In this document: positions 1 to 64,000 of the stretch, piece by piece | How the letters are laid out: the number at the start of each line of letters is the position of its first letter | How positions within the stretch are numbered: position 1 is the first letter of the stretch | NCBI GenBank assembly: GCA_009380045.1 | Contig: WHSN01000003.1 | Coordinates: 4,299 to 68,298 of the forward strand | DNA from: Luteitalea sp. | Lineage (GTDB): Bacteria > Acidobacteriota > Vicinamibacteria > Vicinamibacterales > CAVVIG01 | Length of the DNA: 64,000 nt | Direction: 5' to 3' | Notes under the pieces: model-generated | Told to the model about the DNA's origin: nothing | The model's input: the letters and a program-made list of their open reading frames with translations, nothing else | Database searches by the model: none | Program-made: the position numbers and the translations under genes

Positions 1-1
1 C

Positions 2-934
2 GTGCTGCGGACCATCGGTGCGTCCTGGCGAGTGGTGACGCTCGACGATGCCGAGATGGTGCCCATCGGTGTACCTGAAGGAACGCGCCGCGTGTTCCGC
101 GCCGGCCACCTCGTGTCGAAGCACGTCCTCGCGTTCGGGCAATTGATTGGCCTGAGGATGTTCCCGATCCTGATGACGAGCATGTGGGCGGTCGTGGCGC
201 TCGGGTTGATGGGGCCGGCACTCGAGCTCGCGCGAACCGGCGTCACGTCGTTGGAGGAATGGGTCGCCGCGATCGATCCGTACGTCGGGATTCTGGCATC
301 CGTGTTCGATGGGCGGCCTCCTTTCGAGGCCGTGGGACCGACGCTTCCCGGCGTCTTCGCACTCCTTGCAATGGCCGCCGCCATCAGCTTCCTGGCGCTC
401 CTTGCGACGATGGCCGCACTGATTCTCGCATTCCCGCTGAGCACCGTGCTCTTCTTCCTCTCGTCGTCAGCCGACTCGGTTCGAGAGGCCGAGCGCTCGA
501 AAACCATCGCCGTGACCTCGGTGGGTGAGATCCAGCAAGCCGCGGGCGCCATCGCCCGTCGCAGCCGGAAAGTGTTCGGACCCAGGCTCGCGGTACTCCG
601 TGTCGCGTCCCACGTCTGGCAGCATGCCGTCAGGGAGCTGGCCTCTCTCTCGTCCCTGCCGCTGATCGACATCTCGGAGCCGACCGAGAACGTCCTGTGG
701 GAGATCGAGGAACTGACGAAGCGCTTCGGAGATCGGTGCGTGCTCATTGGCCATTACGAGCGGGTCAGCGCCCTCGTCACGTTGAAGCCCGGAGACCGAG
801 GACTCACCCCTGTCGAGCGCCGGCTGGCCGATCTGCTCGACGGTCGCGAGGTGCTGGCCTACACCACGGACAATCGAGGGCTGAAGCGCTTCGCGCGGGC
901 ATTGCGAGGACAGCTCCTGACGCGGTGTCCGTGA
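2..934 (+). CDS. hypothetical membrane protein (5' end may lie outside window)
   Basis: 310-codon ORF from the window edge. The N-terminal half is hydrophobic (several TM-like stretches) and the C-terminal half is soluble-looking. The overlapping minus-strand ORF is Arg-rich nonsense beyond its first ~70 codons. Confidence 0.55.
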   Translation: MLRTIGASWRVVTLDDAEMVPIGVPEGTRRVFRAGHLVSKHVLAFGQLIGLRMFPILMTSMWAVVALGLMGPALELARTGVTSLEEWVAAIDPYVGILASVFDGRPPFEAVGPTLPGVFALLAMAAAISFLALLATMAALILAFPLSTVLFFLSSSADSVREAERSKTIAVTSVGEIQQAAGAIARRSRKVFGPRLAVLRVASHVWQHAVRELASLSSLPLIDISEPTENVLWEIEELTKRFGDRCVLIGHYERVSALVTLKPGDRGLTPVERRLADLLDGREVLAYTTDNRGLKRFARALRGQLLTRCP

Positions 935-1171
935 GTTGAATAGGCTTGACGAGATGTTCGTGGAACCCGGCCGCCTTGTCCGGCGGTGATCGACCGCGTG
1001 ACCGTATCCGGTGATGGCGACCAGGTGGATTGAGGCAGGCTTGAGCAACGCTTTGAGCTGCTGCGCCAAATCGTGACCGTCCATCACCGGCAGGCCAAGG
1101 GCGAGGATTGCCAGATCCGGTCCAGATGCCGCAGCCACCTCGAGTGCCGATGGACCGTCATAGGTGACCCT
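933..1171 (-). pseudogene. response-regulator receiver domain remnant (N-terminally truncated, frameshifted)
   Basis: Minus-strand translation gives ..YDGPSALEVAAASGPDLAILALGLPVMDGHDLAQQLKALL..IHLVAITGYG. The expected continuation DKAAGFHEHLVKPIQL appears only in another frame. The first ~45 aa of a receiver are missing, and the position normally holding the phospho-acceptor Asp reads LAL. Confidence 0.55.
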
Positions 1172-1213
1172 GGTTCCCCGTGGCCCATCATCGCAAGGGC
1201 CTCCGCCAGCAGG

Positions 1214-1300
1214 TCAGCGCGTGAGGATGTCTCCTCCCGCGTAGATGCCGGGGATCGACGTTTCGCGCTGCACCCCGTTCGCACGTAGCCCGTCCCCTCA
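1214..1300 (-). pseudogene. fragment resembling the C-terminal FAD motif of a thioredoxin-reductase-like pyridine nucleotide-disulfide oxidoreductase
   Basis: Minus strand 1261->1214 reads TSIPGIYAGGDILTR-stop, the classic T-x-x-PGI-[YF]-A-x-GD motif. GYVRT lies just upstream in a different frame. There is no intact ORF around it. Confidence 0.35.
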
Positions 1301-1306
1301 AGCGCC

Positions 1307-2683
1307 TCAGTAAGGATTCTTGGTGAACCCTCGTGACTTCGTCAGGAAGTCGTCGTGCGGAGCCCCGGCCCCGGGCTTCGGCGTACCGCGATTCCGCCAG
1401 ACGCCAATGAGCCAGATCGCCCCGGCAATCGCCACGAGGGCCATCGTCCAGCGGAGGACGCCGACCAGCAATTGTGGCGTCAGCTCGGGCGCCCGGAACT
1501 GATACTGCCGGAGCTGATTGAACCGGTCGCCCATCCAGTGCCATGCCGTGTGTGTGACCAGCACCGACAGGACCACCGTGCCGACCCGTTCCGGCATCAC
1601 GTAGCGAAACAGCAGGTCGAGCGCCGGAATCATCAGTACGAGGAGCAGCAGTTGGCCGATCTCGACGCCGATGTTGAACGCCAGCAGCGAGGTGACGAGG
1701 TGAGAGCCGGCGAACTGCAGCGTCTGCCCGAGAGCGAACGAGAAGCCGACCCCGTGCACCAGGCCGAACGCGAAGGCGGCGATCCATCGCCGCTGCAGGT
1801 TGGGTCCGACGATGTTCTCGAGCGCCAGGTAGACGATCGACACCGCAATCAGCGTGTCGATGAGCGGTGGGAACCACAGCGCATCCGGCCCGATGCTGCC
1901 GAACGCCGACGCGATCAGCGTGGTCGAGTGCGCGACCGTGAATGCGGTGACGACGACGACCAGCTGACGGAACCGGCGGAACGGCATGGCGAGACAGAGC
2001 AGGAAGAGCAGGTATTCGACGCCGTCGAGGATGTGATGAAACCCGAGCCTGACGAACCGCCAGGCCGCCTGATGCCACTCGGGATCGAGACGCACCAGGC
2101 CGGGGTTCGCCACCAGCTCGAAGGCGCGCAGCACGCCATTCGGCAACAGGACGCGAACGAGCGTGAGCGTCCGCACGCCGAGCCGCTCGAACCGGGGGTC
2201 GATGGCGAACCGCGAGGTCTCCGAGGCGATGTCGTATTCGAAGAGCACGTCCAGGAATCCCGCGCTCACCAGGACGTCGTCGCTGTCGGGAGCGGCCGGC
2301 GTCGTGACGTGCGCCAGCGCCCGATCGTAGCTGTCGAAGGAGCGGTCTGCCGCGGAGGTTCCCCGGACGGCGGCCACGCGCGGGTAGGACAGCGGCGTGT
2401 CGCCTTCGTAGATGGTGACGTTGTCCGCGAGCCAGAGCGTGGCGGCGTCTCGAAGGAACGGATCGGCGCGGCTGATGTCGATGGCGTCCGGTCCGCGGCG
2501 GGGCCAGTCGACATCGAGCATCGATGCGAGCGGGACCCGGACGAGGAAGCGCAGCCGCTGCGCTTCGGGCTTCACATAGGACTGGATCGTGACGTCATTC
2601 GGTATCTCGTGGGCCGCGGTCCGGTGCGGTGCGGCGAACAGCGCGAGGAACAGCGCCGTGCCAAGGCAGGGTAGTCGGGCCAC
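1307..2683 (-). CDS. HupE/UreJ-family membrane protein with N-terminal periplasmic extension
   Basis: GFHHILDGVEYLLFLLCL plus multiple TM helices in the C-terminal half. There is a signal-peptide-like ARLPCLGTALFLALFAAPHRTAAHE after an in-frame GTG at 2683. The track ORF extends to 3040, but that extension is probably not translated. Confidence 0.75.
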   Translation of the reverse strand: MARLPCLGTALFLALFAAPHRTAAHEIPNDVTIQSYVKPEAQRLRFLVRVPLASMLDVDWPRRGPDAIDISRADPFLRDAATLWLADNVTIYEGDTPLSYPRVAAVRGTSAADRSFDSYDRALAHVTTPAAPDSDDVLVSAGFLDVLFEYDIASETSRFAIDPRFERLGVRTLTLVRVLLPNGVLRAFELVANPGLVRLDPEWHQAAWRFVRLGFHHILDGVEYLLFLLCLAMPFRRFRQLVVVVTAFTVAHSTTLIASAFGSIGPDALWFPPLIDTLIAVSIVYLALENIVGPNLQRRWIAAFAFGLVHGVGFSFALGQTLQFAGSHLVTSLLAFNIGVEIGQLLLLVLMIPALDLLFRYVMPERVGTVVLSVLVTHTAWHWMGDRFNQLRQYQFRAPELTPQLLVGVLRWTMALVAIAGAIWLIGVWRNRGTPKPGAGAPHDDFLTKSRGFTKNPY

Positions 2684-3021
2684 AGACGAAGAGTATACCG
2701 ACGCCCTCCAATTGTGTCGTCGAGGAGCGCCGGGGAGGACGAGAGCACAGAGAGCGCAAAGCAAGCAGAACCAGGGCGCCTCGATGTCCACGTTCCTCGA
2801 AGTGCCGGTTTGCGCTGCGCCCGCGCAGTCCCTTCGCATATACTCTGTTCGTCCAAAACGGGCCCAATTCCTGGGGGCGGTCCGTCCGGTTATAGACAGG
2901 AGACGGTATGAACGGAAAATGTCTGTACCGTCCCCGTCACCCACGAACAGGGCGCGCCCTGGCCGCAGAAGACCAGCCAATAGGCGCGAGGAACTGAGCG
3001 GTGGTTGGCGAGGAAGTCTTT

Positions 3022-3051
3022 GCATCCCCGCTTGCGGCATCCCCGCTTGCG
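3022..3051. repeat. perfect 15-bp tandem duplication (gcatccccgcttgcg x2)
   Basis: Read directly: 3022-3036 is identical to 3037-3051. It lies in the 547-bp divergent intergenic region between the HupE-like and DUF5916-like genes. Confidence 0.95.
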
Positions 3052-3230
3052 TCCTGCGGTGTGAGAGTTGAGCACCCGCGGCACCCTACAATGTGAGAGG
3101 TCGAGCATCCTGCCGCAGCTGCAGAGAGCGCCTTGGGGCGCGAGAGCCGAGGCCACCCTGCGCGTCAGAATCACAAATTCCAAGCTCATGCCGCGATGAA
3201 CCCAGCGCCCCCAGAAAGATATCGGTACGC

Positions 3231-5423
3231 GTGACCAACCGCCCTCTCCTCATCATCATTTTCCTGCTCGTCCTTCTCGACGCCACGGCGCGGGCGCAGC
3301 AAACCGCCGGCAGCGGATCCTCGGCCGCGGCGACCAAGCGTGCCAGTGCGTTGCGCACCACCGCGCCGCCGGTCATCGACGGTGTCATCGACGATCGGGC
3401 GTGGGAAGACGCCAAGCCGATTGGCACCTTCGTGCAGACCGAGCCAAGCGAGGGTCAGCCGGCCAGCGAATTGACCGACGTGCGGGTGTTGTACGACGAC
3501 ACCGCGATCTACGTCGGCGTGGTCTGTTTCGACACCGAGCCGTCGAGGATCGTCACCACCGACTCGCGGCGCGACGCGGCGCTCGCCGGCCAGGACTCGT
3601 TCCAGATCATCTTCGACACCTATCACGATCGCCAGAACGGCTTCATCTTCGGGACCAATGCCGCCGGCATCCAGTACGACGCGCAGGTTCGAAGCGAAGG
3701 CGAGACGCAGTCGGGCGGCGCGCCGACGCTCGGCCGCACCGACGGCGGATCGGGCGGCGGGCTGAACGTGAACTGGGATGGCAGCTGGGAGGTGAGGACC
3801 CGGATGACCGAGACCGGGTGGACGGCGGAGTTCAGGATTCCCCTGCGCACGCTGAGATACGGGCCGCCGCCGCAGCTCTGGGGCGTGAATTTCTCGCGCG
3901 CGATCGAGCGGAAGCGCGAGCAGGTCTACTGGTCCCCGGTCGCACGGGTCTACAACATCACGCGGCTGTCGTCGGCCGGCGAGCTCGGCGATCTGAACGT
4001 CACGCCGCCACGCAATCTCAAGCTGATGCCCTACGCGAGCAGCTCGACGAACCGGAACTTCACTCCCGGCTCCGAGAACCATCACGACGGCGACTGGGGG
4101 ATTGACGCCAAGATCGGCGTCACCTCCAGCATGAACCTCGACCTGACCTACAACACCGACTTCGCGCAGGTGGAAGTGGATGAGCAGCAGATCAACCTGA
4201 CGCGCTTCAACCTGCTGTTCCCGGAGAAGCGTCCGTTCTTCCTCGAGAACCGCGGGCTGTTCGCGGTCGGCAAGCCAGGGGAGGTCGACCTGTTCTTCAG
4301 CCGCCGCATCGGCATCGCCGACAACGGCAGCGGGGAGCTGACGCCAATCAGAGGCGGCGCCCGTCTGAGCGGCAAGGTCCAGGGCGTGAACGTGGGCCTG
4401 TTGAACATGCAGGCCGGCGAGGTGGGCACCACTCCGGGCAACAACTTCACCGCTGCGCGCGTCAACAAAGACCTGAGGAACCGGTCGAGCGTCGGGGCGA
4501 TCTTCGTGAACCGGACCGGGACCGGCAGCCTCGCGGGTTCGGACGACTGGAACCGCGCGTGGGGCGCCGACGGCAAGCTCGGCATCGGCGAGACTTTCAC
4601 TCTCACCGGGTTTGCCGCGCAGACTGCCACGCCGGGCGTTCGCGGCGGCGAGCATGCGTTCAGCTCCCGCGGTCAGTATCAGACGCGCGCTCGCCGAACA
4701 TATCTCGATTACACCGAAGTCGGCGAGGGATTCAACCCCGAGGTCGGCTTTCTCGAGCGCACCGGCGGATACCGGCAAATCGGAAGTGGATGGTTCGAGA
4801 ACGTTCGAAGCGCGAGGCTACAGCGGTGGGGGCTGCGCGAATGGCGGCCGCACTACAGCTATGAGAGCTTCTGGGGCTTCGACGGCTTTCAGGAAAGCGC
4901 CACGCTCCATACGGACAACGCCTGGGACTTCGAGAGCGGTTACACGATCAGCCCGGCGTTCAACGTCCAGTGGGAAGGGCTGCGCGTGCCGTTCGAGGTG
5001 TACCCCGGCGTGGTGGTGCCGGCCGGCAACTACCGCAGTCCCCTCGCCGCCGGGATGGGGAACACGGATCGCCGCAAGTGGATCTCCTTCTCGGGGGCCT
5101 ACAATATCGGCGGCTTCCTATCGGGCCACCAGCAGAGTTACGCCCCGCAGTTGAACCTCCGCAAGGGCGGCACGTTCACTTCGTCACTGCGGTGGACGCG
5201 GAACGACATCGATCTTCCACAAGGCAGCTTCGTCACCAACCTCGGCTCGCTGAGGATGACGTACAACTTCACCACTCTCGTCAACACTCAGGCGCTCGTT
5301 CAGTACAACGACACACGCGCCGGTGGTCGACGAACGTGCGGTTCACTTGGCAGCGCTCCGCCGCGACCGGCCTGTACATCGTCTACAACGACACCGAAGC
5401 CTTCGATGGTCTCGGCCCGGTGA
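3231..5423 (+). CDS. DUF5916/CBM9-like secreted protein; its 3' end is frameshifted, and the true C-terminus continues in another frame to 5473
   Basis: In-frame GTG at 3231 gives the signal peptide TNRPLLIIIFLLVLLDATARAQQ. PPVIDGVIDDRAWEDA..YVGVVCFD..FQIIFDTYHDRQNGFIFGTNAAGIQYD is typical of this family. The last ~35 codons of this frame are low-complexity, whereas the overlapping frame gives RWSTNVRFTWQRSAATGLYIVYNDTE..IIKYSHLFDILE. Confidence 0.8.
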   Translation: MTNRPLLIIIFLLVLLDATARAQQTAGSGSSAAATKRASALRTTAPPVIDGVIDDRAWEDAKPIGTFVQTEPSEGQPASELTDVRVLYDDTAIYVGVVCFDTEPSRIVTTDSRRDAALAGQDSFQIIFDTYHDRQNGFIFGTNAAGIQYDAQVRSEGETQSGGAPTLGRTDGGSGGGLNVNWDGSWEVRTRMTETGWTAEFRIPLRTLRYGPPPQLWGVNFSRAIERKREQVYWSPVARVYNITRLSSAGELGDLNVTPPRNLKLMPYASSSTNRNFTPGSENHHDGDWGIDAKIGVTSSMNLDLTYNTDFAQVEVDEQQINLTRFNLLFPEKRPFFLENRGLFAVGKPGEVDLFFSRRIGIADNGSGELTPIRGGARLSGKVQGVNVGLLNMQAGEVGTTPGNNFTAARVNKDLRNRSSVGAIFVNRTGTGSLAGSDDWNRAWGADGKLGIGETFTLTGFAAQTATPGVRGGEHAFSSRGQYQTRARRTYLDYTEVGEGFNPEVGFLERTGGYRQIGSGWFENVRSARLQRWGLREWRPHYSYESFWGFDGFQESATLHTDNAWDFESGYTISPAFNVQWEGLRVPFEVYPGVVVPAGNYRSPLAAGMGNTDRRKWISFSGAYNIGGFLSGHQQSYAPQLNLRKGGTFTSSLRWTRNDIDLPQGSFVTNLGSLRMTYNFTTLVNTQALVQYNDTRAGGRRTCGSLGSAPPRPACTSSTTTPKPSMVSAR

Positions 5424-5520
5424 ACCGCGCGCTGATTATCAAGTACTCGCATCTGTTCGACATTTTGGAGTAGCCAGAGCCGCGACATTTCGCGCCTTAC
5501 GAAGCCGCGCAGGGCCACGA

Positions 5521-5558
5521 GGATCACGAAGCTTTTTGGGAAAAGAACTTCGTGTTCC
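5521..5558. terminator. long imperfect hairpin between convergent genes (candidate bidirectional terminator)
   Basis: ggatcacgaag (5521-5531) pairs with cttcgtgttcc (5548-5558) at 10/11 positions, and the inner tttt/aaaa pairing extends the stem. There is no clean U-tract. Confidence 0.25.
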
Positions 5559-5640
5559 ATCGTGATGAACAACTGCTCGGTGAACCGAAAACGCTATAGC
5601 ACTTGCAGAGTGGCAGATGCGGCGGATGGCAGAGTGCGGC

Positions 5641-6096
5641 TCAGCGTAGAAGAGGACGGCCGTTGGCCAGCCCTGGCCACGGGATGGCCGCCAGCATCAG
5701 CACGGTGGCAAGCGCGAAGCAGGTCAGCCGGCGTCGCCGCGCGCTCACCGCGGAGGTCGCGTTCATCGCCAGCACGCGTCCGGTTCTCACCAGCACGACG
5801 GCCGCGAACATCGCCAGGGCGTGCTCAATCGCCCAGAAACGCATCGCCGGGTCTCGCACCGCCGCGCCGAAATCTTCCATCGCGATCTGCGTGAACGGGC
5901 TCAGCCCGAAATAGAGCACGAGGCCGAACAGCACCTGAAGGTCCACCGCGAGCATCAGACACGTGTCCCACCAGCGGCCCGGCAGGGGAGACGCCGGGCC
6001 GTCGTGCTGACGAAACGCGTTCGCGGTGGCCGTCAGCGCCAGGATCAACGTGACCCACCGCAGCCAGGAATGGATCGTTAGAACGGTCGCGTACAC
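5641..6096 (-). CDS. small integral membrane protein, function unknown
   Basis: The C-terminal ~150 codons of the 275-codon ORF form 4 hydrophobic helices (TIHSWLRWVTLILALTA.., LMLAVDLQVLFGLVLYF.., AMFAAVVLV.., FALATVLMLAAIPW). An in-frame GTG is at 6096. The upstream part overlaps the next gene and is Arg/Ser-rich. Confidence 0.55.
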   Translation of the reverse strand: MYATVLTIHSWLRWVTLILALTATANAFRQHDGPASPLPGRWWDTCLMLAVDLQVLFGLVLYFGLSPFTQIAMEDFGAAVRDPAMRFWAIEHALAMFAAVVLVRTGRVLAMNATSAVSARRRRLTCFALATVLMLAAIPWPGLANGRPLLR

Positions 6097-6289
6097 GCGG
6101 GTGTGCCGGGGCCAGGAGACGACCGCAGACGCCGATCGATGCGTCGGCGACCGACGGAGAGATTCGCAATCACCGAATACTGTTATACACGTCCCACGGC
6201 TGAATCGAGAAACGGGCGCCAGGAGGCGGATGAGAAATCCCCGCGTGGACGCGGCCGAAGGCGTCGGTAGGAACGCCCGGGGGAAAAAC

Positions 6290-6511
6290 TCAGATCTGAG
6301 GGCTTGGTTCCCTGTCGTTCCGGACGAACCGGCCGTCGGTGGCGCGCCTGAGGAACCGGGCATCCTGGAGGGTTTCGAGCACGATTTGGCACGAAGCCGG
6401 GTCCAAGCCCGTGAGACGCTCGGCCTCGGCGAGCGACAACTCGCGTTCCGGCTCCTGCATGAAGACACCTGTCAATTGCTGCACCGCATCAGCGATTCGG
6501 GATGTCGTCAT
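6290..6511 (-). CDS. small winged-helix/HTH-like DNA-binding protein (putative)
   Basis: The internal ATG at 6511 gives MTTSRIADAVQQLTGVFMQEPERELSLAEAERLTGLDPASCQIVLETLQDARFLRR.., an HTH-like pattern of ~73 aa. Confidence 0.5.
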   Translation of the reverse strand: MTTSRIADAVQQLTGVFMQEPERELSLAEAERLTGLDPASCQIVLETLQDARFLRRATDGRFVRNDREPSPQI

Positions 6512-6887
6512 AAATAAATGGGGCTGCCTTGCAGATGCCTGCGCAAACACCATACCGAAAACGGCATTCCACAAAATGCGCCCGTTTCGGCCTGCCCCAC
6601 CTCGCAGCCGCAGCAATCGAAGACGCTCCTCGTCAGTTAAGTGCCAGACGCGCTCAGCTCGATCGGCTCAGCAGTAAGTTGGAATCGGTATCCCCCCGGA
6701 AGTCGCCCTTCCATGAACTTTCCGTGGCACCCGTTGGATAACGTGTATACTCAAGCTTCGCTCCAGACGTAAGCCAGCCAGCGTGTAACCTACGCCGACC
6801 GGCCTCCGGGCAGGCGTCAGGTTCTTGTTTTCGTTCCGGCCCTGCCACGGCGTCTCTCGACAGCTACATCATCTTGAGGAGACTTCG

Positions 6888-7094
6888 ATGGCACCAATGA
6901 ACGGCACGATCAAGCGGCTCGTCAGCGACAAAGGATTTGGATTTATCCTGGCCAGCGACGGCAACGAGTATTTTTTCCACAGCTCGGCCTGCAGCCAAAT
7001 CTCTTTCGACGAACTGCGCGAAGGCCAGGCGGTGACTTTCGATCGCGGACAAGGCCCGAAGGGTCCCAGAGGCGAGAACGTCCGGGTCGCGTAA
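6888..7094 (+). CDS. cold-shock protein (CspA family, CSD)
   Basis: MAPMNGTIKRLVSDKGFGFILASDGNEYFFH.. carries the RNP1-like KGFGFI and RNP2-like FFH motifs. GAGGAG lies upstream of the ATG. Confidence 0.9.
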   Translation: MAPMNGTIKRLVSDKGFGFILASDGNEYFFHSSACSQISFDELREGQAVTFDRGQGPKGPRGENVRVA

Positions 7095-7304
7095 GTGAAC
7101 ACCACCGAAGTCGAGACGATGGTGCGCAGCGTCATCGTCCACCTCGGTCTGCCATTCTCGGTGCTCTCTGTCGTCGGCTCGCCCGCGGGATGGAACATCC
7201 GCGTGCGGGCATCCACCGGCGGCACCGTCGCATTTACCGTCGTCGGCGGCAGACCCTTGTCGATGCGCACGGCGATTCAGGAAAAGCTCGAAGACGCGTT
7301 CTGA
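7095..7304 (+). CDS. hypothetical small protein, translationally coupled to the csp gene
   Basis: The GTG at 7095 directly abuts the csp TAA stop (an alternative ATG is at 7119). 69 codons with G/C-rich third positions. Confidence 0.4.
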   Translation: MNTTEVETMVRSVIVHLGLPFSVLSVVGSPAGWNIRVRASTGGTVAFTVVGGRPLSMRTAIQEKLEDAF

Positions 7305-7355
7305 CCTCCCCCTTCGCCGACGTTTCCGACCCGTTGCGCCAATAGTGAGGATGTG

Positions 7356-7580
7356 ATGAAGCCCATGGTTCTGGCCGGGATCGTTCTCGCCGTTCTGGGT
7401 GTGGCGGCGCTCGCGTATCAAGGGTTCAGCTATACCAGCCGCGACACGGTCCTCGAGGTCGGCGACTTGAAGGTCGACACCGAGCGCGAGCGGTCAGTGG
7501 CGCTTCCTCCCATGGTCGGCATCGCCAGCATCGTCGCGGGCGTCGTGCTGATCGCGGTCGGGTCGCGGAAAGGCCGCTGA
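7356..7580 (+). CDS. small two-TM membrane protein
   Basis: MKPMVLAGIVLAVLGVAALAY...VGIASIVAGVVLIAVGSRKGR, two hydrophobic helices. tgagga lies upstream of the ATG. Confidence 0.6.
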   Translation: MKPMVLAGIVLAVLGVAALAYQGFSYTSRDTVLEVGDLKVDTERERSVALPPMVGIASIVAGVVLIAVGSRKGR

Positions 7581-7589
7581 TTCGTCCGG

Positions 7590-7838
7590 TCAGCCGGCCG
7601 CGCGCCTGTCGCGAATGAAGTCCCGTCCTCGACCCGCCTCTACCAGGTTCTTGGCCCCTCCGACGAACGGCACGAAGTCGAGCGCGGTATCAACGGTTCC
7701 GCCCACGACCCCTTTCCGCCGGATGGCGCTGCCAATGGTCGCCAGCGCGACGAGTCCGCCTATCCAGGGAACCGATCGATAGAGCCGCCGCGCCAGCCTG
7801 TGGCCGGCGTACTGTGTGAGCTGTCGGGTCAAGGCCAT
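7590..7838 (-). CDS. hypothetical small protein with one hydrophobic segment
   Basis: 82-codon ORF with G/C-rich third positions. No family recognised. Confidence 0.45.
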   Translation of the reverse strand: MALTRQLTQYAGHRLARRLYRSVPWIGGLVALATIGSAIRRKGVVGGTVDTALDFVPFVGGAKNLVEAGRGRDFIRDRRAAG

Positions 7839-7925
7839 GCCGTCGAGCGAGCAAGGGCCGTGCCCGGGCGGTTCCCCGGCTCGCCTTCGAAGGACGATCT
7901 GGCGGCGGCGGACCCGCCCCGGGAC

Positions 7926-10219
<2,294 letters not shown>

Positions 10220-10220
<1 letters not shown>

Positions 10221-10540
10221 CAGGCTTCTTCTATGGTGGTGCGTAGGGGATGGCCCGCCTCGGTGGCGAGAACGGTGACCACCGAGGCCTTGGTCTCGGC
10301 CACTTCCCAGGGATACACACCGGCGATGCCACGCCCGTTCAGGTGCACCTGCATCATGATCCGGTAGGCCTCGGCCGGCGACTTCTGAAACACGCTCTCG
10401 ACGACGTCAACGACAAACTGCATCGGCGTGTAGTCGTCGTTGAGCAACACGACCTTGTAGAGGGTGGGATCCTCCGGTTTGGTCTCCGGGCGTTCCTTGA
10501 CCGCCCCATCTGCCTTGTCCTGCCGCTCGCCCACACACAC
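10220..10540 (-). CDS. clpS: ATP-dependent Clp protease adaptor ClpS
   Basis: LYKVVLLNDDYTPMQFVVDVVESVF..AEAYRIMMQVHLNGRGIAGVY is the ClpS core. Its stop overlaps the clpA start (TGATG). Confidence 0.9.
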
Positions 10541-10704
10541 AGGGTAGCATCTCGACTGCCGCCTCGCTTCGGAACGCGCTGGGCAAGAATACGAGTCGGG
10601 AACACTCTCGCTTAACCCTCACTCCCATATGGATTTATGGTCGAGGATCATTCGCGGCGTGTTCCAGAGCAGCTCACGTCAACAGGGTGGTCGACGGCTT
10701 CTCT

Positions 10705-10734
10705 CAGAGAATCGCCAATCAGAGAATCGCCAAG
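10705..10734. repeat. 15-bp tandem duplication (cagagaatcgccaat / cagagaatcgccaag)
   Basis: Read directly, 14/15 identical. It lies ~165 bp upstream of the clpS start in intergenic DNA. Confidence 0.9.
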
Positions 10735-10899
10735 AGGGGTTCACGTGGCGGGGGGCACCGTGACGAATCCGTTCGCTGCCACGAAGCACGCCCTCCTCAG
10801 CGCGTTCCGTGTGACCCTTTTGACCGCAGCGGGCGCTCGAGCGCGTCGGGCGCGACACGGCGGCCCAGCCATCGAGCCCCGCTCGACGGCAGAAGGGAG

Positions 10900-11112
10900 C
10901 TATTGAGAGAGATCACCGCCGGTAGCCGTGTCGGGTTTGGCGAGGCCGTTGCCCGCGAGTGCGGCGGCCCGGTGGTCGTGATCGAGCGGCATCCATCCGA
11001 GCATGGCCCCGACGTCGTCTGGAACATCGACGATGCCGCGTGAGATGACGAACGCCCCTTTCGGCGTGTGAACAGTTCCCCGAACGAGATGCGGATGTCG
11101 ATACCTGCTCAT
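10900..11112 (-). CDS. hypothetical small protein
   Basis: The internal ATG at 11112 gives MSRYRHPHLVRGTVHTPKGAFVISRGIVDVPDDVGAMLGWMPLD... The upstream part of the track ORF is Pro/Arg-rich. No family recognised. Confidence 0.3.
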   Translation of the reverse strand: MSRYRHPHLVRGTVHTPKGAFVISRGIVDVPDDVGAMLGWMPLDHDHRAAALAGNGLAKPDTATGGDLSQ

Positions 11113-11393
11113 TTGGCGTGTCCTTCTGCGTCTGAGTCGAGGCCGCGGACCTCGCGGTCCGTGCCGTGGGTGGTTCGTGCGAACCACAGTATGGGCAAGA
11201 GCAGGGCCATCGGCTTTCACACTCGGAACAGGCTTTTCATGCGGAATTGTCGGGGTGGGCGGTTCCAGGGGTCGAATACGACTTACAGGTTTGTCTCCCA
11301 ATCACAGTTCCGTTTCGCGCTCGCAGCTGACCTGCGGAACGTCAGGGCGAATAGAGCCTCGATCGAGCGAACCTGAAGGTACGTCAACTTTAC

Positions 11394-11600
11394 TTAGTCG
11401 TCTTTAACAGCAGAGCTCAAGTCATCCGCATCGGCCGCCGGACAGGCGGGGGTGGCGTTCAGGAGCTCGGTCAGTTCCTGTTTTTGCTTCAGGGCGAGCT
11501 CATGGGCATGAACGCCAGAAAATCCAACAAGATAGGTCCCGCCCGACACGACGTACCATTCGCCGGCGCGGGGCGATGCAAGCTCGATCTGGACTCGCAT
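11394..11600 (-). CDS. hypothetical small protein
   Basis: The internal ATG at 11600 gives MRVQIELASPRAGEWYVVSGGTYLVGFSGVHAHELALKQKQELTELL... No family recognised. Confidence 0.35.
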   Translation of the reverse strand: MRVQIELASPRAGEWYVVSGGTYLVGFSGVHAHELALKQKQELTELLNATPACPAADADDLSSAVKDD

Positions 11601-11726
11601 GATGACCTGCCTCCTGGCCGAACATGAGCAATGGCCGCGCCCACCCGTCTGGCGGGCCCTATTCCGGACGGTTGAGCGCCGGACAGGCGCCACCGCCGCC
11701 TCGGCGGATGGCTCGAGCCGCCATTG

Positions 11727-13235
11727 CTACCTCTTGATGAGAACGGCGCCCGACACCGGGTGCACGTACCGCGCATCGCTACGGCCGAGCGCGGCCGGGA
11801 CGTCGTAGCCGCCTGGCACGAGCAGAAAATCGAACGCTGAGGTCGGCGGCCTGTCGCTGATGACGATGTCGACAGCATCCGTGCGATCGAGCGCCCGGTA
11901 GAAGAGCAGCGTTGGTTCATAGAGAGGGTGCGCAACAAGCCGGACCGGCCGGCCGGTTGAACGCGCCTGCTGCTCCACGATCCTGAACAGATCCCGCGTG
12001 CCCGCGTCGTATCGCCAGGTGTGGAAATGGGTGACGTTCAGCTCTGCGATGTACTGTCCTGCGACGAGCGCCAGCAGCGTCAGACCCAGGCGGGAGAGGC
12101 GGCGTGCGGTGCGACCTCCATGCTGCGACGCCGCCACCAGCGAAAGCAAACTGAGCGTCACCAGGAAAATGAAATACAGGCCGGTTCTGCCGATCGGATA
12201 CGGGATGCCTTGGGTGACGTGCGCTCCGACGACGAGCAGCAGCGTCAGCGCCAGTGTGGCGCCGATCAGAACCGGAAGCGATGGGTCAGGCAGTACCGGG
12301 TCGGATGCGTCGCGAGGCACGGGTCGGCGCCGCACGACCGCGGCTCCGGCGGCAACCACAGCCACGAGCACAATCAGCGGCAGTCCGGCTCGCGTTGTCC
12401 ACTCGGTTGCTTGCGTGACCATCGTGCTGCCGGTCCACGCGTTGTGGTGGTGCTGCAGCGACGGCTCGACCAGCGACCGGACAGTCTCCGTCAGGCGGTC
12501 CACCCCCAGCGTGAACTGTTCCCGCCGTGCCTGCTGCAACGGTGCGACCAGAAGCGCCGCACAGATGCTCAGGCCCGGAGCGACGAACCAGATCGCCAGA
12601 GTCCTGGCTCGCACACCGAGCCGGTCGCGATGCGGCGCCGGCTGCAGCCAGATCGCGATCGACACGAGGGCGAGGCCGGTTCCGGGGAACGCGAAGGTGA
12701 GGTTCGAGCATACCGACAGCGCAAGCGCGATCGATGCGAGCAGGTATCGGCGTGGGTGCGGCCGACCTTCGTCCATGGCGATTCGAGCGCTGACGTACGT
12801 GGCAAAGGCCAGAAAGGCCAGGCCGAGACCGTAGCCGCGGGCGGCGACGAAGAAGTCGAGCACGAACGGGTTCAGCACGAGAAGGCTGACCGCCAGCAAC
12901 TGCGTCCACGGATCGTCAGTGAGCAATCGGCTCAGCCGCACCGCGGTCCAGAAGAACAGGCCCGCTGCGGCCAGGGTCGGCACGCGCAGCGAGAGCTCGG
13001 AAACGCCCAGCGCCGCGACGCTGGCTTCTGCCAAGATGCTGAACAGCAGATGGTTGTTCGGGTTGTAATAGACAAAGATCTGGCCGATCGGACCGGCAAG
13101 CAGAAAGTTGTAGGTATACGCCTCGTCGTAGGTGATTGCCTGCGTGACGGCCCGGAACACGACGAGCGGCGCCGCAATCAGCAGCGGAACGAGCGGCGCG
13201 GAAAGGCGCAGGAGCGACCGGAGTGACCCGTTCAC
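11727..13235 (-). CDS. GT-C fold glycosyltransferase (ArnT/PMT, family 39-like) membrane protein
   Basis: About 12 TM segments. The N-terminal AITYDEAYTYNF..NNHLLFSILAEASV..LSLRVPTLAAAGLFFW is typical of dolichyl-phosphate-mannose/ArnT-like transferases. The start is ambiguous (GTG 13235, GTG 13256 or further upstream) because a 21-bp duplication covers it. Confidence 0.7.
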   Translation of the reverse strand: MNGSLRSLLRLSAPLVPLLIAAPLVVFRAVTQAITYDEAYTYNFLLAGPIGQIFVYYNPNNHLLFSILAEASVAALGVSELSLRVPTLAAAGLFFWTAVRLSRLLTDDPWTQLLAVSLLVLNPFVLDFFVAARGYGLGLAFLAFATYVSARIAMDEGRPHPRRYLLASIALALSVCSNLTFAFPGTGLALVSIAIWLQPAPHRDRLGVRARTLAIWFVAPGLSICAALLVAPLQQARREQFTLGVDRLTETVRSLVEPSLQHHHNAWTGSTMVTQATEWTTRAGLPLIVLVAVVAAGAAVVRRRPVPRDASDPVLPDPSLPVLIGATLALTLLLVVGAHVTQGIPYPIGRTGLYFIFLVTLSLLSLVAASQHGGRTARRLSRLGLTLLALVAGQYIAELNVTHFHTWRYDAGTRDLFRIVEQQARSTGRPVRLVAHPLYEPTLLFYRALDRTDAVDIVISDRPPTSAFDFLLVPGGYDVPAALGRSDARYVHPVSGAVLIKR

Positions 13236-13264
13236 CAAAGATCGTGACCCGTTCACCAAAGATA
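13223..13264. repeat. 21-bp tandem duplication (gtgacccgttcaccaaagat[c/a] x2)
   Basis: Read directly, 20/21 identical. On the minus strand it encodes SLVNGS twice, and each copy carries TTG-GTG candidate start codons for the glycosyltransferase. Confidence 0.95.
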
Positions 13265-13553
13265 GGTTCCCCCAGATCTGCGCCCGCCAGGACGATGTCA
13301 AGAAACGTTGACAACCGGGCGGACGTTCCACTACAAGAGAAGCATGTTTGCCGCCGCCGTCCGCGCGTGTTGTTGTGCCGGCTCATCTTCCGGCTCGATA
13401 TCACTGCGCACTCGGGAGGCCGTGGCGCTCTGAGCGCCTGAGGCTCAGGTAAACGTGGTTCGAAGGCCCGGAAGCACGCGCTTCTGGGCCGTTTGTCTTT
13501 CAAGCCCGACGCGTGCTCCCCGGTTGTCTTCCAGGCAGGGCCGCGCGGGACCA

Positions 13554-14243
13554 ATGCATCACAACGAATCGTCCAGACAGACCCGAGAGCGCAGGCTCGC
13601 CGTGTTCGAAGACCGGTACGGCGTCAATTCCTACGCGCGACTGATCACGATGCTCGGGCAGCCGTGCGTGACTTTCACCGAGATCGCAGAGCGATTCGGC
13701 GTCAGCCGCGAGCGCGCCCGCCAGTGGCAGCTGAAATATCTGCCTGACTCGCCCCGGGGGCACCAGCGACAGCGACTCTGCCTGCTTCAGCACGAGAAAC
13801 GGAAGTTGCTGACCGACCCGCTGTTTCGAGCGTTCTACCGTGATGCTCGCGGGCACTTCCGATCGGGCCAGTTCGTCCTCATTCGCGCCCGCGATGGATA
13901 TCGGAAACGCAGCGTGCGTCTCGGCCCGCACCTCGTCGCGATCAAGAACGCGCGCGCCATTCCGAGCAGCAAGCGTAGCGCCGCGACGTCGTACGTGCTG
14001 ACCAGCTCGGTGGCCCCAGCGGATTTCATCTATTACCGATTGGACGACGGCGAGTATCTGGTGGTGCCGCACAATCTGGTTCCGCGCGCCGGCACGACGT
14101 TCATCGACACCACCGCCTCGCGGTTCCGGCCCTATCGAAACACGTTTGCCGTGGTCCCGGGGACATCGCCGGCTCCTCAGTTGGACGATGTCCGCGACCA
14201 CCTGCGGGAAGGAGAGTCAGATGGCGCGGCGATTGGGCGATAA
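13554..14243 (+). CDS. hypothetical protein with N-terminal HTH (sigma-70 region-4-like) and uncharacterised C-terminal domain
   Basis: The ATG at 13554 gives MHHNESS... VTFTEIAERFGVSRERARQWQLKY is an HTH. No family was recognised for the C-terminal ~150 aa. Confidence 0.55.
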   Translation: MHHNESSRQTRERRLAVFEDRYGVNSYARLITMLGQPCVTFTEIAERFGVSRERARQWQLKYLPDSPRGHQRQRLCLLQHEKRKLLTDPLFRAFYRDARGHFRSGQFVLIRARDGYRKRSVRLGPHLVAIKNARAIPSSKRSAATSYVLTSSVAPADFIYYRLDDGEYLVVPHNLVPRAGTTFIDTTASRFRPYRNTFAVVPGTSPAPQLDDVRDHLREGESDGAAIGR

Positions 14244-14485
14244 CGCGGCAACCACGCGACACTGCGCGTGGTGCCGGCGACCACCCCGGTAGCGCCACAG
14301 TTCTTTCGACCTGTTCGATCGCATCCACTTTCGCCGGTGATCTCGACCGGGCCCTCCCCGCGAGCTCGACAACCCGAGAAGCACCGGGGCCGTTCCAGGC
14401 CCTGGCCTGCGGGTTGAACACGCGCGACATGGCAGGTAAGCTGGCGAATGCGCGGATGTGCGCGTCCAGACGTACAGGAGGCGAC

Positions 14486-15067
14486 ATGCTGAAGCGCGGT
14501 CTCGTGTGCGCGGCGTGGCTCGCCGGGTGCGCTGCCGGAACAGCGGCTCAGAAGCCTGCCCGGCTTCCGGTCACGTTGCAGGACCTGACCGTACCCCAAG
14601 CGCGTCTGCCTGCTGGCTGCAGCCTCGCTCCGATTGCGGCGGCTACCGATCACGATGTCGCTCGAGGCGGCCTGTGGGCTGGCCTCCCGATCCCGACCAA
14701 CCCGTGGATCGGCACAGAGAGGCGGCTCGTCGCGACCATCCGGAGCCGCATCGACGGTCCCCCACGCGCGCCTGATGGCCCGCCTCTCGCAGGTCGTGCG
14801 GCCTCGCGCTATTTTCTGCAGTCGGCAGATGGCGTGGAGGAAGCGTACGCCGCCATCTACCGGCAGCCTGAACCGGAACTGATTGTCGTGTACGCGCTGC
14901 GATTCGCGGTCGCCGGGAAAGATGTCGATCGCCCACGCTACGAGATCGGCCCCAAGGTCCAGACCGCTCCCCGCATCGAGTTCGGACCGATCACCGTCGT
15001 CGTGTCAGGGGAGCGAGGCGAGTGCTCGTACGCCGTTGAGTCGTATCTGCGCTCTCTGGATCGGTAG
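14486..15067 (+). CDS. hypothetical secreted protein/lipoprotein
   Basis: The internal ATG gives MLKRGLVCAAWLAGCAAGTAAQ, a signal peptide with a lipobox-like LAGC. ACAGGAGG lies upstream. Confidence 0.55.
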   Translation: MLKRGLVCAAWLAGCAAGTAAQKPARLPVTLQDLTVPQARLPAGCSLAPIAAATDHDVARGGLWAGLPIPTNPWIGTERRLVATIRSRIDGPPRAPDGPPLAGRAASRYFLQSADGVEEAYAAIYRQPEPELIVVYALRFAVAGKDVDRPRYEIGPKVQTAPRIEFGPITVVVSGERGECSYAVESYLRSLDR

Positions 15068-15181
15068 CCACGACTGTCGGCTGGGTCGAGCCACTTCCGT
15101 GGCATGGTGCGGCCGGACTGCCCGTGCGGTGGGGTTGCCAGTACAATCGCAGGCGAGCGACCCGGAGAGCGAGGCATCGAC

Positions 15182-15430
15182 ATGACCGACGAGGACCTGA
15201 AAGCGGAACTGGAACGACTCAAGGCGGAGAACGAGGCTCTCAAGAGCCAGCGTGGGCGCGGCGTCGGGTTGAAGGTCAGCGAGAAAGGCGGCGTGTCGGT
15301 TTACGGTCTGGGCCGGTTTCCAGTCACTCTCTACAAAGAGCAGTGGACCAGGCTGCTCGCCATGTCCGACGAGATCCGCGCCTTCATCAAAGAGCACGAT
15401 TCGGAGCTGAAGGCCCGGACCGAGACCTGA
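15182..15430 (+). CDS. hypothetical small coiled-coil protein
   Basis: MTDEDLKAELERLKAENEALKSQ.. followed by GGVSVYGLGRFPVTLYKEQW... No family recognised. Confidence 0.5.
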   Translation: MTDEDLKAELERLKAENEALKSQRGRGVGLKVSEKGGVSVYGLGRFPVTLYKEQWTRLLAMSDEIRAFIKEHDSELKARTET

Positions 15431-15485
15431 CTCCGGAATCGGCCGCACGGAGCCAACCACCGTTTGTTGGGCCGCGACGCTCGAT

Positions 15486-15505
15486 CTACATCCGGCTACA
15501 TCCGG
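15486..15505. repeat. perfect 10-bp tandem duplication (ctacatccgg x2) spanning a stop codon
   Basis: Read directly. The second copy holds the ..SRM-TAG end of the PH/SHOCT gene, and the first copy repeats it immediately downstream. Confidence 0.9.
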
Positions 15506-16140
15506 GACAGGATCTCGGCCTTCTTCGATTCGTATTCAGCCGCCGTGATCAGATCGGCGTCCGCCATCGCCTTCAGCTTCTGCAACGTCTGCACGGGGTC
15601 GTCGAAGGTGCGTGCGGCGGCCGGTTGATGTGACGCGGTCGGCGCGGCGCCGCCATGAAGCACTACCCCGCCGGCGACGGCACGCCGGTCTTCGAGCTCC
15701 CGGTGGCGGCGCTCTTCGTGGACCCTTTCTTCCATCTCCTGTGCCACCGCATACAGACGTCGAGCCTGCGCCCTGGGCAGGTACTCGACCGCGAGCACCT
15801 GTCCGGTCGTCGTGTGCAGCGTCAGGGTCGCGCCCATGAACCCTTCTTCCAACTGCGCGTCCTTCAACTCGCGCCAGACATAGTCCTCGAAGTTCGCGCC
15901 ACCAAGCAGCCTCGGCTTGTACAGAATGAACCGCTTGCTCGTGAGGACGACGCACTCGGGTGTGACGTTCACCATCGGCTTCTTCTGCACGGCGACGTAT
16001 GAGACCTCTTCGCCGCTCGTGAGGAGCTGCTCGACCCGCGCAAGAGCCTGTTCGACCATGACCGGATCCTGCTCCTCGTTCAAGAATCGCTTCAGCAGGC
16101 TGGTGGCCTGCGATGCTGGATCAGGTTGCTCGTCAGCCAT
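15496..16140 (-). CDS. bacterial PH-domain (YdbT/bPH_2-like) protein with C-terminal SHOCT domain
   Basis: EEVSYVAVQKKPMVNVTPECVVLTSKRFILYKP...ATLTLHTTTGQ is bPH-like. The C-terminal LQKLKAMADADLITAAEYESKKAEILSRM is a SHOCT motif. Confidence 0.7.
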   Translation of the reverse strand: MADEQPDPASQATSLLKRFLNEEQDPVMVEQALARVEQLLTSGEEVSYVAVQKKPMVNVTPECVVLTSKRFILYKPRLLGGANFEDYVWRELKDAQLEEGFMGATLTLHTTTGQVLAVEYLPRAQARRLYAVAQEMEERVHEERRHRELEDRRAVAGGVVLHGGAAPTASHQPAAARTFDDPVQTLQKLKAMADADLITAAEYESKKAEILSRM

Positions 16141-16176
16141 GCGCTCGTTCTCTCCGTGCCAACCGTCCGGTCGTCT

Positions 16177-17070
16177 TCACGGGTGGAGCGTCGCGCTGAC
16201 TCGTGTCTGCTGATTCGCGACCACTCGAACGGCGGCCGACCACCGTTGATATCCCTCAGCCTGGAGGCGGATGGCCCGCGATCCCGCGGGCACGTTCTTC
16301 AACTCGAGCGGCGTGAATCCAACCGGCTCCCCGTTGACGAACACTTGCGCGCCCTGGGGTTCGGAATGCACCGCAATCGATCCCCGGTATGGCGCGCCGG
16401 CGGGCCGTGAGGTTGCCGGAGAAGATGACACCCTCGGTGTGCGAGCGGTCGCCGGGGGCCGGCTTCGAGCCGAAGGGCCGCTGACCCGGACCTGGTTCGG
16501 CGGCGCCGGCACGACGACAGGCGGGAACACGAGCGGTGCGGCGGGCCTGCTGGCCGCCGGTTCGCCGGGAGGGGTCTCACGCGACACGCTCACGTCGGGT
16601 GGCGCGGCCGGAGCGATCGGGATTGACGCCGCCGTCGCCGCGGGCGCGGGTTGGCTCCAGATCGTCGCGACGCGACGTGCTGCCTGTCCACCGAATGGCC
16701 ACGTCACGAGCGCGCCCACGCCAGCTCCGCAGACGAAGGCCACAAGCGAGAGGTTGCGGCCCCACGGGTGAGCGCCGAACTTCCCCAGCGTCCAAGTGGG
16801 CATGTGCCTCGCCGGCAGCCGGCCCGCGACGAGACGATCGGTGAACCCGCTCAGCTGGCGCAGGAAGGCGAGCGAGCCACGTTGGAGCCGTGGCAGTGCG
16901 ACGACCCATACCGCGAGCCGGATCCTCGAGATGAAGCTCGAAAGTGGGTTGACGGCGCCGGCCGGTCGCCGCGGGGGGACCGCCTCGGTGGAGGCCTGTG
17001 CGCGCGCCTCTGGCAGAAACAGCAACAACGGGTCGTCGTTGTTTGCGTCGGGAACGGCCACCTCGTGCAT
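16177..17070 (-). CDS. PEGA-domain membrane-anchored protein
   Basis: The C-terminal GSIAVHSEPQGAQVFVNGEPVGFTPLELKNVPAGSRAIRLQAEGYQ is a PEGA domain. It is preceded by one TM segment and a Pro/Ala-rich linker. Start taken at the ATG at 17070. Confidence 0.7.
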   Translation of the reverse strand: MHEVAVPDANNDDPLLLFLPEARAQASTEAVPPRRPAGAVNPLSSFISRIRLAVWVVALPRLQRGSLAFLRQLSGFTDRLVAGRLPARHMPTWTLGKFGAHPWGRNLSLVAFVCGAGVGALVTWPFGGQAARRVATIWSQPAPAATAASIPIAPAAPPDVSVSRETPPGEPAASRPAAPLVFPPVVVPAPPNQVRVSGPSARSRPPATARTPRVSSSPATSRPAGAPYRGSIAVHSEPQGAQVFVNGEPVGFTPLELKNVPAGSRAIRLQAEGYQRWSAAVRVVANQQTRVSATLHP

Positions 17071-17429
17071 AGTGCGGTTCGGCTCCGAGCCTGCAGGGCA
17101 CGTCAATGTGCGACGTGCCTGACGGAGGCATCGTAACACCTACAGACTGAGCGGGTCGGCGCAATCTTATGCCAGTGACGCGTCCCGCGCCAAGGACGAC
17201 ACAGCGTGGACCTTGCAACGGCGGGCTCCAGCATCGAAGCAACTTCGCGGTTGCAGAGCGCTTCTTCGAGCGCCGCGCTCCCGTCGTGTGGCGCGCCCAC
17301 GGCGGGGGAGTTTTGGCGCCTGGTTCGGCGAGGGGCGGTGTCGAGGATGATACTGTCCGCGGGAACGATCGCGCATCCGGGCCATGCAAAGGCAGGCTCC
17401 GGCATCGCGATTCATTGCTACCATGAGGC

Positions 17430-17837
17430 ATGGCCCTCGACGAACGCGCCTTCTTCACGGAAAAACCTGAGACCAGACCCGGACGATACCAGTGCCCCAA
17501 GTGCCGGCGGACCGGGGACTACAGCATCCGGTGGATACGGCGCTCGAAGAAAGACCGACTGCCGGCCGGAGCCGACGAGGGCGACCGGGCCAAGTTCGCC
17601 AAGGTGCGCGACTACCTGCTCCGCCTCGACGACGAGGTGAGCTGCAAGACGTGCGGCAAGCGGTTCGAGATCCCGTCGCAACATTCCCTGGTGTTCGTCG
17701 ACCAGCTTGCGGGTCTTCCCAACGAGGAGGAGCTCGAACGGGAGATCAACGTCGCCTCTGGAGAGCCGGAACCGCCACCTGACACCAAGCCAGCGTTGCC
17801 GGCGCGGTTCACACGCAAGTCGAGCGGCTGGAAGTAG
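17430..17837 (+). CDS. hypothetical zinc-ribbon protein
   Basis: Two CxxC pairs (CPKCRR ... CKTCGK) and an acidic/Pro-rich tail. Confidence 0.55.
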   Translation: MALDERAFFTEKPETRPGRYQCPKCRRTGDYSIRWIRRSKKDRLPAGADEGDRAKFAKVRDYLLRLDDEVSCKTCGKRFEIPSQHSLVFVDQLAGLPNEEELEREINVASGEPEPPPDTKPALPARFTRKSSGWK

Positions 17838-17889
17838 CTCGTGAGCCGATGCGGCCTCCGATCGCGCATTCCCCGGTGGGAGGCAGGAC

Positions 17890-18393
17890 ATGCGCGCTCG
17901 GTTGGTTTCGCAAGCGGTGATCGCCATCCTCTGTCCTCTGGCTGCATCCGCGGGCGCGCAGTCCAGGCCGCCGACGGCACGCGTCACCCTCACCGGCGGT
18001 TACGCCGGGTTCGTCGATGACAGCTGGATCAACCACCAGGTTGTCGGCGGGGGCGCGGAGTGGGTAGTGACCCCTCGCATCGCCGTCGGGCCCGAGCTGC
18101 TCTACATGATCGGTCCGAGGGTAGATCGCGACCTCTTCGTCCTGGGGATGGCCCGATTCGGCATCCTTCCGTTCAGCCGTCGGGTCGTCCCGGTAGCGAT
18201 CGCCGGAGGTGGCTTCATGGTGCATTCGGATCGATTCAACGGCAGGACGTTTCGCAGCGCCGAAGGGGCATTCGTGTTTGGCGGCGGGGCACGCGTCGGG
18301 GTCACGCCGAACGTATACGTGACGCCCGAGCTCACCATGGGATGGGAGCCGCACGTGCGCGCCTCGGTGAACGTGGGGATCACGCTGCGCTGA
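17890..18393 (+). CDS. small outer-membrane beta-barrel protein (OmpW/OmpX-like size class)
   Basis: Signal peptide MRARLVSQAVIAILCPLAASAGAQS, alternating beta-strand pattern with Gly/aromatic residues, ending VNVGITLR. Confidence 0.6.
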   Translation: MRARLVSQAVIAILCPLAASAGAQSRPPTARVTLTGGYAGFVDDSWINHQVVGGGAEWVVTPRIAVGPELLYMIGPRVDRDLFVLGMARFGILPFSRRVVPVAIAGGGFMVHSDRFNGRTFRSAEGAFVFGGGARVGVTPNVYVTPELTMGWEPHVRASVNVGITLR

Positions 18394-18503
18394 GGCTCGA
18401 CACCGCTCCGTCCCGGCCCTCGGGGTACGAACGGACCGTCGGCGGAGGCCGCCGCCCGAGAGACGGGCGCGTCAGCGCGGTGGGGAAGTCGCGTCGGGCG
18501 CGC

Positions 18504-19910
18504 TCACGGGCGGCCTCTCAGGAGGCCGTTGTCAACGCGAGTGTTGTGCCCGACCCGACCACGTGGAATCTCATAGGGGGACAGGCCACAGCGGCGCGCC
18601 AGCACGCGGCGCGCGATGGCCCACGATCGCAGTCGCTCCGGTGGATCGACCAGGCTTGCCACGCGCGCGAACGCCACCGACAGCTCGTCATCGTGCTGCG
18701 CGGCCGCGAAGAACTGGCGCATCCAGGCGTTCATGGCTCGCAGCTGCACCGGGCGCGGTCCCCGGACCGAGGGGATCTGCAGATCGTTGGCCATACCCAC
18801 CATCCAGACCCGGCCGACGACACCCGCGATCTGGCGAAAGAAGCGCGGCGCCAGGTTGGGATCTCCGCTCGCAAGCAGGTTCCGCAGCGTCAGTGCTTCA
18901 AGCGCCGCGACGGTCATCCCTTGCGCGTAGGACGGATTGAAGGCGCAGATGGCGTCGCCGGTGACGAGCAGCCCCTCGGGAAAGCGCTCGAGCGCCTCGT
19001 AGTGGCGCCTGACATTGGCCGCCACGCCGTAGCTCGCGATGTCGTCGAGCGGTTCGCCCGATGTGACGATCTGTTCGATGTCCGGCATGCCCAGACTCGC
19101 GGCGTGGGCGGAGAGTCCTTCGGGGGTCGCGATCGGCTCGTACCCCGGGTATCCCAGGAGGCTGACACGAACGCGGCCGCCTTCGATCTGCTGCGCCAGC
19201 GCGCCTCGTGGACGACGTGCCGTCGCCGGGTAGACGAGCGCGGTCCGGCCGCGCATCACGTCGGCAGGCACGCGATACGTGCGGGAGGCGTAGCGAAGAT
19301 GAACCGGAACTCGCGTTTCAACCGGGCGCGGAAAGCCGAGCGCGCCCAGCCACTCCGGCGTGCGTGAGGTGCGTCCGGTTGCGTCCACGATCAGATCGGC
19401 TGCGAGGACCTTGCTCGAGTCGTCACTGAGCGAGCGGAACCGAATGCCGCAAACGCGGTTCGACGTCGCGACGAGCTCGAGCGCAGTGGTTGAGGGCCAC
19501 AGCTTCACGTGCGGCAGCGCCGTCACACGGCGTCGCACCGCGGCCTCGATCAGTCCGCGGCTGGCCGAGACGGCGCGCAAGCCGCACGGCACGTTCCGCA
19601 GCCGGTATCCATGCGGGCACCACGTCGTGTCGGCGAGGACGTCGCCGCCCACGGCGCCCGCCTCGAGCAGCTCGTTGCTGATTCCCGGGAGCAGCTCTTC
19701 GAATGCCCCGCCTCCCCGCGCGAGCAGCGCGTGAACGTGGCGACCCTGTGGCACCCCGCGGCGTGCGCCTGGCGCGTCCTGCGCCGCGTCGCGCTCGAGC
19801 ACCACCACGTCGTAGGTATCCGCGAGCACCCGGGCGGCGAGCAGGCCCGCAAGGCTTCCCCCCAGCACCACCGCACGACCCGCAAGCGATGAACCGACAC
19901 TCGATGACAC
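18504..19910 (-). CDS. FAD-dependent oxidoreductase/monooxygenase
   Basis: The N-terminal RAVVLGGSLAGLLAARVLADTYDVVVLERD is a GxGxxG dinucleotide-binding fold. 468 aa. Confidence 0.75.
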   Translation of the reverse strand: MSSSVGSSLAGRAVVLGGSLAGLLAARVLADTYDVVVLERDAAQDAPGARRGVPQGRHVHALLARGGGAFEELLPGISNELLEAGAVGGDVLADTTWCPHGYRLRNVPCGLRAVSASRGLIEAAVRRRVTALPHVKLWPSTTALELVATSNRVCGIRFRSLSDDSSKVLAADLIVDATGRTSRTPEWLGALGFPRPVETRVPVHLRYASRTYRVPADVMRGRTALVYPATARRPRGALAQQIEGGRVRVSLLGYPGYEPIATPEGLSAHAASLGMPDIEQIVTSGEPLDDIASYGVAANVRRHYEALERFPEGLLVTGDAICAFNPSYAQGMTVAALEALTLRNLLASGDPNLAPRFFRQIAGVVGRVWMVGMANDLQIPSVRGPRPVQLRAMNAWMRQFFAAAQHDDELSVAFARVASLVDPPERLRSWAIARRVLARRCGLSPYEIPRGRVGHNTRVDNGLLRGRP

Positions 19911-20150
19911 TGTTGACCTCCTGCTGGCAGACGTCGGTTTCCGGCGAGAGACCCTGCGATCTCGGCAGCGGGCTTCACCCGCCGACGAGGTGGTGAAGGC
20001 TGCGCGCCTCCATGATCGGCATCAGTCTGAAGGCTTCGCCGGCTGGCAGTCCTGAGCGAATCGTGAGCGAACCGTGAGGTTTCGGTCATAGATGGACGGG
20101 GGCGAGGGCGGGAGCGCGCCGGCGCGCCGGTTCTGGGGCAGAATGCGGCG

Positions 20151-21974
20151 GTGTTCCGGGAACTGACCGAGCGCAAGGAGTGGAAGTTCTTCGGCGTGCT
20201 GCCGAAGGCGGATCCCGGCCTTGCCGCCGCCTGGTGGGCAGCGCTCCTGCTGAGAGGCATCCTGCCCGCGACATTCGCGATCGCGATGGGCGTGCTGGTC
20301 GGCGCCGTCGAGCGCGGCGATCCGCTCGGTGGACCAGTCGCGTCTGTCGGTGCGATTTTCGTGCTGCTGCAGGTGCTCAGCCCGATTCATCAGGCGGTCA
20401 GCGCCAATCTCGGCGACAGGACCGCCGCATGGCTCTACGACCGGCTGACCGAGGCCTGCGTCCGTCCGCCAGGCATGGGGCACCTCGAGGACCCGACACT
20501 TACCAGCGATCTCACCGTTGCACGCGACTTCGACCTTGGGATGACCGGCCCGCCGTTGTCGATCTCCATGGACTTCATCGCGACCGGAATGGTCGAGATG
20601 GCCGGCGGCGTTGCCTGCGCCGCGATTCTCGCCACCTACGCATGGTGGGCGCCGCTCGTGCTGGTCGGCGCCTGGGCGGCGACACACTGGCTTCTGCGCG
20701 AGAGCGCGATCTGGCGCGACCGCAACACCGAGGATGTCCGCGCCGCGCAGCGGGATGCCGACTACGCCTACCGATTGGCGGTGGACCCTCCCGCGAGCAA
20801 GGAACTGCGGCTGTTCGGGCTCGGCGGCTGGACGATCGATCGCTTCATCGCCAGGCGCACCCGCCTGCACCAGCTCCAGTACGCGGCCACCCGCCTGCGC
20901 GAGCGTCCCGTCATCTGGAGCATGCTCCTCGTCGTCTCGGCGAACGTCGCGGTGTTCTGGGCCCTGGCGGGCGCCGCGGCTGATGGCCGCATCACTCTGG
21001 GGCAGGCCGTCGTCTACCTGCAGAGCGCCGTCGGCGTGTCGATGATTGCCTTCGGCGGATTCAGTTGGGCGCTCGACGGAGCGGCGGCCCCCGTCGCGGC
21101 GGTGCTGCGGCTCGAGCCGGCGATGCGCCCCGCCGGCGCGCTGCCTTCCGGCAGTCGCTCCGCGGCGGCGACACCGGCGCGCGAGATTCGTCTCCGCGAC
21201 GTCACCTTTGCCTACCCGGCAGGCGGATCAACTCCAGGCGGCGCCGGGGCGCCGGTGCTTTCGCACTTCGATCTCACGATCCCCGCCGGGACGTCGCTGG
21301 CCATCGTTGGCCAGAATGGCGCCGGCAAGACCACCATCGCCAAGCTGCTGTGCCGGTTGTACGATCCCACGTCAGGGGCAATCGAGATAGACGGCCTCGA
21401 CGTTCGCGAGCTCGATCTCGCGTCGTGGCGCTCGCGCGTCACCGCCGTGTTCCAGGACTTCGTCCGGTTCGAGCTGCCGCTGCGCGACAACGTGGCGCCG
21501 GCGGGCGCCTCGGACGATGTCGTGCGCGGCGCGCTCGAGTTGGCGGGCGCGACGAACCTGGCCGCGCTCGACACGGTGCTGGCCCGCGGCTACTCCGGCG
21601 GCACCGACCTGTCGGGCGGTCAATGGCAGCGCATCGCGCTCGCCCGGGCGCTGGCCGCGGTCGCTCTCGGCGCCGGCGTCGTCCTGCTCGACGAACCGAC
21701 GGCGCAGCTCGACGTGCGCGGGGAAGCCGAGATCTTCGACCGCCTGCTCGCCGCGACCCGGCACTGCACGACGATCCTGATCTCGCATCGATTTTCCACG
21801 GTCCGTCATGCGGATCGCATCTGCGTGCTGGAGCACGGGCGGGTGATCGAGCTCGGCACGCACGACGAGCTGATGATGCTGGCCGGGCGCTATCGGACGA
21901 TGTTCGATCTGCAGGCCGAGCGCTTCAATGTCCCGGGCGACGAGGAGGGCACGACGTATGACGTCCTCTCCTGA
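20151..21974 (+). CDS. ABC transporter ATP-binding/permease fusion (exporter type), subunit 1
   Basis: Six-TM N-terminal half. Walker A GQNGAGKTT, signature LSGGQWQR, Walker B VVLLDEP. Confidence 0.9.
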   Translation: MFRELTERKEWKFFGVLPKADPGLAAAWWAALLLRGILPATFAIAMGVLVGAVERGDPLGGPVASVGAIFVLLQVLSPIHQAVSANLGDRTAAWLYDRLTEACVRPPGMGHLEDPTLTSDLTVARDFDLGMTGPPLSISMDFIATGMVEMAGGVACAAILATYAWWAPLVLVGAWAATHWLLRESAIWRDRNTEDVRAAQRDADYAYRLAVDPPASKELRLFGLGGWTIDRFIARRTRLHQLQYAATRLRERPVIWSMLLVVSANVAVFWALAGAAADGRITLGQAVVYLQSAVGVSMIAFGGFSWALDGAAAPVAAVLRLEPAMRPAGALPSGSRSAAATPAREIRLRDVTFAYPAGGSTPGGAGAPVLSHFDLTIPAGTSLAIVGQNGAGKTTIAKLLCRLYDPTSGAIEIDGLDVRELDLASWRSRVTAVFQDFVRFELPLRDNVAPAGASDDVVRGALELAGATNLAALDTVLARGYSGGTDLSGGQWQRIALARALAAVALGAGVVLLDEPTAQLDVRGEAEIFDRLLAATRHCTTILISHRFSTVRHADRICVLEHGRVIELGTHDELMMLAGRYRTMFDLQAERFNVPGDEEGTTYDVLS

Positions 21975-23775
21975 TCGAGATTCCGCGATCGATCCACTGC
22001 CGCCGGCGCTGTCATCGATGTGGCGGTTGTGCCGGCTGGGATACCGCCACGAGCCGCGCTTGATGGTCGCGTCGCTCGGGCTGTCGCAGCTTGCCGCGTT
22101 ACCCGACGCGCTCCTCGCGTGGTGGCTGATGCTGCTCGGCCAGGGCGTGGTCGAGAGCCGGCCCGGCCTGGTCCAGGGCGCGGCGATTGGCCTCGGCGTG
22201 TCGACCGTCGCGACCTGGTTTCTCCGCACCATCAGCACCCGCGTGCAGCGCCGCTTCCGCGACCGGGTGACGATTGCGCTCGAGTCACACGTCGCGCTGC
22301 TGCAGGGATCGATCGCGACGATTGCGCATCAGGAGCGCCCGGAATATCTCGATCGGCTGTCCATGCTCCGCAATCAGGTGTTCGTGCTCGACCACATGTA
22401 CATGTCGCTGTTTTCCACGCTCGGGTGGATCCTGCGGCTGGCCGTCACGATGACGCTGCTCGCGTCGGTTCACCCGGCGCTGACCCTGATCGCGGTGTTT
22501 GCGGTCCCGACCGTGTTGACGTCCACCTGGCGCCCCGAGGTCGAGAGAACCGCAGAGGAGCAAGGCGCGCAGCTCAATCGGCTGGCGCGGCACCTGTTCA
22601 CCATCGCTACGACCGTCCCACCTGGCAAGGAAGTGCGGGTCACGGGCGTCGGCGAGCGCCTCGTCACCGAGCGTCGAGCGGCGTGGGAGCGCGGCTACGG
22701 ACCGGTGGCCGCGGCACGCTGGGGCTCGGCGCTGTGGTACGCGCTGGCGTGGGCGATATTCGGCCTGGCCTATGCCGGCGCGGTCGCGTTCGTGGCGTCC
22801 CGCCCCGGCGCGCCGGCCGGCGACGTCGTGCTGGTGCTCGCCGCCGGTGCGCGGCTGTCGGCGTACATCGGCGCCACGGTCGGCGAAATCGGCTTCCTGC
22901 GGGGATTCTGGATGGACGGATCCAGACGGCTGGCATGGCTCGAGGACTACGCTGCCGCTGTGGCGGCGTCGGGCGATCGCCCGGTCCCCACGGTGCTGCG
23001 CCGCGGCGTCAGGTTCGAGCACGTGTCGTTTGTCTACCCGGGCACGTCGCGTGTCGTGCTCGACGACGTGTCGGTGACACTGCCGGCCGGTGGCGTGGTC
23101 GCCATCGTCGGTGAGAACGGCGCCGGCAAGACGACGATGGTGAAACTGCTGGCCAAGATGTACGAGCCGTCGTCTGGCGCGATCCTGGTGGACGACACGC
23201 CGCTGGCGCGCATGCCCGCCGGCGAATGGCGGACGCGCCTTGCGGGCGCGTTCCAGGATTTCTTCCGCTTCGAGTTCCGGGTCCGGCGCACCGTCGGCCT
23301 GGGCGATGTCCCTCGACTGGACGAGGAGCCCGCGGTGATCGCCGCCGTCGGCCGCGCCGGCGCCGGCGAGGTCGTCGCCCGTCTGACCGCGGGTCTCGAC
23401 ACGCAGCTCGGTCCGACGTGGCCGGCCGGAGTCGAGCTTTCGTTCGGCCAGTGGCAGAAGCTTGCCCTGGCGCGCGGGTTCATGCGCGACCAGCCGCTGC
23501 TGCTGATTCTCGACGAACCGACCGCGGCGCTCGATGCCGAGACCGAACATGGGCTGTTCGAGCGCTATGCCGCAGCCGCGCACGCTGCCGGCGACATCGG
23601 CAACGGCCGCATCACGATCCTCGTCTCCCACCGATTCTCGACCGTCCGCATGGCCGATCTCATCGTCGTGCTCGACGGCGCCCGGCTGGTGGAGGTCGGC
23701 GGGCATGACGAGCTGATGGCGAAGGGCGGACAGTACTCGGAGTTGTACGGTATCCAGGCTGCCGCGTACCGCTGA
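21958..23775 (+). CDS. ABC transporter ATP-binding/permease fusion (exporter type), subunit 2
   Basis: The ATG at 21958 overlaps the stop of subunit 1 by 17 nt. Walker A GENGAGKTT, signature-like SFGQWQK, Walker B LLILDEP. Likely a heterodimer with the upstream gene. Confidence 0.9.
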   Translation: MTSSPDRDSAIDPLPPALSSMWRLCRLGYRHEPRLMVASLGLSQLAALPDALLAWWLMLLGQGVVESRPGLVQGAAIGLGVSTVATWFLRTISTRVQRRFRDRVTIALESHVALLQGSIATIAHQERPEYLDRLSMLRNQVFVLDHMYMSLFSTLGWILRLAVTMTLLASVHPALTLIAVFAVPTVLTSTWRPEVERTAEEQGAQLNRLARHLFTIATTVPPGKEVRVTGVGERLVTERRAAWERGYGPVAAARWGSALWYALAWAIFGLAYAGAVAFVASRPGAPAGDVVLVLAAGARLSAYIGATVGEIGFLRGFWMDGSRRLAWLEDYAAAVAASGDRPVPTVLRRGVRFEHVSFVYPGTSRVVLDDVSVTLPAGGVVAIVGENGAGKTTMVKLLAKMYEPSSGAILVDDTPLARMPAGEWRTRLAGAFQDFFRFEFRVRRTVGLGDVPRLDEEPAVIAAVGRAGAGEVVARLTAGLDTQLGPTWPAGVELSFGQWQKLALARGFMRDQPLLLILDEPTAALDAETEHGLFERYAAAAHAAGDIGNGRITILVSHRFSTVRMADLIVVLDGARLVEVGGHDELMAKGGQYSELYGIQAAAYR

Positions 23776-23956
23776 CGAGGTGATGGCGAATACGCACGAC
23801 GTTGGCGGCAGCGTCGGTGGACGCGTCGCCACGCTGGCGATCCATGGCAGCTACCGGGATGGGGCGCGGGGACTCGAAGATCGAGAGCGTGCCGAACTGA
23901 AACGATGTCTCACCCCGCTTCGGCATCTCCTACGATCTGTTCGGGACCGCACCTCC

Positions 23957-24889
23957 TCATTTCTGCCCGAGCTCCTCGTAGATGGCGGTCAGGGCATTCT
24001 TGACCCGTCGTGATTCATATCCCTTGTACTTCTGCACGACACCCAGCGACGCTTCAGCCTCATCGACGCTCTTTCCGGCCTTGAAGGCTTGCTGGGCGCC
24101 CGTCAGGATGTCCTGATTGAACCGCTGGTACTCCTCGAAGTCGCTCCACGCAGTCGGCGGCAGATGGCCGCCGATGACCGTGTCGACGTTCTTGATCCCG
24201 GCGACCGCCTTGGCCAGTGTCGCCGGAAATGTCACGCCGCTGCCTCCGTTCCCCCGGTCGAGAAACGGTGCGTCCTTCCAGGGGAACATGTCACCGGCAT
24301 GCATGATCCGCAACGCCGGAAACACGACGAACGCGTCACCATTGGTGTGTCCCGGACCGAAGTGATGGAGATCGATGCGATCCTTCCCGCTCAACAGCGA
24401 CCGGGTATCGGTGAAGGTCGTGCGCGGCAGAAACTTGGCGTTCCCGCCCTTGAACGCCTGGCAATTTGTCACCGGCGGGCAGGTGCTCTTCGACAGGTTG
24501 GCCTTGGTGTTCTCGTGCGCGACGAACTCGACGCTGGCTGGAAATTCCGGATTGCTGCCGGTGTGATCGTTGTGGGTGTGGGTATTGATGATCATGGTCA
24601 CCGGCTTGGGCGTCACCGATCGAATCTGCTCGAGCATCGCCTGTCCCCACCCCGCCAGCTTGGTGTCCACGACCACCACGCCGCTGTCGGTCACCAACAC
24701 CGCCGTATTTCCTCCGGCGAAGCCCGGTCCCACGAGGGAGCCGGTTTCGATGAGATACAGATTGTCTTTGAGTTGCTGGATTGCGAGAACCGGCTTCGCT
24801 GCCGCCGGGCTCTGAGGTTGGAGGCCAGAGGTTGAGGCAGAGACCGCACCCATTCCAAACAGGATCGCCAGGACGCTCAATCTCTTCAT
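23957..24889 (-). CDS. MBL-fold metallo-hydrolase, secreted
   Basis: Signal peptide MKRLSVLAILFGMGAVSAS. Metallo-beta-lactamase motif THTHNDHTG. Confidence 0.85.
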   Translation of the reverse strand: MKRLSVLAILFGMGAVSASTSGLQPQSPAAAKPVLAIQQLKDNLYLIETGSLVGPGFAGGNTAVLVTDSGVVVVDTKLAGWGQAMLEQIRSVTPKPVTMIINTHTHNDHTGSNPEFPASVEFVAHENTKANLSKSTCPPVTNCQAFKGGNAKFLPRTTFTDTRSLLSGKDRIDLHHFGPGHTNGDAFVVFPALRIMHAGDMFPWKDAPFLDRGNGGSGVTFPATLAKAVAGIKNVDTVIGGHLPPTAWSDFEEYQRFNQDILTGAQQAFKAGKSVDEAEASLGVVQKYKGYESRRVKNALTAIYEELGQK

Positions 24890-25125
24890 GATTCATCCCT
24901 TTCCGAACGCTGACGGGCCGACCTCTTCGTCGACGTCAGGAGACCCCCCCGTTGCTGCGGTCGTCGGACGTCTGAACTCGGTCGAGACGGAGATGCCGCT
25001 TGGAGCCGCATGCGGTAAGGGAGACGGAGCGCCGTCCTGGAGTAGCGGACCAGGCCGCCTCGCGCGTTCCCGGGACTGAGGGATGCGTGTGACGACAGAT
25101 TCGAGCGATCTCCCCCAGGCGCCGC

Positions 25126-25590
25126 TCAGGGCGGAGGTCTTCGCGCCCGTGACGACCAGTGCACTGCCCTGATCCGCCAGCCCGACGAGTCCTTGCTGAA
25201 GACCATCAGTTCCACGCCGACGGAGTCGACCGCCCGATCCCGGAACGTGCCCTTGTAATCACTGCTGTTGACGGCCCAGGCCGCGTCGCCGACCACGATC
25301 ACGCGGTACGGCTTGAACGAGGTGGTGACCACCTTCTCGAACTCGATGTCGGCCGGCAAGTGATCCTTCTCGTACTGCGCGCGCGTCTCGATGCCGCCCG
25401 CTTCGAGCAACAGCACGTCGGGGGCGAGCAACTGCATCACGGCGGCCCCATCGCCGCTCTTGAGCCCGGCGTGGAACGCGTCAACCACCCGTTGAATCTC
25501 CGCTTCCGCCCCCGATCCTGTCTGGGCGGCAAGTGACATGGGCGACAGAGCCAGCACGACAGCCCACCCGGCGCCGCGAAAATTTCGCAT
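25126..25590 (-). CDS. SnoaL-like/DUF4440 (NTF2-fold) secreted protein
   Basis: The internal ATG gives MRNFRGAGWAVVLALSPMSLAAQ. EIQRVVDAFHAGLKSGDGAAVMQLLAPDVLLLEAGG is typical of DUF4440/SnoaL. Confidence 0.65.
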   Translation of the reverse strand: MRNFRGAGWAVVLALSPMSLAAQTGSGAEAEIQRVVDAFHAGLKSGDGAAVMQLLAPDVLLLEAGGIETRAQYEKDHLPADIEFEKVVTTSFKPYRVIVVGDAAWAVNSSDYKGTFRDRAVDSVGVELMVFSKDSSGWRIRAVHWSSRARRPPP

Positions 25591-25660
25591 CGATATGCAC
25601 CCTCCTGAAAACACGAGAACGTCGCATCTCTTTCGAACGGTGATCCGTCACGCTCCGGGC

Positions 25661-25696
25661 GATGACGCGCGCCCTGCCGATGACGCGCGCCCTGCA
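25661..25696. repeat. 18-bp tandem duplication (gatgacgcgcgccctgc[c/a] x2)
   Basis: Read directly, 17/18 identical. It lies in the divergent intergenic region between the genes starting at 25590(-) and 25859(+). Confidence 0.95.
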
Positions 25697-25858
25697 TTGC
25701 CCCGTGGTTTCCCGGCGCCATGGGAACAGGATGGATTATCCCTCTTGCGGCCCACTGCGCAAGGGCGCAGCCGATTGTCTCCGGCTGATCTGCACCAAAC
25801 ACCGGCGCGGCGGCGCTCGCCGCCCGGTCCAGGTCGATTCTCCGGTCGCGGGCGTAAG

Positions 25859-26272
25859 ATGGCGACCATGGCACATCGCATCGCGGTGTGGATCGTGACC
25901 GGTCTCCTCGGCGCAACCGCCGCCGATGCGCACCACTCGATCGTTGGGGTCTACGATCCCGGCCGTCAGGTGAGGCTCGAAGGGGTGATCACGGCATTTC
26001 GTTTCGTGAATCCACACCCGTTCGTCGAGCTCGCCGTCGCCGATGGGGACAAGACCGACGACTGGCGGCTGGAACTGGACAACCGCCACGAGCTGGCTGC
26101 GCTCGGCGTCACCGCCGATACGTTGCGGCCTGGAGACCGGGTCATCGTCACCGGCAGTGGCGCCAGGGATTCCAGTCGGAGAGCCTACGTCCGGGTGCTC
26201 GAGCGGCCCGGCGACAGGTTTCTGTACGAGCAGGTCGGATCCAGCCCTCGCGTGCGGATGCCGGCTCGCTGA
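25859..26272 (+). CDS. DUF6152-like secreted protein
   Basis: MATMAHRIAVWIVTGLLGATAADAHHSIVGVYD..GVITAFRFVNPHPFVEL..WRLELDN.. matches my memory of that family: a signal peptide, then HHS, then NPH. Confidence 0.55.
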   Translation: MATMAHRIAVWIVTGLLGATAADAHHSIVGVYDPGRQVRLEGVITAFRFVNPHPFVELAVADGDKTDDWRLELDNRHELAALGVTADTLRPGDRVIVTGSGARDSSRRAYVRVLERPGDRFLYEQVGSSPRVRMPAR

Positions 26273-26832
26273 GCGTGGCGCGGAGCCACGAAGGGCCAGC
26301 GCCGACGCGGGGCCGTCCAATTCCCTCATTGCATGACGTATGCGGGTGCCTGCCGTCGTGCTCGCGATCGGTGTTCTTGCCTTGGGCGCAGGGCTGCGAC
26401 CCAAGCCGACGTGATCTCCTCTGGCGGTCAAGCGGGTGCACGCCGCCAATCCACCGATCCGCATCCAGCACTCGGCGCTGCACGAGCCTCGACGAGGCTT
26501 CGATCTGATGCTCGGGCAGTTCGCGTCGGCCTTGCGCTCGTGCCCGCCCAGGTGATCGCCGGGGATGCCGGCACCAGCGAAGCTCGATCGGCGCCGAGCC
26601 GCCTGCCGCAGTCACTCCTGCCGCAATCCCGACACGGTTGCGCACGGTGAACGACGCTCCCCGTCGAGACGGGCGCCACCGGCGTCGACCGTCGCGCACG
26701 CCTTCCTCCGGCAGACCGACCCAGGCGCCGTCTCGAATCCCGCGGCAGGACCGAGCTATGATGGACCCGCGTGCCAGCCATTGGTGTCGATCGATCCTTC
26801 AACGCCCCCGATTCAGCGACGCGCCTGCCGCC

Positions 26833-28113
26833 ATGGCCGTTGGTGTTCTGATTGCCGAGCGGGTTCTCTCGGCTGTTGACGCCGCCGCCGATGAGATCGT
26901 CGATTTCACCTCGACGCTGATCCGAATTCCGACGGTCAACCCGCCGGGGGAGGCGTACGAGGACTGCGCCCGGGTGATCGGAGAGCGGCTCGTCGCCGGC
27001 CGGTTCGAGGTGGACTATGCGGCAGCCGAGGGTCGCCCCGAGCACACACCGGTCCATCCCCGCGTCAACGTCGTCGGCCTGCGCCGCGGGCGGGCGGAGC
27101 GGCCGGCGGTGCATCTGAACGGGCATCTCGATGTCGTGCCGGCAGGCGAGGGCTGGACGATGGATCCGTTCAGCGGCGCCGTGAACGACGGTCGAATCTA
27201 CGGCCGCGGCGCCTGCGACATGAAGGCCGGCATTGCGGCGGCGGTCTACGCGGCGGAAGCGATCCGCCGCGCCGGCATCGAGATCAACGGCTCGATCGAG
27301 ATCAGCGCCACGGTCGATGAGGAAAGCGGCGGGTTCGCCGGTGTGGCGTGGCTGGCCGAGCAGGGCCGGCTCACGAAGGAGCGGCTCGACTACGTGATCA
27401 TCCCGGAGCCGCTCGGCGTCGATCGTATCTGCGTCGGGCATCGCGGCGTCTACTGGTTCGAGATTCTGACCTACGGCCGGGCGGCCCACGGCAGCATGCC
27501 GTTTCTCGGCGTGAGCGCCATCGACCAGATGAGCCTGATTCTCGACCGCATTCGACGGGAGCTGGCTCCGGTGCTGGCCGGTCGAACGACGGCCGTGCCG
27601 GTGGTGCCGGACCTGGCGCGGCATCCGTCGATCAACGTCAACGCGTTCGCCGGTGGCCAGCCGATCGACGGGATCCAGACGCCGTGCGTCGCCGGCACCT
27701 GCCGCGCCATCTTCGATCGGCGGTTCCTGCTCGAGGAAGGGTACGATGCAACAAAACGGGAAATCGAGACGCTGCTGCAGCGTGCCGCCGCGGAGGTGCC
27801 GGCGTTGAAGTACGAGCTGCGGGATCTGATGATCGTCCACCCGGTCCGGACGCCCGAGGACTCGCCCCTCATCGCGGCAGTGGGCCGGGGAGTAGAGCAG
27901 GTGATCGGACGCCGCGCGACGCAGGTGGCGAGCCCCGGCACCTACGATCACAAGCACGTCGAGCGGATCGGCGGTATTCGAGACTGCGTCGCCTACGGTC
28001 CCGGCGTCCTCGAGCTCGCGCATCAGCCCGACGAATGGTGCGGAGTGGACGACGTGATCAACGCCACGAAGGTCCTCGCGCTGACGATTCTGGATCTCAC
28101 GGAGACGCGGTGA
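26833..28113 (+). CDS. M20-family metallopeptidase (ArgE/DapE-like deacylase)
   Basis: LIRIPTVNPPGE..HLNGHLDVVP..GRGACDMKAG..DEESGG..HRGVYWFEI are M20 hallmarks. Start taken at the ATG at 26833. Confidence 0.85.
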   Translation: MAVGVLIAERVLSAVDAAADEIVDFTSTLIRIPTVNPPGEAYEDCARVIGERLVAGRFEVDYAAAEGRPEHTPVHPRVNVVGLRRGRAERPAVHLNGHLDVVPAGEGWTMDPFSGAVNDGRIYGRGACDMKAGIAAAVYAAEAIRRAGIEINGSIEISATVDEESGGFAGVAWLAEQGRLTKERLDYVIIPEPLGVDRICVGHRGVYWFEILTYGRAAHGSMPFLGVSAIDQMSLILDRIRRELAPVLAGRTTAVPVVPDLARHPSINVNAFAGGQPIDGIQTPCVAGTCRAIFDRRFLLEEGYDATKREIETLLQRAAAEVPALKYELRDLMIVHPVRTPEDSPLIAAVGRGVEQVIGRRATQVASPGTYDHKHVERIGGIRDCVAYGPGVLELAHQPDEWCGVDDVINATKVLALTILDLTETR

Positions 28114-28151
28114 GTATGGCCCGCTTCACATCTTTCGATCAGGAAGCCCTC

Positions 28152-31100
28152 ATGCGAACATTCTCGACAGTGTTGGTGGTGCTCTGCTTCTGCGCGACTG
28201 CGCCCGCCGCGGCGCTGGCCCAGGCGACCGGGTCGATCGCCGGCATTGTCACCGACGAATCCGGCGCCGTGCTTCCCGGGGTCGCCGTGGAAGCGATCAA
28301 CGTCGCCACGAACCAGATCCGCTCGGCTCGGACCGGGGCTGACGGCCACTACTCCCTGCCGGTGATTGACCCCGGCCAGCACACGGTCACCGCGACCTTG
28401 TCCGGGTTCAAGCTGGGTCAGCGGACCGGTGTGGTGGTCAACGTCGAGAGCACCGCGCGGGTCGACCTGAAGCTGGCGGTCGGTGGCGTTGAGGAAAGCC
28501 TCACCGTCGCGGCCACCATATCGCTGGTCGAGACCTCCAAGGCGACGCTCGGCCTGGTCGTCAGCCAGAAGGAGGTGGTCGAAATGCCGCTCAACGGCCG
28601 CAACTTCACGCAGCTGGGAACGCTGTTGCCTGGAGTGATTGCCCCGCCTGCCGGTCTGGGCGGATCGGGCGGCGACGCGACACCTGGAGGCTTCGGCGCG
28701 GCCACCTCCGGGTTCAGCGTCAACGGGATGCGGAACCAATCCAACAACTTCCTGCTCGACGGCGCAAGCAACAACGACACCTTCAACACCGGCTTCGTCC
28801 TGCGTCCGCCACCGGACGCGATTCAGGAGTTCAAGATCCTGACGCATTCCTACGCCGCGGAATACGGGCGGAACGCCGGTTCAGTCGTGAACGTCGTGAC
28901 GCGAAGCGGCGGCAATGCCGTCCACGGCGCCGGCTGGGAGTTCAACCGCGACGATGCGCTGCAGGCGCGCAATTACTTCGCGCCGTCGACTCAGCCGAAG
29001 CCGAAGCTCACACAGCACCAGTTCGGCGGGACCCTGGGCGGCCCGATCGCCCGCGACCGATTGTTCGGCTTCGGTTACTACGAGGGCCACCGAAACACCA
29101 CCGGCATCACCCAGAACCTGGTCGTGCTGAGCGATGCCGAGCGACGCGGCACCTTCAACACCGCGATCAGGGACCCGCGAACCGGTCTGCCGTTCCCGAA
29201 CAACACGATTCCCGACGCGCGTATCGATCCGGCGGCGCGTCAGCTGATCGAACGGTTCGTGCCGGTCGCCAATTCAGGAAGCAACCGCTACATCGCATCG
29301 CCTGACACCACCGACGATCGCGACCAGTTCGGCACGCGCATCGACTACCGGGTCACCGCGAACAACTCACTGCTCGGCCGCTACATCCACAGCCGCACCC
29401 ACTCGGTTCAGCCGGCCATTACGCGGCCGATCGGCACCGACGCGCGTGCGGCCCTGCAGGATGTGATGGTGTCGGACACCCACGTCTTTGCCTCGAACAG
29501 GATCAACCAGGCTCGCGTGTCGTACAACCGCATCGGCGCCAGGCCGCAGGCGACCAGCGGGCTCTCCAATGCGGCCTTCGGCATCAGCCTGCCGCACAAC
29601 GTGCCATCCGCGCAGGGGCTGGCGAATGTCGAGATCATCGAGCTCTTCGCCGGCACGCCCGGGATCGGCGGCACCGGCGGCCTCGGCGACGTGCAGCAGC
29701 CCTTCGTCGAGCGCCTCAACGAGACGCTGCAGCTCGCCGACGATTTCACCTGGGTGCACGGCGGGCACTCGATGAAGTTTGGCGCGGAGGTGCAGCGCCA
29801 GCACATGTTCATCGCCTTCGTGAATCGACCGAACGGCGATTTCACCTTCAATGGCGTCCACACCGGCAACGCGGCGGCGGACTTTCTGCTCGGCCTGCCG
29901 TTCCGTTTCCGGCGCACGACCGCCAACACCTCTCAGGACGGCCATGGGTGGATCTACGGCGGCTACGTGCAGGACGAGTTCCGCCCGCGTGCCGATCTCA
30001 CCGTCAGCGCCGGGCTCCGCTACGAGGTGTCGGTACCGTTCGTCGACAAGAACGGCGCGCTCAACTCGTTCCGTCCCGGCCAGCAGTCAACGCGCTTCCC
30101 GCAAGCGCCGCGCGGCTTGGTCTACCCGGGTGACGAAGGGGTTCCCGATGGGACCTACGAAACCGACAAGAACAATCTGGCGCCGCGGCTCGGGTTCACC
30201 TGGGATCCGACCGGCAGCGGCCGGGCGACGCTGCGTGGCGCGTGGGGCATCTTCTACGACACGCTTGCCGGGCAGGGTGACTTCTTCCAGAACGGCGTGC
30301 TCGCTCCGCCGTTCACGCCGCTGGTCGAGGTGACGGCACCTCCGGCGCAGCTTTCGTTGCAGAACCCCCTCAGCGCGGTAGCCGGGGGGGCGACGCTGTT
30401 TCCGCCAGGACTGACCTTCATTGGTTGGGGCGAGGACTTCGAACAGCCCTCGGCGCAGCATTTCAACCTGACCTGGTCCCAGGAGATCGGCCGGCACTTC
30501 GCTGCCGAGACGGGATATGTCGGCTCGCGCGGCAGGAACCTCCCGATTTTCATCGAAGTGAACCCGGGCCTGTACTCGCCGGGGCAAAGGTCGGGAGGCG
30601 CCCGTCTGTATCCGGCCTTCAGCCTCGTGCGCCCGACATTTTCGGTCGGCAAATCGTGGTACGACTCGCTGCAGACCAGCTTTCGCATGCGGCCGACCCG
30701 GGGCATGAGCTTTCTCGCGGCCTACACTCTTGGTCACGCCGTCGACCACGTTTCGGGCCTGAACATCGGCGGTGAGCAGCGGCCGGTGCTCCCGGTGACA
30801 ATGGGCGACGATGCCTCGATCGAACGGGCTCTCGAGCTCGAGAAGGGTGACGCGCTGTTCGACGCGCGGCACCGGTTCGTCATCAGCTTTTCCGCGGAAC
30901 TGCCGACACCCGCTTCCCGAAGTGCGATCGTGAACCATGCGTTCGGAGGGTGGCAGGTGAACGGCATCGTGCAGGCGCAGACCGGGTTTCCGTTCACCGT
31001 GATCGACCCGGTTCAGACGATTCGCTACCTGACGAACCGTCCGAATGTCACCTGCGATCCGAATCAGGACGCGGCGCACTCGGTCGATCAGTGGTTCAAC

Positions 31101-31385
31101 ACCGCCTGCTTCGTGCGCCGGCCGGTGCCGGACACCGCCGAACCAGGAAACCAGGAGCGGAACACGGTGCGTGGGCCTGGCTTTGCCAGGACCGATCTGT
31201 CCGTGTTCAAGAACGTCGGCGTGTGGCGGGATCATCGGCTGCAGTTCCGGGTCGAGATGTTCAACCTGTTCGACCAGACGCGCTTTGGCCAGCCGGGCAA
31301 TACCATTGGCAGCTCCACGTTCGGCCGCATCACGACGTCCGACGACGGGCGGATCGTCCAGTTGGCGGTGAAGTACACCTTTTAG
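28152..31385 (+). CDS. TonB-dependent-receptor-like outer-membrane protein with N-terminal CarboxypepD_reg domain
   Basis: Signal peptide MRTFSTVLVVLCFCATAPAAALAQA, GSIAGIVTDESGAVLPGVAVEA..GADGHYSL, then EMPLNGRNFTQLGTLLPGV and a C-terminal ..VQLAVKYTF. The first 268 codons of the track ORF overlap the M20 gene out of frame and are rejected. Confidence 0.85.
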   Translation: MRTFSTVLVVLCFCATAPAAALAQATGSIAGIVTDESGAVLPGVAVEAINVATNQIRSARTGADGHYSLPVIDPGQHTVTATLSGFKLGQRTGVVVNVESTARVDLKLAVGGVEESLTVAATISLVETSKATLGLVVSQKEVVEMPLNGRNFTQLGTLLPGVIAPPAGLGGSGGDATPGGFGAATSGFSVNGMRNQSNNFLLDGASNNDTFNTGFVLRPPPDAIQEFKILTHSYAAEYGRNAGSVVNVVTRSGGNAVHGAGWEFNRDDALQARNYFAPSTQPKPKLTQHQFGGTLGGPIARDRLFGFGYYEGHRNTTGITQNLVVLSDAERRGTFNTAIRDPRTGLPFPNNTIPDARIDPAARQLIERFVPVANSGSNRYIASPDTTDDRDQFGTRIDYRVTANNSLLGRYIHSRTHSVQPAITRPIGTDARAALQDVMVSDTHVFASNRINQARVSYNRIGARPQATSGLSNAAFGISLPHNVPSAQGLANVEIIELFAGTPGIGGTGGLGDVQQPFVERLNETLQLADDFTWVHGGHSMKFGAEVQRQHMFIAFVNRPNGDFTFNGVHTGNAAADFLLGLPFRFRRTTANTSQDGHGWIYGGYVQDEFRPRADLTVSAGLRYEVSVPFVDKNGALNSFRPGQQSTRFPQAPRGLVYPGDEGVPDGTYETDKNNLAPRLGFTWDPTGSGRATLRGAWGIFYDTLAGQGDFFQNGVLAPPFTPLVEVTAPPAQLSLQNPLSAVAGGATLFPPGLTFIGWGEDFEQPSAQHFNLTWSQEIGRHFAAETGYVGSRGRNLPIFIEVNPGLYSPGQRSGGARLYPAFSLVRPTFSVGKSWYDSLQTSFRMRPTRGMSFLAAYTLGHAVDHVSGLNIGGEQRPVLPVTMGDDASIERALELEKGDALFDARHRFVISFSAELPTPASRSAIVNHAFGGWQVNGIVQAQTGFPFTVIDPVQTIRYLTNRPNVTCDPNQDAAHSVDQWFNTACFVRRPVPDTAEPGNQERNTVRGPGFARTDLSVFKNVGVWRDHRLQFRVEMFNLFDQTRFGQPGNTIGSSTFGRITTSDDGRIVQLAVKYTF

Positions 31386-31389
31386 CCAG

Positions 31390-32178
31390 ATGTCCGGGCT
31401 GTTTCGTCTCGACGGCAAAGTGGTCGCGGTTGTCGGCGCGGGCGCCGGGATCGGCGAAGCGGTCGCACGCGCCGCGGCGGGTCAGGGCGCGCGCGTGTTC
31501 TGCCTCGACATCTCGGAACCGGCGGCAAGGGCTACGGCTGCGCGCATTCGCCAGGCGGGCGGAACCGCGGATGCCGCTTCGACCGAGATCACCGATGCCG
31601 GATCGATTGACGCAGCGCTGCAGGATGTGGTCACGGCTGCGGGCCGGCTCGATGGGTTGGTCTGCACGCCGGGAATCAACGTGCGCAAGAAGCTGCTCGA
31701 CTACTCCGAGGACGAGTTCGATCGGGTCGTGCGCGTGAATCTGAAGGGGACGTTCAATGCGCTCCGGAGCGCGGGCCGGATCATGGCGGCTCAGGGCGCC
31801 GGCAGCATCGTCATCCTATCATCCATTCGTTCGGTCGCCGTCGAGCCTGGACAGAGCGTCTACGCGTGCACCAAGGCGGGCATCGTCCAGCTCGTTCGTG
31901 GCGCCGCGTGCGAGCTCGGACCTCGAGGCGTACGCGTCAACGCCGTCGGTCCGGGGGTCGTCGAGACGGCGCTCACCGCGCCGATCAAGTCAGATCCAGC
32001 CTGGTACTCGGCGTACGCGAACAAGAGCATCCTGAAGCGATGGGCGACTCCCGACGAGATCGCCGGGCCGACCGTGTTCCTGATCTCCGATGCCGCCAGC
32101 TTCGTGACCGGCACGATTCTGTTCGCAGACGGCGGCTGGCTCGCCGCCGACGGCCGCTTCACGCCTCCGGGCATGTAA
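31390..32178 (+). CDS. SDR-family oxidoreductase
   Basis: GKVVAVVGAGAGIGEA (TGxxxGxG-like), S..YACTKAG catalytic Y-x-x-x-K, 262 aa. Starts 4 nt after the receptor gene. Confidence 0.85.
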   Translation: MSGLFRLDGKVVAVVGAGAGIGEAVARAAAGQGARVFCLDISEPAARATAARIRQAGGTADAASTEITDAGSIDAALQDVVTAAGRLDGLVCTPGINVRKKLLDYSEDEFDRVVRVNLKGTFNALRSAGRIMAAQGAGSIVILSSIRSVAVEPGQSVYACTKAGIVQLVRGAACELGPRGVRVNAVGPGVVETALTAPIKSDPAWYSAYANKSILKRWATPDEIAGPTVFLISDAASFVTGTILFADGGWLAADGRFTPPGM

Positions 32179-32288
32179 GGCGCATCTCACCGCCGCGTAT
32201 CACGGCGCCAGCAACCGCGAAGCTTTCGATCGACACAGACGTCGTGTCCCGCAGGCTCGAGACCTGCCGCCGTGGTGCAACCGGTTGG

Positions 32289-33005
32289 TCACGCGTCGCA
32301 GAGCCGGCCGAATCCGTAGCCACGGGCCTTCAGCGCGGGAACCAGTTGTGCGGTCGCCTGGATCGCGTAGAGGCGATTGGCCGCCGGGTCCACATGATGG
32401 CCGTCGTGCAGGACGACGATGTCTCCTGGCGATACGCGCCGGGCCAGCCGCTCCGCCAGCTTCTGGGCATCGCGCCGCCGATACCAGTTCCAATCCCACA
32501 ACCCCCAGCTCCATCCGACGAGACGATAGTCGATCTGCTTCAACCCATCGTACATGGCGCCGCTCCGCCATCCGCCGTGCGGCCGGAACAGGCGGCACGG
32601 GCGGTGACCGGCGAGCGCCGCTATGCGATCGGCGTTACGCGTCAGCGTCCCGGCCAGCGCCGCCGGCGTCGAGAGCATGAGCGCCCGCGTGTTGGAGTGG
32701 AGCGCGACGGCATGTCCCTCCTCGAACATGCGCCGCACGATTGGCGCAGTCGCTTCCGTGAGGTGCCGGTCGATCAGGAAGAAAGTGGCGCGCGACCCGG
32801 TCTCTCTGAGAACGTCCAGCAGCGCGGGCGTCGCTGTTGGATTCGGCCCATCGTCATAGGTGAGGTAGACGAGCGGCGGACGCGAAGTGCGCGACATGTG
32901 CCAGAGCGAGCGGGACGGGGCGAATCGCTCGAGGAGAAACGGGAATGGCGCCGCGTGCGCGAGAAAGATCGTGGCGAACCCGGCAACGATCAACCACACC
33001 ATCAT
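32289..33005 (-). CDS. polysaccharide deacetylase (NodB homology) family protein
   Basis: LVYLTYDDGPNPTATPALLDVLRETGSRATFFLI and HAVALHS are NodB motifs. N-terminal TM anchor. Confidence 0.8.
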   Translation of the reverse strand: MMVWLIVAGFATIFLAHAAPFPFLLERFAPSRSLWHMSRTSRPPLVYLTYDDGPNPTATPALLDVLRETGSRATFFLIDRHLTEATAPIVRRMFEEGHAVALHSNTRALMLSTPAALAGTLTRNADRIAALAGHRPCRLFRPHGGWRSGAMYDGLKQIDYRLVGWSWGLWDWNWYRRRDAQKLAERLARRVSPGDIVVLHDGHHVDPAANRLYAIQATAQLVPALKARGYGFGRLCDA

Positions 33006-33199
33006 GTGCCTGCGGGACTCGGGCGACGGTCAGAGCGCGGAAACCCGCACCGGCAGTATAGCCGCTCGAGCGACCGGCCGCGACACCAGAGCACTCTTCG
33101 ATCTGCCGCAGCAGTCTTTCATCACGACGAGGAATTCCAAGTGTCCCCGCCAAAAGGCTTCGTGATCCCCGGCCTGTGCTCGTCGTTTGATATCGTCGG

Positions 33200-33892
33200 T
33201 CAGCGCACGGTTGCCTGTAAGAACGACACGACTTCCGGCCAGATTTGCGCCGCGAGTGTGGCATTCAATGTCCCCAAGGCATTGTGCGGCGCCATGAAGG
33301 CGTGGCCGGTGCCGGGATGGACGGTCAGCGTCACGTCCTTCCCCATTCCCCGCAGCTTGGCTTCGAGCGCACGAGCCGCGGCGGGAGGGAAGAAATCATC
33401 GTGTTCGGCCAGGTGCCCGCTGATCGACGCGGTCAGCTTCGACCAGTCCGGTTCCATGTCGCCGTGCGGGAACCCGTAGAAGGGCACGACCGCCCTGACC
33501 TTGTCGGGACGATTGGCGGCGACGATGAACGAGAGCATCCCGCCCATGCAGAACCCAACCACGCCAATGCCTTCGCTTGTGACCGCGCTGTGGCTGGCTA
33601 GATAGTCGACGGCGCTGCTCATGTCACGGCCTGCACGCTCGGGCGGGAGGTCCTGCATCAGGTGCGCCGCCTTGTCCATCTCATCGTGGCCGGCCAGCGC
33701 GCCGTGATAGAGATCGGGCGCGAGGGCGACGAACCCCGCAGCTCCGAGGCGATCCGCCATCTCCTTGATGCCGGAATCGAGGCCCCACCATTCCTGGATG
33801 ACCAGAACGCCCGGGCCAGAGCCAGCTGAGGGCTTGACGAGATACCCAGACGCGATGCTCCCGTTGCTCCTGAATTCCACGATTTCAGCCAT
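33200..33892 (-). CDS. dienelactone hydrolase family protein
   Basis: MAEIVEFRSNG..GVLVIQEWWGLD..ADRLGAAGFVALAPDLYHG..GVVGFCMGG..GTGHAF. Confidence 0.8.
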   Translation of the reverse strand: MAEIVEFRSNGSIASGYLVKPSAGSGPGVLVIQEWWGLDSGIKEMADRLGAAGFVALAPDLYHGALAGHDEMDKAAHLMQDLPPERAGRDMSSAVDYLASHSAVTSEGIGVVGFCMGGMLSFIVAANRPDKVRAVVPFYGFPHGDMEPDWSKLTASISGHLAEHDDFFPPAAARALEAKLRGMGKDVTLTVHPGTGHAFMAPHNALGTLNATLAAQIWPEVVSFLQATVR

Positions 33893-34017
33893 GGGCAAGA
33901 ATAACCGGATTGCCACCGATGAAAGCAGGGCGACGACCGGATGATCAGCCCGGTCGATGGAGCCGGCAGGCTGGCAGTCGACATGCATGTGTTCGCAGCG
34001 GCCGCAGGAGGTTCCAA

Positions 34018-34959
34018 ATGTCTTCAACGCCCGGACACGAACCGATCGATCGCCGACAATTTGGCCGGCATGCCGACATGGTGTCGATCGTCGGCGTTGG
34101 CGGCTATCACCTCGGCAATGTGAAGACGGTCGGCGAGGCCGTGCGGATCGTTCACGAGGCGATCGACGCCGGGGTCAACTTCCTCGACAACGCCTGGGAG
34201 TATCACCAGGGCGAGAGCGAACGGAGGATGGGACGCGCGATCGAGGGTCGCAGGGATTCCGTCTTCTTGATGACCAAGGTGTGTACTCACGGCCGGGACG
34301 CGAAGGTGGCGATGCGCCAACTCGACCAGTCGCTGCGGCGCTTGCGGACCGACCATCTCGATCTCTGGCAGATTCACGAGTGCGTCTACGGCAACGACCC
34401 GGAGCGTCACTTCGCGAAAGGCGGCGTCGTCGAGGCGCTCGAGCGGGCGAAGGCGCAGGGCAAGGTGAGATACGTTGGCTTCACCGGGCACAAGGATCCG
34501 GAAATCCATCAGCGCATGCTGTCGTTCGATTTTCCGTTCGACGCCTGTCAGCTGCCGCTGAACGGGTTCGACGCGAATTTTCGCAGCTTCCAGACGCGCG
34601 TGCTCCCGGAGCTGGCGCGCCGGAAGATCGCCGCGATCGGCATGAAGAGCCTCGGCGGTGACGGCCGTGTCGTCGAGAAAAGGGCGGCCCGAGTCGGTGA
34701 TGCACTGCGCTACGCGATGAGTCTTTCTGTCTGCACCACGATATCGGGGATCGACTCGCTGAAGGTGCTCCGTCAAAACCTGAAGATCGCGCGAGGCTTT
34801 TCGCCGATGAACGCCCGGGAGCGATCGGCGTATGAACGAAGCCTCGCCGCCGCCGCGCTGGACGGGCGGTTCGAGCTTTACAAAACGAGCGCCGAGCACG
34901 AAGGCGACGTCGGCCGCAAGCAGCACGGCTTCCCGTCGCAGGACGAGGTCGCGCGATGA
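34018..34959 (+). CDS. aldo/keto reductase
   Basis: GGYHLG..AIDAGVNFLDNAWEYHQGESE..DSVFLMTKV..DHLDLWQIHE. GGAGG lies upstream of the ATG at 34018. Confidence 0.85.
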   Translation: MSSTPGHEPIDRRQFGRHADMVSIVGVGGYHLGNVKTVGEAVRIVHEAIDAGVNFLDNAWEYHQGESERRMGRAIEGRRDSVFLMTKVCTHGRDAKVAMRQLDQSLRRLRTDHLDLWQIHECVYGNDPERHFAKGGVVEALERAKAQGKVRYVGFTGHKDPEIHQRMLSFDFPFDACQLPLNGFDANFRSFQTRVLPELARRKIAAIGMKSLGGDGRVVEKRAARVGDALRYAMSLSVCTTISGIDSLKVLRQNLKIARGFSPMNARERSAYERSLAAAALDGRFELYKTSAEHEGDVGRKQHGFPSQDEVAR

Positions 34960-35002
34960 CCAGCCGGCTCGACGTCGAAGCCTGCTGGATCACGAGCTCG
35001 AC

Positions 35003-35818
35003 TTATGTAGATCTGATTGCCAAGCGATACACCCCGGACGCCGGCATCGTGGCGTAGCCGTCGGCCACCAGCGCACGGTTGCCAAGTCCGGCGTCGGGCC
35101 GCGGCAGTCCCGTGACGCGGGCCATCTCGCCGGGAACCGTCATTCCCGCGCCGGCCAGGAAGCAGCGAGCGATTTCGCGGAGGGCGGTTTCTCGACCCAC
35201 ACGCCGCCGGAGCGCTTCGGGAAACCGTCCGACGCCAAGCGTCCAGATGTAGGTGAACTTCGGCTGATAGAAGACCTCGCTCGGCATCACGATCATGGCG
35301 GCCTGGAGGTCATCCATGGCTCGGCTGAACGCCGTGCGGTCCTTGACGCCGGAGGCATCTCGCAGGTCCGCCGTGCTGATCTCCCATTCCTTGCGGAGCA
35401 CCTTCAAGACCGCTTGTGCGTGCCGGCTCAATCGCCGTTTCTCGTCCGATCTGCGCACTCCCCAGACGGCGTGAAAGTAGGGGATCATGCGCGGCGCGAG
35501 GAACATGGCTTTGCCGCGCGCGAGCTTGCCATAGTAGATCTTGCCGCGCCCCACGATCTCGTCCTTCAGCGTCCAGGCGAGCGAGGCCTCGGCATCTTTC
35601 TGCACGTTGCGAGGCATGACCGCGTCGCGGCGGCCGCAGACCGCCACGTAGAGCGACGGTCCCGGTCGGCGCGAATCGGTCAGGCACGCGGCAAACCCGA
35701 TCTGCTCGATGAACCGTTCGGCGGCGATGGCGGTCTCGATTTGGCGCGTCGCTTCGCGGCGCCAGCGCTCGTCGCGGAACTCTTCAATCTCCGACGGAAT
35801 CTGTGGCCTTGGTCTCAC
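35003..35818 (-). CDS. hypothetical winged-helix protein (possibly YcaQ/AlkZ-related)
   Basis: 271-codon ORF with protein-like composition. The segment [43 protein letters not shown] resembles the wHTH of YcaQ-like proteins. The family assignment is from memory only. Confidence 0.5.
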
Positions 35819-36023
35819 GCCGCTTCCCCCGGGCCATCACCGCGCCCGACCGTTCCCGACGGCCAGAAATGCCTCGGGTCTTGTTGAACCGCGCTGATAG
35901 TCATCGTACAGGGAACATAAGGTGTCTCTCTCTCGCTACCGCGATTCCGCGCTCGGCACGGGTGGCCGTGCAGCTGTCGTTCTAACGACGCCATGCCGGC
36001 GCGCGCCGCCGCGCGCCTTTCGC

Positions 36024-36233
36024 GTGCTATCGTGGCCTGGACAACCATTGCCACAGGCGACCTGTCCCACCTGTCCGGCGGAGCTCTCTTACGAATACTG
36101 CGGCAGGTGTGGCCAACGCCGGATCCATCCGCAGGACCTCTCGGCCCGCCACTTCGTGCGCGAGCTCACCGACGAGATCGCGAGTCTTCATTCGAAGTTC
36201 AAGATCCTGCGGCTGACCCTTGCGCTGGTCTGA
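36024..36233 (+). CDS. DUF3667-like zinc-ribbon N-terminus only (truncated gene or remnant)
   Basis: CPTCPAELSYEYCGRCGQRRIHPQDLSARHFVRELTDEIASLHSKF matches the N-terminal ~55 aa of DUF3667 proteins. It stops at 36233, 2 nt before the next gene, without the usual TM region. Confidence 0.35.
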   Translation: MLSWPGQPLPQATCPTCPAELSYEYCGRCGQRRIHPQDLSARHFVRELTDEIASLHSKFKILRLTLALV

Positions 36234-36235
36234 GC

Positions 36236-37993
36236 ATGAACTTCAAGAACGCCCTCACTGCTGGCTGCCTGCTGCTCGTGGTGTCCGCCTGCACGCTGTT
36301 CCGCCCGCCGGCCGAGCGCCTGACGCCGGCATCGGGGGTCGCGACGCTGTCGATCGTCGGCACCAACGATCTGCACGGGGGGATTTCGGCCAGAGACGAC
36401 CGCGGTGGGCTGGCGCTGCTCGGCGGCTACCTGAAGAACCTGCGCGGCGCCCGGACCCGCGACGGCGGCGCCGTACTGCTCGTCGACGCCGGTGACATGT
36501 TTCAGGGGACGCTCGAGTCGAATGCGACGGAAGGAGCATCGGTGGTCGCGGCGTACAACGCGCTCGGCTACACCGCTGCCGCCGTCGGCAACCATGAGTT
36601 CGACTTCGGCCCGACAGGGCCGGCGGCGACTCCGCGCGCGCCGGCAGACGATCCACGAGGGGCGCTGAAGGCGCGGGCTGCGGAGGCGGCGTTCCCGTTT
36701 CTTGCCGCGAACCTCGTTGACGTCGCGAGCGGCCGGGCGGTTGACTGGCCCAACGTGAAGCCGGCGGTCCTCGTCGAGGCGGCGGGAGTCAAGGTCGGGA
36801 TTATCGGCGTGATGACGCGAGAGGCGCTGACAGCGACCATCAGGGCAAATGTCGGCGGCCTGTCGGTTGCGCCGCTGGCACAGACCATCCGCGGCCACGC
36901 GACAGCACTGCGGACGCAAGGCGCCGCCGTGGTCGTTGTCGCCGCGCATGCCGGCGGCCGGTGCTTGAACTTCGACCGGCCGGAGGATCTCTCGTCCTGC
37001 GAGTCGTCGTCCGAGATCTTCAGCGTCGCGCGCGAGCTTCCGCGTGGTCTGGTCGACGTCATCGTGGCAGGTCATACCCATGCCGCGGTTGGCCACCAGG
37101 TCGAAGGCATCGCCATCATCGAGGCCTTGTCCGGCGGACGCGCGTTCGGCCGGGTTGACCTCGACGTCGATCGCCTGGCGAACCATGTCACGACCCGGCG
37201 AATGTTCGCGCCGCGTCAGATCTGCGCCCGTGAGGATCCGACGACGCGGACGTGCGATCCGGCCGCCACCGCCGGCACCCTGGTGCAGGCCGAGTACGAG
37301 AATGCGCCGGTCATGCCGGACGCCGCCATCGATCTCGCGCTCGCGCCGGCGCTGGAACAGGTCCGCGCCTTGAAGGCGCGGCCGGTCGGCATCGTTCTCG
37401 ACACGCCCGTCCGCAGGCTTGAACCCGATTCACCGCTCGGCAATCTCTTCACCGACGCGCTGCTGGCATCGGTAGCGGGCGCCGACGTCGCGCTGCACAA
37501 CTCCAGCGGCGGTCTTCGCGCGGACCTTCCCCAGGGTCCGCTGACCTACGGCAGCGTCTATGAGGTGATGCCGTTCGACAATCTCGTCGTGCCGATTCAA
37601 ATGACAGGACGGCAGCTCAGGCAGGTCTTCGCGACCCACCTGCAGAGGAGCAGCCGGGTCATCGGGTTCTCAGGCATCCGCGTTCGCGCGCAATGTTCAG
37701 GGGAAGCTCTCGAACTGGTGTTGATGCGGCCGTCGGGCACCCCCATCAGCGATGATGAGCCACTCGTGGTCGTGGTCAGCGACTTTCTCGCCACCGGCGG
37801 CGACGGCATACTCGCGCCGATCATTCCGCCAGGGGGATTTCCACTCCCTGACACTGCGGCTCTCGCACGTGACGTGTTCGCCGATTACCTGAATCGTCTG
37901 GGTGGACATTTGCGTCAAGAAGATCTGCTCGAGCCGGGCAACTCCCGATTGTCCGTTCCGGGCGCGCCGCCCATACGCTGTTCGACGCCGTGA
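36236..37993 (+). CDS. bifunctional metallophosphatase/5'-nucleotidase (UshA-like) lipoprotein
   Basis: MNFKNALTAGCLLLVVSAC lipobox. GTNDLHGG, DAGDMFQGT and GNHEFDFG metallophosphoesterase motifs. C-terminal 5'-nucleotidase domain (YEVMPFDN). Confidence 0.85.
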   Translation: MNFKNALTAGCLLLVVSACTLFRPPAERLTPASGVATLSIVGTNDLHGGISARDDRGGLALLGGYLKNLRGARTRDGGAVLLVDAGDMFQGTLESNATEGASVVAAYNALGYTAAAVGNHEFDFGPTGPAATPRAPADDPRGALKARAAEAAFPFLAANLVDVASGRAVDWPNVKPAVLVEAAGVKVGIIGVMTREALTATIRANVGGLSVAPLAQTIRGHATALRTQGAAVVVVAAHAGGRCLNFDRPEDLSSCESSSEIFSVARELPRGLVDVIVAGHTHAAVGHQVEGIAIIEALSGGRAFGRVDLDVDRLANHVTTRRMFAPRQICAREDPTTRTCDPAATAGTLVQAEYENAPVMPDAAIDLALAPALEQVRALKARPVGIVLDTPVRRLEPDSPLGNLFTDALLASVAGADVALHNSSGGLRADLPQGPLTYGSVYEVMPFDNLVVPIQMTGRQLRQVFATHLQRSSRVIGFSGIRVRAQCSGEALELVLMRPSGTPISDDEPLVVVVSDFLATGGDGILAPIIPPGGFPLPDTAALARDVFADYLNRLGGHLRQEDLLEPGNSRLSVPGAPPIRCSTP

Positions 37994-38071
37994 AGCGACG
38001 CGAATTCTGAGGCCGGTGGCGGTCGGCGACCTGCAGCGCTTTCAGTTCGCCGTAGCAGGCGGCTTCGACTC

Positions 38072-38407
38072 CTCCAAGGACCACGAAGCCGCATCGTTTT
38101 CAGCCGGTTGGTGAATGACGAATTCCAGATCTTTGCAGCCTGATGGCGCCACCGTGACTCAGCTCACCAAGGCGTCCGGCGACAATTCGCACCCGGCATG
38201 GTCGGCCGACGGCGAGCACATTCTGTTCAGCAGCTCGCGCTTCGGTTTCAAGGACGAAGCGCCGCTTGCCGACATGCCACAGCCTTACGGAGAGCTGTTG
38301 TCATGAAGGCCGACGGCTCTGAGCAACGGCCGCTGACCGACAACCAGTGGGAAGAAGGAACGCCGGCCTGGCAGCCAGCGCCGCGGACGGCCCCGGCGAC
38401 GAAATGA
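38072..38407 (+). pseudogene. PD40/TolB-like beta-propeller C-terminal remnant in three frames
   Basis: RIVFSRLVNDEFQIFAA-stop, then PDGATVTQLTKASGDNSHPAWSADGEHILFSSSR..PYGEL, then VMKADGSEQRPLTDNQWEEGTPAW. These are consecutive PD40 blade signatures, each in a different frame. Confidence 0.6.
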
Positions 38408-38516
38408 ACGGGACAGACGTGACGCTCGTGGTGCCGGACGCGACGTGAGAATACCACTGGAGGCAATCTCGGCGTCGTCGTCCGTGGTGTCCGCGAGCGT
38501 CTGACCTGAGGTCTAG

Positions 38517-39020
38517 TTACACCGCGGCAGGTGCATCGACGCCGCGCCACAGGTTGATGGTGTTCAGATCCTCACGGCCGCACGCCTTGAGGTAGAGGAA
38601 CAGTTGCATACGGTACGCGGCGCACCCGCCGAGCACCATTTTCGCGATGAAAGCGCCGCGCGAGGTCGCCATGCCGTCGAACCCGGTCATCGATGTCCGG
38701 AAGTCCTCGTCCGACATGTTGGCCAGCAGCGTTGCATACTGGTCCGCCTGGTCGGCGATCACAGCGAGGCTCTCGTCGAAATCCCGCCCTGCGGCGGCCT
38801 GGATCTCTGCGGCCCATGACGATCGGTCGAACTCCGTCATCGCGGCCTGCACCAATGCGGGCCCCATGAAGGTCAGGTACCGAAGCAAGTCGATCGTGCT
38901 CCGTTGCTGGGGGCTGGGCCGGTAATCGAGCTGTGCACGATCGATTTTGCCCGCCAGGTGCAGCAGAGTGCGGACTTCGTTCTGCAGTGCAGTGAGGAGC
39001 TCAGCTTTCGTCAAAACCAC
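38517..39020 (-). CDS. DinB-family (DinB_2-like) protein
   Basis: Four-helix-bundle pattern: LLHLAGKIDRAQLDYRP..STIDLLRYL...AAYRMQLFLYLKACG. 167 aa. Confidence 0.6.
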   Translation of the reverse strand: MVLTKAELLTALQNEVRTLLHLAGKIDRAQLDYRPSPQQRSTIDLLRYLTFMGPALVQAAMTEFDRSSWAAEIQAAAGRDFDESLAVIADQADQYATLLANMSDEDFRTSMTGFDGMATSRGAFIAKMVLGGCAAYRMQLFLYLKACGREDLNTINLWRGVDAPAAV

Positions 39021-39221
39021 TGGATGGCCTCCGCTGAAAATAGACGCGGCAGGATACCATGCTCACCCTGCCGAATCCGCGTCCCGCTGCGACGCGCTGG
39101 CGCCGCTGTCGCGGCAGCTCCGGCAGCGTGCGCATCTCAACGGACTGGCCGGCGATCGACAGGCGCGGTAGCCGAAGGGCGTGCCTGCTCTGCGGCTTCG
39201 AGGAAATCACCCCACTGTCTC

Positions 39222-39779
39222 TCACAACGCTCGAATCCTCACGTTCCTGAACTTCACCACTCCCGCGCCGTACTGGAGCGCAATGGGTCCGCGCGCAAAC
39301 TTCGCGTCCTCGGCATCGCGAACGGTGGTGATGCCGTTCAGCACCACGGTCATCTTCGGCCCTTTCGCGGTGATCTCGAGCGTATTCCACTTGCCCCCCG
39401 CGTTGACCATCGCCAGCGGTTTGGCCACGTTGACGATTCCCCCGGTCCGGTAGGCCGGGTCCGGCCGCTTGTCGTAGACGTTCACCTCGTACGCATTCGT
39501 CGCCGTGATCGTCTTCGGATCCGAGCAGCGGATGAACACGCCGCTGTTCGCCTCGTCGCTGACCCAGATGTCGACGGTCATCTGAAAGTCCCCGTAGGCC
39601 ATCGGTGTGACGAGGAAACCAGAGCCCTTCTCCGCCTGGACTTCGTCGCCCATCACGGTCCAGTTCGCGTCCCCGACGACGTTCCACGCCTTGAGATCGA
39701 AACCGGTGGCCTGACTCTGGGCGGCAATGCCAACGAGTCCCGAGAGGACCAGCGCGAGACTGAGAACGATCGGTGCCAT
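39222..39779 (-). CDS. DUF1080 (3-keto-disaccharide hydrolase-like) secreted protein
   Basis: MAPIVLSLALVLSGLVGIAAQ signal. GDFQMTVDIWVSDEANSGVFIR..NAYEVNVYD..GPIALQYGAGVVKFRNVRI is the DUF1080 signature. AAGGAG lies upstream of the ATG at 39779. Confidence 0.85.
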   Translation of the reverse strand: MAPIVLSLALVLSGLVGIAAQSQATGFDLKAWNVVGDANWTVMGDEVQAEKGSGFLVTPMAYGDFQMTVDIWVSDEANSGVFIRCSDPKTITATNAYEVNVYDKRPDPAYRTGGIVNVAKPLAMVNAGGKWNTLEITAKGPKMTVVLNGITTVRDAEDAKFARGPIALQYGAGVVKFRNVRIRAL

Positions 39780-39793
39780 GTCATCTCCTTTGC

Positions 39794-39943
39794 CTACGCG
39801 CCGGCGAGCGCCGGCGCCATCGGCTCGATGCGCCGTACGGCTTGCGCGGCCGCCGGGCTGAACCGGCCCACGGGCAGAAGGCCGCCGGCGCCGGCCGTCA
39901 TCTCCAACATCTGTCGGCGTGAAACGACGTTGCGCGACCGCAC
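39794..39943 (-). other. orphan twin-arginine signal-peptide-like mini-ORF (probable remnant)
   Basis: The GTG at 39943 gives VRSRNVVSRRQMLEMTAGAGGLLPVGRFSPAAAQA.. (SRRxxL then a hydrophobic stretch then AxA), but it stops after ~49 codons with no mature domain. Confidence 0.25.
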
Positions 39944-40236
39944 GCGATACTCCCTTGAAAGATCGAAGGAAGGCCCCGAGCCGGTGGCTCCTTCCTGGCT
40001 GAAGACAGAGACTACCCGATCGACGCGGTGTGTTCCAGGATCTGATTCGTATGGTCCACTGATCCACCAACAGAGCGAGGATCTGACGCTACTTTGTGAC
40101 GTTGCTCGACTGTCCGGACGGAAACCGCTGCGGCAGCGAACCATGCCAGCGGCGCGACGCGAGCGAGAGACGGGAAATCGACTCGGAAGCGCCGCCGACA
40201 AGCCGCTGGCGAGGCGAATTCCCGCGGCGCCTCCAC

Positions 40237-40304
40237 CCCCAGCGCGGTTGCCGCGCCGGGGGCCCGGGGCCTCGACCCCAGCGCGGTTGCCGCGCCGGGG
40301 GCCC
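40237..40304. repeat. 29-bp perfect direct repeat, two copies separated by 10 bp
   Basis: ccccagcgcggttgccgcgccgggggccc at 40237-40265 and again at 40276-40304, read directly. It lies inside a ~630-bp stretch with no credible gene. Confidence 0.95.
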
Positions 40305-40428
40305 CGGGTCGAGCGGTTCGCGGAGCAGCGGGTTTCTCGCCGAAGCATCGGAAGTGACAGAGTAGTGGCTCACCCCTCGGTGAAATCGCTGCCGCGCTCG
40401 CTGTCGGCCCCACAAACGGAGACGCTCA

Positions 40429-41595
40429 ATGACGATCGACCAGACGCGCACGACGCTTCAGCTTCGCTCCCTGGTGCGAAGCAGCGGCGAGCTGGAGCTG
40501 TCGCTGGCCAGCGTGGCGGTTCCAGATCCCGCGTTCGACGAAGTGCTGGTACGCATCGAAGCCTCACCCCTCAACCCCTCGGACCTGGGATTGCTCTTCG
40601 GCGCCGCCGACATGAGCACGGCCACGTTCTCTGGCACCGCCACCCACCCCGTGGTCACAGCCAGTATTCCCGGCAGGTCCATGAATGCCATGGCCGGCCG
40701 GCTCGACGAGTCGATGCCGGTGGGCAACGAGGGCGCAGGCGTGGTCGTGAACGCGGGCTCGTCCGCCGCAGCCCAGGCTCTGCTGGGAGAGACGGTGGCC
40801 CTGATCGGTGGGGCCATGTACACACAGCACCGGTGCATCAAGACCGACCAGTGCCTGGTGCTGCCCGCTGGCACGACGCCGGCCGAAGGAGCCTCCTGCT
40901 TCGTCAATCCCCTCACCGCGCTGGGCATGGTCGAAACCATGCGACGCGAGGGTCACACCGCGTTGGTGCACACCGCGGCGGCCTCCAACCTCGGGCAGAT
41001 GCTCAACAAGATCTGCCTCCAGGACCAGATCGGCCTGGTGAACATCGTCCGCAAACCGGAGCAGGAGGACATCCTTCGGGCCCTGGGCGCGACCCGTGTC
41101 TGCAATACCAGTGCGCCCACGTTCATGCAGGACCTGACCGAGACGCTCGCTGCCACCGGCGCCACGATCGCGTTCGATGCCACGGGCGGCGGCACGCTGG
41201 CGGGCCAGATCTTGACGTGCATGGAAGCAGCGCTGACCGGGACCGTGAAGGTGTACAGCCGCTACGGCTCCACTACCCACAAGCAGGTCTACATCTATGG
41301 CCGGCTCGATGCCGGCCCGACCGAATTCACGGGCAATTTCGGCATGGCCTGGGGAATGGGGGGATGGCTGTTGTTTCCGTTCCTGGAGGATATCGGGCCC
41401 GCGGCGACGCAAAAGCTGCGGGAGCGCGTAGTGGCTGAGTTGAAGACGACGTTCCTGAGCCACTACTCGAGGACCGTGTCTTTGGCCGAGGCGCTGCAGC
41501 CGGACGCGATCGCCGCATACGGCAGGCGTGCCACTGGCGAGAAGTACCTCATCAATCCAAACAAAGGCTACGCGGGTCGAGATGCTGGTGCATGA
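40429..41595 (+). CDS. zinc-binding alcohol dehydrogenase/quinone-oxidoreductase (MDR) family protein
   Basis: VLVRIEASPLNPSD, NEGAGVVV and AAASNLGQ (nucleotide-binding region). 388 aa. Confidence 0.75.
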   Translation: MTIDQTRTTLQLRSLVRSSGELELSLASVAVPDPAFDEVLVRIEASPLNPSDLGLLFGAADMSTATFSGTATHPVVTASIPGRSMNAMAGRLDESMPVGNEGAGVVVNAGSSAAAQALLGETVALIGGAMYTQHRCIKTDQCLVLPAGTTPAEGASCFVNPLTALGMVETMRREGHTALVHTAAASNLGQMLNKICLQDQIGLVNIVRKPEQEDILRALGATRVCNTSAPTFMQDLTETLAATGATIAFDATGGGTLAGQILTCMEAALTGTVKVYSRYGSTTHKQVYIYGRLDAGPTEFTGNFGMAWGMGGWLLFPFLEDIGPAATQKLRERVVAELKTTFLSHYSRTVSLAEALQPDAIAAYGRRATGEKYLINPNKGYAGRDAGA

Positions 41596-41677
41596 GACAG
41601 ATGGCTCTCCAGCCATTTTGAAGGTTGCGTACGGTTCCGGAGTCGGTTACCGTGACGCCAAACGTGGGAGGACTCAG

Positions 41678-42685
41678 ATGAACGGTCGATTTCTCGTAGC
41701 GGCGTTCAGCTTCTTGGCGATTGCCGTCTTGGCCCCCGGACCCGCGGCAGGGCAGGGACAGGCGTGGACGCCGCCCCGGACACCGGAGGGCAGGCCGGAC
41801 ATCCAGGGCACCTTTACGTTCAGCACGATCACCCCTCTCCAACGGCCCGCGGCGCTTGAAGGGAAGGAGACCCTGAACGCCGAGGAAGCGGCGGCCTTCG
41901 AAGCGTCGGAGAACAAGCGCCAGAACCGCGATCTGTTCGATCCGGAGAAGGGAGCGCCGAGCGCCGGGTACGCACCGAGGGCGCAGGGCGGTGTGTTGTC
42001 CTACAACGAGTTCTGGTACGAGCGTGGCAGCCAGCTCACCGAGGACAAGCGCACGTCGCTCATCGTCGATCCGCCGGACGGAAGAATTCCGTTTACCGAG
42101 GCTGCGCGCCAGAAGAACGCGGAAAGGACGAAGAAGTCCAACTCGGGCTTTGCAGATTCCTACACCGACCGCAGCCTGGCTGATCGCTGCATCATGGGCT
42201 TCAATTCCGGGCCGCCGATGATCTCTGGCGCCTACAACAACAACCTCCAGATTCTGCAGACCGCTGAATACGTCGTGGTTGTCAACGAGATGGTCCACAA
42301 CGCCCGCATCATCCCAACCGACGGACGTCCGCACGGCAAGATTCGCCAGTTCGCGGGCGACTCCCGCGGCCGCTGGGAAGGCGACACGCTGGTGGTCGAG
42401 ACCACCAACTTCCTCCGCGAGACCAGCCTCACGGGCTCCACCGCCGACACGCACCTGGTCGAGCGCTTCACCCGCGTCGATCCCGACACGATCACCTACG
42501 AATTCACGGTCAAGGATCCGACTTCGTACACGCGCTCCTGGAGCGCCAGCATGCCCCTGCAGAGAACCGACGCGCAGGTCTTCGAGTACGCCTGCCACGA
42601 GGGGAACTACGGCCTGCACGGCATCATGGCCGGGGCCCGCGCCAAGGACAAGGCGGAGGCGGAAGCGGCGAAGAAGAAGCAGTAG
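41678..42685 (+). CDS. secreted protein of unknown function, paralog family member 1 (P1)
   Basis: GGGAGG lies upstream of the ATG. Signal peptide MNGRFLVAAFSFLAIAVLAPGPAAGQ. Shares RTSLIVDPP[DN]GR, GDSRGRWEG[DQ]TLVV..TNF, LHLVER/HLVERF and CHEGNYG..AGARA with the 62545-63777 protein. Confidence 0.8.
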   Translation: MNGRFLVAAFSFLAIAVLAPGPAAGQGQAWTPPRTPEGRPDIQGTFTFSTITPLQRPAALEGKETLNAEEAAAFEASENKRQNRDLFDPEKGAPSAGYAPRAQGGVLSYNEFWYERGSQLTEDKRTSLIVDPPDGRIPFTEAARQKNAERTKKSNSGFADSYTDRSLADRCIMGFNSGPPMISGAYNNNLQILQTAEYVVVVNEMVHNARIIPTDGRPHGKIRQFAGDSRGRWEGDTLVVETTNFLRETSLTGSTADTHLVERFTRVDPDTITYEFTVKDPTSYTRSWSASMPLQRTDAQVFEYACHEGNYGLHGIMAGARAKDKAEAEAAKKKQ

Positions 42686-42828
42686 GAGCTCACCGGCCAA
42701 TCGCCTGCTTCTGCTCATGCGCTTACGGCACGATCGCGGTGCCATGTCCCGACTTTAGTCGACCGCTCCGCAGTGGTCCGACTCCGTTCGTTTGTCCGAA
42801 CGCCCCTTCAGCTGTCGGTTGGTTGCAC

Positions 42829-45813
42829 ATGGAGGTTTCGAACATGGTTCCCTGCAGCCCAGCCAGGAAACTTCGTCGCGATGGAGTCTTGCTTCTCGCT
42901 CGCACCGCGTCTCTGTTGCTCGCCCTTGTCATGTTCCATTCGAGCGCGGTCGCCCAGACATTGACACTCGGCGTTATCGAGGGTGCCGTTACCGATGAAA
43001 CAGGAGGCGCCCTGCCGGGCGTCACCGTGACGCTGACGAGCCCGGCCCTGCAGGTCGGGCAGCTCACGGCCGTGACCGGCCCCGAGGGCCGGTACCGTTT
43101 CGGCGAGGTCCGAGTCGGTGTCTATCGGCTGCAGTTCGAGCTGCAAGGATTTCAAACACTTGTTCGCGAACAGCTGGAGCTGGAAGTCGGCTTTGCGGCA
43201 CGAGTCGATGCGACGCTCAACGTCGGAAATCTGGCCGAGACGGTGGTGGTGAGTGGTGCGAGCCCAGTGGTCGACCTCACGACAACACGTGGCGGGCAAG
43301 CCATCAACACGGCGCTCACCACCAAGGCCATTCCGATGGTCGGCCATCAGGTCGATCTCGTCCGGCTGACACCAGGCCTGAGCGGAGGTGTGGGCACGAG
43401 GAGCGGCAATCCCACGCAGATGGGGCTGCAGGCCAACATGAGCGTGGCTGCCTACGGCCAGAGTGGCGTGACGGCGATGATTGAAGACTTCCAGATGCAC
43501 AGTAACAACCAGCCGCCGATGTTGGGCGGTACCGATCAGATGGACGTGCGGTCGTTCGGCAACACGGCCGAAGTCCAGAACCCGGGCGCGGCCCTCAATT
43601 ACGTGTTCAGCTCAGGCGGCAACCAGTTTCACGGGCGGGGCGCCGGCCTCTTCATGCACGAGGCGCTTCAAAGCTCGAACATCGACACACCAGTGCTCCG
43701 AGCGCAGGGGTTTACGACGCCGGAAGAGCTGAAGAACTACTTCGACGTCCAGGGCAATCTGGGCGGCCGGATCATCCGCGACAAGCTCTGGTTCTTCGCC
43801 ACCGCGCGGCAACGCGAGAGCGAGCGCACGATTGGCGGCTTCGCCGCGAACGCAGGTCCCGACGGCCGGTATCTGACGGGCGACGAGCCGGCGGCCGTCC
43901 CCGTGGCGGAACAATGGGGGCAAGTCGTGAAGTTGTCCTATCAGGCGACGCCCAAGTATCAGATCACGGGGCTGTGGTGGCGCGATCGGACAGCCGACAA
44001 CGGCTCCTGCACCAGCGGCTATTTCGGGGCGGCGAACTGCCGCACGATTCCCTTCGAAGCTGCCAGCATCTACAACATCCGCGATCTGGTGTGGAACGGC
44101 GAGATTCGCGGCACGCCCACCAACAATGTGACCTTCCATCTCAAGGGGGGGCGGGCGGCCTATCAGACGCGTTACTACATTCAGCCCGGATCGGACCTGT
44201 TGCCGACGCGGTGGAACCGGAACACGCAACTGTATACCGGGAGCCCGATCTCGAACGGCAACACGACCTCGGCCCAGCGACGCGGCGATACGCGCTTCCA
44301 TCAGTACACCGGCGCGATCACTTACATCCCTGCCGGTTTTCTCGGCGGCGACCACCAGTTCAAGGTCGGCTTCCGCAGCAATCTCGCGCTGGTCGTCGGC
44401 GGCGCGTCCAACCACCCGGCCGGGAACTACGGTCTGGTGTTCGATACGGTCGGTGGTGTGCCGGACCAGGCAGCCGAGATCACGACCCTCAGCCTGCCTC
44501 TGGAGCCGAAGAACGGGCTGAATCTGCACTCGGTCTATGCGACCGATCAGTGGCGGCTTGGCAGGCGCCTGACAATCAATCTCGGCTTGCGATTCGACCG
44601 CCAGACGACATTCGTTCCGGCGCAGGTCCAGGAAGCGTCGACATTCGTCAAGGCGGCAGAGTTCGACCGACTGAACGTGGGGACATGGAACCAGTGGGCG
44701 CCGCGAGCCGCCGTCGCCTGGGACCCGACCGGCAGCGGCAAGAACGTGCTGAAGGGCACATACGGATGGTACAACGACGAACTGCCGTATTTCGTCGGCA
44801 CCTTTACCGACTTGTACAATCCGGTATTCGCGACCGCCACGACATATCGCTGGCGTGACTTGAACGGCAACAGAAACTATGACGCCGGAGAAGTGAACCT
44901 CGACGTGAACGGACCGGACTTCATCGACATTACCAGCGCCGCCAACACCAGGCCGCTCGACCCGGGCTTCAAACTGCCGCACTCGCACGAGGTTGCGGCT
45001 TCATATGAACGGGAGCTGCTGCCGAACATGGGCAGCCGCGTCCTCTACGTGTACAAGCGGCGCAACGACGACTACGGCACGGTGAACGCGGCCCGTCCCT
45101 ACAGCGCGTACAACATCCCCATCCAGCGTCGCGATCCGGGGCCGGACGGGGTCGTGAACACGGCCGACGATGGGTCGATGGTCACGATTTACGACTACGA
45201 TCCGGTCTTCAGCGGCGGGCAATTCGTCTCCAATGAGCGGGTCAACCAGGTCAACGACGACAGCGCGCAGACGATCGAGGTCTCCGTCAACAAGCGCATG
45301 TCGAGCCGGTGGAGTCTGATGGGTTCTTACGGGGCGACCAAGCAGCACCGGTGGCTCGACAGCTTCATTGACACGCCGAATCAGGAGTATTTTCCGCTCG
45401 ACGAAACGTGGTCGTGGGTATTCCGGAGCAGCGGCAGCTTCGTGCTTCCCTATGAGGTGCTGCTCGGCGGCACCCTGAACGTCCGCAGCGGCATTCAAGG
45501 GCAGCGCACGTACGTCTTTCGCGCCGCCGATCCTCTCGGCGGGCCGCGGCTGAATCAGCTCAGCACGGTGACGCTTCGCCTCGACCCCTACGGGTCGCAG
45601 ACAGGCCCGGCCCAGAAGTACTTGGACATTCGGGTGGCGAAGACGTTCAATCTCGGAGGGCAACGCGAAGTGCTGTTCAGCATGGACGTGTTGAACGCGG
45701 CCAACGACAGCGCGGCCCAGGCGATCACGTTTGCGTCCGGGCCGACCTTTCGCCAGATCACTCTCATCCCCACGCCGCGCGCGTTGCGCTTTGGCATTCA
45801 GTATGGGTTCTGA
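42829..45813 (+). CDS. TonB-dependent-receptor-like outer-membrane protein with CarboxypepD_reg domain
   Basis: GVIEGAVTDETGGALPGVTVTLTS..GPEGRYRF..VYRLQFELQGFQ, a long beta-barrel region, and a C-terminal ALRFGIQYGF. The start may be the ATG at 42829 or the one at 42844. Confidence 0.85.
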   Translation: MEVSNMVPCSPARKLRRDGVLLLARTASLLLALVMFHSSAVAQTLTLGVIEGAVTDETGGALPGVTVTLTSPALQVGQLTAVTGPEGRYRFGEVRVGVYRLQFELQGFQTLVREQLELEVGFAARVDATLNVGNLAETVVVSGASPVVDLTTTRGGQAINTALTTKAIPMVGHQVDLVRLTPGLSGGVGTRSGNPTQMGLQANMSVAAYGQSGVTAMIEDFQMHSNNQPPMLGGTDQMDVRSFGNTAEVQNPGAALNYVFSSGGNQFHGRGAGLFMHEALQSSNIDTPVLRAQGFTTPEELKNYFDVQGNLGGRIIRDKLWFFATARQRESERTIGGFAANAGPDGRYLTGDEPAAVPVAEQWGQVVKLSYQATPKYQITGLWWRDRTADNGSCTSGYFGAANCRTIPFEAASIYNIRDLVWNGEIRGTPTNNVTFHLKGGRAAYQTRYYIQPGSDLLPTRWNRNTQLYTGSPISNGNTTSAQRRGDTRFHQYTGAITYIPAGFLGGDHQFKVGFRSNLALVVGGASNHPAGNYGLVFDTVGGVPDQAAEITTLSLPLEPKNGLNLHSVYATDQWRLGRRLTINLGLRFDRQTTFVPAQVQEASTFVKAAEFDRLNVGTWNQWAPRAAVAWDPTGSGKNVLKGTYGWYNDELPYFVGTFTDLYNPVFATATTYRWRDLNGNRNYDAGEVNLDVNGPDFIDITSAANTRPLDPGFKLPHSHEVAASYERELLPNMGSRVLYVYKRRNDDYGTVNAARPYSAYNIPIQRRDPGPDGVVNTADDGSMVTIYDYDPVFSGGQFVSNERVNQVNDDSAQTIEVSVNKRMSSRWSLMGSYGATKQHRWLDSFIDTPNQEYFPLDETWSWVFRSSGSFVLPYEVLLGGTLNVRSGIQGQRTYVFRAADPLGGPRLNQLSTVTLRLDPYGSQTGPAQKYLDIRVAKTFNLGGQREVLFSMDVLNAANDSAAQAITFASGPTFRQITLIPTPRALRFGIQYGF

Positions 45814-45866
45814 GGTCGGAAAACAGGTGTCAGGCAGCCAGTAATCTCGTTGCTCTCAGCATGCGG

Positions 45867-45905
45867 CGCCCGTGCCTGGGCTCAACCGGGCCCGGGGTAC
45901 GGGCG
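45867..45905 (+). terminator. GC-rich hairpin downstream of the receptor gene (weak terminator candidate)
   Basis: cgcccgtgcc (45867-45876) pairs with ggtacgggcg (45896-45905) at 9/10 positions with a 19-nt loop, followed by ttgctgt. There is no strong U-tract. Confidence 0.2.
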
Positions 45906-46110
45906 TTGCTGTAACGGTCAGCGAAAAACCGTCTACGTCGAATTCTTGCCGCGCGAGGCGGCGGCCAAGGCTTGACAGCACGTTATCGCGGCCGCCAGGC
46001 ATACGCCAGCGGCACTCGCACGGGTGCCGGCCCGATCGTGTTCGCCTGCTGTGACGCGCCGTCGGCGTTATGATGAGACGACGCTCGTGGGCTCTCAAGG
46101 AGGAAGCGCG

Positions 46111-46635
46111 ATGGCAGGTATCACCCTCACCGTCAACGGAACTCGCCGCGAGGTCCAGGCACCCGGAGACACGCCGCTGCTCTACGTGCTGCGGAACGAT
46201 CTCGAGCTGAGTGGGCCGCAGTTCGGCTGCGGCCTGTCACAGTGCGGTGCATGTTCCGTGCTGGTGGATGGCAAAGAAGCGCGCTCGTGCGTGCTGCCGG
46301 TCAGCCGCGTCGCGGGCAAGGAAGTGACGACCCTCGAAGGCCTCCCGGCGCGGTGGGCCGGCCAGCAGGCATTGCCGGCGTCGGAGGCCGATCCGGCACT
46401 GCACCCGGTGCAGCAGGCGTGGATCGACGAGCAGGTGCCGCAGTGCGGCTTCTGCCAGAACGGCATGATGATCAAAGCCACTGAGCTACTCGACGAGGTG
46501 CCCGCACCGACCGTGGCGCAGATCAAGGACGCATTCATGAGCGGTGCCTCTCCCCATCTCTGCCGCTGCGGCAGCTACTCGGCGATCCTCGACGCCGTCC
46601 AGCGGGCGTCGATCCTGATGGCGAAGGGGAGGTAA
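46111..46635 (+). CDS. (2Fe-2S)-binding small subunit of a molybdopterin oxidoreductase (IorA/aldehyde-oxidase small-subunit type)
   Basis: MAGITLTVNGTRREV..GCGLSQCGACSV..CGFCQNGM..CRCGSY are the two [2Fe-2S] Cys clusters. AAGGAGGAAG lies upstream. Confidence 0.9.
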   Translation: MAGITLTVNGTRREVQAPGDTPLLYVLRNDLELSGPQFGCGLSQCGACSVLVDGKEARSCVLPVSRVAGKEVTTLEGLPARWAGQQALPASEADPALHPVQQAWIDEQVPQCGFCQNGMMIKATELLDEVPAPTVAQIKDAFMSGASPHLCRCGSYSAILDAVQRASILMAKGR

Positions 46636-46638
46636 GCC

Positions 46639-48996
46639 ATGGCGACTGCCACCAGACACGGTCGCGATGTGTACGGCGCGACGCTCACCCGCCGCCAGTT
46701 CGTCAAGACGGGCGGCGCCCTGATCGTGGGCTTCAGCCTGGCCGGCAGAAGCGTGCTGGAGCAGGCGGCGGAGGCCGCAGCCAGCAAGAATTCACTCGAC
46801 CCGACGCTGGCCGGCTCGTGGTTCGAGATCCACGCCGACAACACGATCCTGATCCGCACCGGCCGGGTTGATTTCGGTCAGACCACTGCCCACACGGCGT
46901 ACAAGCAGATCGTCGCCGAGGAGCTGAATGTGCCCTTCGAGGCCATGACGGCGGTGGTCATGGGCGACACGGATCGGACACCAGACGGCGGGTTTTCTGC
47001 GGGGTACTTGGAGTACGGCGGCGCCAACCTGAGGAAGGCCGCGGCCTACACCTATCAGGCGCTCCTCGACCTCGCCTCGAGCACGCTGCGCGTGGACAAG
47101 AGCCAGCTCTCGGTGAAGGACGGCGTCGTCTCCGGCGGAGGAAAGCGCATTTCGTACGGCGATCTGGTGCGGGGACAGCAGCTGAAGCTGACGATTCCGG
47201 TGACCGGCGACTTGACCAGCATGTTCGGGTTGACGGTCACCGGCACCCCGCCGATGAAGCCCACGAGCGAGTACACGATCATCGGCAAGTCCTTTCCGAA
47301 CGCCGTGACACCGTCCAAGGTCAGCGCCAAGGAGGTCTGGGTCACCGACGTGCGCCTGCCGAACATGCTGCACGGCCGGGTCGTGCATCCAAAGACGCTC
47401 GGTTCGACGCTGGTCTCGGCCGGCGAATTGAACAAGACGCGGTACCCGAACGCGCAGGTTGTCGTCAAAGGAAGCCTGGTCGGCGTGGTCGCGCCCACCG
47501 AGTGGGAGGCGATTGGCGCCGCTCAGCAGATCGCCGCCGACACCAAGTGGACGGAGTGGCAAGGCCTGCCCGGCGACGCCCAGCTGTACACATGGCTGCG
47601 CGAGCAGGCCGACTGGAAGACGACACCGGTCTCGAAGAGCGACAAGAGCCGTGGAGAGGTCGCGCCGGCGCTGGCGTCCGCTTCCAAGACCCTGTCGGCG
47701 AGCTACGAGCTGCCGTTCATGAAGCACGCGCCGATGGGGCCGACGATCGCGGTGGCCGACGCCAGGACTGACGGCACGGTGTACATCCATACGCACAATC
47801 AGAACCCGCAGGCCCTGCGCGGACAGATCGCCATGATGCTCGGCACCTCGATCGACAACGTGGTGGTTCGCATCTACGCCGGCCCGGGGCACTACGGACG
47901 ATCGAACGGCGGCAACGCCGGCGCCGAGGACGAGGCGGTGATACTGTCCAAGGCTCTCGGCCGACCGGTGCGTGTCCAGTGGATGCGGCCCGACGATTTG
48001 CAGTGGTCAACCCAGTCTCCGCCCGCGATCGCGAACATCCGCATCGGATGGGACGCGGACGGGAAGATCACCGCCTACCAGGCGGATCACTACATGCCCG
48101 CGATGCAGGACGATCGTCTGGTCGGGGCGCTCATCGCCGGGCTGCCAACACCACCGCCGCCCGACATTCGTCCGCAGGCCGGGTCCATCGGCTCGACCGT
48201 GAACGGGATCTCCGATCCATGGGTCTACGACCTGGTGCCGAACGTGGCCGAGTCAGGATACGGAACGTTTCAGCTCGGACAGAAAGCCTCGCCGCTCTCC
48301 ATCGGTCTCCGCGATCACAGCATGCGGACGCCGGGACAGCTGCAGCAGAACTATCCTCGCGAGCTGGCGATCAGCGAAGCGGCGGCTCTGGCCGGCATCG
48401 ACGCGATTGAGTTCCGCCTCAGACAGACCACCGACGAGCGGCTGATCGGAGCGCTGAAGGCGGTTCGCGAGGCGTCGGGTTGGCAGACCCGTCCGTCGCC
48501 ACACCCGAAAGCTGCCGCAAGCGGGGGCACGCCAGTGTCGGGCCAGGGCATATCGGTGATGCTGCGCTCGGGAACGTATTGGGCATGCGTCTGCCAGGTG
48601 TCGGTCGTCCCGGACACGGGGACGGTGAAGGTGGACAAATACACGATCGCCGTTGATCCGGGGATTGTCGTCAATCCATTGCAGCTCAAGCGCACGATCG
48701 AGGGCGGCGCGCTGATGGGGCTCAGTCACGCTCTCTACGAAGAGATGACGTTTGACCAGAGCGGGGTCACGAGCCGCGACTGGCGAAGCTATCCGATCCT
48801 GACGATGAACGACGTTCCGGAGATCAAGGTGGTGATTCTCAACCATCCGGAGATCGGCGCCTACGGCGGCGGATCCGAAGCGGCCAACGCCCTCGCGGTG
48901 TCGGCCATTGCCGGAGCGTTCCTGGACGCGACCAGCAAGCCCGCCCGGCGGCTGCCGTTGAAGGCGGCTTATGTTCAGTCCGTGCTGAAGGCGTAG
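46639..48996 (+). CDS. xanthine-dehydrogenase-family molybdopterin-binding large subunit (IorB-like), Tat-exported
   Basis: Starts 3 nt after the small subunit. Twin-arginine TRRQFVKTGGALIVGFSLAG. 785 aa with aldehyde oxidase/xanthine dehydrogenase-like regions. Confidence 0.85.
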   Translation: MATATRHGRDVYGATLTRRQFVKTGGALIVGFSLAGRSVLEQAAEAAASKNSLDPTLAGSWFEIHADNTILIRTGRVDFGQTTAHTAYKQIVAEELNVPFEAMTAVVMGDTDRTPDGGFSAGYLEYGGANLRKAAAYTYQALLDLASSTLRVDKSQLSVKDGVVSGGGKRISYGDLVRGQQLKLTIPVTGDLTSMFGLTVTGTPPMKPTSEYTIIGKSFPNAVTPSKVSAKEVWVTDVRLPNMLHGRVVHPKTLGSTLVSAGELNKTRYPNAQVVVKGSLVGVVAPTEWEAIGAAQQIAADTKWTEWQGLPGDAQLYTWLREQADWKTTPVSKSDKSRGEVAPALASASKTLSASYELPFMKHAPMGPTIAVADARTDGTVYIHTHNQNPQALRGQIAMMLGTSIDNVVVRIYAGPGHYGRSNGGNAGAEDEAVILSKALGRPVRVQWMRPDDLQWSTQSPPAIANIRIGWDADGKITAYQADHYMPAMQDDRLVGALIAGLPTPPPPDIRPQAGSIGSTVNGISDPWVYDLVPNVAESGYGTFQLGQKASPLSIGLRDHSMRTPGQLQQNYPRELAISEAAALAGIDAIEFRLRQTTDERLIGALKAVREASGWQTRPSPHPKAAASGGTPVSGQGISVMLRSGTYWACVCQVSVVPDTGTVKVDKYTIAVDPGIVVNPLQLKRTIEGGALMGLSHALYEEMTFDQSGVTSRDWRSYPILTMNDVPEIKVVILNHPEIGAYGGGSEAANALAVSAIAGAFLDATSKPARRLPLKAAYVQSVLKA

Positions 48997-49072
48997 TGCG
49001 GCCAGGCGCGGGCATCTCCCCGGCGTCCACGCCGGAACAGGTGGATTCACTCGACACGGCCGCCAACTTTCC

Positions 49073-49850
49073 TACTCGAGCCGCAAGGCGATAGCTGGGT
49101 CCAGGCAGATTGCGCGTCTTGTCGGGACGATCGACGCGGCGAGGGCCACGCCCAAAAGCAGATTGACGATCGCCGCGAGCGTGACGGGATCGCGAGCGCT
49201 GGTGCACCAGACTGCTCTGCAGTAGCTGTCCAACGCCGAGCGCGGCAGGCAAGCCGACGACGAGCCCGCCGCCGACGACCCCGGCGCTGCCCCGTAACAG
49301 CAGCCAGCGCGCGTGCCTCGATTGTGCGCCCAGCGCCATCCTGAGGCCGATTTCGTGTGTGCGCTGCGTCACCGCGTACGCCATCACCGAATAGAGTCCG
49401 ACCGCGGACACCAGAGCGACCAGGCCGAAGGTCGTGAAGAGCGACCGCGACGCGCTGTTCTGGTGTCGCGTACTTTTGCGTCGGGCAGCCGGATGAACAT
49501 GGTGACTCCGTTGGCGGTGTCAACGTCGACCTCGAGTGCATAGAACGTGTAGAAGCTTCGGCCCATCAAGCCTGCGGTGGCGAGGATGGAGAGCGTCAGC
49601 GCAAACTCCCCCACCAGCAGCGCGGTCCTCCAACGCCGGCCCCCCACGCCGCTGCTGCGCCCGCCATCCTTCGGCCCGTCGGCTACCGTCGACGCGCGGC
49701 GTAGAGGGCGGGTGCCAGACCGAAGAGCCCGGCGGTGGTGAGCGTCAGCAGCGCGATGAACCCGAACACGCGCGTGTCCAGCGTCATGCGACTGGTCAGC
49801 GCCTCAGCCGCCTTGAACGACGCCCTCAGACCCAACGTCCTCGGGCCCGA
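49073..49850 (-). pseudogene. ADOP/MacB-type FtsX-like ABC permease remnant (5'-truncated, internally deleted, multiple frameshifts)
   Basis: The minus-strand pieces sit in different frames: LDTRVFGFIALLTLTTAGLFGLAPALYAAR / KDGGRSSGVGGRRWRTALLVGEFALTLSILATAGLMGRSFY..LPDAK / YATPEQRVA / FTTFGLVALVSAVGLYSVMAYAVTQRTHEIGLRMALGA / SARDPVTLAAIVNLLLGVALAASIVPTRRAICLDPAIALRLE-stop. Confidence 0.65.
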
Positions 49851-49911
49851 TAGACAAGTATCGCGTCCAGCGGTGTCTTAATTAACGGGTAGACGCAAAC
49901 GCGGACGGGAT

Positions 49912-50403
49912 ATGAGCAGCACCAAGCTGGATCGTGAGCACGTCCGGACGCTGTACGAGCGGCATGGGCCTGTTCTGCTGGCCTACGCCTTGTCCCTGCT
50001 GCAGGACCGCTCCGCGTCCGAGGACGTCCTGCACCAGGTGTTCATGAAGCTGTTGCAAAAGGACCCCGCAATCAACGGGCAGCCCCTTCACTACCTTTTC
50101 CGCGCAATCCGAAACACGGCGCTCAACCATCGACGTCTCCATTCGCGCGAGGTCGAGCTCGCGCCGAACGGCCACTGGCTCAAGAGCCCGTCCGGGATGG
50201 AAGAGATCGGCTTGGCGCTGCAGTCGGCCTTGGCAGAACTTCCCGACGGACAGCGCGAAATCATGATCCTTCGTGTGTGGGGCGAAATGACGTTCGAAGA
50301 AGCGGGCGCAGTCCTTGATATATCACCAAACACAGCCGCCTCGCGTTATCGCTATGCGCTCGCAAAGCTAAAGGAGCGGCTCAAGCCGCTCGCGAAGGAG
50401 TGA
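49912..50403 (+). CDS. ECF-type RNA polymerase sigma-70 family factor
   Basis: Region 2 (LLAYALSLLQDRSASEDVLHQVFMKL) and region 4 (LPDGQREIMILRVWGEMTFEEAGAVLDISPNTAASRYRYALAKL). Confidence 0.9.
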   Translation: MSSTKLDREHVRTLYERHGPVLLAYALSLLQDRSASEDVLHQVFMKLLQKDPAINGQPLHYLFRAIRNTALNHRRLHSREVELAPNGHWLKSPSGMEEIGLALQSALAELPDGQREIMILRVWGEMTFEEAGAVLDISPNTAASRYRYALAKLKERLKPLAKE

Positions 50404-50405
50404 GC

Positions 50406-51122
50406 ATGGACTGGCAGGACGATGAGTTCGAGCTCTTCTTGCGACAGTTTCGACCGCACCCGCCCAAAGCGCTGCCGACTCGCCGCCGCACGGTGGTCGC
50501 GTTGGCCGTAGCCGCCGTCATCGTCGCCGGCCTTGTCGTTCCGACGCGGTTTGCCCCCAAGAGTCCCGTGGCTGATGGCTCCGAACACTCATCGGCGTTG
50601 ACACCGTCGGGCGCCGCGAAGTCGGCAGAGGGCATGGGCCAACGTGACAAAGGGAACATCCGTCCTGCGATTCCAGTCAGTCGCGTTCCCGACGCCACGG
50701 GGACACCGACGAAAGGAGAGAAGAATACGGCACCAAAGTCGATCTCTCCAATGTCATCCGCCGCTGCGGATACTAGGCAGCCCGGCGCATCGCGGCCGCA
50801 TGACCGCATGGGCGCAGCGAGTGGAACCGCCAGTCGACGAATCAGGGTAGGTGGAACCATCAAGCCACCAATCAAGCTGGTAGATGCGAAGCCGATCTAT
50901 CCGGACGACGCGCGGGCTGCTGGAATAGAGGGCGTCATCGTTTTGGAAATCGTGATCGGCGAGTCGGGCTCTGTGATCGAGGCACGAGTGCTCCGCTCGA
51001 TCCCCGAGCTCGATCAGGCTGCGATCGATGCCGTGAATCTGTGGCAGTTCGAGCCGACCCTCCTCAATGGTGAGCCGGTCGAGGTGGAGATGAACGTCAC
51101 CATCAACTTCACACTCCAGTGA
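50406..51122 (+). CDS. single-pass membrane protein with C-terminal TonB_C domain (putative ECF partner/anti-sigma-like)
   Basis: Abuts/overlaps the sigma gene stop (GTGAGCATG). Short cytoplasmic N-terminus, TM VVALAVAAVIVAGLVV, Pro/Ser-rich linker. TonB C-domain PIYPDDARAAGIEGVIVLEIVIGESGSV..AIDAVNLWQFEP..VEMNVTINF. Confidence 0.8.
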   Translation: MDWQDDEFELFLRQFRPHPPKALPTRRRTVVALAVAAVIVAGLVVPTRFAPKSPVADGSEHSSALTPSGAAKSAEGMGQRDKGNIRPAIPVSRVPDATGTPTKGEKNTAPKSISPMSSAAADTRQPGASRPHDRMGAASGTASRRIRVGGTIKPPIKLVDAKPIYPDDARAAGIEGVIVLEIVIGESGSVIEARVLRSIPELDQAAIDAVNLWQFEPTLLNGEPVEVEMNVTINFTLQ

Positions 51123-51376
51123 CGTCGTGCCGGCGCCTCAGCCACGAACTCGGCCTGGATCTCCGGTGTGAGCGCCAGGTTTCCGAAACCGTCTTTGATG
51201 GACGCCAGCGTAGCAAAAATGCGCCGCCCACCCTGAAGTCCGGACGAAGGTTGGCTGTGATTGCCACAGCCATCTTCGCTGTTGCCCGATCGAGCCGCCA
51301 GGGGGATGCTGTGCGGCGGATCGCCGACCAGCATCGGCCTCACCTCACCGACGTGCAGACGGCGTGATACGAGCCG

Positions 51377-51703
51377 TTATGTGCCGGGCGCTCGGTACCG
51401 GACTTGCTCGGCCTTGCGCAAGGCCTGCATCGCCTCGTCGACGGTCAGGAGGACTGTCGTTTCGAACGAGCTGAGCGCACCGCCGCCACTAATCGCCAGC
51501 GCAACCGCGGCCATGGAGACGTTGTCGGGGGCTTCCCATAGGTTGTAGCCGTCGTGTGTGCCGAAGGCGTACCAAAACCCGTGGAGCTTCCCACCGACCG
51601 ACTCGATGTACGACTGAGCGGCTTTTCGGCGGTCTTCTGGGTTGCCGATCAGCCTGGCCCAAGTCTCGGGTGTGTAGCTGAACCTCGATAGATAGAGTGG
51701 CAT
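51377..51703 (-). CDS. GYD-domain protein
   Basis: MPLYLSRFSYTPETWARLIGNPEDRRKAAQSYIESVGGKLHGFWYAFGTHDGYNLWEAPD. GGGAGGA lies upstream of the ATG at 51703. Confidence 0.8.
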   Translation of the reverse strand: MPLYLSRFSYTPETWARLIGNPEDRRKAAQSYIESVGGKLHGFWYAFGTHDGYNLWEAPDNVSMAAVALAISGGGALSSFETTVLLTVDEAMQALRKAEQVRYRAPGT

Positions 51704-51965
51704 CGTTCCTCCCTCTCGTTCGCCCATCTGCGTGAGTCGCCGTCAGGCGTGAGCATGACCCTATCACGCGGCGGGCTTTGGACACGACACTCGGCTGTCT
51801 CACTGGACGTGCCTGAGTGCGGTGCGCCAGATACGTTCTTTACCTTAGGGCGCATCGACCTGCTTCTGCGTAGGCGAGGGTCCATATGCGCGGGAGCTGG
51901 CAGCAATGGACGGTAGCGGTCGTGCGCGGCGCGTGCTAGCATCGGCCGCACTCGACGCTGATGCT

Positions 51966-51993
51966 CAACGATGCCATGCCAACGATGCCATGA
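51966..51993. repeat. 14-bp tandem duplication (caacgatgccatg[c/a] x2)
   Basis: Read directly, 13/14 identical. It lies ~40 bp upstream of the start of the second GYD gene. Confidence 0.9.
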
Positions 51994-52031
51994 AGGCAAC
52001 CCGAGCGCTGGCACATTCACGGGAGGACGAC

Positions 52032-52352
52032 GTGCCGAAGTTTCTCGTCAAGGCGTCATACACCGCAGACGGAGCGCGCGGGCTACTCAAAGAGGGAGGC
52101 ACCGGCAGGAGGGACTCCGTCCGAAAGCTCGTCGAGGGTCTGGGGGGCAAGGTCGAAGCGTTCTACTATGCCTTTGGCGATGATGACGTGTATGTCATCA
52201 CTGAGCTTCCCAGTACGGCGGCTGGTCTGGCGCTCACGCTCGCCGTCAACGCGTCCGGCGCGGCCCGGCTGACGACGGTGCCGCTGATCTCCGCCGAAGA
52301 GATTGATGTCGCCACGAAGACAGCCGTGAACTACCGGGCGCCAGGAGCGTAA
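52032..52352 (+). CDS. GYD-domain protein (paralog, divergently oriented)
   Basis: The GTG at 52032 follows GGGAGGA. VPKFLVKASYTADGARGLLKEGGTGRRDSVRKLVEGLGGKVEAFYYAFGDDDVYVITELP. Confidence 0.8.
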   Translation: MPKFLVKASYTADGARGLLKEGGTGRRDSVRKLVEGLGGKVEAFYYAFGDDDVYVITELPSTAAGLALTLAVNASGAARLTTVPLISAEEIDVATKTAVNYRAPGA

Positions 52353-52576
52353 CCGATCGGTCGGTCGGCTTCGGACCTTCGGGCACGCCGCGTGATCAGT
52401 GGACGTGCTCCCGGTTTCGTCGGTTGCATCGAGGATCCTTGCACGATTTCGATGCCACAAGGCGAACCCCGTCCATCGGCAGAACGACGCTGCTGGCTGC
52501 CCGTGTTGCGAGGCGGTGGCCGCGCCAGGATCAAGTTGTGAGGCGGTGTCACCTGAGCGTAGCGGCCTCTCGTCCA

Positions 52577-53110
52577 ATGGCCAAAGATTCACCGCGCTCC
52601 TCCAACGCGGCTTCGGCGCATCCTGCCGGCAAGTCGCGAGCAGTACAACAGCTCCTGTCGATTCTCGACCAGGCGTACGATCGACGGTCGTGGCACGGAA
52701 CCAACCTGCGTGGATCGATTCGCGGCGTTTCAGCACAGCAGGCAGGTTGGCGGCCTGGACCCGGTCGCCACAATATCTGGGAACTGGTCGTGCACGCAGC
52801 ATATTGGAAGTACGCCGTATGGCGACGCGTGACCCGTCAGCGCCGTGGCTCGTTCCCACTCAAAGGCTCAAACTGGTTCCGGCGACCGCAACAGGCAACT
52901 GACCACGAGTGGCGCTCGGATATCGCGCTGCTGGACCGGATGCACCGGTCGCTGCGCGAAGCTGTCGAGCATCTGCCGGCGCGCGATTTGTTGCAAGTTC
53001 CGAAGGGCAGCACAATCAGCAATGCCTTCATCCTGTCCGGCGTGGCAGCGCACGACCTGTATCATGCCGGTCAAATTCAGCTGCTGAAGAGGCTGTCAGC
53101 GGGCGAATGA
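52577..53110 (+). CDS. DinB-family protein
   Basis: SWHGTNLRGSI..IWELVVHAAYWKYAV..AAHDLYHAGQIQLLKRL carries the DinB His triad pattern. Confidence 0.7.
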   Translation: MAKDSPRSSNAASAHPAGKSRAVQQLLSILDQAYDRRSWHGTNLRGSIRGVSAQQAGWRPGPGRHNIWELVVHAAYWKYAVWRRVTRQRRGSFPLKGSNWFRRPQQATDHEWRSDIALLDRMHRSLREAVEHLPARDLLQVPKGSTISNAFILSGVAAHDLYHAGQIQLLKRLSAGE

Positions 53111-53715
53111 GCACGATTCCCCTGTCCACCCGCTACGCCTTCATTGCCGCTGCCGTCCTCTGTACCCTTGCGCCGCGCGGCGCAGCGTTTGCGGAAGAGT
53201 GGCTGATCGATACCGAGCGATCCACGATCACGGTGCGTGTCTTCAAGTCCGGTCCAGTCTCGCCTGCCGGAGGGGACTATGTCATTCAGGTGCCTTTGAT
53301 GGACGGCTCCTTCGACCCGTCGGTTCCTCACATGCAGCTCGCGATCGACGCTCGCCGCATGCGTGTGCTCGAGGGCGCCCTTTCAGCCAAAGAGCGCCAG
53401 GAGGTGCAGGCTCTGATGCTCGGAGCGGACGTCCTCGACGTGGACCGATTCCCGTGGATCAGTTTCCACTCAGTCGAGATCCAACGGCTCGACGGCGCTG
53501 AGTGGCTTGTGCAGGGCGAGCTCGGGATGCACGGCCATGTCCGCGCGACTCCGGTGAGCGTCACTCCAGGGCACAACCGGTACAAGGGTTCTACGACGAT
53601 TCGACAGAGCGAGTACGGTATCGCCCCTCTCACCCTTGCGGGGGGCACGGTCGGGGTGAAGGACGAGATCACGATAGATTTCGACATCGTGATAGCCGAG
53701 GGCCGGTCGCCGTAG
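53107..53715 (+). CDS. YceI-like domain secreted protein
   Basis: ATGA overlap with the DinB stop. Signal peptide. WLIDTERSTITVRVFKSG..DRFPWISFHS..GELGMHGHV..IDFDIV resembles the YceI fold. Confidence 0.65.
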   Translation: MSTIPLSTRYAFIAAAVLCTLAPRGAAFAEEWLIDTERSTITVRVFKSGPVSPAGGDYVIQVPLMDGSFDPSVPHMQLAIDARRMRVLEGALSAKERQEVQALMLGADVLDVDRFPWISFHSVEIQRLDGAEWLVQGELGMHGHVRATPVSVTPGHNRYKGSTTIRQSEYGIAPLTLAGGTVGVKDEITIDFDIVIAEGRSP

Positions 53716-53875
53716 TCAAGAGCAACTGTCACTCAAATCATCGGCGTCGTGACCGGGACGGTTCGGCGTCCGGCATCGGCTCCGATAGGCCGAGTGAGCG
53801 TCGCGGTCCCGAGGGCATCGCAAGAAGAAAAGCTCGCTCTCAGGTGCATGACCCCGAGAGGCGCCCGGCGCCACG

Positions 53876-55744
53876 TCAAGGTCCGCCCGTGCCGGGCAGC
53901 GACATCACCGGCGCATATACACCAAGGCGCTCGCGCGTCCACCATACTCCTTCAGCGCGCCGCTCGGCAGGGTCTGCGAACTTGTACCGATACAGCACGC
54001 TGCGGACATAGCGCGGCGGGCGGCCGTGAAACGGATCGCGCTCGATGAGGCGCAGCACGTCCGGGGATCCCTGCAGCAGCCGTGCGCAGAAGTTCTGGAA
54101 CCAGGTCTCCTCACCATAGCGGTCGAGCGCCGCGAACCACATCTGCCAGTCGAGCCGCGGTTGGTGAGGCGCGACCCACGCCGGCGGTCGGGTCAGATCG
54201 CCCGGCTTGTACCGGAACTCATAGGGCCGCCAGACTTCTCCATCCATCGACCCTTCGACGATGATCTCCGGGCGGACTGTCGTCATCACGGCGAAGAGAC
54301 CGTAGCTGTTCACGCTGCGGAGCGGCGCAATCGCCCTGGCCACCGGCAACACCAGCCGCCGCCCTGGCAGTGACAGGCCGAGGCTGCGCGACAACATCAG
54401 CGCCGACACCGGCACCGTGACCACCGCGACGGCGATCACGACGAACCGGCATCCCCGCGACACATACGCGGGCGACAGGTTGACCGGCGATCGTCGTGCC
54501 AGCACGGCATCGTCCAGTAGAAACACACACAAAGCGGCGGACAGCAGGTTGAAGAACGCATAGTTTCCGGTGAGCGCGATCGCCACTTGCAAACCAACGA
54601 GAAGGACGAAGGCGAGCGTTCGCAGCCGGCGCGGGCCGAGCATCAGCCACGGGGCACAGAGCTCGATCGCAAGAACAACCGCGGTCGAGCTGTGCTGGAA
54701 CCACGGCGGCATCCAGTGTGCGTGCCACGCGACCAGGGTCGGCAACGGCTGCGTCTCGTAGTGGACGCTCAGGGCGGTGAAGCTGCGCCACGTGGGATCC
54801 CCGCTGGTGAGCTTTACGGCGCCCGATCCCACCATCAGACGGAACAGCAGCCACAGCATCAGCCACACGGCGAGGCGCGGCGGATCGGATGCAGTGCGCA
54901 CGCGATCGCGCAGGCCGGCCGGCGCGAGCAGGATCGAGAGAAAACCGGCTTCGAGCAGCAGCGAATCCCACTGGAACGCCAGAAACGGTCCGCCGATCAC
55001 CGAGAGCGCCAGGTAATCAGCCCAGAGCGCCACGAGGATGGCGACCGGTCCGATGCCGGCGACGAGCAATGATGCGAGCACCACGCCGCCGACGCACAGG
55101 CAATGCAGCCACACGTCGCCGACACCGGCCGGCAGGATGCCGTTCGATCCGGCGAGCCCGACGATTTGCGTGGCGAGAGACCCGAACGCCGCCAGGTACG
55201 TGACGCCCAGCAGGCGAAAGAACCACCAGCGCGCGAGCGCGTAGGTGGAGGGTTCCGAAACGCGTCCCCACAGCAGGATCGTGACCCGCGCGGCGGCATC
55301 GCGGTGGTCGGCAATCAGGCGGTATGCCCGCTCGGTGATGGCGCGTACGCCCGGCGCCCGTTCGTAGAGCCGCAGTGGCCAGCGAGCTCCCACCGCTGCG
55401 AGCAGTCGAAAGACAGCCTCGGCGGCCTCGAAAACACGACCGTCCGCCTCGACCAACTGGACGGCGCTCGCGCTTCGCTCTCGCGGGACGTCGGGAAAAC
55501 GCTCGGCGACGGCGGAGCTCTGAAACGGCTGATACTCGACTGCGTTCCCGGTGCGATGGCGCCATTTCGCTACCCAGAAACGGCAGAATCCGCACTCGCC
55601 GTCGAAGATGAGTACCGGATGGCCAGGCGGTGACGCGACGCGTCGTTCGCGCACAGGAGTGTTGTAGCCGAGAAACGCGTCACCGGCAATGAAGGCGTCG
55701 CTGAAGGTCGCCACAGAGTGGATCCCTGGGCTCTTCGCACTCAC
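53876..55744 (-). CDS. fusion of a DCC-type thiol-disulfide oxidoreductase (DUF393) with a lipase-maturation-factor (LMF) family membrane domain
   Basis: The N-terminal VLIFDGECGFCRFWV (DCC motif) is followed by ~10 TM helices and the C-terminal WFQNFCARLL..DPF..PPRYVRSVLYRYKF typical of LMF proteins. Confidence 0.75.
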   Translation of the reverse strand: MSAKSPGIHSVATFSDAFIAGDAFLGYNTPVRERRVASPPGHPVLIFDGECGFCRFWVAKWRHRTGNAVEYQPFQSSAVAERFPDVPRERSASAVQLVEADGRVFEAAEAVFRLLAAVGARWPLRLYERAPGVRAITERAYRLIADHRDAAARVTILLWGRVSEPSTYALARWWFFRLLGVTYLAAFGSLATQIVGLAGSNGILPAGVGDVWLHCLCVGGVVLASLLVAGIGPVAILVALWADYLALSVIGGPFLAFQWDSLLLEAGFLSILLAPAGLRDRVRTASDPPRLAVWLMLWLLFRLMVGSGAVKLTSGDPTWRSFTALSVHYETQPLPTLVAWHAHWMPPWFQHSSTAVVLAIELCAPWLMLGPRRLRTLAFVLLVGLQVAIALTGNYAFFNLLSAALCVFLLDDAVLARRSPVNLSPAYVSRGCRFVVIAVAVVTVPVSALMLSRSLGLSLPGRRLVLPVARAIAPLRSVNSYGLFAVMTTVRPEIIVEGSMDGEVWRPYEFRYKPGDLTRPPAWVAPHQPRLDWQMWFAALDRYGEETWFQNFCARLLQGSPDVLRLIERDPFHGRPPRYVRSVLYRYKFADPAERRAEGVWWTRERLGVYAPVMSLPGTGGP

Positions 55745-55880
55745 GGCGGTGCTGGGGTGGATCCAGAATCCGTGAGTGCGCTTCGCCGAACATGCCAGCG
55801 CGCCCGATCACGATAAGCGGGGGTTTCGACCAGACCTCGACGCACATTGCGACACGAGGCGGTCCGTTACGGCCCGGACA

Positions 55881-56300
55881 CTACGAAGGGCGTCGGGCTC
55901 TTGCCGCGGTTCGAACCACGCGCCAGTAGAGCAGGGCATTGATGGCCATGGCGAGCCCACCCAGCCAGATCTGGCGAGGCCGCGTCAGGTATGCCGGATA
56001 GAGTAAAGGCAGCACGTAGTGCTCAACGAAGTCTCCTTGATACGGCGAGGATCCGCCTCGCTCACGAAGATAGTTTTCAAGCGGTGTCAGCGGGCAGGCC
56101 CAACCTGCGAGTTCAATGATCACGCCCCAGATCGCGGCGGGGACGTGGATCCAGGCGAGCCGTCGCCACCGCACCACCAGCAGGCCGCCGAGCACCACGA
56201 ACGCGACGAACGCGGCGTGCACGGCGACGACGATGTCGGCTGCGGCGCGAAACAGTGTCGGGTGATCGAGTGTGGGGAACGTGAGTGGGGGGAATGTCAT
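55881..56300 (-). CDS. DUF2784-like membrane protein
   Basis: VVAVHAAFVAFVVLGGLLV..WIHVPAAIWGVIIELAGWACPLTPLENYLR. Family name from memory. Confidence 0.6.
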   Translation of the reverse strand: MTFPPLTFPTLDHPTLFRAAADIVVAVHAAFVAFVVLGGLLVVRWRRLAWIHVPAAIWGVIIELAGWACPLTPLENYLRERGGSSPYQGDFVEHYVLPLLYPAYLTRPRQIWLGGLAMAINALLYWRVVRTAARARRPS

Positions 56301-56520
56301 GACAGAATTCGGCCCGATCCCGGTGCAAGTGCAGAGGCGTCGAGCGTAGCTCGGACGGACGTGCCAACCAACCTCGGATCAGAGTATCAATAGGCCGGAA
56401 TGGGGCGTTCCCGGATGAAGGGGCGCGCTCGATCGACGCTCCAGGCCGGGGCGGATGAATCACGGAGGCGAACCGACCGATCAGGTCACCGATTGAGGGT
56501 CCAGCACATTGGGAGGGGTT

Positions 56521-58548
56521 ATGATCTGCTCCACCTGCCGCGGGTCTGGCATGCTGCCGTTGACGGACTCTCCGGTCGTGTCATGCGGCGAACGATGAGT
56601 AGACTGATCAGCTTCCGGCTGCCGTGTGTCGCGTGTCACGGCACCGGGTATGCGCCCGATCCGCCGCGAACACCGCCACCGAACACCGATCACGACAGCA
56701 GGTCGGTCGAGTCGGACGCCAAGCCCGTCCCCCAGTTCGCCGGATTGCCGCCCGGCGCCCCCATGTCCGATGAGGCACTGTTCCGGAAAGCAATCGATTT
56801 GATCGCGGAGGCCAGCCGCAGCGGTGAAATCAGCGAGCAACAGGCTGCGGCAAATCTGCGCGCCCTCGAGCGGCTGAAGGACGCCGCGACCCAGGCGGTG
56901 TCGAGCGCCGCTGACGCCGACGCGCAAGCCTCCCGCTCGCACGATGTGATCTCGGACCAGAAATCTCTGTTCGTCCGATCGGACCGCGAGCCGGGCGGTC
57001 GAGCGCACAGAATTCCCGACCGTGCAGAATCTCTCCTGCCGCTGCTCACGCCGCTGAAAAGCTTCCTGGTGGACGAAACGAACAGGGTTCGTCAGGGCAG
57101 GGCCGAGAAGGAGCGGGGCCTGGCGTTGCTTCTCGAGCTGGCGCGCGCGCAGAAGGCACTCAGTGAGGCGGCAGACAACGGGCAGGTCCGGAGAATCGAG
57201 CACTTCCAGCTGCGCTCGCTGGCCTGGTCGATCCGGAAATTCGCCCTTCGCCGGCACTTGATGGTGGCGCAGCCGTTCTGGGGCGCGTCTTCTGTCGAGC
57301 CCGACGCGACGTGCGTGTTCTTTGCCGGTGGCGACGCCGTGCGCGGGGACATGGTCCGCTATTGCGAGAAGAGAGGCCTCACCCTCAAGCATGCGCCGGA
57401 GGGGGGTGCGAGCGGTCACCTGCGCTGGGATCTCATCCGCGAGTCGGTCGCAGGCGTGTTCGATCTGACTGTGTCGTCCCAGCGCACACGCGCTTCCGTG
57501 TGTCATGCGCTTGGCATCAGTCTGGCGCTCGGACGCTATCCACTGATCCTCGCGAAAGCCGGGGCATCGCTGCCCTTCGACATCGACGTCGAGGCCGAGT
57601 ACCTGACGCCCGCGCAAGCAAGCTCCGGGATCGTCGCCAAGCGGCTGGATGAGGCGCTCTTCCGTCTGCATCCGACCGGCGGAGAAAGCTCTCTCGCCGC
57701 TACGGGCCGTCAAGTGCCGGGAACGCCCCATTCCTCAGATGACGTGGAGCTGCAGCAGCAGCTCGAACATCGGCTCTCCGGCTCAGGGCACGCCGCGCCG
57801 CGAGTACTGCTGCACCCCGTCTGGCCGGCGTCGTATCCCGATGTGAAGTGCCCGACGGCCTTTCACCTCATGCCGTTCGGAAAGAAATGGTCCGGACCCG
57901 TACGCGACAAAGTCCGTCGAGCCATCGAGCACGGCGGCCTCGAGTACCGCCGCGGGGACCAGACCAAGGGCGTGTACGTGATCCGCGCGATCTGGGACGA
58001 AATATGTCGCGCCTCGATGGTGATCGCGGATCTGACCGGCCTGAACGAGAACGTCTGCCTGGAGCTCGGCATGGCCCAGGCGATAGGCCGGCCGGCGCTG
58101 TTGATGACGCAGGACGACATCGGCAGATCCCGCTTTCCTGAAATCGCCAAGCTCCGGTTGAGCAGCGGACGGCGTGGTCGAGAAGCTCGACGAGCGCCAC
58201 ATCAACGTCGGTCCCCACATCTCGCAGTTCGGCTGGCAGTTCGAGAAGCAGTTCTACACCCAGGACGGCGGCGTCACGATGGTGACCGAATGGGTCGGGC
58301 TGGTGGGAGGTCTCGAACAGAGTGTCGTCCTTCCCAGCCTGAGCTGGATTGTCGGCGTGCGGACTCGGGATGGCGCCGAATTCGGAATGGGGCCGAACAT
58401 TACGCCAGCAGGAGCCGCACTGGTCCTGGCGACCGGCATGACGTTTCGGGCAGGCGCGCTGAACATTCCGGTGAATGTCGCCGTGGTTCCCTCGAAGGTC
58501 GGAACGCGCGTGAGCGTGCTGTCCGGGTTCAGCCTGCGGCACCCGTGA
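56521..58548 (+). pseudogene. uncharacterised three-module gene (DnaJ-type zinc finger, two tandem Rossmann-like deoxyribosyltransferase/TIR-like units, beta-rich tail) interrupted by two frame changes
   Basis: GGGAGGGG-N5-ATG at 56521 opens MICSTCRGSG.. and stops at 56598. The second CxxCxGxG (CVACHGTG, 56625-56648) and >500 further codons are in another frame. After FPEIAKLR (~58158) the sense reading continues in a third frame (VVEKLDERHINV..., stop at 58548). See the finding for the internal repeat alignment. Confidence 0.5.
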
Positions 58549-58580
58549 GAAACGGCCGCGACAATTTGGGCCGCGCGATA

Positions 58581-58955
58581 TCAGCGTTCCTGGATCAACT
58601 CGCCACAGGTGATGCGATGTCCGTCCGGTGTTCGAAGACCAAATTCCCGAAGTCCCCAGGGCTTGTCCGAAGGTTCGGATGTCACCAGGGCTCCTCGCGC
58701 GGCCAATTCTCGATAGAGCTGATCCACGCCGTCGACATTCCAGTACACGAAGTACGAATGGTCTCCCAGCGCGCTTGCCGGTTTCGCGTCCGGGCACTCG
58801 CCCAGCATCACCCTGAAACTGTCACGCGTCAGAAAGCTCCATCCCTCGGCATCGATCGGATCCCGGCTGAAGCCAAGGACGTCGGTGTAGTACCGCGTTG
58901 AGGCCTTCAGGTCGTGCACCGCCAGGACACATCGGGAATTGACAATGCGAGCCAC
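58581..58955 (-). CDS. VOC-family (glyoxalase/bleomycin-resistance fold) protein
   Basis: The GTG at 58955 follows GGAGGG. VLAVHDLKASTRYYTDVLGF..FVYWNVDGVDQLYRELAARGA..KPWGLREFGLRTPDGHRI. Confidence 0.8.
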   Translation of the reverse strand: MARIVNSRCVLAVHDLKASTRYYTDVLGFSRDPIDAEGWSFLTRDSFRVMLGECPDAKPASALGDHSYFVYWNVDGVDQLYRELAARGALVTSEPSDKPWGLREFGLRTPDGHRITCGELIQER

Positions 58956-59087
58956 GTCGTGACCCTCCGTTTGATCAATGGCCGAATGATGCCACCGCAG
59001 GCCGTCGCCGACAAGCGGGCGCGTCGGGGAGAGATGCCGCGGAAGGCAGGCCGCCAACCGCGGCCCGTGTTCGACGGCAGCGCGACT

Positions 59088-59552
59088 TCACCGTGCGATC
59101 GAATAGTTGTGCGACACGATCATTGCGTAGCCGGAATTCAGCGCCACCATCGTCACGATCGCCGCGATGCGATTGTTTTTCCTCAGCTTTTCGGTCAGAA
59201 CGATGATGCCTGCCGTCGCGCCGACCTTCAGCGCGCCCATCGCCAGCGGCGACTGCAGGGCGCTGACGACCGGGTTCCCCTCGCTGCCGCCCGCCGTGAG
59301 GGCACGGTGGGTGGAGTGCATGTCCAGCGCCTGCAGGACCCCGAACGAAACGTAGAGCGGCACGAGACCCGAGGGCCGTGCCGCCGGCGAGGGTCGCAGT
59401 GGCGCGGTGCCGACAACCGCGTTCGGGGAGGCGACGGCCAGTAGCGACGGAGAGTCGTCGCGTTCCTGGGCAGCGACCGGATTGACGCTCGAGACCAGCA
59501 TTCCCAACGTCAGGCACACCACTGTGCACACGGAGCCTTCGACCTTCGACAT
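59088..59552 (-). CDS. DUF5658-like membrane protein
   Basis: Signal/TM N-terminus, then LQALDMHSTHRALTAGGSEGNPV and two C-terminal TM helices. Family name from memory. Confidence 0.55.
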   Translation of the reverse strand: MSKVEGSVCTVVCLTLGMLVSSVNPVAAQERDDSPSLLAVASPNAVVGTAPLRPSPAARPSGLVPLYVSFGVLQALDMHSTHRALTAGGSEGNPVVSALQSPLAMGALKVGATAGIIVLTEKLRKNNRIAAIVTMVALNSGYAMIVSHNYSIAR

Positions 59553-60240
59553 GGCACTTTCCTGCAGGCGCCGCTCGAGGAGACCACCCGGACGTCACGC
59601 GGGCATCGAGGAGCCTCGTATCGCCGACGCAGAACAGCGGCCCTGAATGGACAGCTTTGAAGCGGTAGTCCAACAGGAATGCCAGACAGGCTGAGCTTGA
59701 AATGTTCGTGTTTAGGGCAGTTTTTATAGGACACGAAGATAATCCAAATGCAAAAGACATCATCTAGACGACTTTAGTCACCACCTGACGGGTTGGAGCG
59801 ACAGATCGTGCCGACCTGGCCGGACCCCAACGAGTCCGGCCGAACCGCGCCGGCGACGATCGGCGTGACGAGGCGCGCGCGGGCACTCCCTTTCGCCCGC
59901 CAGCGCCAGGCCCGGTCCAGTCTGGTCACCGGCGGGCAGCACACGCGATCTCCACCGCGCCGCCTGCGAGAGGGGCCATGAGGGCCGGCGCCTCAGCCGC
60001 TTCTGTCGCCTGTGCCCCTGCCTTCGGCGACAGCGGGCCCTCGACCCGCCAGCGGCCGGAGCTCTCCACGGCCACCCCTGGTGAAGGCGCGCACAGGTCC
60101 GGGTGATTGAGCTGCCACATCGCCAGGTGGAAGAAGGGCAGGTGGTGAGAAGGAAGGTTTTCTCAGAGCTCGAGATGTTCACCGGGGAGTGCCGGACGTC
60201 GGGATGCCGCGTTCACCGCGACGTCAGTTACAATCCAGCA

Positions 60241-60256
60241 ACTCTAAAACTCTAAA
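60241..60256. repeat. 8-bp tandem duplication (actctaaa x2) abutting a ribosome-binding site
   Basis: Read directly. It is followed by GGAGGG and the ATG at 60266. Confidence 0.85.
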
Positions 60257-60265
60257 GGAGGGCCA

Positions 60266-61216
60266 ATGCGGAAGAGCGCCATTCTGCTCGTCGCCGGTGC
60301 GCTGATGATTCCAGCGGTGCCGTCAACCACGTTCGCGCAACTGTCGCCGTCCGCCGACTGGGCGACTCACGCGCAGAACGGCTACCAGGTGATCGCGAAC
60401 GTCACCTACATGACGGCCACCGGCTACGATTCGAAGCTCGACGTTTACAAGCGCCGCGACACCACCGCCGCGCAGCCCACGCTCGTCTTCTACCACGGCG
60501 GCGGATGGGTGGGCGGCAGCAAGGAGGCGTCGTTCATGTCCATTCTCCCGTGGCTCGAGATGGGCTGGAATGTCGTGAACGTGGAATACCGGATGGCCCG
60601 GGTCGCGCCGGCGCCCGCCGCGGTGGAGGACGCCACCTGCGCGCTCCGGTTCGCCGTCGAGAAAGCCAAGGAGTACGGCATCGACCCCAACCGGATTGTG
60701 GTCAGCGGCGAATCGTCAGGGGGACATCTCGCCCTCGCCGTCGGCATGATTCCGGAGAGCGCCGGGTTCACCCGCGCCTGCGCCGGCGGAGGATTCAGGG
60801 GGATTGAAACCGCGGTACCCAAGGTGGCGGCGATCATCAACTGGTACGGCATCACCGACGTGACGGAGATGCTCGGCGGCGCCAACGCGCGATCGTACGC
60901 GGCCCAATGGCTGGGCGCCTCCTCCGATCGTGACGCCGTGGCCAAGAGCGTGTCCCCTCTCACTTACGTCCGAAGCGATCTTCCGCCCATTTTGAGCATA
61001 CAAGGCGATGCAGATCCGATCGTGCCCTACTCGCAGAACGTTCGCCTCAGCGATGCGCTCACCAAGGCCGGTGCGAAGACCGAGCTGATGACGATTGCGG
61101 GCGGCGGCCACGGCAATTTCAAGCCTGAAGAACGGACCGCGATCTTCCTCAAGATCCGCGACTTCCTGGCCAAGAACGGCCTGCCGGCGTCGAGTGGAGG
61201 CCAGGGGAGCCGATAA
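60266..61216 (+). CDS. alpha/beta hydrolase (esterase/lipase, Abhydrolase_3-like), secreted
   Basis: Signal peptide. Oxyanion HGGGW, nucleophile elbow GESSGGH, and a D..H pattern near the C-terminus (GDADPIV, GGGHG). Confidence 0.85.
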   Translation: MRKSAILLVAGALMIPAVPSTTFAQLSPSADWATHAQNGYQVIANVTYMTATGYDSKLDVYKRRDTTAAQPTLVFYHGGGWVGGSKEASFMSILPWLEMGWNVVNVEYRMARVAPAPAAVEDATCALRFAVEKAKEYGIDPNRIVVSGESSGGHLALAVGMIPESAGFTRACAGGGFRGIETAVPKVAAIINWYGITDVTEMLGGANARSYAAQWLGASSDRDAVAKSVSPLTYVRSDLPPILSIQGDADPIVPYSQNVRLSDALTKAGAKTELMTIAGGGHGNFKPEERTAIFLKIRDFLAKNGLPASSGGQGSR

Positions 61217-61369
61217 CCGTCCGGATGCGGCAGGAACATCGCCCGCAACGCGGTGCCTCGATCGGTCGCTCGCTCGAGAAACGATCGGGAACACCGTACC
61301 GGGAACGCCCGTGCGTGCTCGGCGGTCTCCCGCCTCCGCCCGCCATTTTCCCACGCACTTCTTCCGAAC

Positions 61370-61396
61370 GCGCTTCGGCGAGGCTCGCCGAAGCGC
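61370..61396. terminator. perfect 12-bp-stem hairpin between convergent genes (candidate bidirectional terminator)
   Basis: gcgcttcggcga-ggc-tcgccgaagcgc, read directly. There is no U-tract on either side. Confidence 0.3.
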
Positions 61397-61542
61397 CTAC
61401 CCCGCGAAGGCGGCTGCGGTAAACCTCACGCCCGGCATCGCCGATTCATCGCGACGCCCACTCGTGTTCGAGAAAGCGCGACTTCACGTCGCTTGCCGGT
61501 TTCTCCTTCGGTTCGCGCGGCCGGCGTCTCGTGCGCGGCACG

Positions 61543-62502
61543 TCACTTGCGGTACCAGTCGTAGAGCTTGTCCTGTGGCGGGATCTTCCTGGTGATGTCG
61601 ACGATCATGGTTTCGCCCTCCCACCGCTTCACCAACGGCTCTTTGCGAAGACCTCCATACAGGAACTCCTCGGCAAACTCGACGCAGCGATACTCGATGA
61701 GCTGCGCGTTCGGCTCGACACGGCGGTAGATCGGCATCGAGATGCGCCATGGCTGCGTGAAGACATTCGGATCTTCGATCGTCACCTCGTAGTTGATGAT
61801 GTCCGGCGTTTTCAACGTGTAGCGTTCCACGAGATGGAGCGCGTCGCTGTGGAAATTGCCCGCTCTGTCGAACCAGTTCTTGCCGTTGAAATTCGTCACG
61901 TCGACGACCAGCGTGTCGCCCTCCCAGCGGCCCACCGAATGCCCCATGTAGGTGTCATCCGGCGGCCCCTCGACCTGACCGAAGTGGATGGCACGAGCGG
62001 CGTTCGTAAACGTATAGGCCATCTGGATCTGGTTCGTTCCCTGCACGATCTGGAACGGATAGGGCATATACATCGCGCGGGGGATCCCGGGGAGGTAGCA
62101 CTTGAGCTCGGGGTCGCGGTCGATCCAGTTCTCACCGTTCTCCTGTTTGACCGGCGCGGTTTCCGGCTTGTAGGGAATCTGACCGTCCCCGTCGACAACG
62201 CCGAGCGATCCCGGCACGCCGGCCGCGGCGCCGAGTGCAATCACCGGCGCTGCCGGGACGCGAGCGTACTCATATGGATAGACGCCCGGCTGCGTCACCA
62301 TCCCCGGACGCGCCTCGTGGGCCTGCAGGTCCCAGTGGGCCTCGTTGTTCGCCTGCCAAATGCCGCTGAAGTCGGGCTTGCCGTCAGCGGTGCGGGCCGG
62401 CGACGGGGTCTGCGCAGACGTGCCGGTTCCCAGCCTCCAGCCGAGGGCGCCGGCTGCAACGACCGCCACAACTGCTCCTGCCAACATCCAGGCGCGGTGC
62501 AT
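61543..62502 (-). CDS. secreted protein of unknown function, paralog family member 2 (P2, divergent)
   Basis: N-terminal anchor/signal. GKPDFSGIW, GHSVGRWEGDTLVVDVTNF, LHLVERYT..INYEVTIEDPNVFTQPW and EYRCVE align to P1/P3 motifs. Confidence 0.8.
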   Translation of the reverse strand: MHRAWMLAGAVVAVVAAGALGWRLGTGTSAQTPSPARTADGKPDFSGIWQANNEAHWDLQAHEARPGMVTQPGVYPYEYARVPAAPVIALGAAAGVPGSLGVVDGDGQIPYKPETAPVKQENGENWIDRDPELKCYLPGIPRAMYMPYPFQIVQGTNQIQMAYTFTNAARAIHFGQVEGPPDDTYMGHSVGRWEGDTLVVDVTNFNGKNWFDRAGNFHSDALHLVERYTLKTPDIINYEVTIEDPNVFTQPWRISMPIYRRVEPNAQLIEYRCVEFAEEFLYGGLRKEPLVKRWEGETMIVDITRKIPPQDKLYDWYRK

Positions 62503-62544
62503 GACAACTCTCCTTTTTCGTATTGGCCGGATTCGATCAGAATC

Positions 62545-63777
62545 TCATCTCAACGGATTGGCGTCGTCGCCGTCGTCGGAAAATCCGCCAGCGAACCCGC
62601 CACACGCGCCGACGCATTTTTCTGCTGGATTAGGCGCTCGCCCCTGCGCGAAGGCGAGCTCGTCGGCACGGGCGCCCGCAAGCAACGCCACCATCCCGTA
62701 ATTCCCCTCGTGGCACCGCGGCTCGTAATAGATGCGATTGGCTTCGTCGCTCTGTTTTTTCAGGACGTGCTTGGCCGTCCACGGTGCGGTCCACACGGTG
62801 GGATCCTCGACCGTGACTTCGTATTCGATCGACTCCGCGTCGAGGCGCGTCCACCGTTCGACCAGGTGCAGGTTCTGGTGGGCTCCCTGGTAATTCGACT
62901 TGGGCGAGAAATTCGTCACGTCCACCACGAGGGTCTGTCCTTCCCAACGGCCGCGGGAATCGCCCCACCACTGGCGGAGCTGCCCGGGGAGGTGCGGCGC
63001 GGTGGTGATGGGAATGACCCGATGCCAACCCTGTCCCTGCCCGGTGTCGTAGTAAATGGCCACCTGCCCGCGAGACTGCACGATGCGACGGAAGCCGCCG
63101 AAGTCCGGCAGCGCCGCGCTCATGCACCGCTCGCCGTGCCCGCGATCCTCCGGGCCGTCGGAGCGGCTGATCACACCGCCGCCGCCCCCCGGTCCGCCCG
63201 CCCCGCCGGTGAGATAGTAGGGGGGGATCTCAGCCCGTCTCGGAGAGGGGGGCCCGTACTTCCATCCGGCGCACGCGGGCAGCTGGTCCTTGCAGACATC
63301 GGTGGACTGCAGGAGCGCCAACGTATACTCGCGAAGTTCGGCCCGCCTCTTCTGCTCGTCCGCCGTGTAGGGAGGAAGCCGTCCGTTTGGCGGATCCACA
63401 ATCAGCGATGTGCGTCGGCCGAGTCGCAGGTGTGAGGTGAAGATCTCGGCGTTGTAGGCGCCGCCGACATCCTGTTCCGTGCCGCGCTTGCGGCGGTCGG
63501 CCGTGGCTTCCCGGCTGATGATCTCCGCGCGTTGCTTGTCGAGGGCGGCCCGCTCCTCGTCGGTGAAGAACTCCCGGTCCGCGTACTTGGCGGGTCGCTG
63601 CAGCGGCTCCTCCGAGTCTCTCGTCCAGATACCCTGCAGGTCCGGTTCACCCCAGGGCGTGGGCGATGCTGCGGGTGCGCCGCCCTGGCCACCGACTGGC
63701 CGTACGACTCCGAGGAGCACGACCATTGCCGCGACGGCGGCTGCGACGACCAACAATTCCAGAAATCTTCTGCTCAT
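62545..63777 (-). CDS. secreted protein of unknown function, paralog family member 3 (P3, with Gly/Cys-rich insertions)
   Basis: Signal/anchor MSRRFLELLVVAAAVAAMVVLL. GEPDLQGIW, RTSLIVDPPNGRLP, GDSRGRWEGQTLVVDVTNF, LHLVERWTRLD..IEYEVTVEDPTVWTAPW, CHEGNYGMVALLAGARA. Extra GGAGGPGGGGG and Cys-containing segments. Confidence 0.8.
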   Translation of the reverse strand: MSRRFLELLVVAAAVAAMVVLLGVVRPVGGQGGAPAASPTPWGEPDLQGIWTRDSEEPLQRPAKYADREFFTDEERAALDKQRAEIISREATADRRKRGTEQDVGGAYNAEIFTSHLRLGRRTSLIVDPPNGRLPPYTADEQKRRAELREYTLALLQSTDVCKDQLPACAGWKYGPPSPRRAEIPPYYLTGGAGGPGGGGGVISRSDGPEDRGHGERCMSAALPDFGGFRRIVQSRGQVAIYYDTGQGQGWHRVIPITTAPHLPGQLRQWWGDSRGRWEGQTLVVDVTNFSPKSNYQGAHQNLHLVERWTRLDAESIEYEVTVEDPTVWTAPWTAKHVLKKQSDEANRIYYEPRCHEGNYGMVALLAGARADELAFAQGRAPNPAEKCVGACGGFAGGFSDDGDDANPLR

Positions 63778-64000
63778 CTTCGACCTCCTCGATCACGAAG
63801 GACGAGTCGAACGCCGACGACCGCCCCGGTCGCCGGGACCCCGGCCGTTGCGGCGCATCGTGACACACAGTCCCGGCCTTGCCAAGCGTCGAATCGGCCA
63901 ACGCACGCCGACCCGTCAGCGGTCGTGAGCGACTTTCTTGACAGCAATGTTTCGAGGAGCCAGAATATGGCGCTTTTGGGCCGAAGTCGCCCGATGCTCC

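Follow-up and report, generated by a model that had tools for sequence, protein, structure and literature searches.

The locus under study lies in the window, that is, the whole 64-kb stretch of DNA analysed here. It consists of two gene remnants on the plus strand, here named gene A and gene B, which are joined to each other out of frame, and of a neighbouring VOC gene on the minus strand. The features, with the evidence that places them in brackets, are the following:

56511-56518, plus strand: Shine-Dalgarno-like element GGGAGGGG, 5′ of the gene A ATG (read off the sequence).
56521-58163, plus strand: gene A remnant, with codons 1-18 in one frame and the remainder in another.
56521-56574, plus strand: gene A codons 1-18, frame 1, position modulo 3 equal to 1 (tblastn with residues 1-18 of the intact orthologue P0003; codon alignment with L001, L008 and L009).
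56575-56576, plus strand: lesion 1, the 'GT' left of codon 19, a Ser codon that is AGC in orthologues (tblastn, codon alignment).
56577-57245, plus strand: gene A codons 20 to about 242, frame 0, position modulo 3 equal to 0 (tblastn, family alignment, AF2 helices H84-244).
57246-57719, plus strand: domain 1, NDT/DNPH1-like, degenerate (hhalign A2 vs A3, family alignment).
57801-58163, plus strand: domain 2, NDT/DNPH1-like, catalytic-type (PF05014, Rcl/DNPH1 PDB profile alignment, Foldseek, conservation).
58158-58167, plus strand: lesion 2, the out-of-frame fusion breakpoint (tblastn, blastn, GC3 phase).
58164-58901, plus strand: read-through of the gene A frame, a non-coding Arg-rich ORF (translation, GC3 phase).
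58165-58548, plus strand: gene B remnant, 5′-truncated, with the last 127 codons and the stop (homology searches, dN/dS, model).
58581-59057, minus strand: VOC gene (Glyoxalase Pfam match).

The ATG of gene A lies at 56521, and the starts of its orthologues align with this same ATG in the codon alignment. An earlier note on this DNA had placed a Shine-Dalgarno sequence 5 nt before it: the element is present, but the spacing does not hold, as the G-run ends 2 nt from the ATG. A promoter and terminator scan of 56250-58700 gave nothing exceeding shuffle expectation. The short ORF that opens at this ATG, MICSTCRGSGMLPLTDSPVVSCGER, is closed by a stop codon at 56596-56598 and carries one CxxCxGxG motif (CSTCRGSG, 56527-56550, plus strand) within codons 1-18, as first described. 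Aligned by tblastn, residues 1-18 of P0003 fall in frame 1 and residues 20-549 in frame 0; together with the codon alignment, this places orthologue residues 1-18 within 56521-56598 and assigns that segment to gene A. At the point of the switch, the window reads TCT CCG GT CGT against TCT CCG AGC AGA/CGC in the orthologues, so that lesion 1 is a 1-nt deletion, past which gene A continues in the other frame. Beyond the deletion, 56577-57245 encodes the second CxxCxGxG (CVACHGTG, 56625-56648, plus strand), out of frame with the first, and in addition a Pro-rich linker and a helical region; the equivalent of P0003 residues 169-244 is conserved in the family alignment and confidently modelled by AF2. 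Both motifs share one ORF in orthologues, which bears out the earlier proposal that a single indel had split them between two frames. Programmed frameshifting at 56575 was considered and rejected, because a normal Ser codon lets the orthologues read through the site. Elsewhere, the window copy retains 60 of the 62 residues conserved in the family.

Intact orthologues of gene A, about 570 aa long, begin with a zinc finger of two CxxCxGxG motifs, followed by a helical region and then by two NDT/DNPH1-like domains. In two of them, a single ORF holds both motifs: P0002, of 572 aa, is 73% identical, and P0003, of 570 aa, 67%. Of the seven closest orthologues, none has lost the second motif and six carry both as annotated; the seventh, P0006, is annotated from an internal Met and hence shows the second alone. 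Among the six closest with the same annotated start, the four Cys and the Gly residues of both motifs are conserved. The intact gene A product is a cytoplasmic protein with a single four-Cys zinc finger, built from two CxxCxGxG motifs, and tandem duplicated domains. At 50% identity the family forms at least 362 clusters (threshold E<=1e-30). About 40% of its representatives are shorter (~400-520 aa), their start lying in the helical region or shortly ahead of it, so that the N-terminal module is not universally required, and in other clades zinc ribbons or helical repeats serve as N-terminal modules. As first supposed, the family is uncharacterised, being covered by no Pfam or NCBIfam model and unstudied; an NCBIfam scan of the repaired protein gave no match.

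The two domains are copies of each other. The suspicion that the two ~120-aa units are an internal duplication is well supported by hhalign (97.7% probability, E 2.4e-12 over 124 columns) and by the AF2 model, in which strands and helices follow in the same order in both. Domain 2 has the motifs AFHLMPF, YRRGD and ADLTGLNENVCLELG, the last of which includes the Glu codon (58062-58064). This Glu is invariant (139 of 139 motif-matched members), and in the PDB profile alignment it aligns with the Glu of GYELG in Rcl/DNPH1. Domain 1, instead, has VCHALG in place of the Glu-containing motif and a conserved LPFDID loop; the catalytic Glu is missing from domain 1 throughout the window clade, whereas P0018, P0019 and P0021 keep AYELG or SYELG in theirs. 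The triad partner is not matched: the profile alignment sets a Ser/Thr ('cRAs') opposite the 'QQAD' Asp, the general acid of DNPH1, and the chemistry may therefore differ from that of DNPH1. Furthermore, the first-strand motif CFHVMPF appears to have a His where NDT and DNPH1 have a Tyr, as read by eye in the sequence alignment.

The assignment, proposed in the earlier note, of the hhhDLTG-N-NV-ELG-A-A-GRP pattern to the nucleoside 2-deoxyribosyltransferase/DNPH1 superfamily, which is related to TIR, finds its support at family level in Pfam, Foldseek and the profile alignment. In particular, 13 of 20 family members match PF05014 at E<=0.1 (best 4.7e-10), and the match is precomputed for P0018 and P0019; the window protein and P0003 score 16.3 and 13.9 bits, respectively, below the gathering cut-off of 28.8. 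The AF2 model of P0003 has pLDDT >90 over most of residues 170-570 and shows a flavodoxin-like alpha/beta fold of NDT topology; its top specific Foldseek matches (probability 1.0) include NDT 8pqt at an rmsd of 2.4 Å and some 15 DNPH1 entries at TM 0.67-0.75. PDB sequence searches gave coiled-coil noise from the helical region with the full-length profile and no match with domain 1 alone.

At its 3′ side, gene A ends abruptly. Nearly all of the best 150 family members terminate straight after domain 2, and gene A orthologues end about 21-26 residues past AKL[RQ]V, in a stretch that holds an invariant Tyr (20 of 20 family members checked). In the window, domain 2 is truncated after 'AKLRLS' and lacks the last strand, the last helix and this Tyr; no frame of the window restores the Tyr or the terminal helix. 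Specifically, in tblastn gene A homology stops at 58163 and gene B homology begins at 58165, and with four independent gene B loci all blastn matches begin exactly at 58165. The phase of high GC3 shifts near 58160, from position modulo 3 equal to 2 to position modulo 3 equal to 0. More than 1899 proteins of ~184 aa match the sequence that follows, with 80-90% identity across 98% of it, and residues 58-183 of a separate family of secreted proteins agree with it at 88-90% identity, ADGVVEKLDERH included. Since gene A orthologues end without any such tail and 58165-58548 belongs to a separate gene, 58163/58165 is, on homology grounds, the junction of a 3′-truncated gene A with a 5′-truncated gene B. 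The second frame change noticed near 58160 is thus a genuine switch of coding frame, as the GC3 phase indicates, but it marks a gene-gene fusion, not an indel within one gene. The reading built on it has to be revised accordingly: 'VVEKLDERH', taken for the closing helix of the second domain, is gene B sequence; the ~120-aa beta tail belongs to no gene A protein, 0 of 167 family members having a gene B-like tail; the three-module protein of zinc finger, two domains and beta tail dissolves, the orthologues stopping after domain 2; and the homologues show that 58162-58548 is an independent gene. In general, a frame switch with a good coding signal on both sides can mark the fusion of truncated genes and not a frameshift.

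Past the junction, the original frame turns Arg-rich and runs antisense through the VOC gene, a point of the earlier note on which translation, GC3 phase and the Glyoxalase match agree; it is out of frame with gene B. A DUF2784 gene (55881-56300) precedes the locus on the side opposite the VOC gene. Public gene callers have made from the gene A locus an artefactual ORF of 768 aa, P0001.

Gene B encodes a conserved and very widespread secreted protein of ~184 aa, which is, to judge from a model, probably an eight-stranded barrel of the OmpX/Ail kind. The AF2 model of an intact homologue, of low confidence (pLDDT 61.5), has a signal-peptide helix and eight strands, and Foldseek with this low-confidence model retrieves Ail (E 2e-4, TM 0.47-0.61) and also OmpX. 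In their predicted signal-peptide helix and eight strands the homologues would resemble the OmpX, Ail and NspA barrels, from which gene B differs in having no sequence-level family assignment (no Pfam match). In the window copy, signal peptide and strand 1 are missing, so that it cannot form a barrel; a search for the missing 5′ part found nothing significant across the whole 64-kb window. The dN/dS of the remnant (0.07-0.11) is no higher than that of intact-intact pairs (0.12-0.17).

The explanation that we prefer, and that as a whole appears probable, is that gene A has been broken by a 1-nt deletion and by an A-B fusion, and that its intact protein is an NDT-like pseudo-dimer. The deletion in codon 19 uncouples the zinc finger's first half from the remainder, and a deletion or rearrangement has taken the last ~21 codons of gene A and joined it out of frame to gene B. 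Gene B adjoins gene A in none of the other loci examined, and the event could therefore be a larger rearrangement and not a simple deletion. Neither remnant can give its normal product. Gene A is a recently inactivated accessory gene, the decay being recent because both remnants are otherwise undamaged; the window copy is a dead gene, whose consequence is limited to documenting a recent gene loss.

One rival reading is that the organism possesses both genes intact and apart from each other, both lesions having been made by metagenome assembly or sequencing. The window probably derives from a metagenome-assembled genome, the lack of damage beyond the two lesions is also what an artefact would give, and the two genes are neighbours nowhere else. 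Nevertheless, an independent Logan assembly (run SRR10173838; L002), made with another assembler, matches 51638-61923 with 2 mismatches, both far from the lesions (51919 and 52355), and 0 gaps; that is, the same 10.3 kb with both lesions. An independent assembly that is identical there without gaps means that the lesions are real, and the earlier judgement that they reflect real decay and not assembly noise is upheld. Moreover, the deleted base lies outside any homopolymer. With gene A homology ending at 58163 and gene B homology starting at 58165, the two source sequences would have no more than ~10 nt in common there, which would be too short for a k-mer-graph chimera. An artefact is thus quite unlikely, and a minority allele or population with an intact copy may exist alongside the window sequence.

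Another reading, in our estimate very unlikely, keeps the locus functional: translation would restart at the in-frame ATG at 56583 or 56595, where the 25-codon leader ORF comes to its end and is overlapped, and yield an enzyme without zinc finger and with an altered C-terminus. The catalytic motif and 60 of the 62 conserved residues are intact, and the shorter representatives of the family likewise begin near or in the helical region. However, the product would lack the last strand, the last helix and the invariant Tyr and would bear instead a nonsense extension of ~245 Arg-rich residues, antisense through another gene, and the closest orthologues keep the zinc-finger motifs. That gene A arrived as mobile DNA inserted into gene B, in place of a deletion joining neighbours, has in its favour the patchy occurrence of gene A, its flanking by IS110 at one locus and its different neighbours in every genome; this is highly improbable, as no gene B 5′ fragment lies upstream of gene A or elsewhere in the 64 kb, gene A itself is cut short at the junction, and the site has no transposase or repeat. 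Finally, a single ~675-aa protein of zinc finger, two domains and beta tail, interrupted by two simple frameshifts, is practically untenable, for although one frame (position modulo 3 equal to 1) serves before 56575 and again after 58164, frame 1 past 58162 shows coding-like GC3 and 'VVEKLDERH' has a superficial likeness to the family's amphipathic last helix, it is already refuted by the homology of the tail, its start at 58165 and the absence of tails from the family, and the end proper to gene A is missing in every frame.

Returning to the preferred explanation, the intact protein can be compared with its better-known relatives. Both NDT and DNPH1 are obligately dimeric, and residues of the partner subunit complete their active sites. 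In DNPH1, E104 is the covalent nucleophile and the dimer makes cross-subunit active-site contacts (PMC10603095). DNPH1/Rcl and the class I/II NDT (PF05014) have the same fold as the gene A domains and the same hhhD/E-h-T...h-G-h-E-L-G-x-A-x-A-x-G-[KR]-P motif, and the domain pair of gene A is analogous to their obligate dimers (PMC10603095). Gene A differs in having two fused copies per chain, the first without Glu in the window clade, and in adding ~250 N-terminal residues with zinc finger and helical domain. The tandem duplication suggests that the two fused domains would form an intramolecular pseudo-dimer. Domain 2 would provide the Glu nucleophile, in a CLELG motif, to cleave the N-glycosidic bond of a nucleotide-type substrate. 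Domain 1 could be a structural or substrate-binding partner, because its Glu is lost in the window clade yet the PFDxD loop is invariant, and the variable N-terminal modules might regulate or target the enzyme. The intact family, sizeable, scattered and unstudied, would offer a natural single-chain counterpart of the NDT/DNPH1 dimer, half of it active and half degenerate.

The least certain step concerns the role of the protein. A pseudo-dimeric nucleotide N-glycosidase activity would possibly be employed in biological conflict, and a function as conflict or stress effector agrees with the patchy and horizontally spread distribution of the family: 43 gene A loci come from at least 8 phyla or classes, one locus is bounded by two IS110 copies, and a relative with a single domain, on Rhizobium plasmids, has SLATT and TIR genes as neighbours. 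The homologues include those of two cultured strains, Pyxidicoccus fallax DSM 14698 and Hyalangium versicolor. Against such a role, clustering of the ORFs within 4 kb over 41 loci found no universal partner; only small clade-specific clusters recur, namely a protein of 299 aa (5 loci) and one of ~200-330 aa (4 loci), and the partner proteins submitted had no Pfam or PADLOC match. The 64-kb window shows no defence-island context, and the JGI metagenome contigs contain no close relatives of the window protein. Among 2.9 million viral contigs there is one single-domain relative, and the family is therefore not phage-borne. A bolder version holds that the family is an undescribed single-protein immune or abortive-infection effector, which would sense an invader through its N-terminus and cleave NAD+, ATP or dNMPs; the intramolecular pseudo-dimer would keep it inactive until the invader is sensed, and the double inactivation in the window would reflect the cost of a toxin. 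We regard this version as doubtful. If the substrate were NAD+ or a nucleotide, the family would represent a new architecture beside the N-glycosidase effectors of the retron, TIR and ATP nucleosidase types.

Among such effectors, the NDT-like effector of type II retrons (e.g., Ec86/Eco1) has a catalytic Glu, E106, and requires NDT-like dimerisation (bioRxiv 10.1101/2023.08.16.553469). Its toxic NDT-like domain likewise has a catalytic Glu, in a domain architecture that differs from gene A. No reverse transcriptase or ncRNA lies beside gene A in the loci examined (no RT Pfam in 8 annotated loci), no RT-like neighbour cluster recurs over the 41 loci, and PADLOC gives no retron-effector match for gene A. 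The zinc finger, for its part, recalls the Cys-rich domain of DnaJ (PF00684), from which it differs in having two CxxCxGxG and one Zn site versus four motifs; gene A also has neither a J domain nor the DnaJ C-terminal domains. PF00684 matches the family at E 0.012-0.23 and 12.2-14.8 bits, short of the cut-off of 32.7, and the AF2 model of this part is of low confidence (pLDDT 43-56).

As regards the TIR, TPR-S and MAP3K_TRAF_bd conflict proteins, these have one such domain followed by TPR-S repeats, whereas in gene A the domain is present as a tandem pair, with TPR-S not detectable. No Pfam TIR match was found for gene A; the PADLOC 'TIR effector' profile PDLC00733 matches partially (45-55 of 388 positions, in the motif region, E 6e-6 to 5e-4), and the Foldseek match to the TIR of RUN1 (TM 0.56) is weaker than that to DNPH1. 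The N-terminal domain of WP_012489397, a single-domain relative encoded on Rhizobium plasmid pCC511_4, is 33.6% identical to domain 2 over 118 aa (E 6e-7), and its gene adjoins SLATT and TIR genes.

The region is made up of three plus-strand reading-frame segments, which together with the upstream element are as follows:

56511-56518 (+), GGGAGGGG ahead of the ATG of the short ORF, as read from the sequence
56521 (ATG) to the stop at 56596-56598 (+), short ORF, reading MICSTCRGSGMLPLTDSPVVSCGER
frame of 56400, through to 58901 (+), long ORF
about 58162-58548 (+), third ORF, back in the first frame

Codon-position GC follows this division. Third-position GC is strong (0.75-0.90) in the long frame over about 56610-58110, and at about 58160 the high value switches abruptly to another frame, reaching 0.97 and then 0.85 in the two windows that follow; the coding signal itself therefore bears out the frame changes claimed in the earlier note. 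A 416-aa ORF antisense to gene A, the zinc-finger gene that opens at 56521, spans 56481-57731 (-) and is the sort of long spurious ORF expected at such high GC.

Homology search with the conceptually repaired gene A protein matched 22 homologues, the closest intact orthologues being P0002 (572 aa, 73% identical), P0003 (570 aa, 67%), P0004, P0005, P0007 and P0008. Since orthologue N-termini read M-x-C-x-x-C-x-G-S-G-x-M-P-L-T-x-S-P-S-R-V/T-...-L-P-C-x-A-C-x-G-[TS]-G, both CxxCxGxG motifs share one ORF in the intact genes. By tblastn, 56521-56574 corresponds to P0003 residues 1-18, and 56577-58163 to residues 20-549. Specifically, the orthologues have the codons TCT CCG AGC AGA/CGC GTC/ACC and the window TCT CCG GT CGT GTC, that is, GT in place of AGC, and codon 19 is therefore one base short. 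The indel proposed between the two zinc-finger halves is thus borne out at the exact position 56575-56576, where a single base has been lost; the site is not a homopolymer.

The second disruption is of a different nature. All orthologues stop 21-26 residues past FPEIAKL[RQ]V, and this last stretch includes a short helix and an invariant Tyr (SRY); gene A of the window reads AKLRLS, and homology is lost beyond. The downstream frame, AADGVVEKLDERHINVGPH...SLRHP, has >1899 protein matches, the best 120 being 80-90% identical at 96-99% query coverage and most of them about 170-210 aa long. A signal peptide opens these homologues, whose sequence includes ...LSGPRFGLTLLADGVVKKLEERDIKVGPHISQFGWQFEKQFYT..., so that VVEKLDERH, formerly taken as the closing helix of the second repeat unit, belongs instead to a separate gene, gene B, whose copies lie at:

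window 58165-58548 (+), remnant
locus L003, 7001-7567
locus L004, 7001-7525
locus L055, 6001-6558

Gene B residues 58-183 align to window 58165-58542 (tblastn), and blastn of the gene B loci L003, L004, L055 and L056, which are independent of one another, puts the start of the match at exactly 58165 in all four. The DNA match to locus L001, which carries a gene A orthologue, stops at 58156-58163, and the two limits thus define the fusion breakpoint within a few bases, its halves out of frame. Among 1.84 billion cluster representatives, a profile search returned at least 362 gene A family members at E<=1e-30, and of the top 150 nearly all are matched as far as the C-terminus; a gene B-like segment was found in 0 of 167 members. 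In other words, the three-module architecture described earlier, on which the unusual appearance of the locus chiefly depended, is artefactual and comes from this gene-gene fusion breakpoint. A public Logan gene call, P0001 (768 aa; window 56595-58901, +), reads the gene A frame through the breakpoint and on across the VOC gene (58581-59057) in antisense, and is an artefactual protein sequence now in a public collection.

An assembly origin of the join was weighed. The Logan assembly of SRR10173838 (L002) matches window 51638-61923 with two mismatches, at 51919 and 52355, and no gaps, and both lesions are therefore reproduced by a different assembler. A k-mer-graph chimera would be unlikely, because the two homologies meet within about 10 nt. 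Gene A retains 60 of the 62 columns at least 90% conserved in the family, the two departures being the missing Tyr and, in AFHLMPF, a change from C to A, and has no internal stops across 530 codons, lesions aside; dN/dS of the gene B remnant against intact genes is 0.07-0.11, no higher than between intact pairs (0.12-0.17). Both remnants being otherwise undamaged, the two events are recent; the population may be polymorphic for them. In the window, gene A is real but dead.

The gene B family is very large and strongly conserved, with proteins of about 184 aa and without a Pfam model. Its AlphaFold2 model, of low confidence (pLDDT 61.5), has eight strands after a signal helix, and its structural matches are the barrels of Ail, OmpX and NspA (E 2e-4, TM about 0.5-0.6); the secreted proteins are predicted to be OmpX/Ail-like 8-stranded barrels. 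The window copy begins past strand 1, without signal peptide, so it is a dead remnant as well; the 5' part was not found anywhere in the 64-kb window. A Trans_reg_C and/or TPR gene accompanies gene B in three loci, on the same strand and either upstream or close by.

The core of gene A is a tandem of NDT/DNPH1-like domains. The two repeat units (A2 and A3), cut out of an alignment of 20 family members (A1), match each other in profile-profile comparison (97.7% probability, E 2.4e-12, 124 columns), and the AlphaFold2 model of P0003 (mean pLDDT 80, >90 for most of residues 170-570) has the same strand/helix order twice, at residues 250-382 and 430-569. Of the 20 members, 13 match PF05014 (Nuc_deoxyrib_tr), at E 4.7e-10 in the best case; the protein of the window itself, at 16.3 bits, is below the 28.8-bit threshold. 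Foldseek matches of the P0003 model that are specific and low in rmsd comprise 8pqt, a cyanobacterial NDT (rmsd 2.4 Å), and some 15 structures of DNPH1 (TM 0.67-0.75, probability 1.0), with a plant TIR domain below them (TM 0.56). The domain 2 profile ...VVVDLTGLNxNVCLELGLAQAxGRP... aligns with ...VVVAEVTQPSLGVGYELGRAVALGKP... of Rcl/DNPH1, which puts the invariant Glu of the family on the DNPH1 nucleophile, E104, which forms a covalent glycosyl-enzyme intermediate (PMC10603095). This Glu is found in all 139 of the 139 members with a pattern-matchable motif. In domain 1 it is lost in the window's clade (VCHALG) and retained in the homologues P0018, P0019 and P0021 (AYELG or SYELG). The position of the DNPH1 general-acid Asp is instead Ser/Thr in the family, so the chemistry may differ from that of DNPH1.

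NDT works as a dimer. So do DNPH1, whose active site is also contacted by the opposing chain (PMC10603095), and the NDT-like effector of retron Ec86 (bioRxiv 10.1101/2023.08.16.553469). In the window's clade of the gene A family, the nucleophile is only in the second tandem copy and the first retains an invariant PFDxD loop, a combination for which an intramolecular pseudo-dimer, with a single active site, is the most likely reading. This site would act on a phosphate-bearing nucleotide, whose base it would cleave off or transfer; invariant Arg/Lys are many (R479, R498, R525 and K545, P0003 numbering, 20-member alignment). The zinc finger and helical region would regulate or target the enzyme. 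The family is an unstudied architectural variant inside a known enzyme superfamily.

In a survey of one genome per species, 43 loci were found among 185,579 species, scattered over Verrucomicrobiota, Acidobacteriota, Gemmatimonadota, Myxococcota, Planctomycetota, Desulfobacterales and Alpha-, Beta- and Gammaproteobacteria; in viral contigs the family is essentially absent. N-terminal modules differ by clade, the CxxCxGxG pair being confined to the window's clade and zinc ribbons or helical repeats occurring in others. In a distant member, P0165 (939 aa), a C-terminal extension carries three CxxCxGxG motifs (residues 779-826), and this zinc-finger type has therefore been joined to the enzyme core more than once. 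Two further loci are:

L058, Rhizobium sophoriradicis plasmid pCC511_4, NZ_CP104156.1 15030-23437, single NDT-like domain related to domain 2
L005, 1056-8628, Verrucomicrobiae MAG contig_2605, IS110-bracketed unit with a 946-aa gene A homologue (P0013) bearing N-terminal zinc ribbons

The single-domain relative on Rhizobium plasmids (33.6% identical over 118 aa) is fused to MAP3K_TRAF_bd/TPR-S and adjoins a SLATT protein (SLATT_3/SLATT_1) and two TIR-domain proteins; with a QueC-like synthase, an HhH-GPD glycosylase and a carbohydrate kinase, the L058 cluster looks like a nucleotide-centred conflict island. The PADLOC TIR-effector model partially matches the gene A motif region. Scattered distribution, variable N-termini, the Rhizobium relative and this partial match together suggest, without proving, a conflict-related role.

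No universal gene A neighbour was found across the loci. The gene stands alone in the window, where a divergent DUF2784 gene and the gene B remnant flank it, and in L001, L008/L009 and L010; clustering of neighbouring ORFs over 41 loci gave clade-limited partners only, and those tested had no Pfam or PADLOC match. A separate zinc-ribbon gene lies directly upstream of the homologue P0014. The TPR-S + Trypsin_2 architecture is typical of conflict systems, and such a gene lies on the P0002 contig (JGI 3300078620, 4651-6249), 2.5 kb downstream of the gene A orthologue with two metabolic genes between, which may be coincidental. In L005, two small genes (154 and 299 aa, without Pfam match) precede that of P0013, and the unit, enclosed by two IS110-family transposase genes, resembles a composite transposon. 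Upstream of gene A in five loci there is a homologue of the region coding for the 299-aa protein, as seen through a conserved antisense ORF overlapping that gene.
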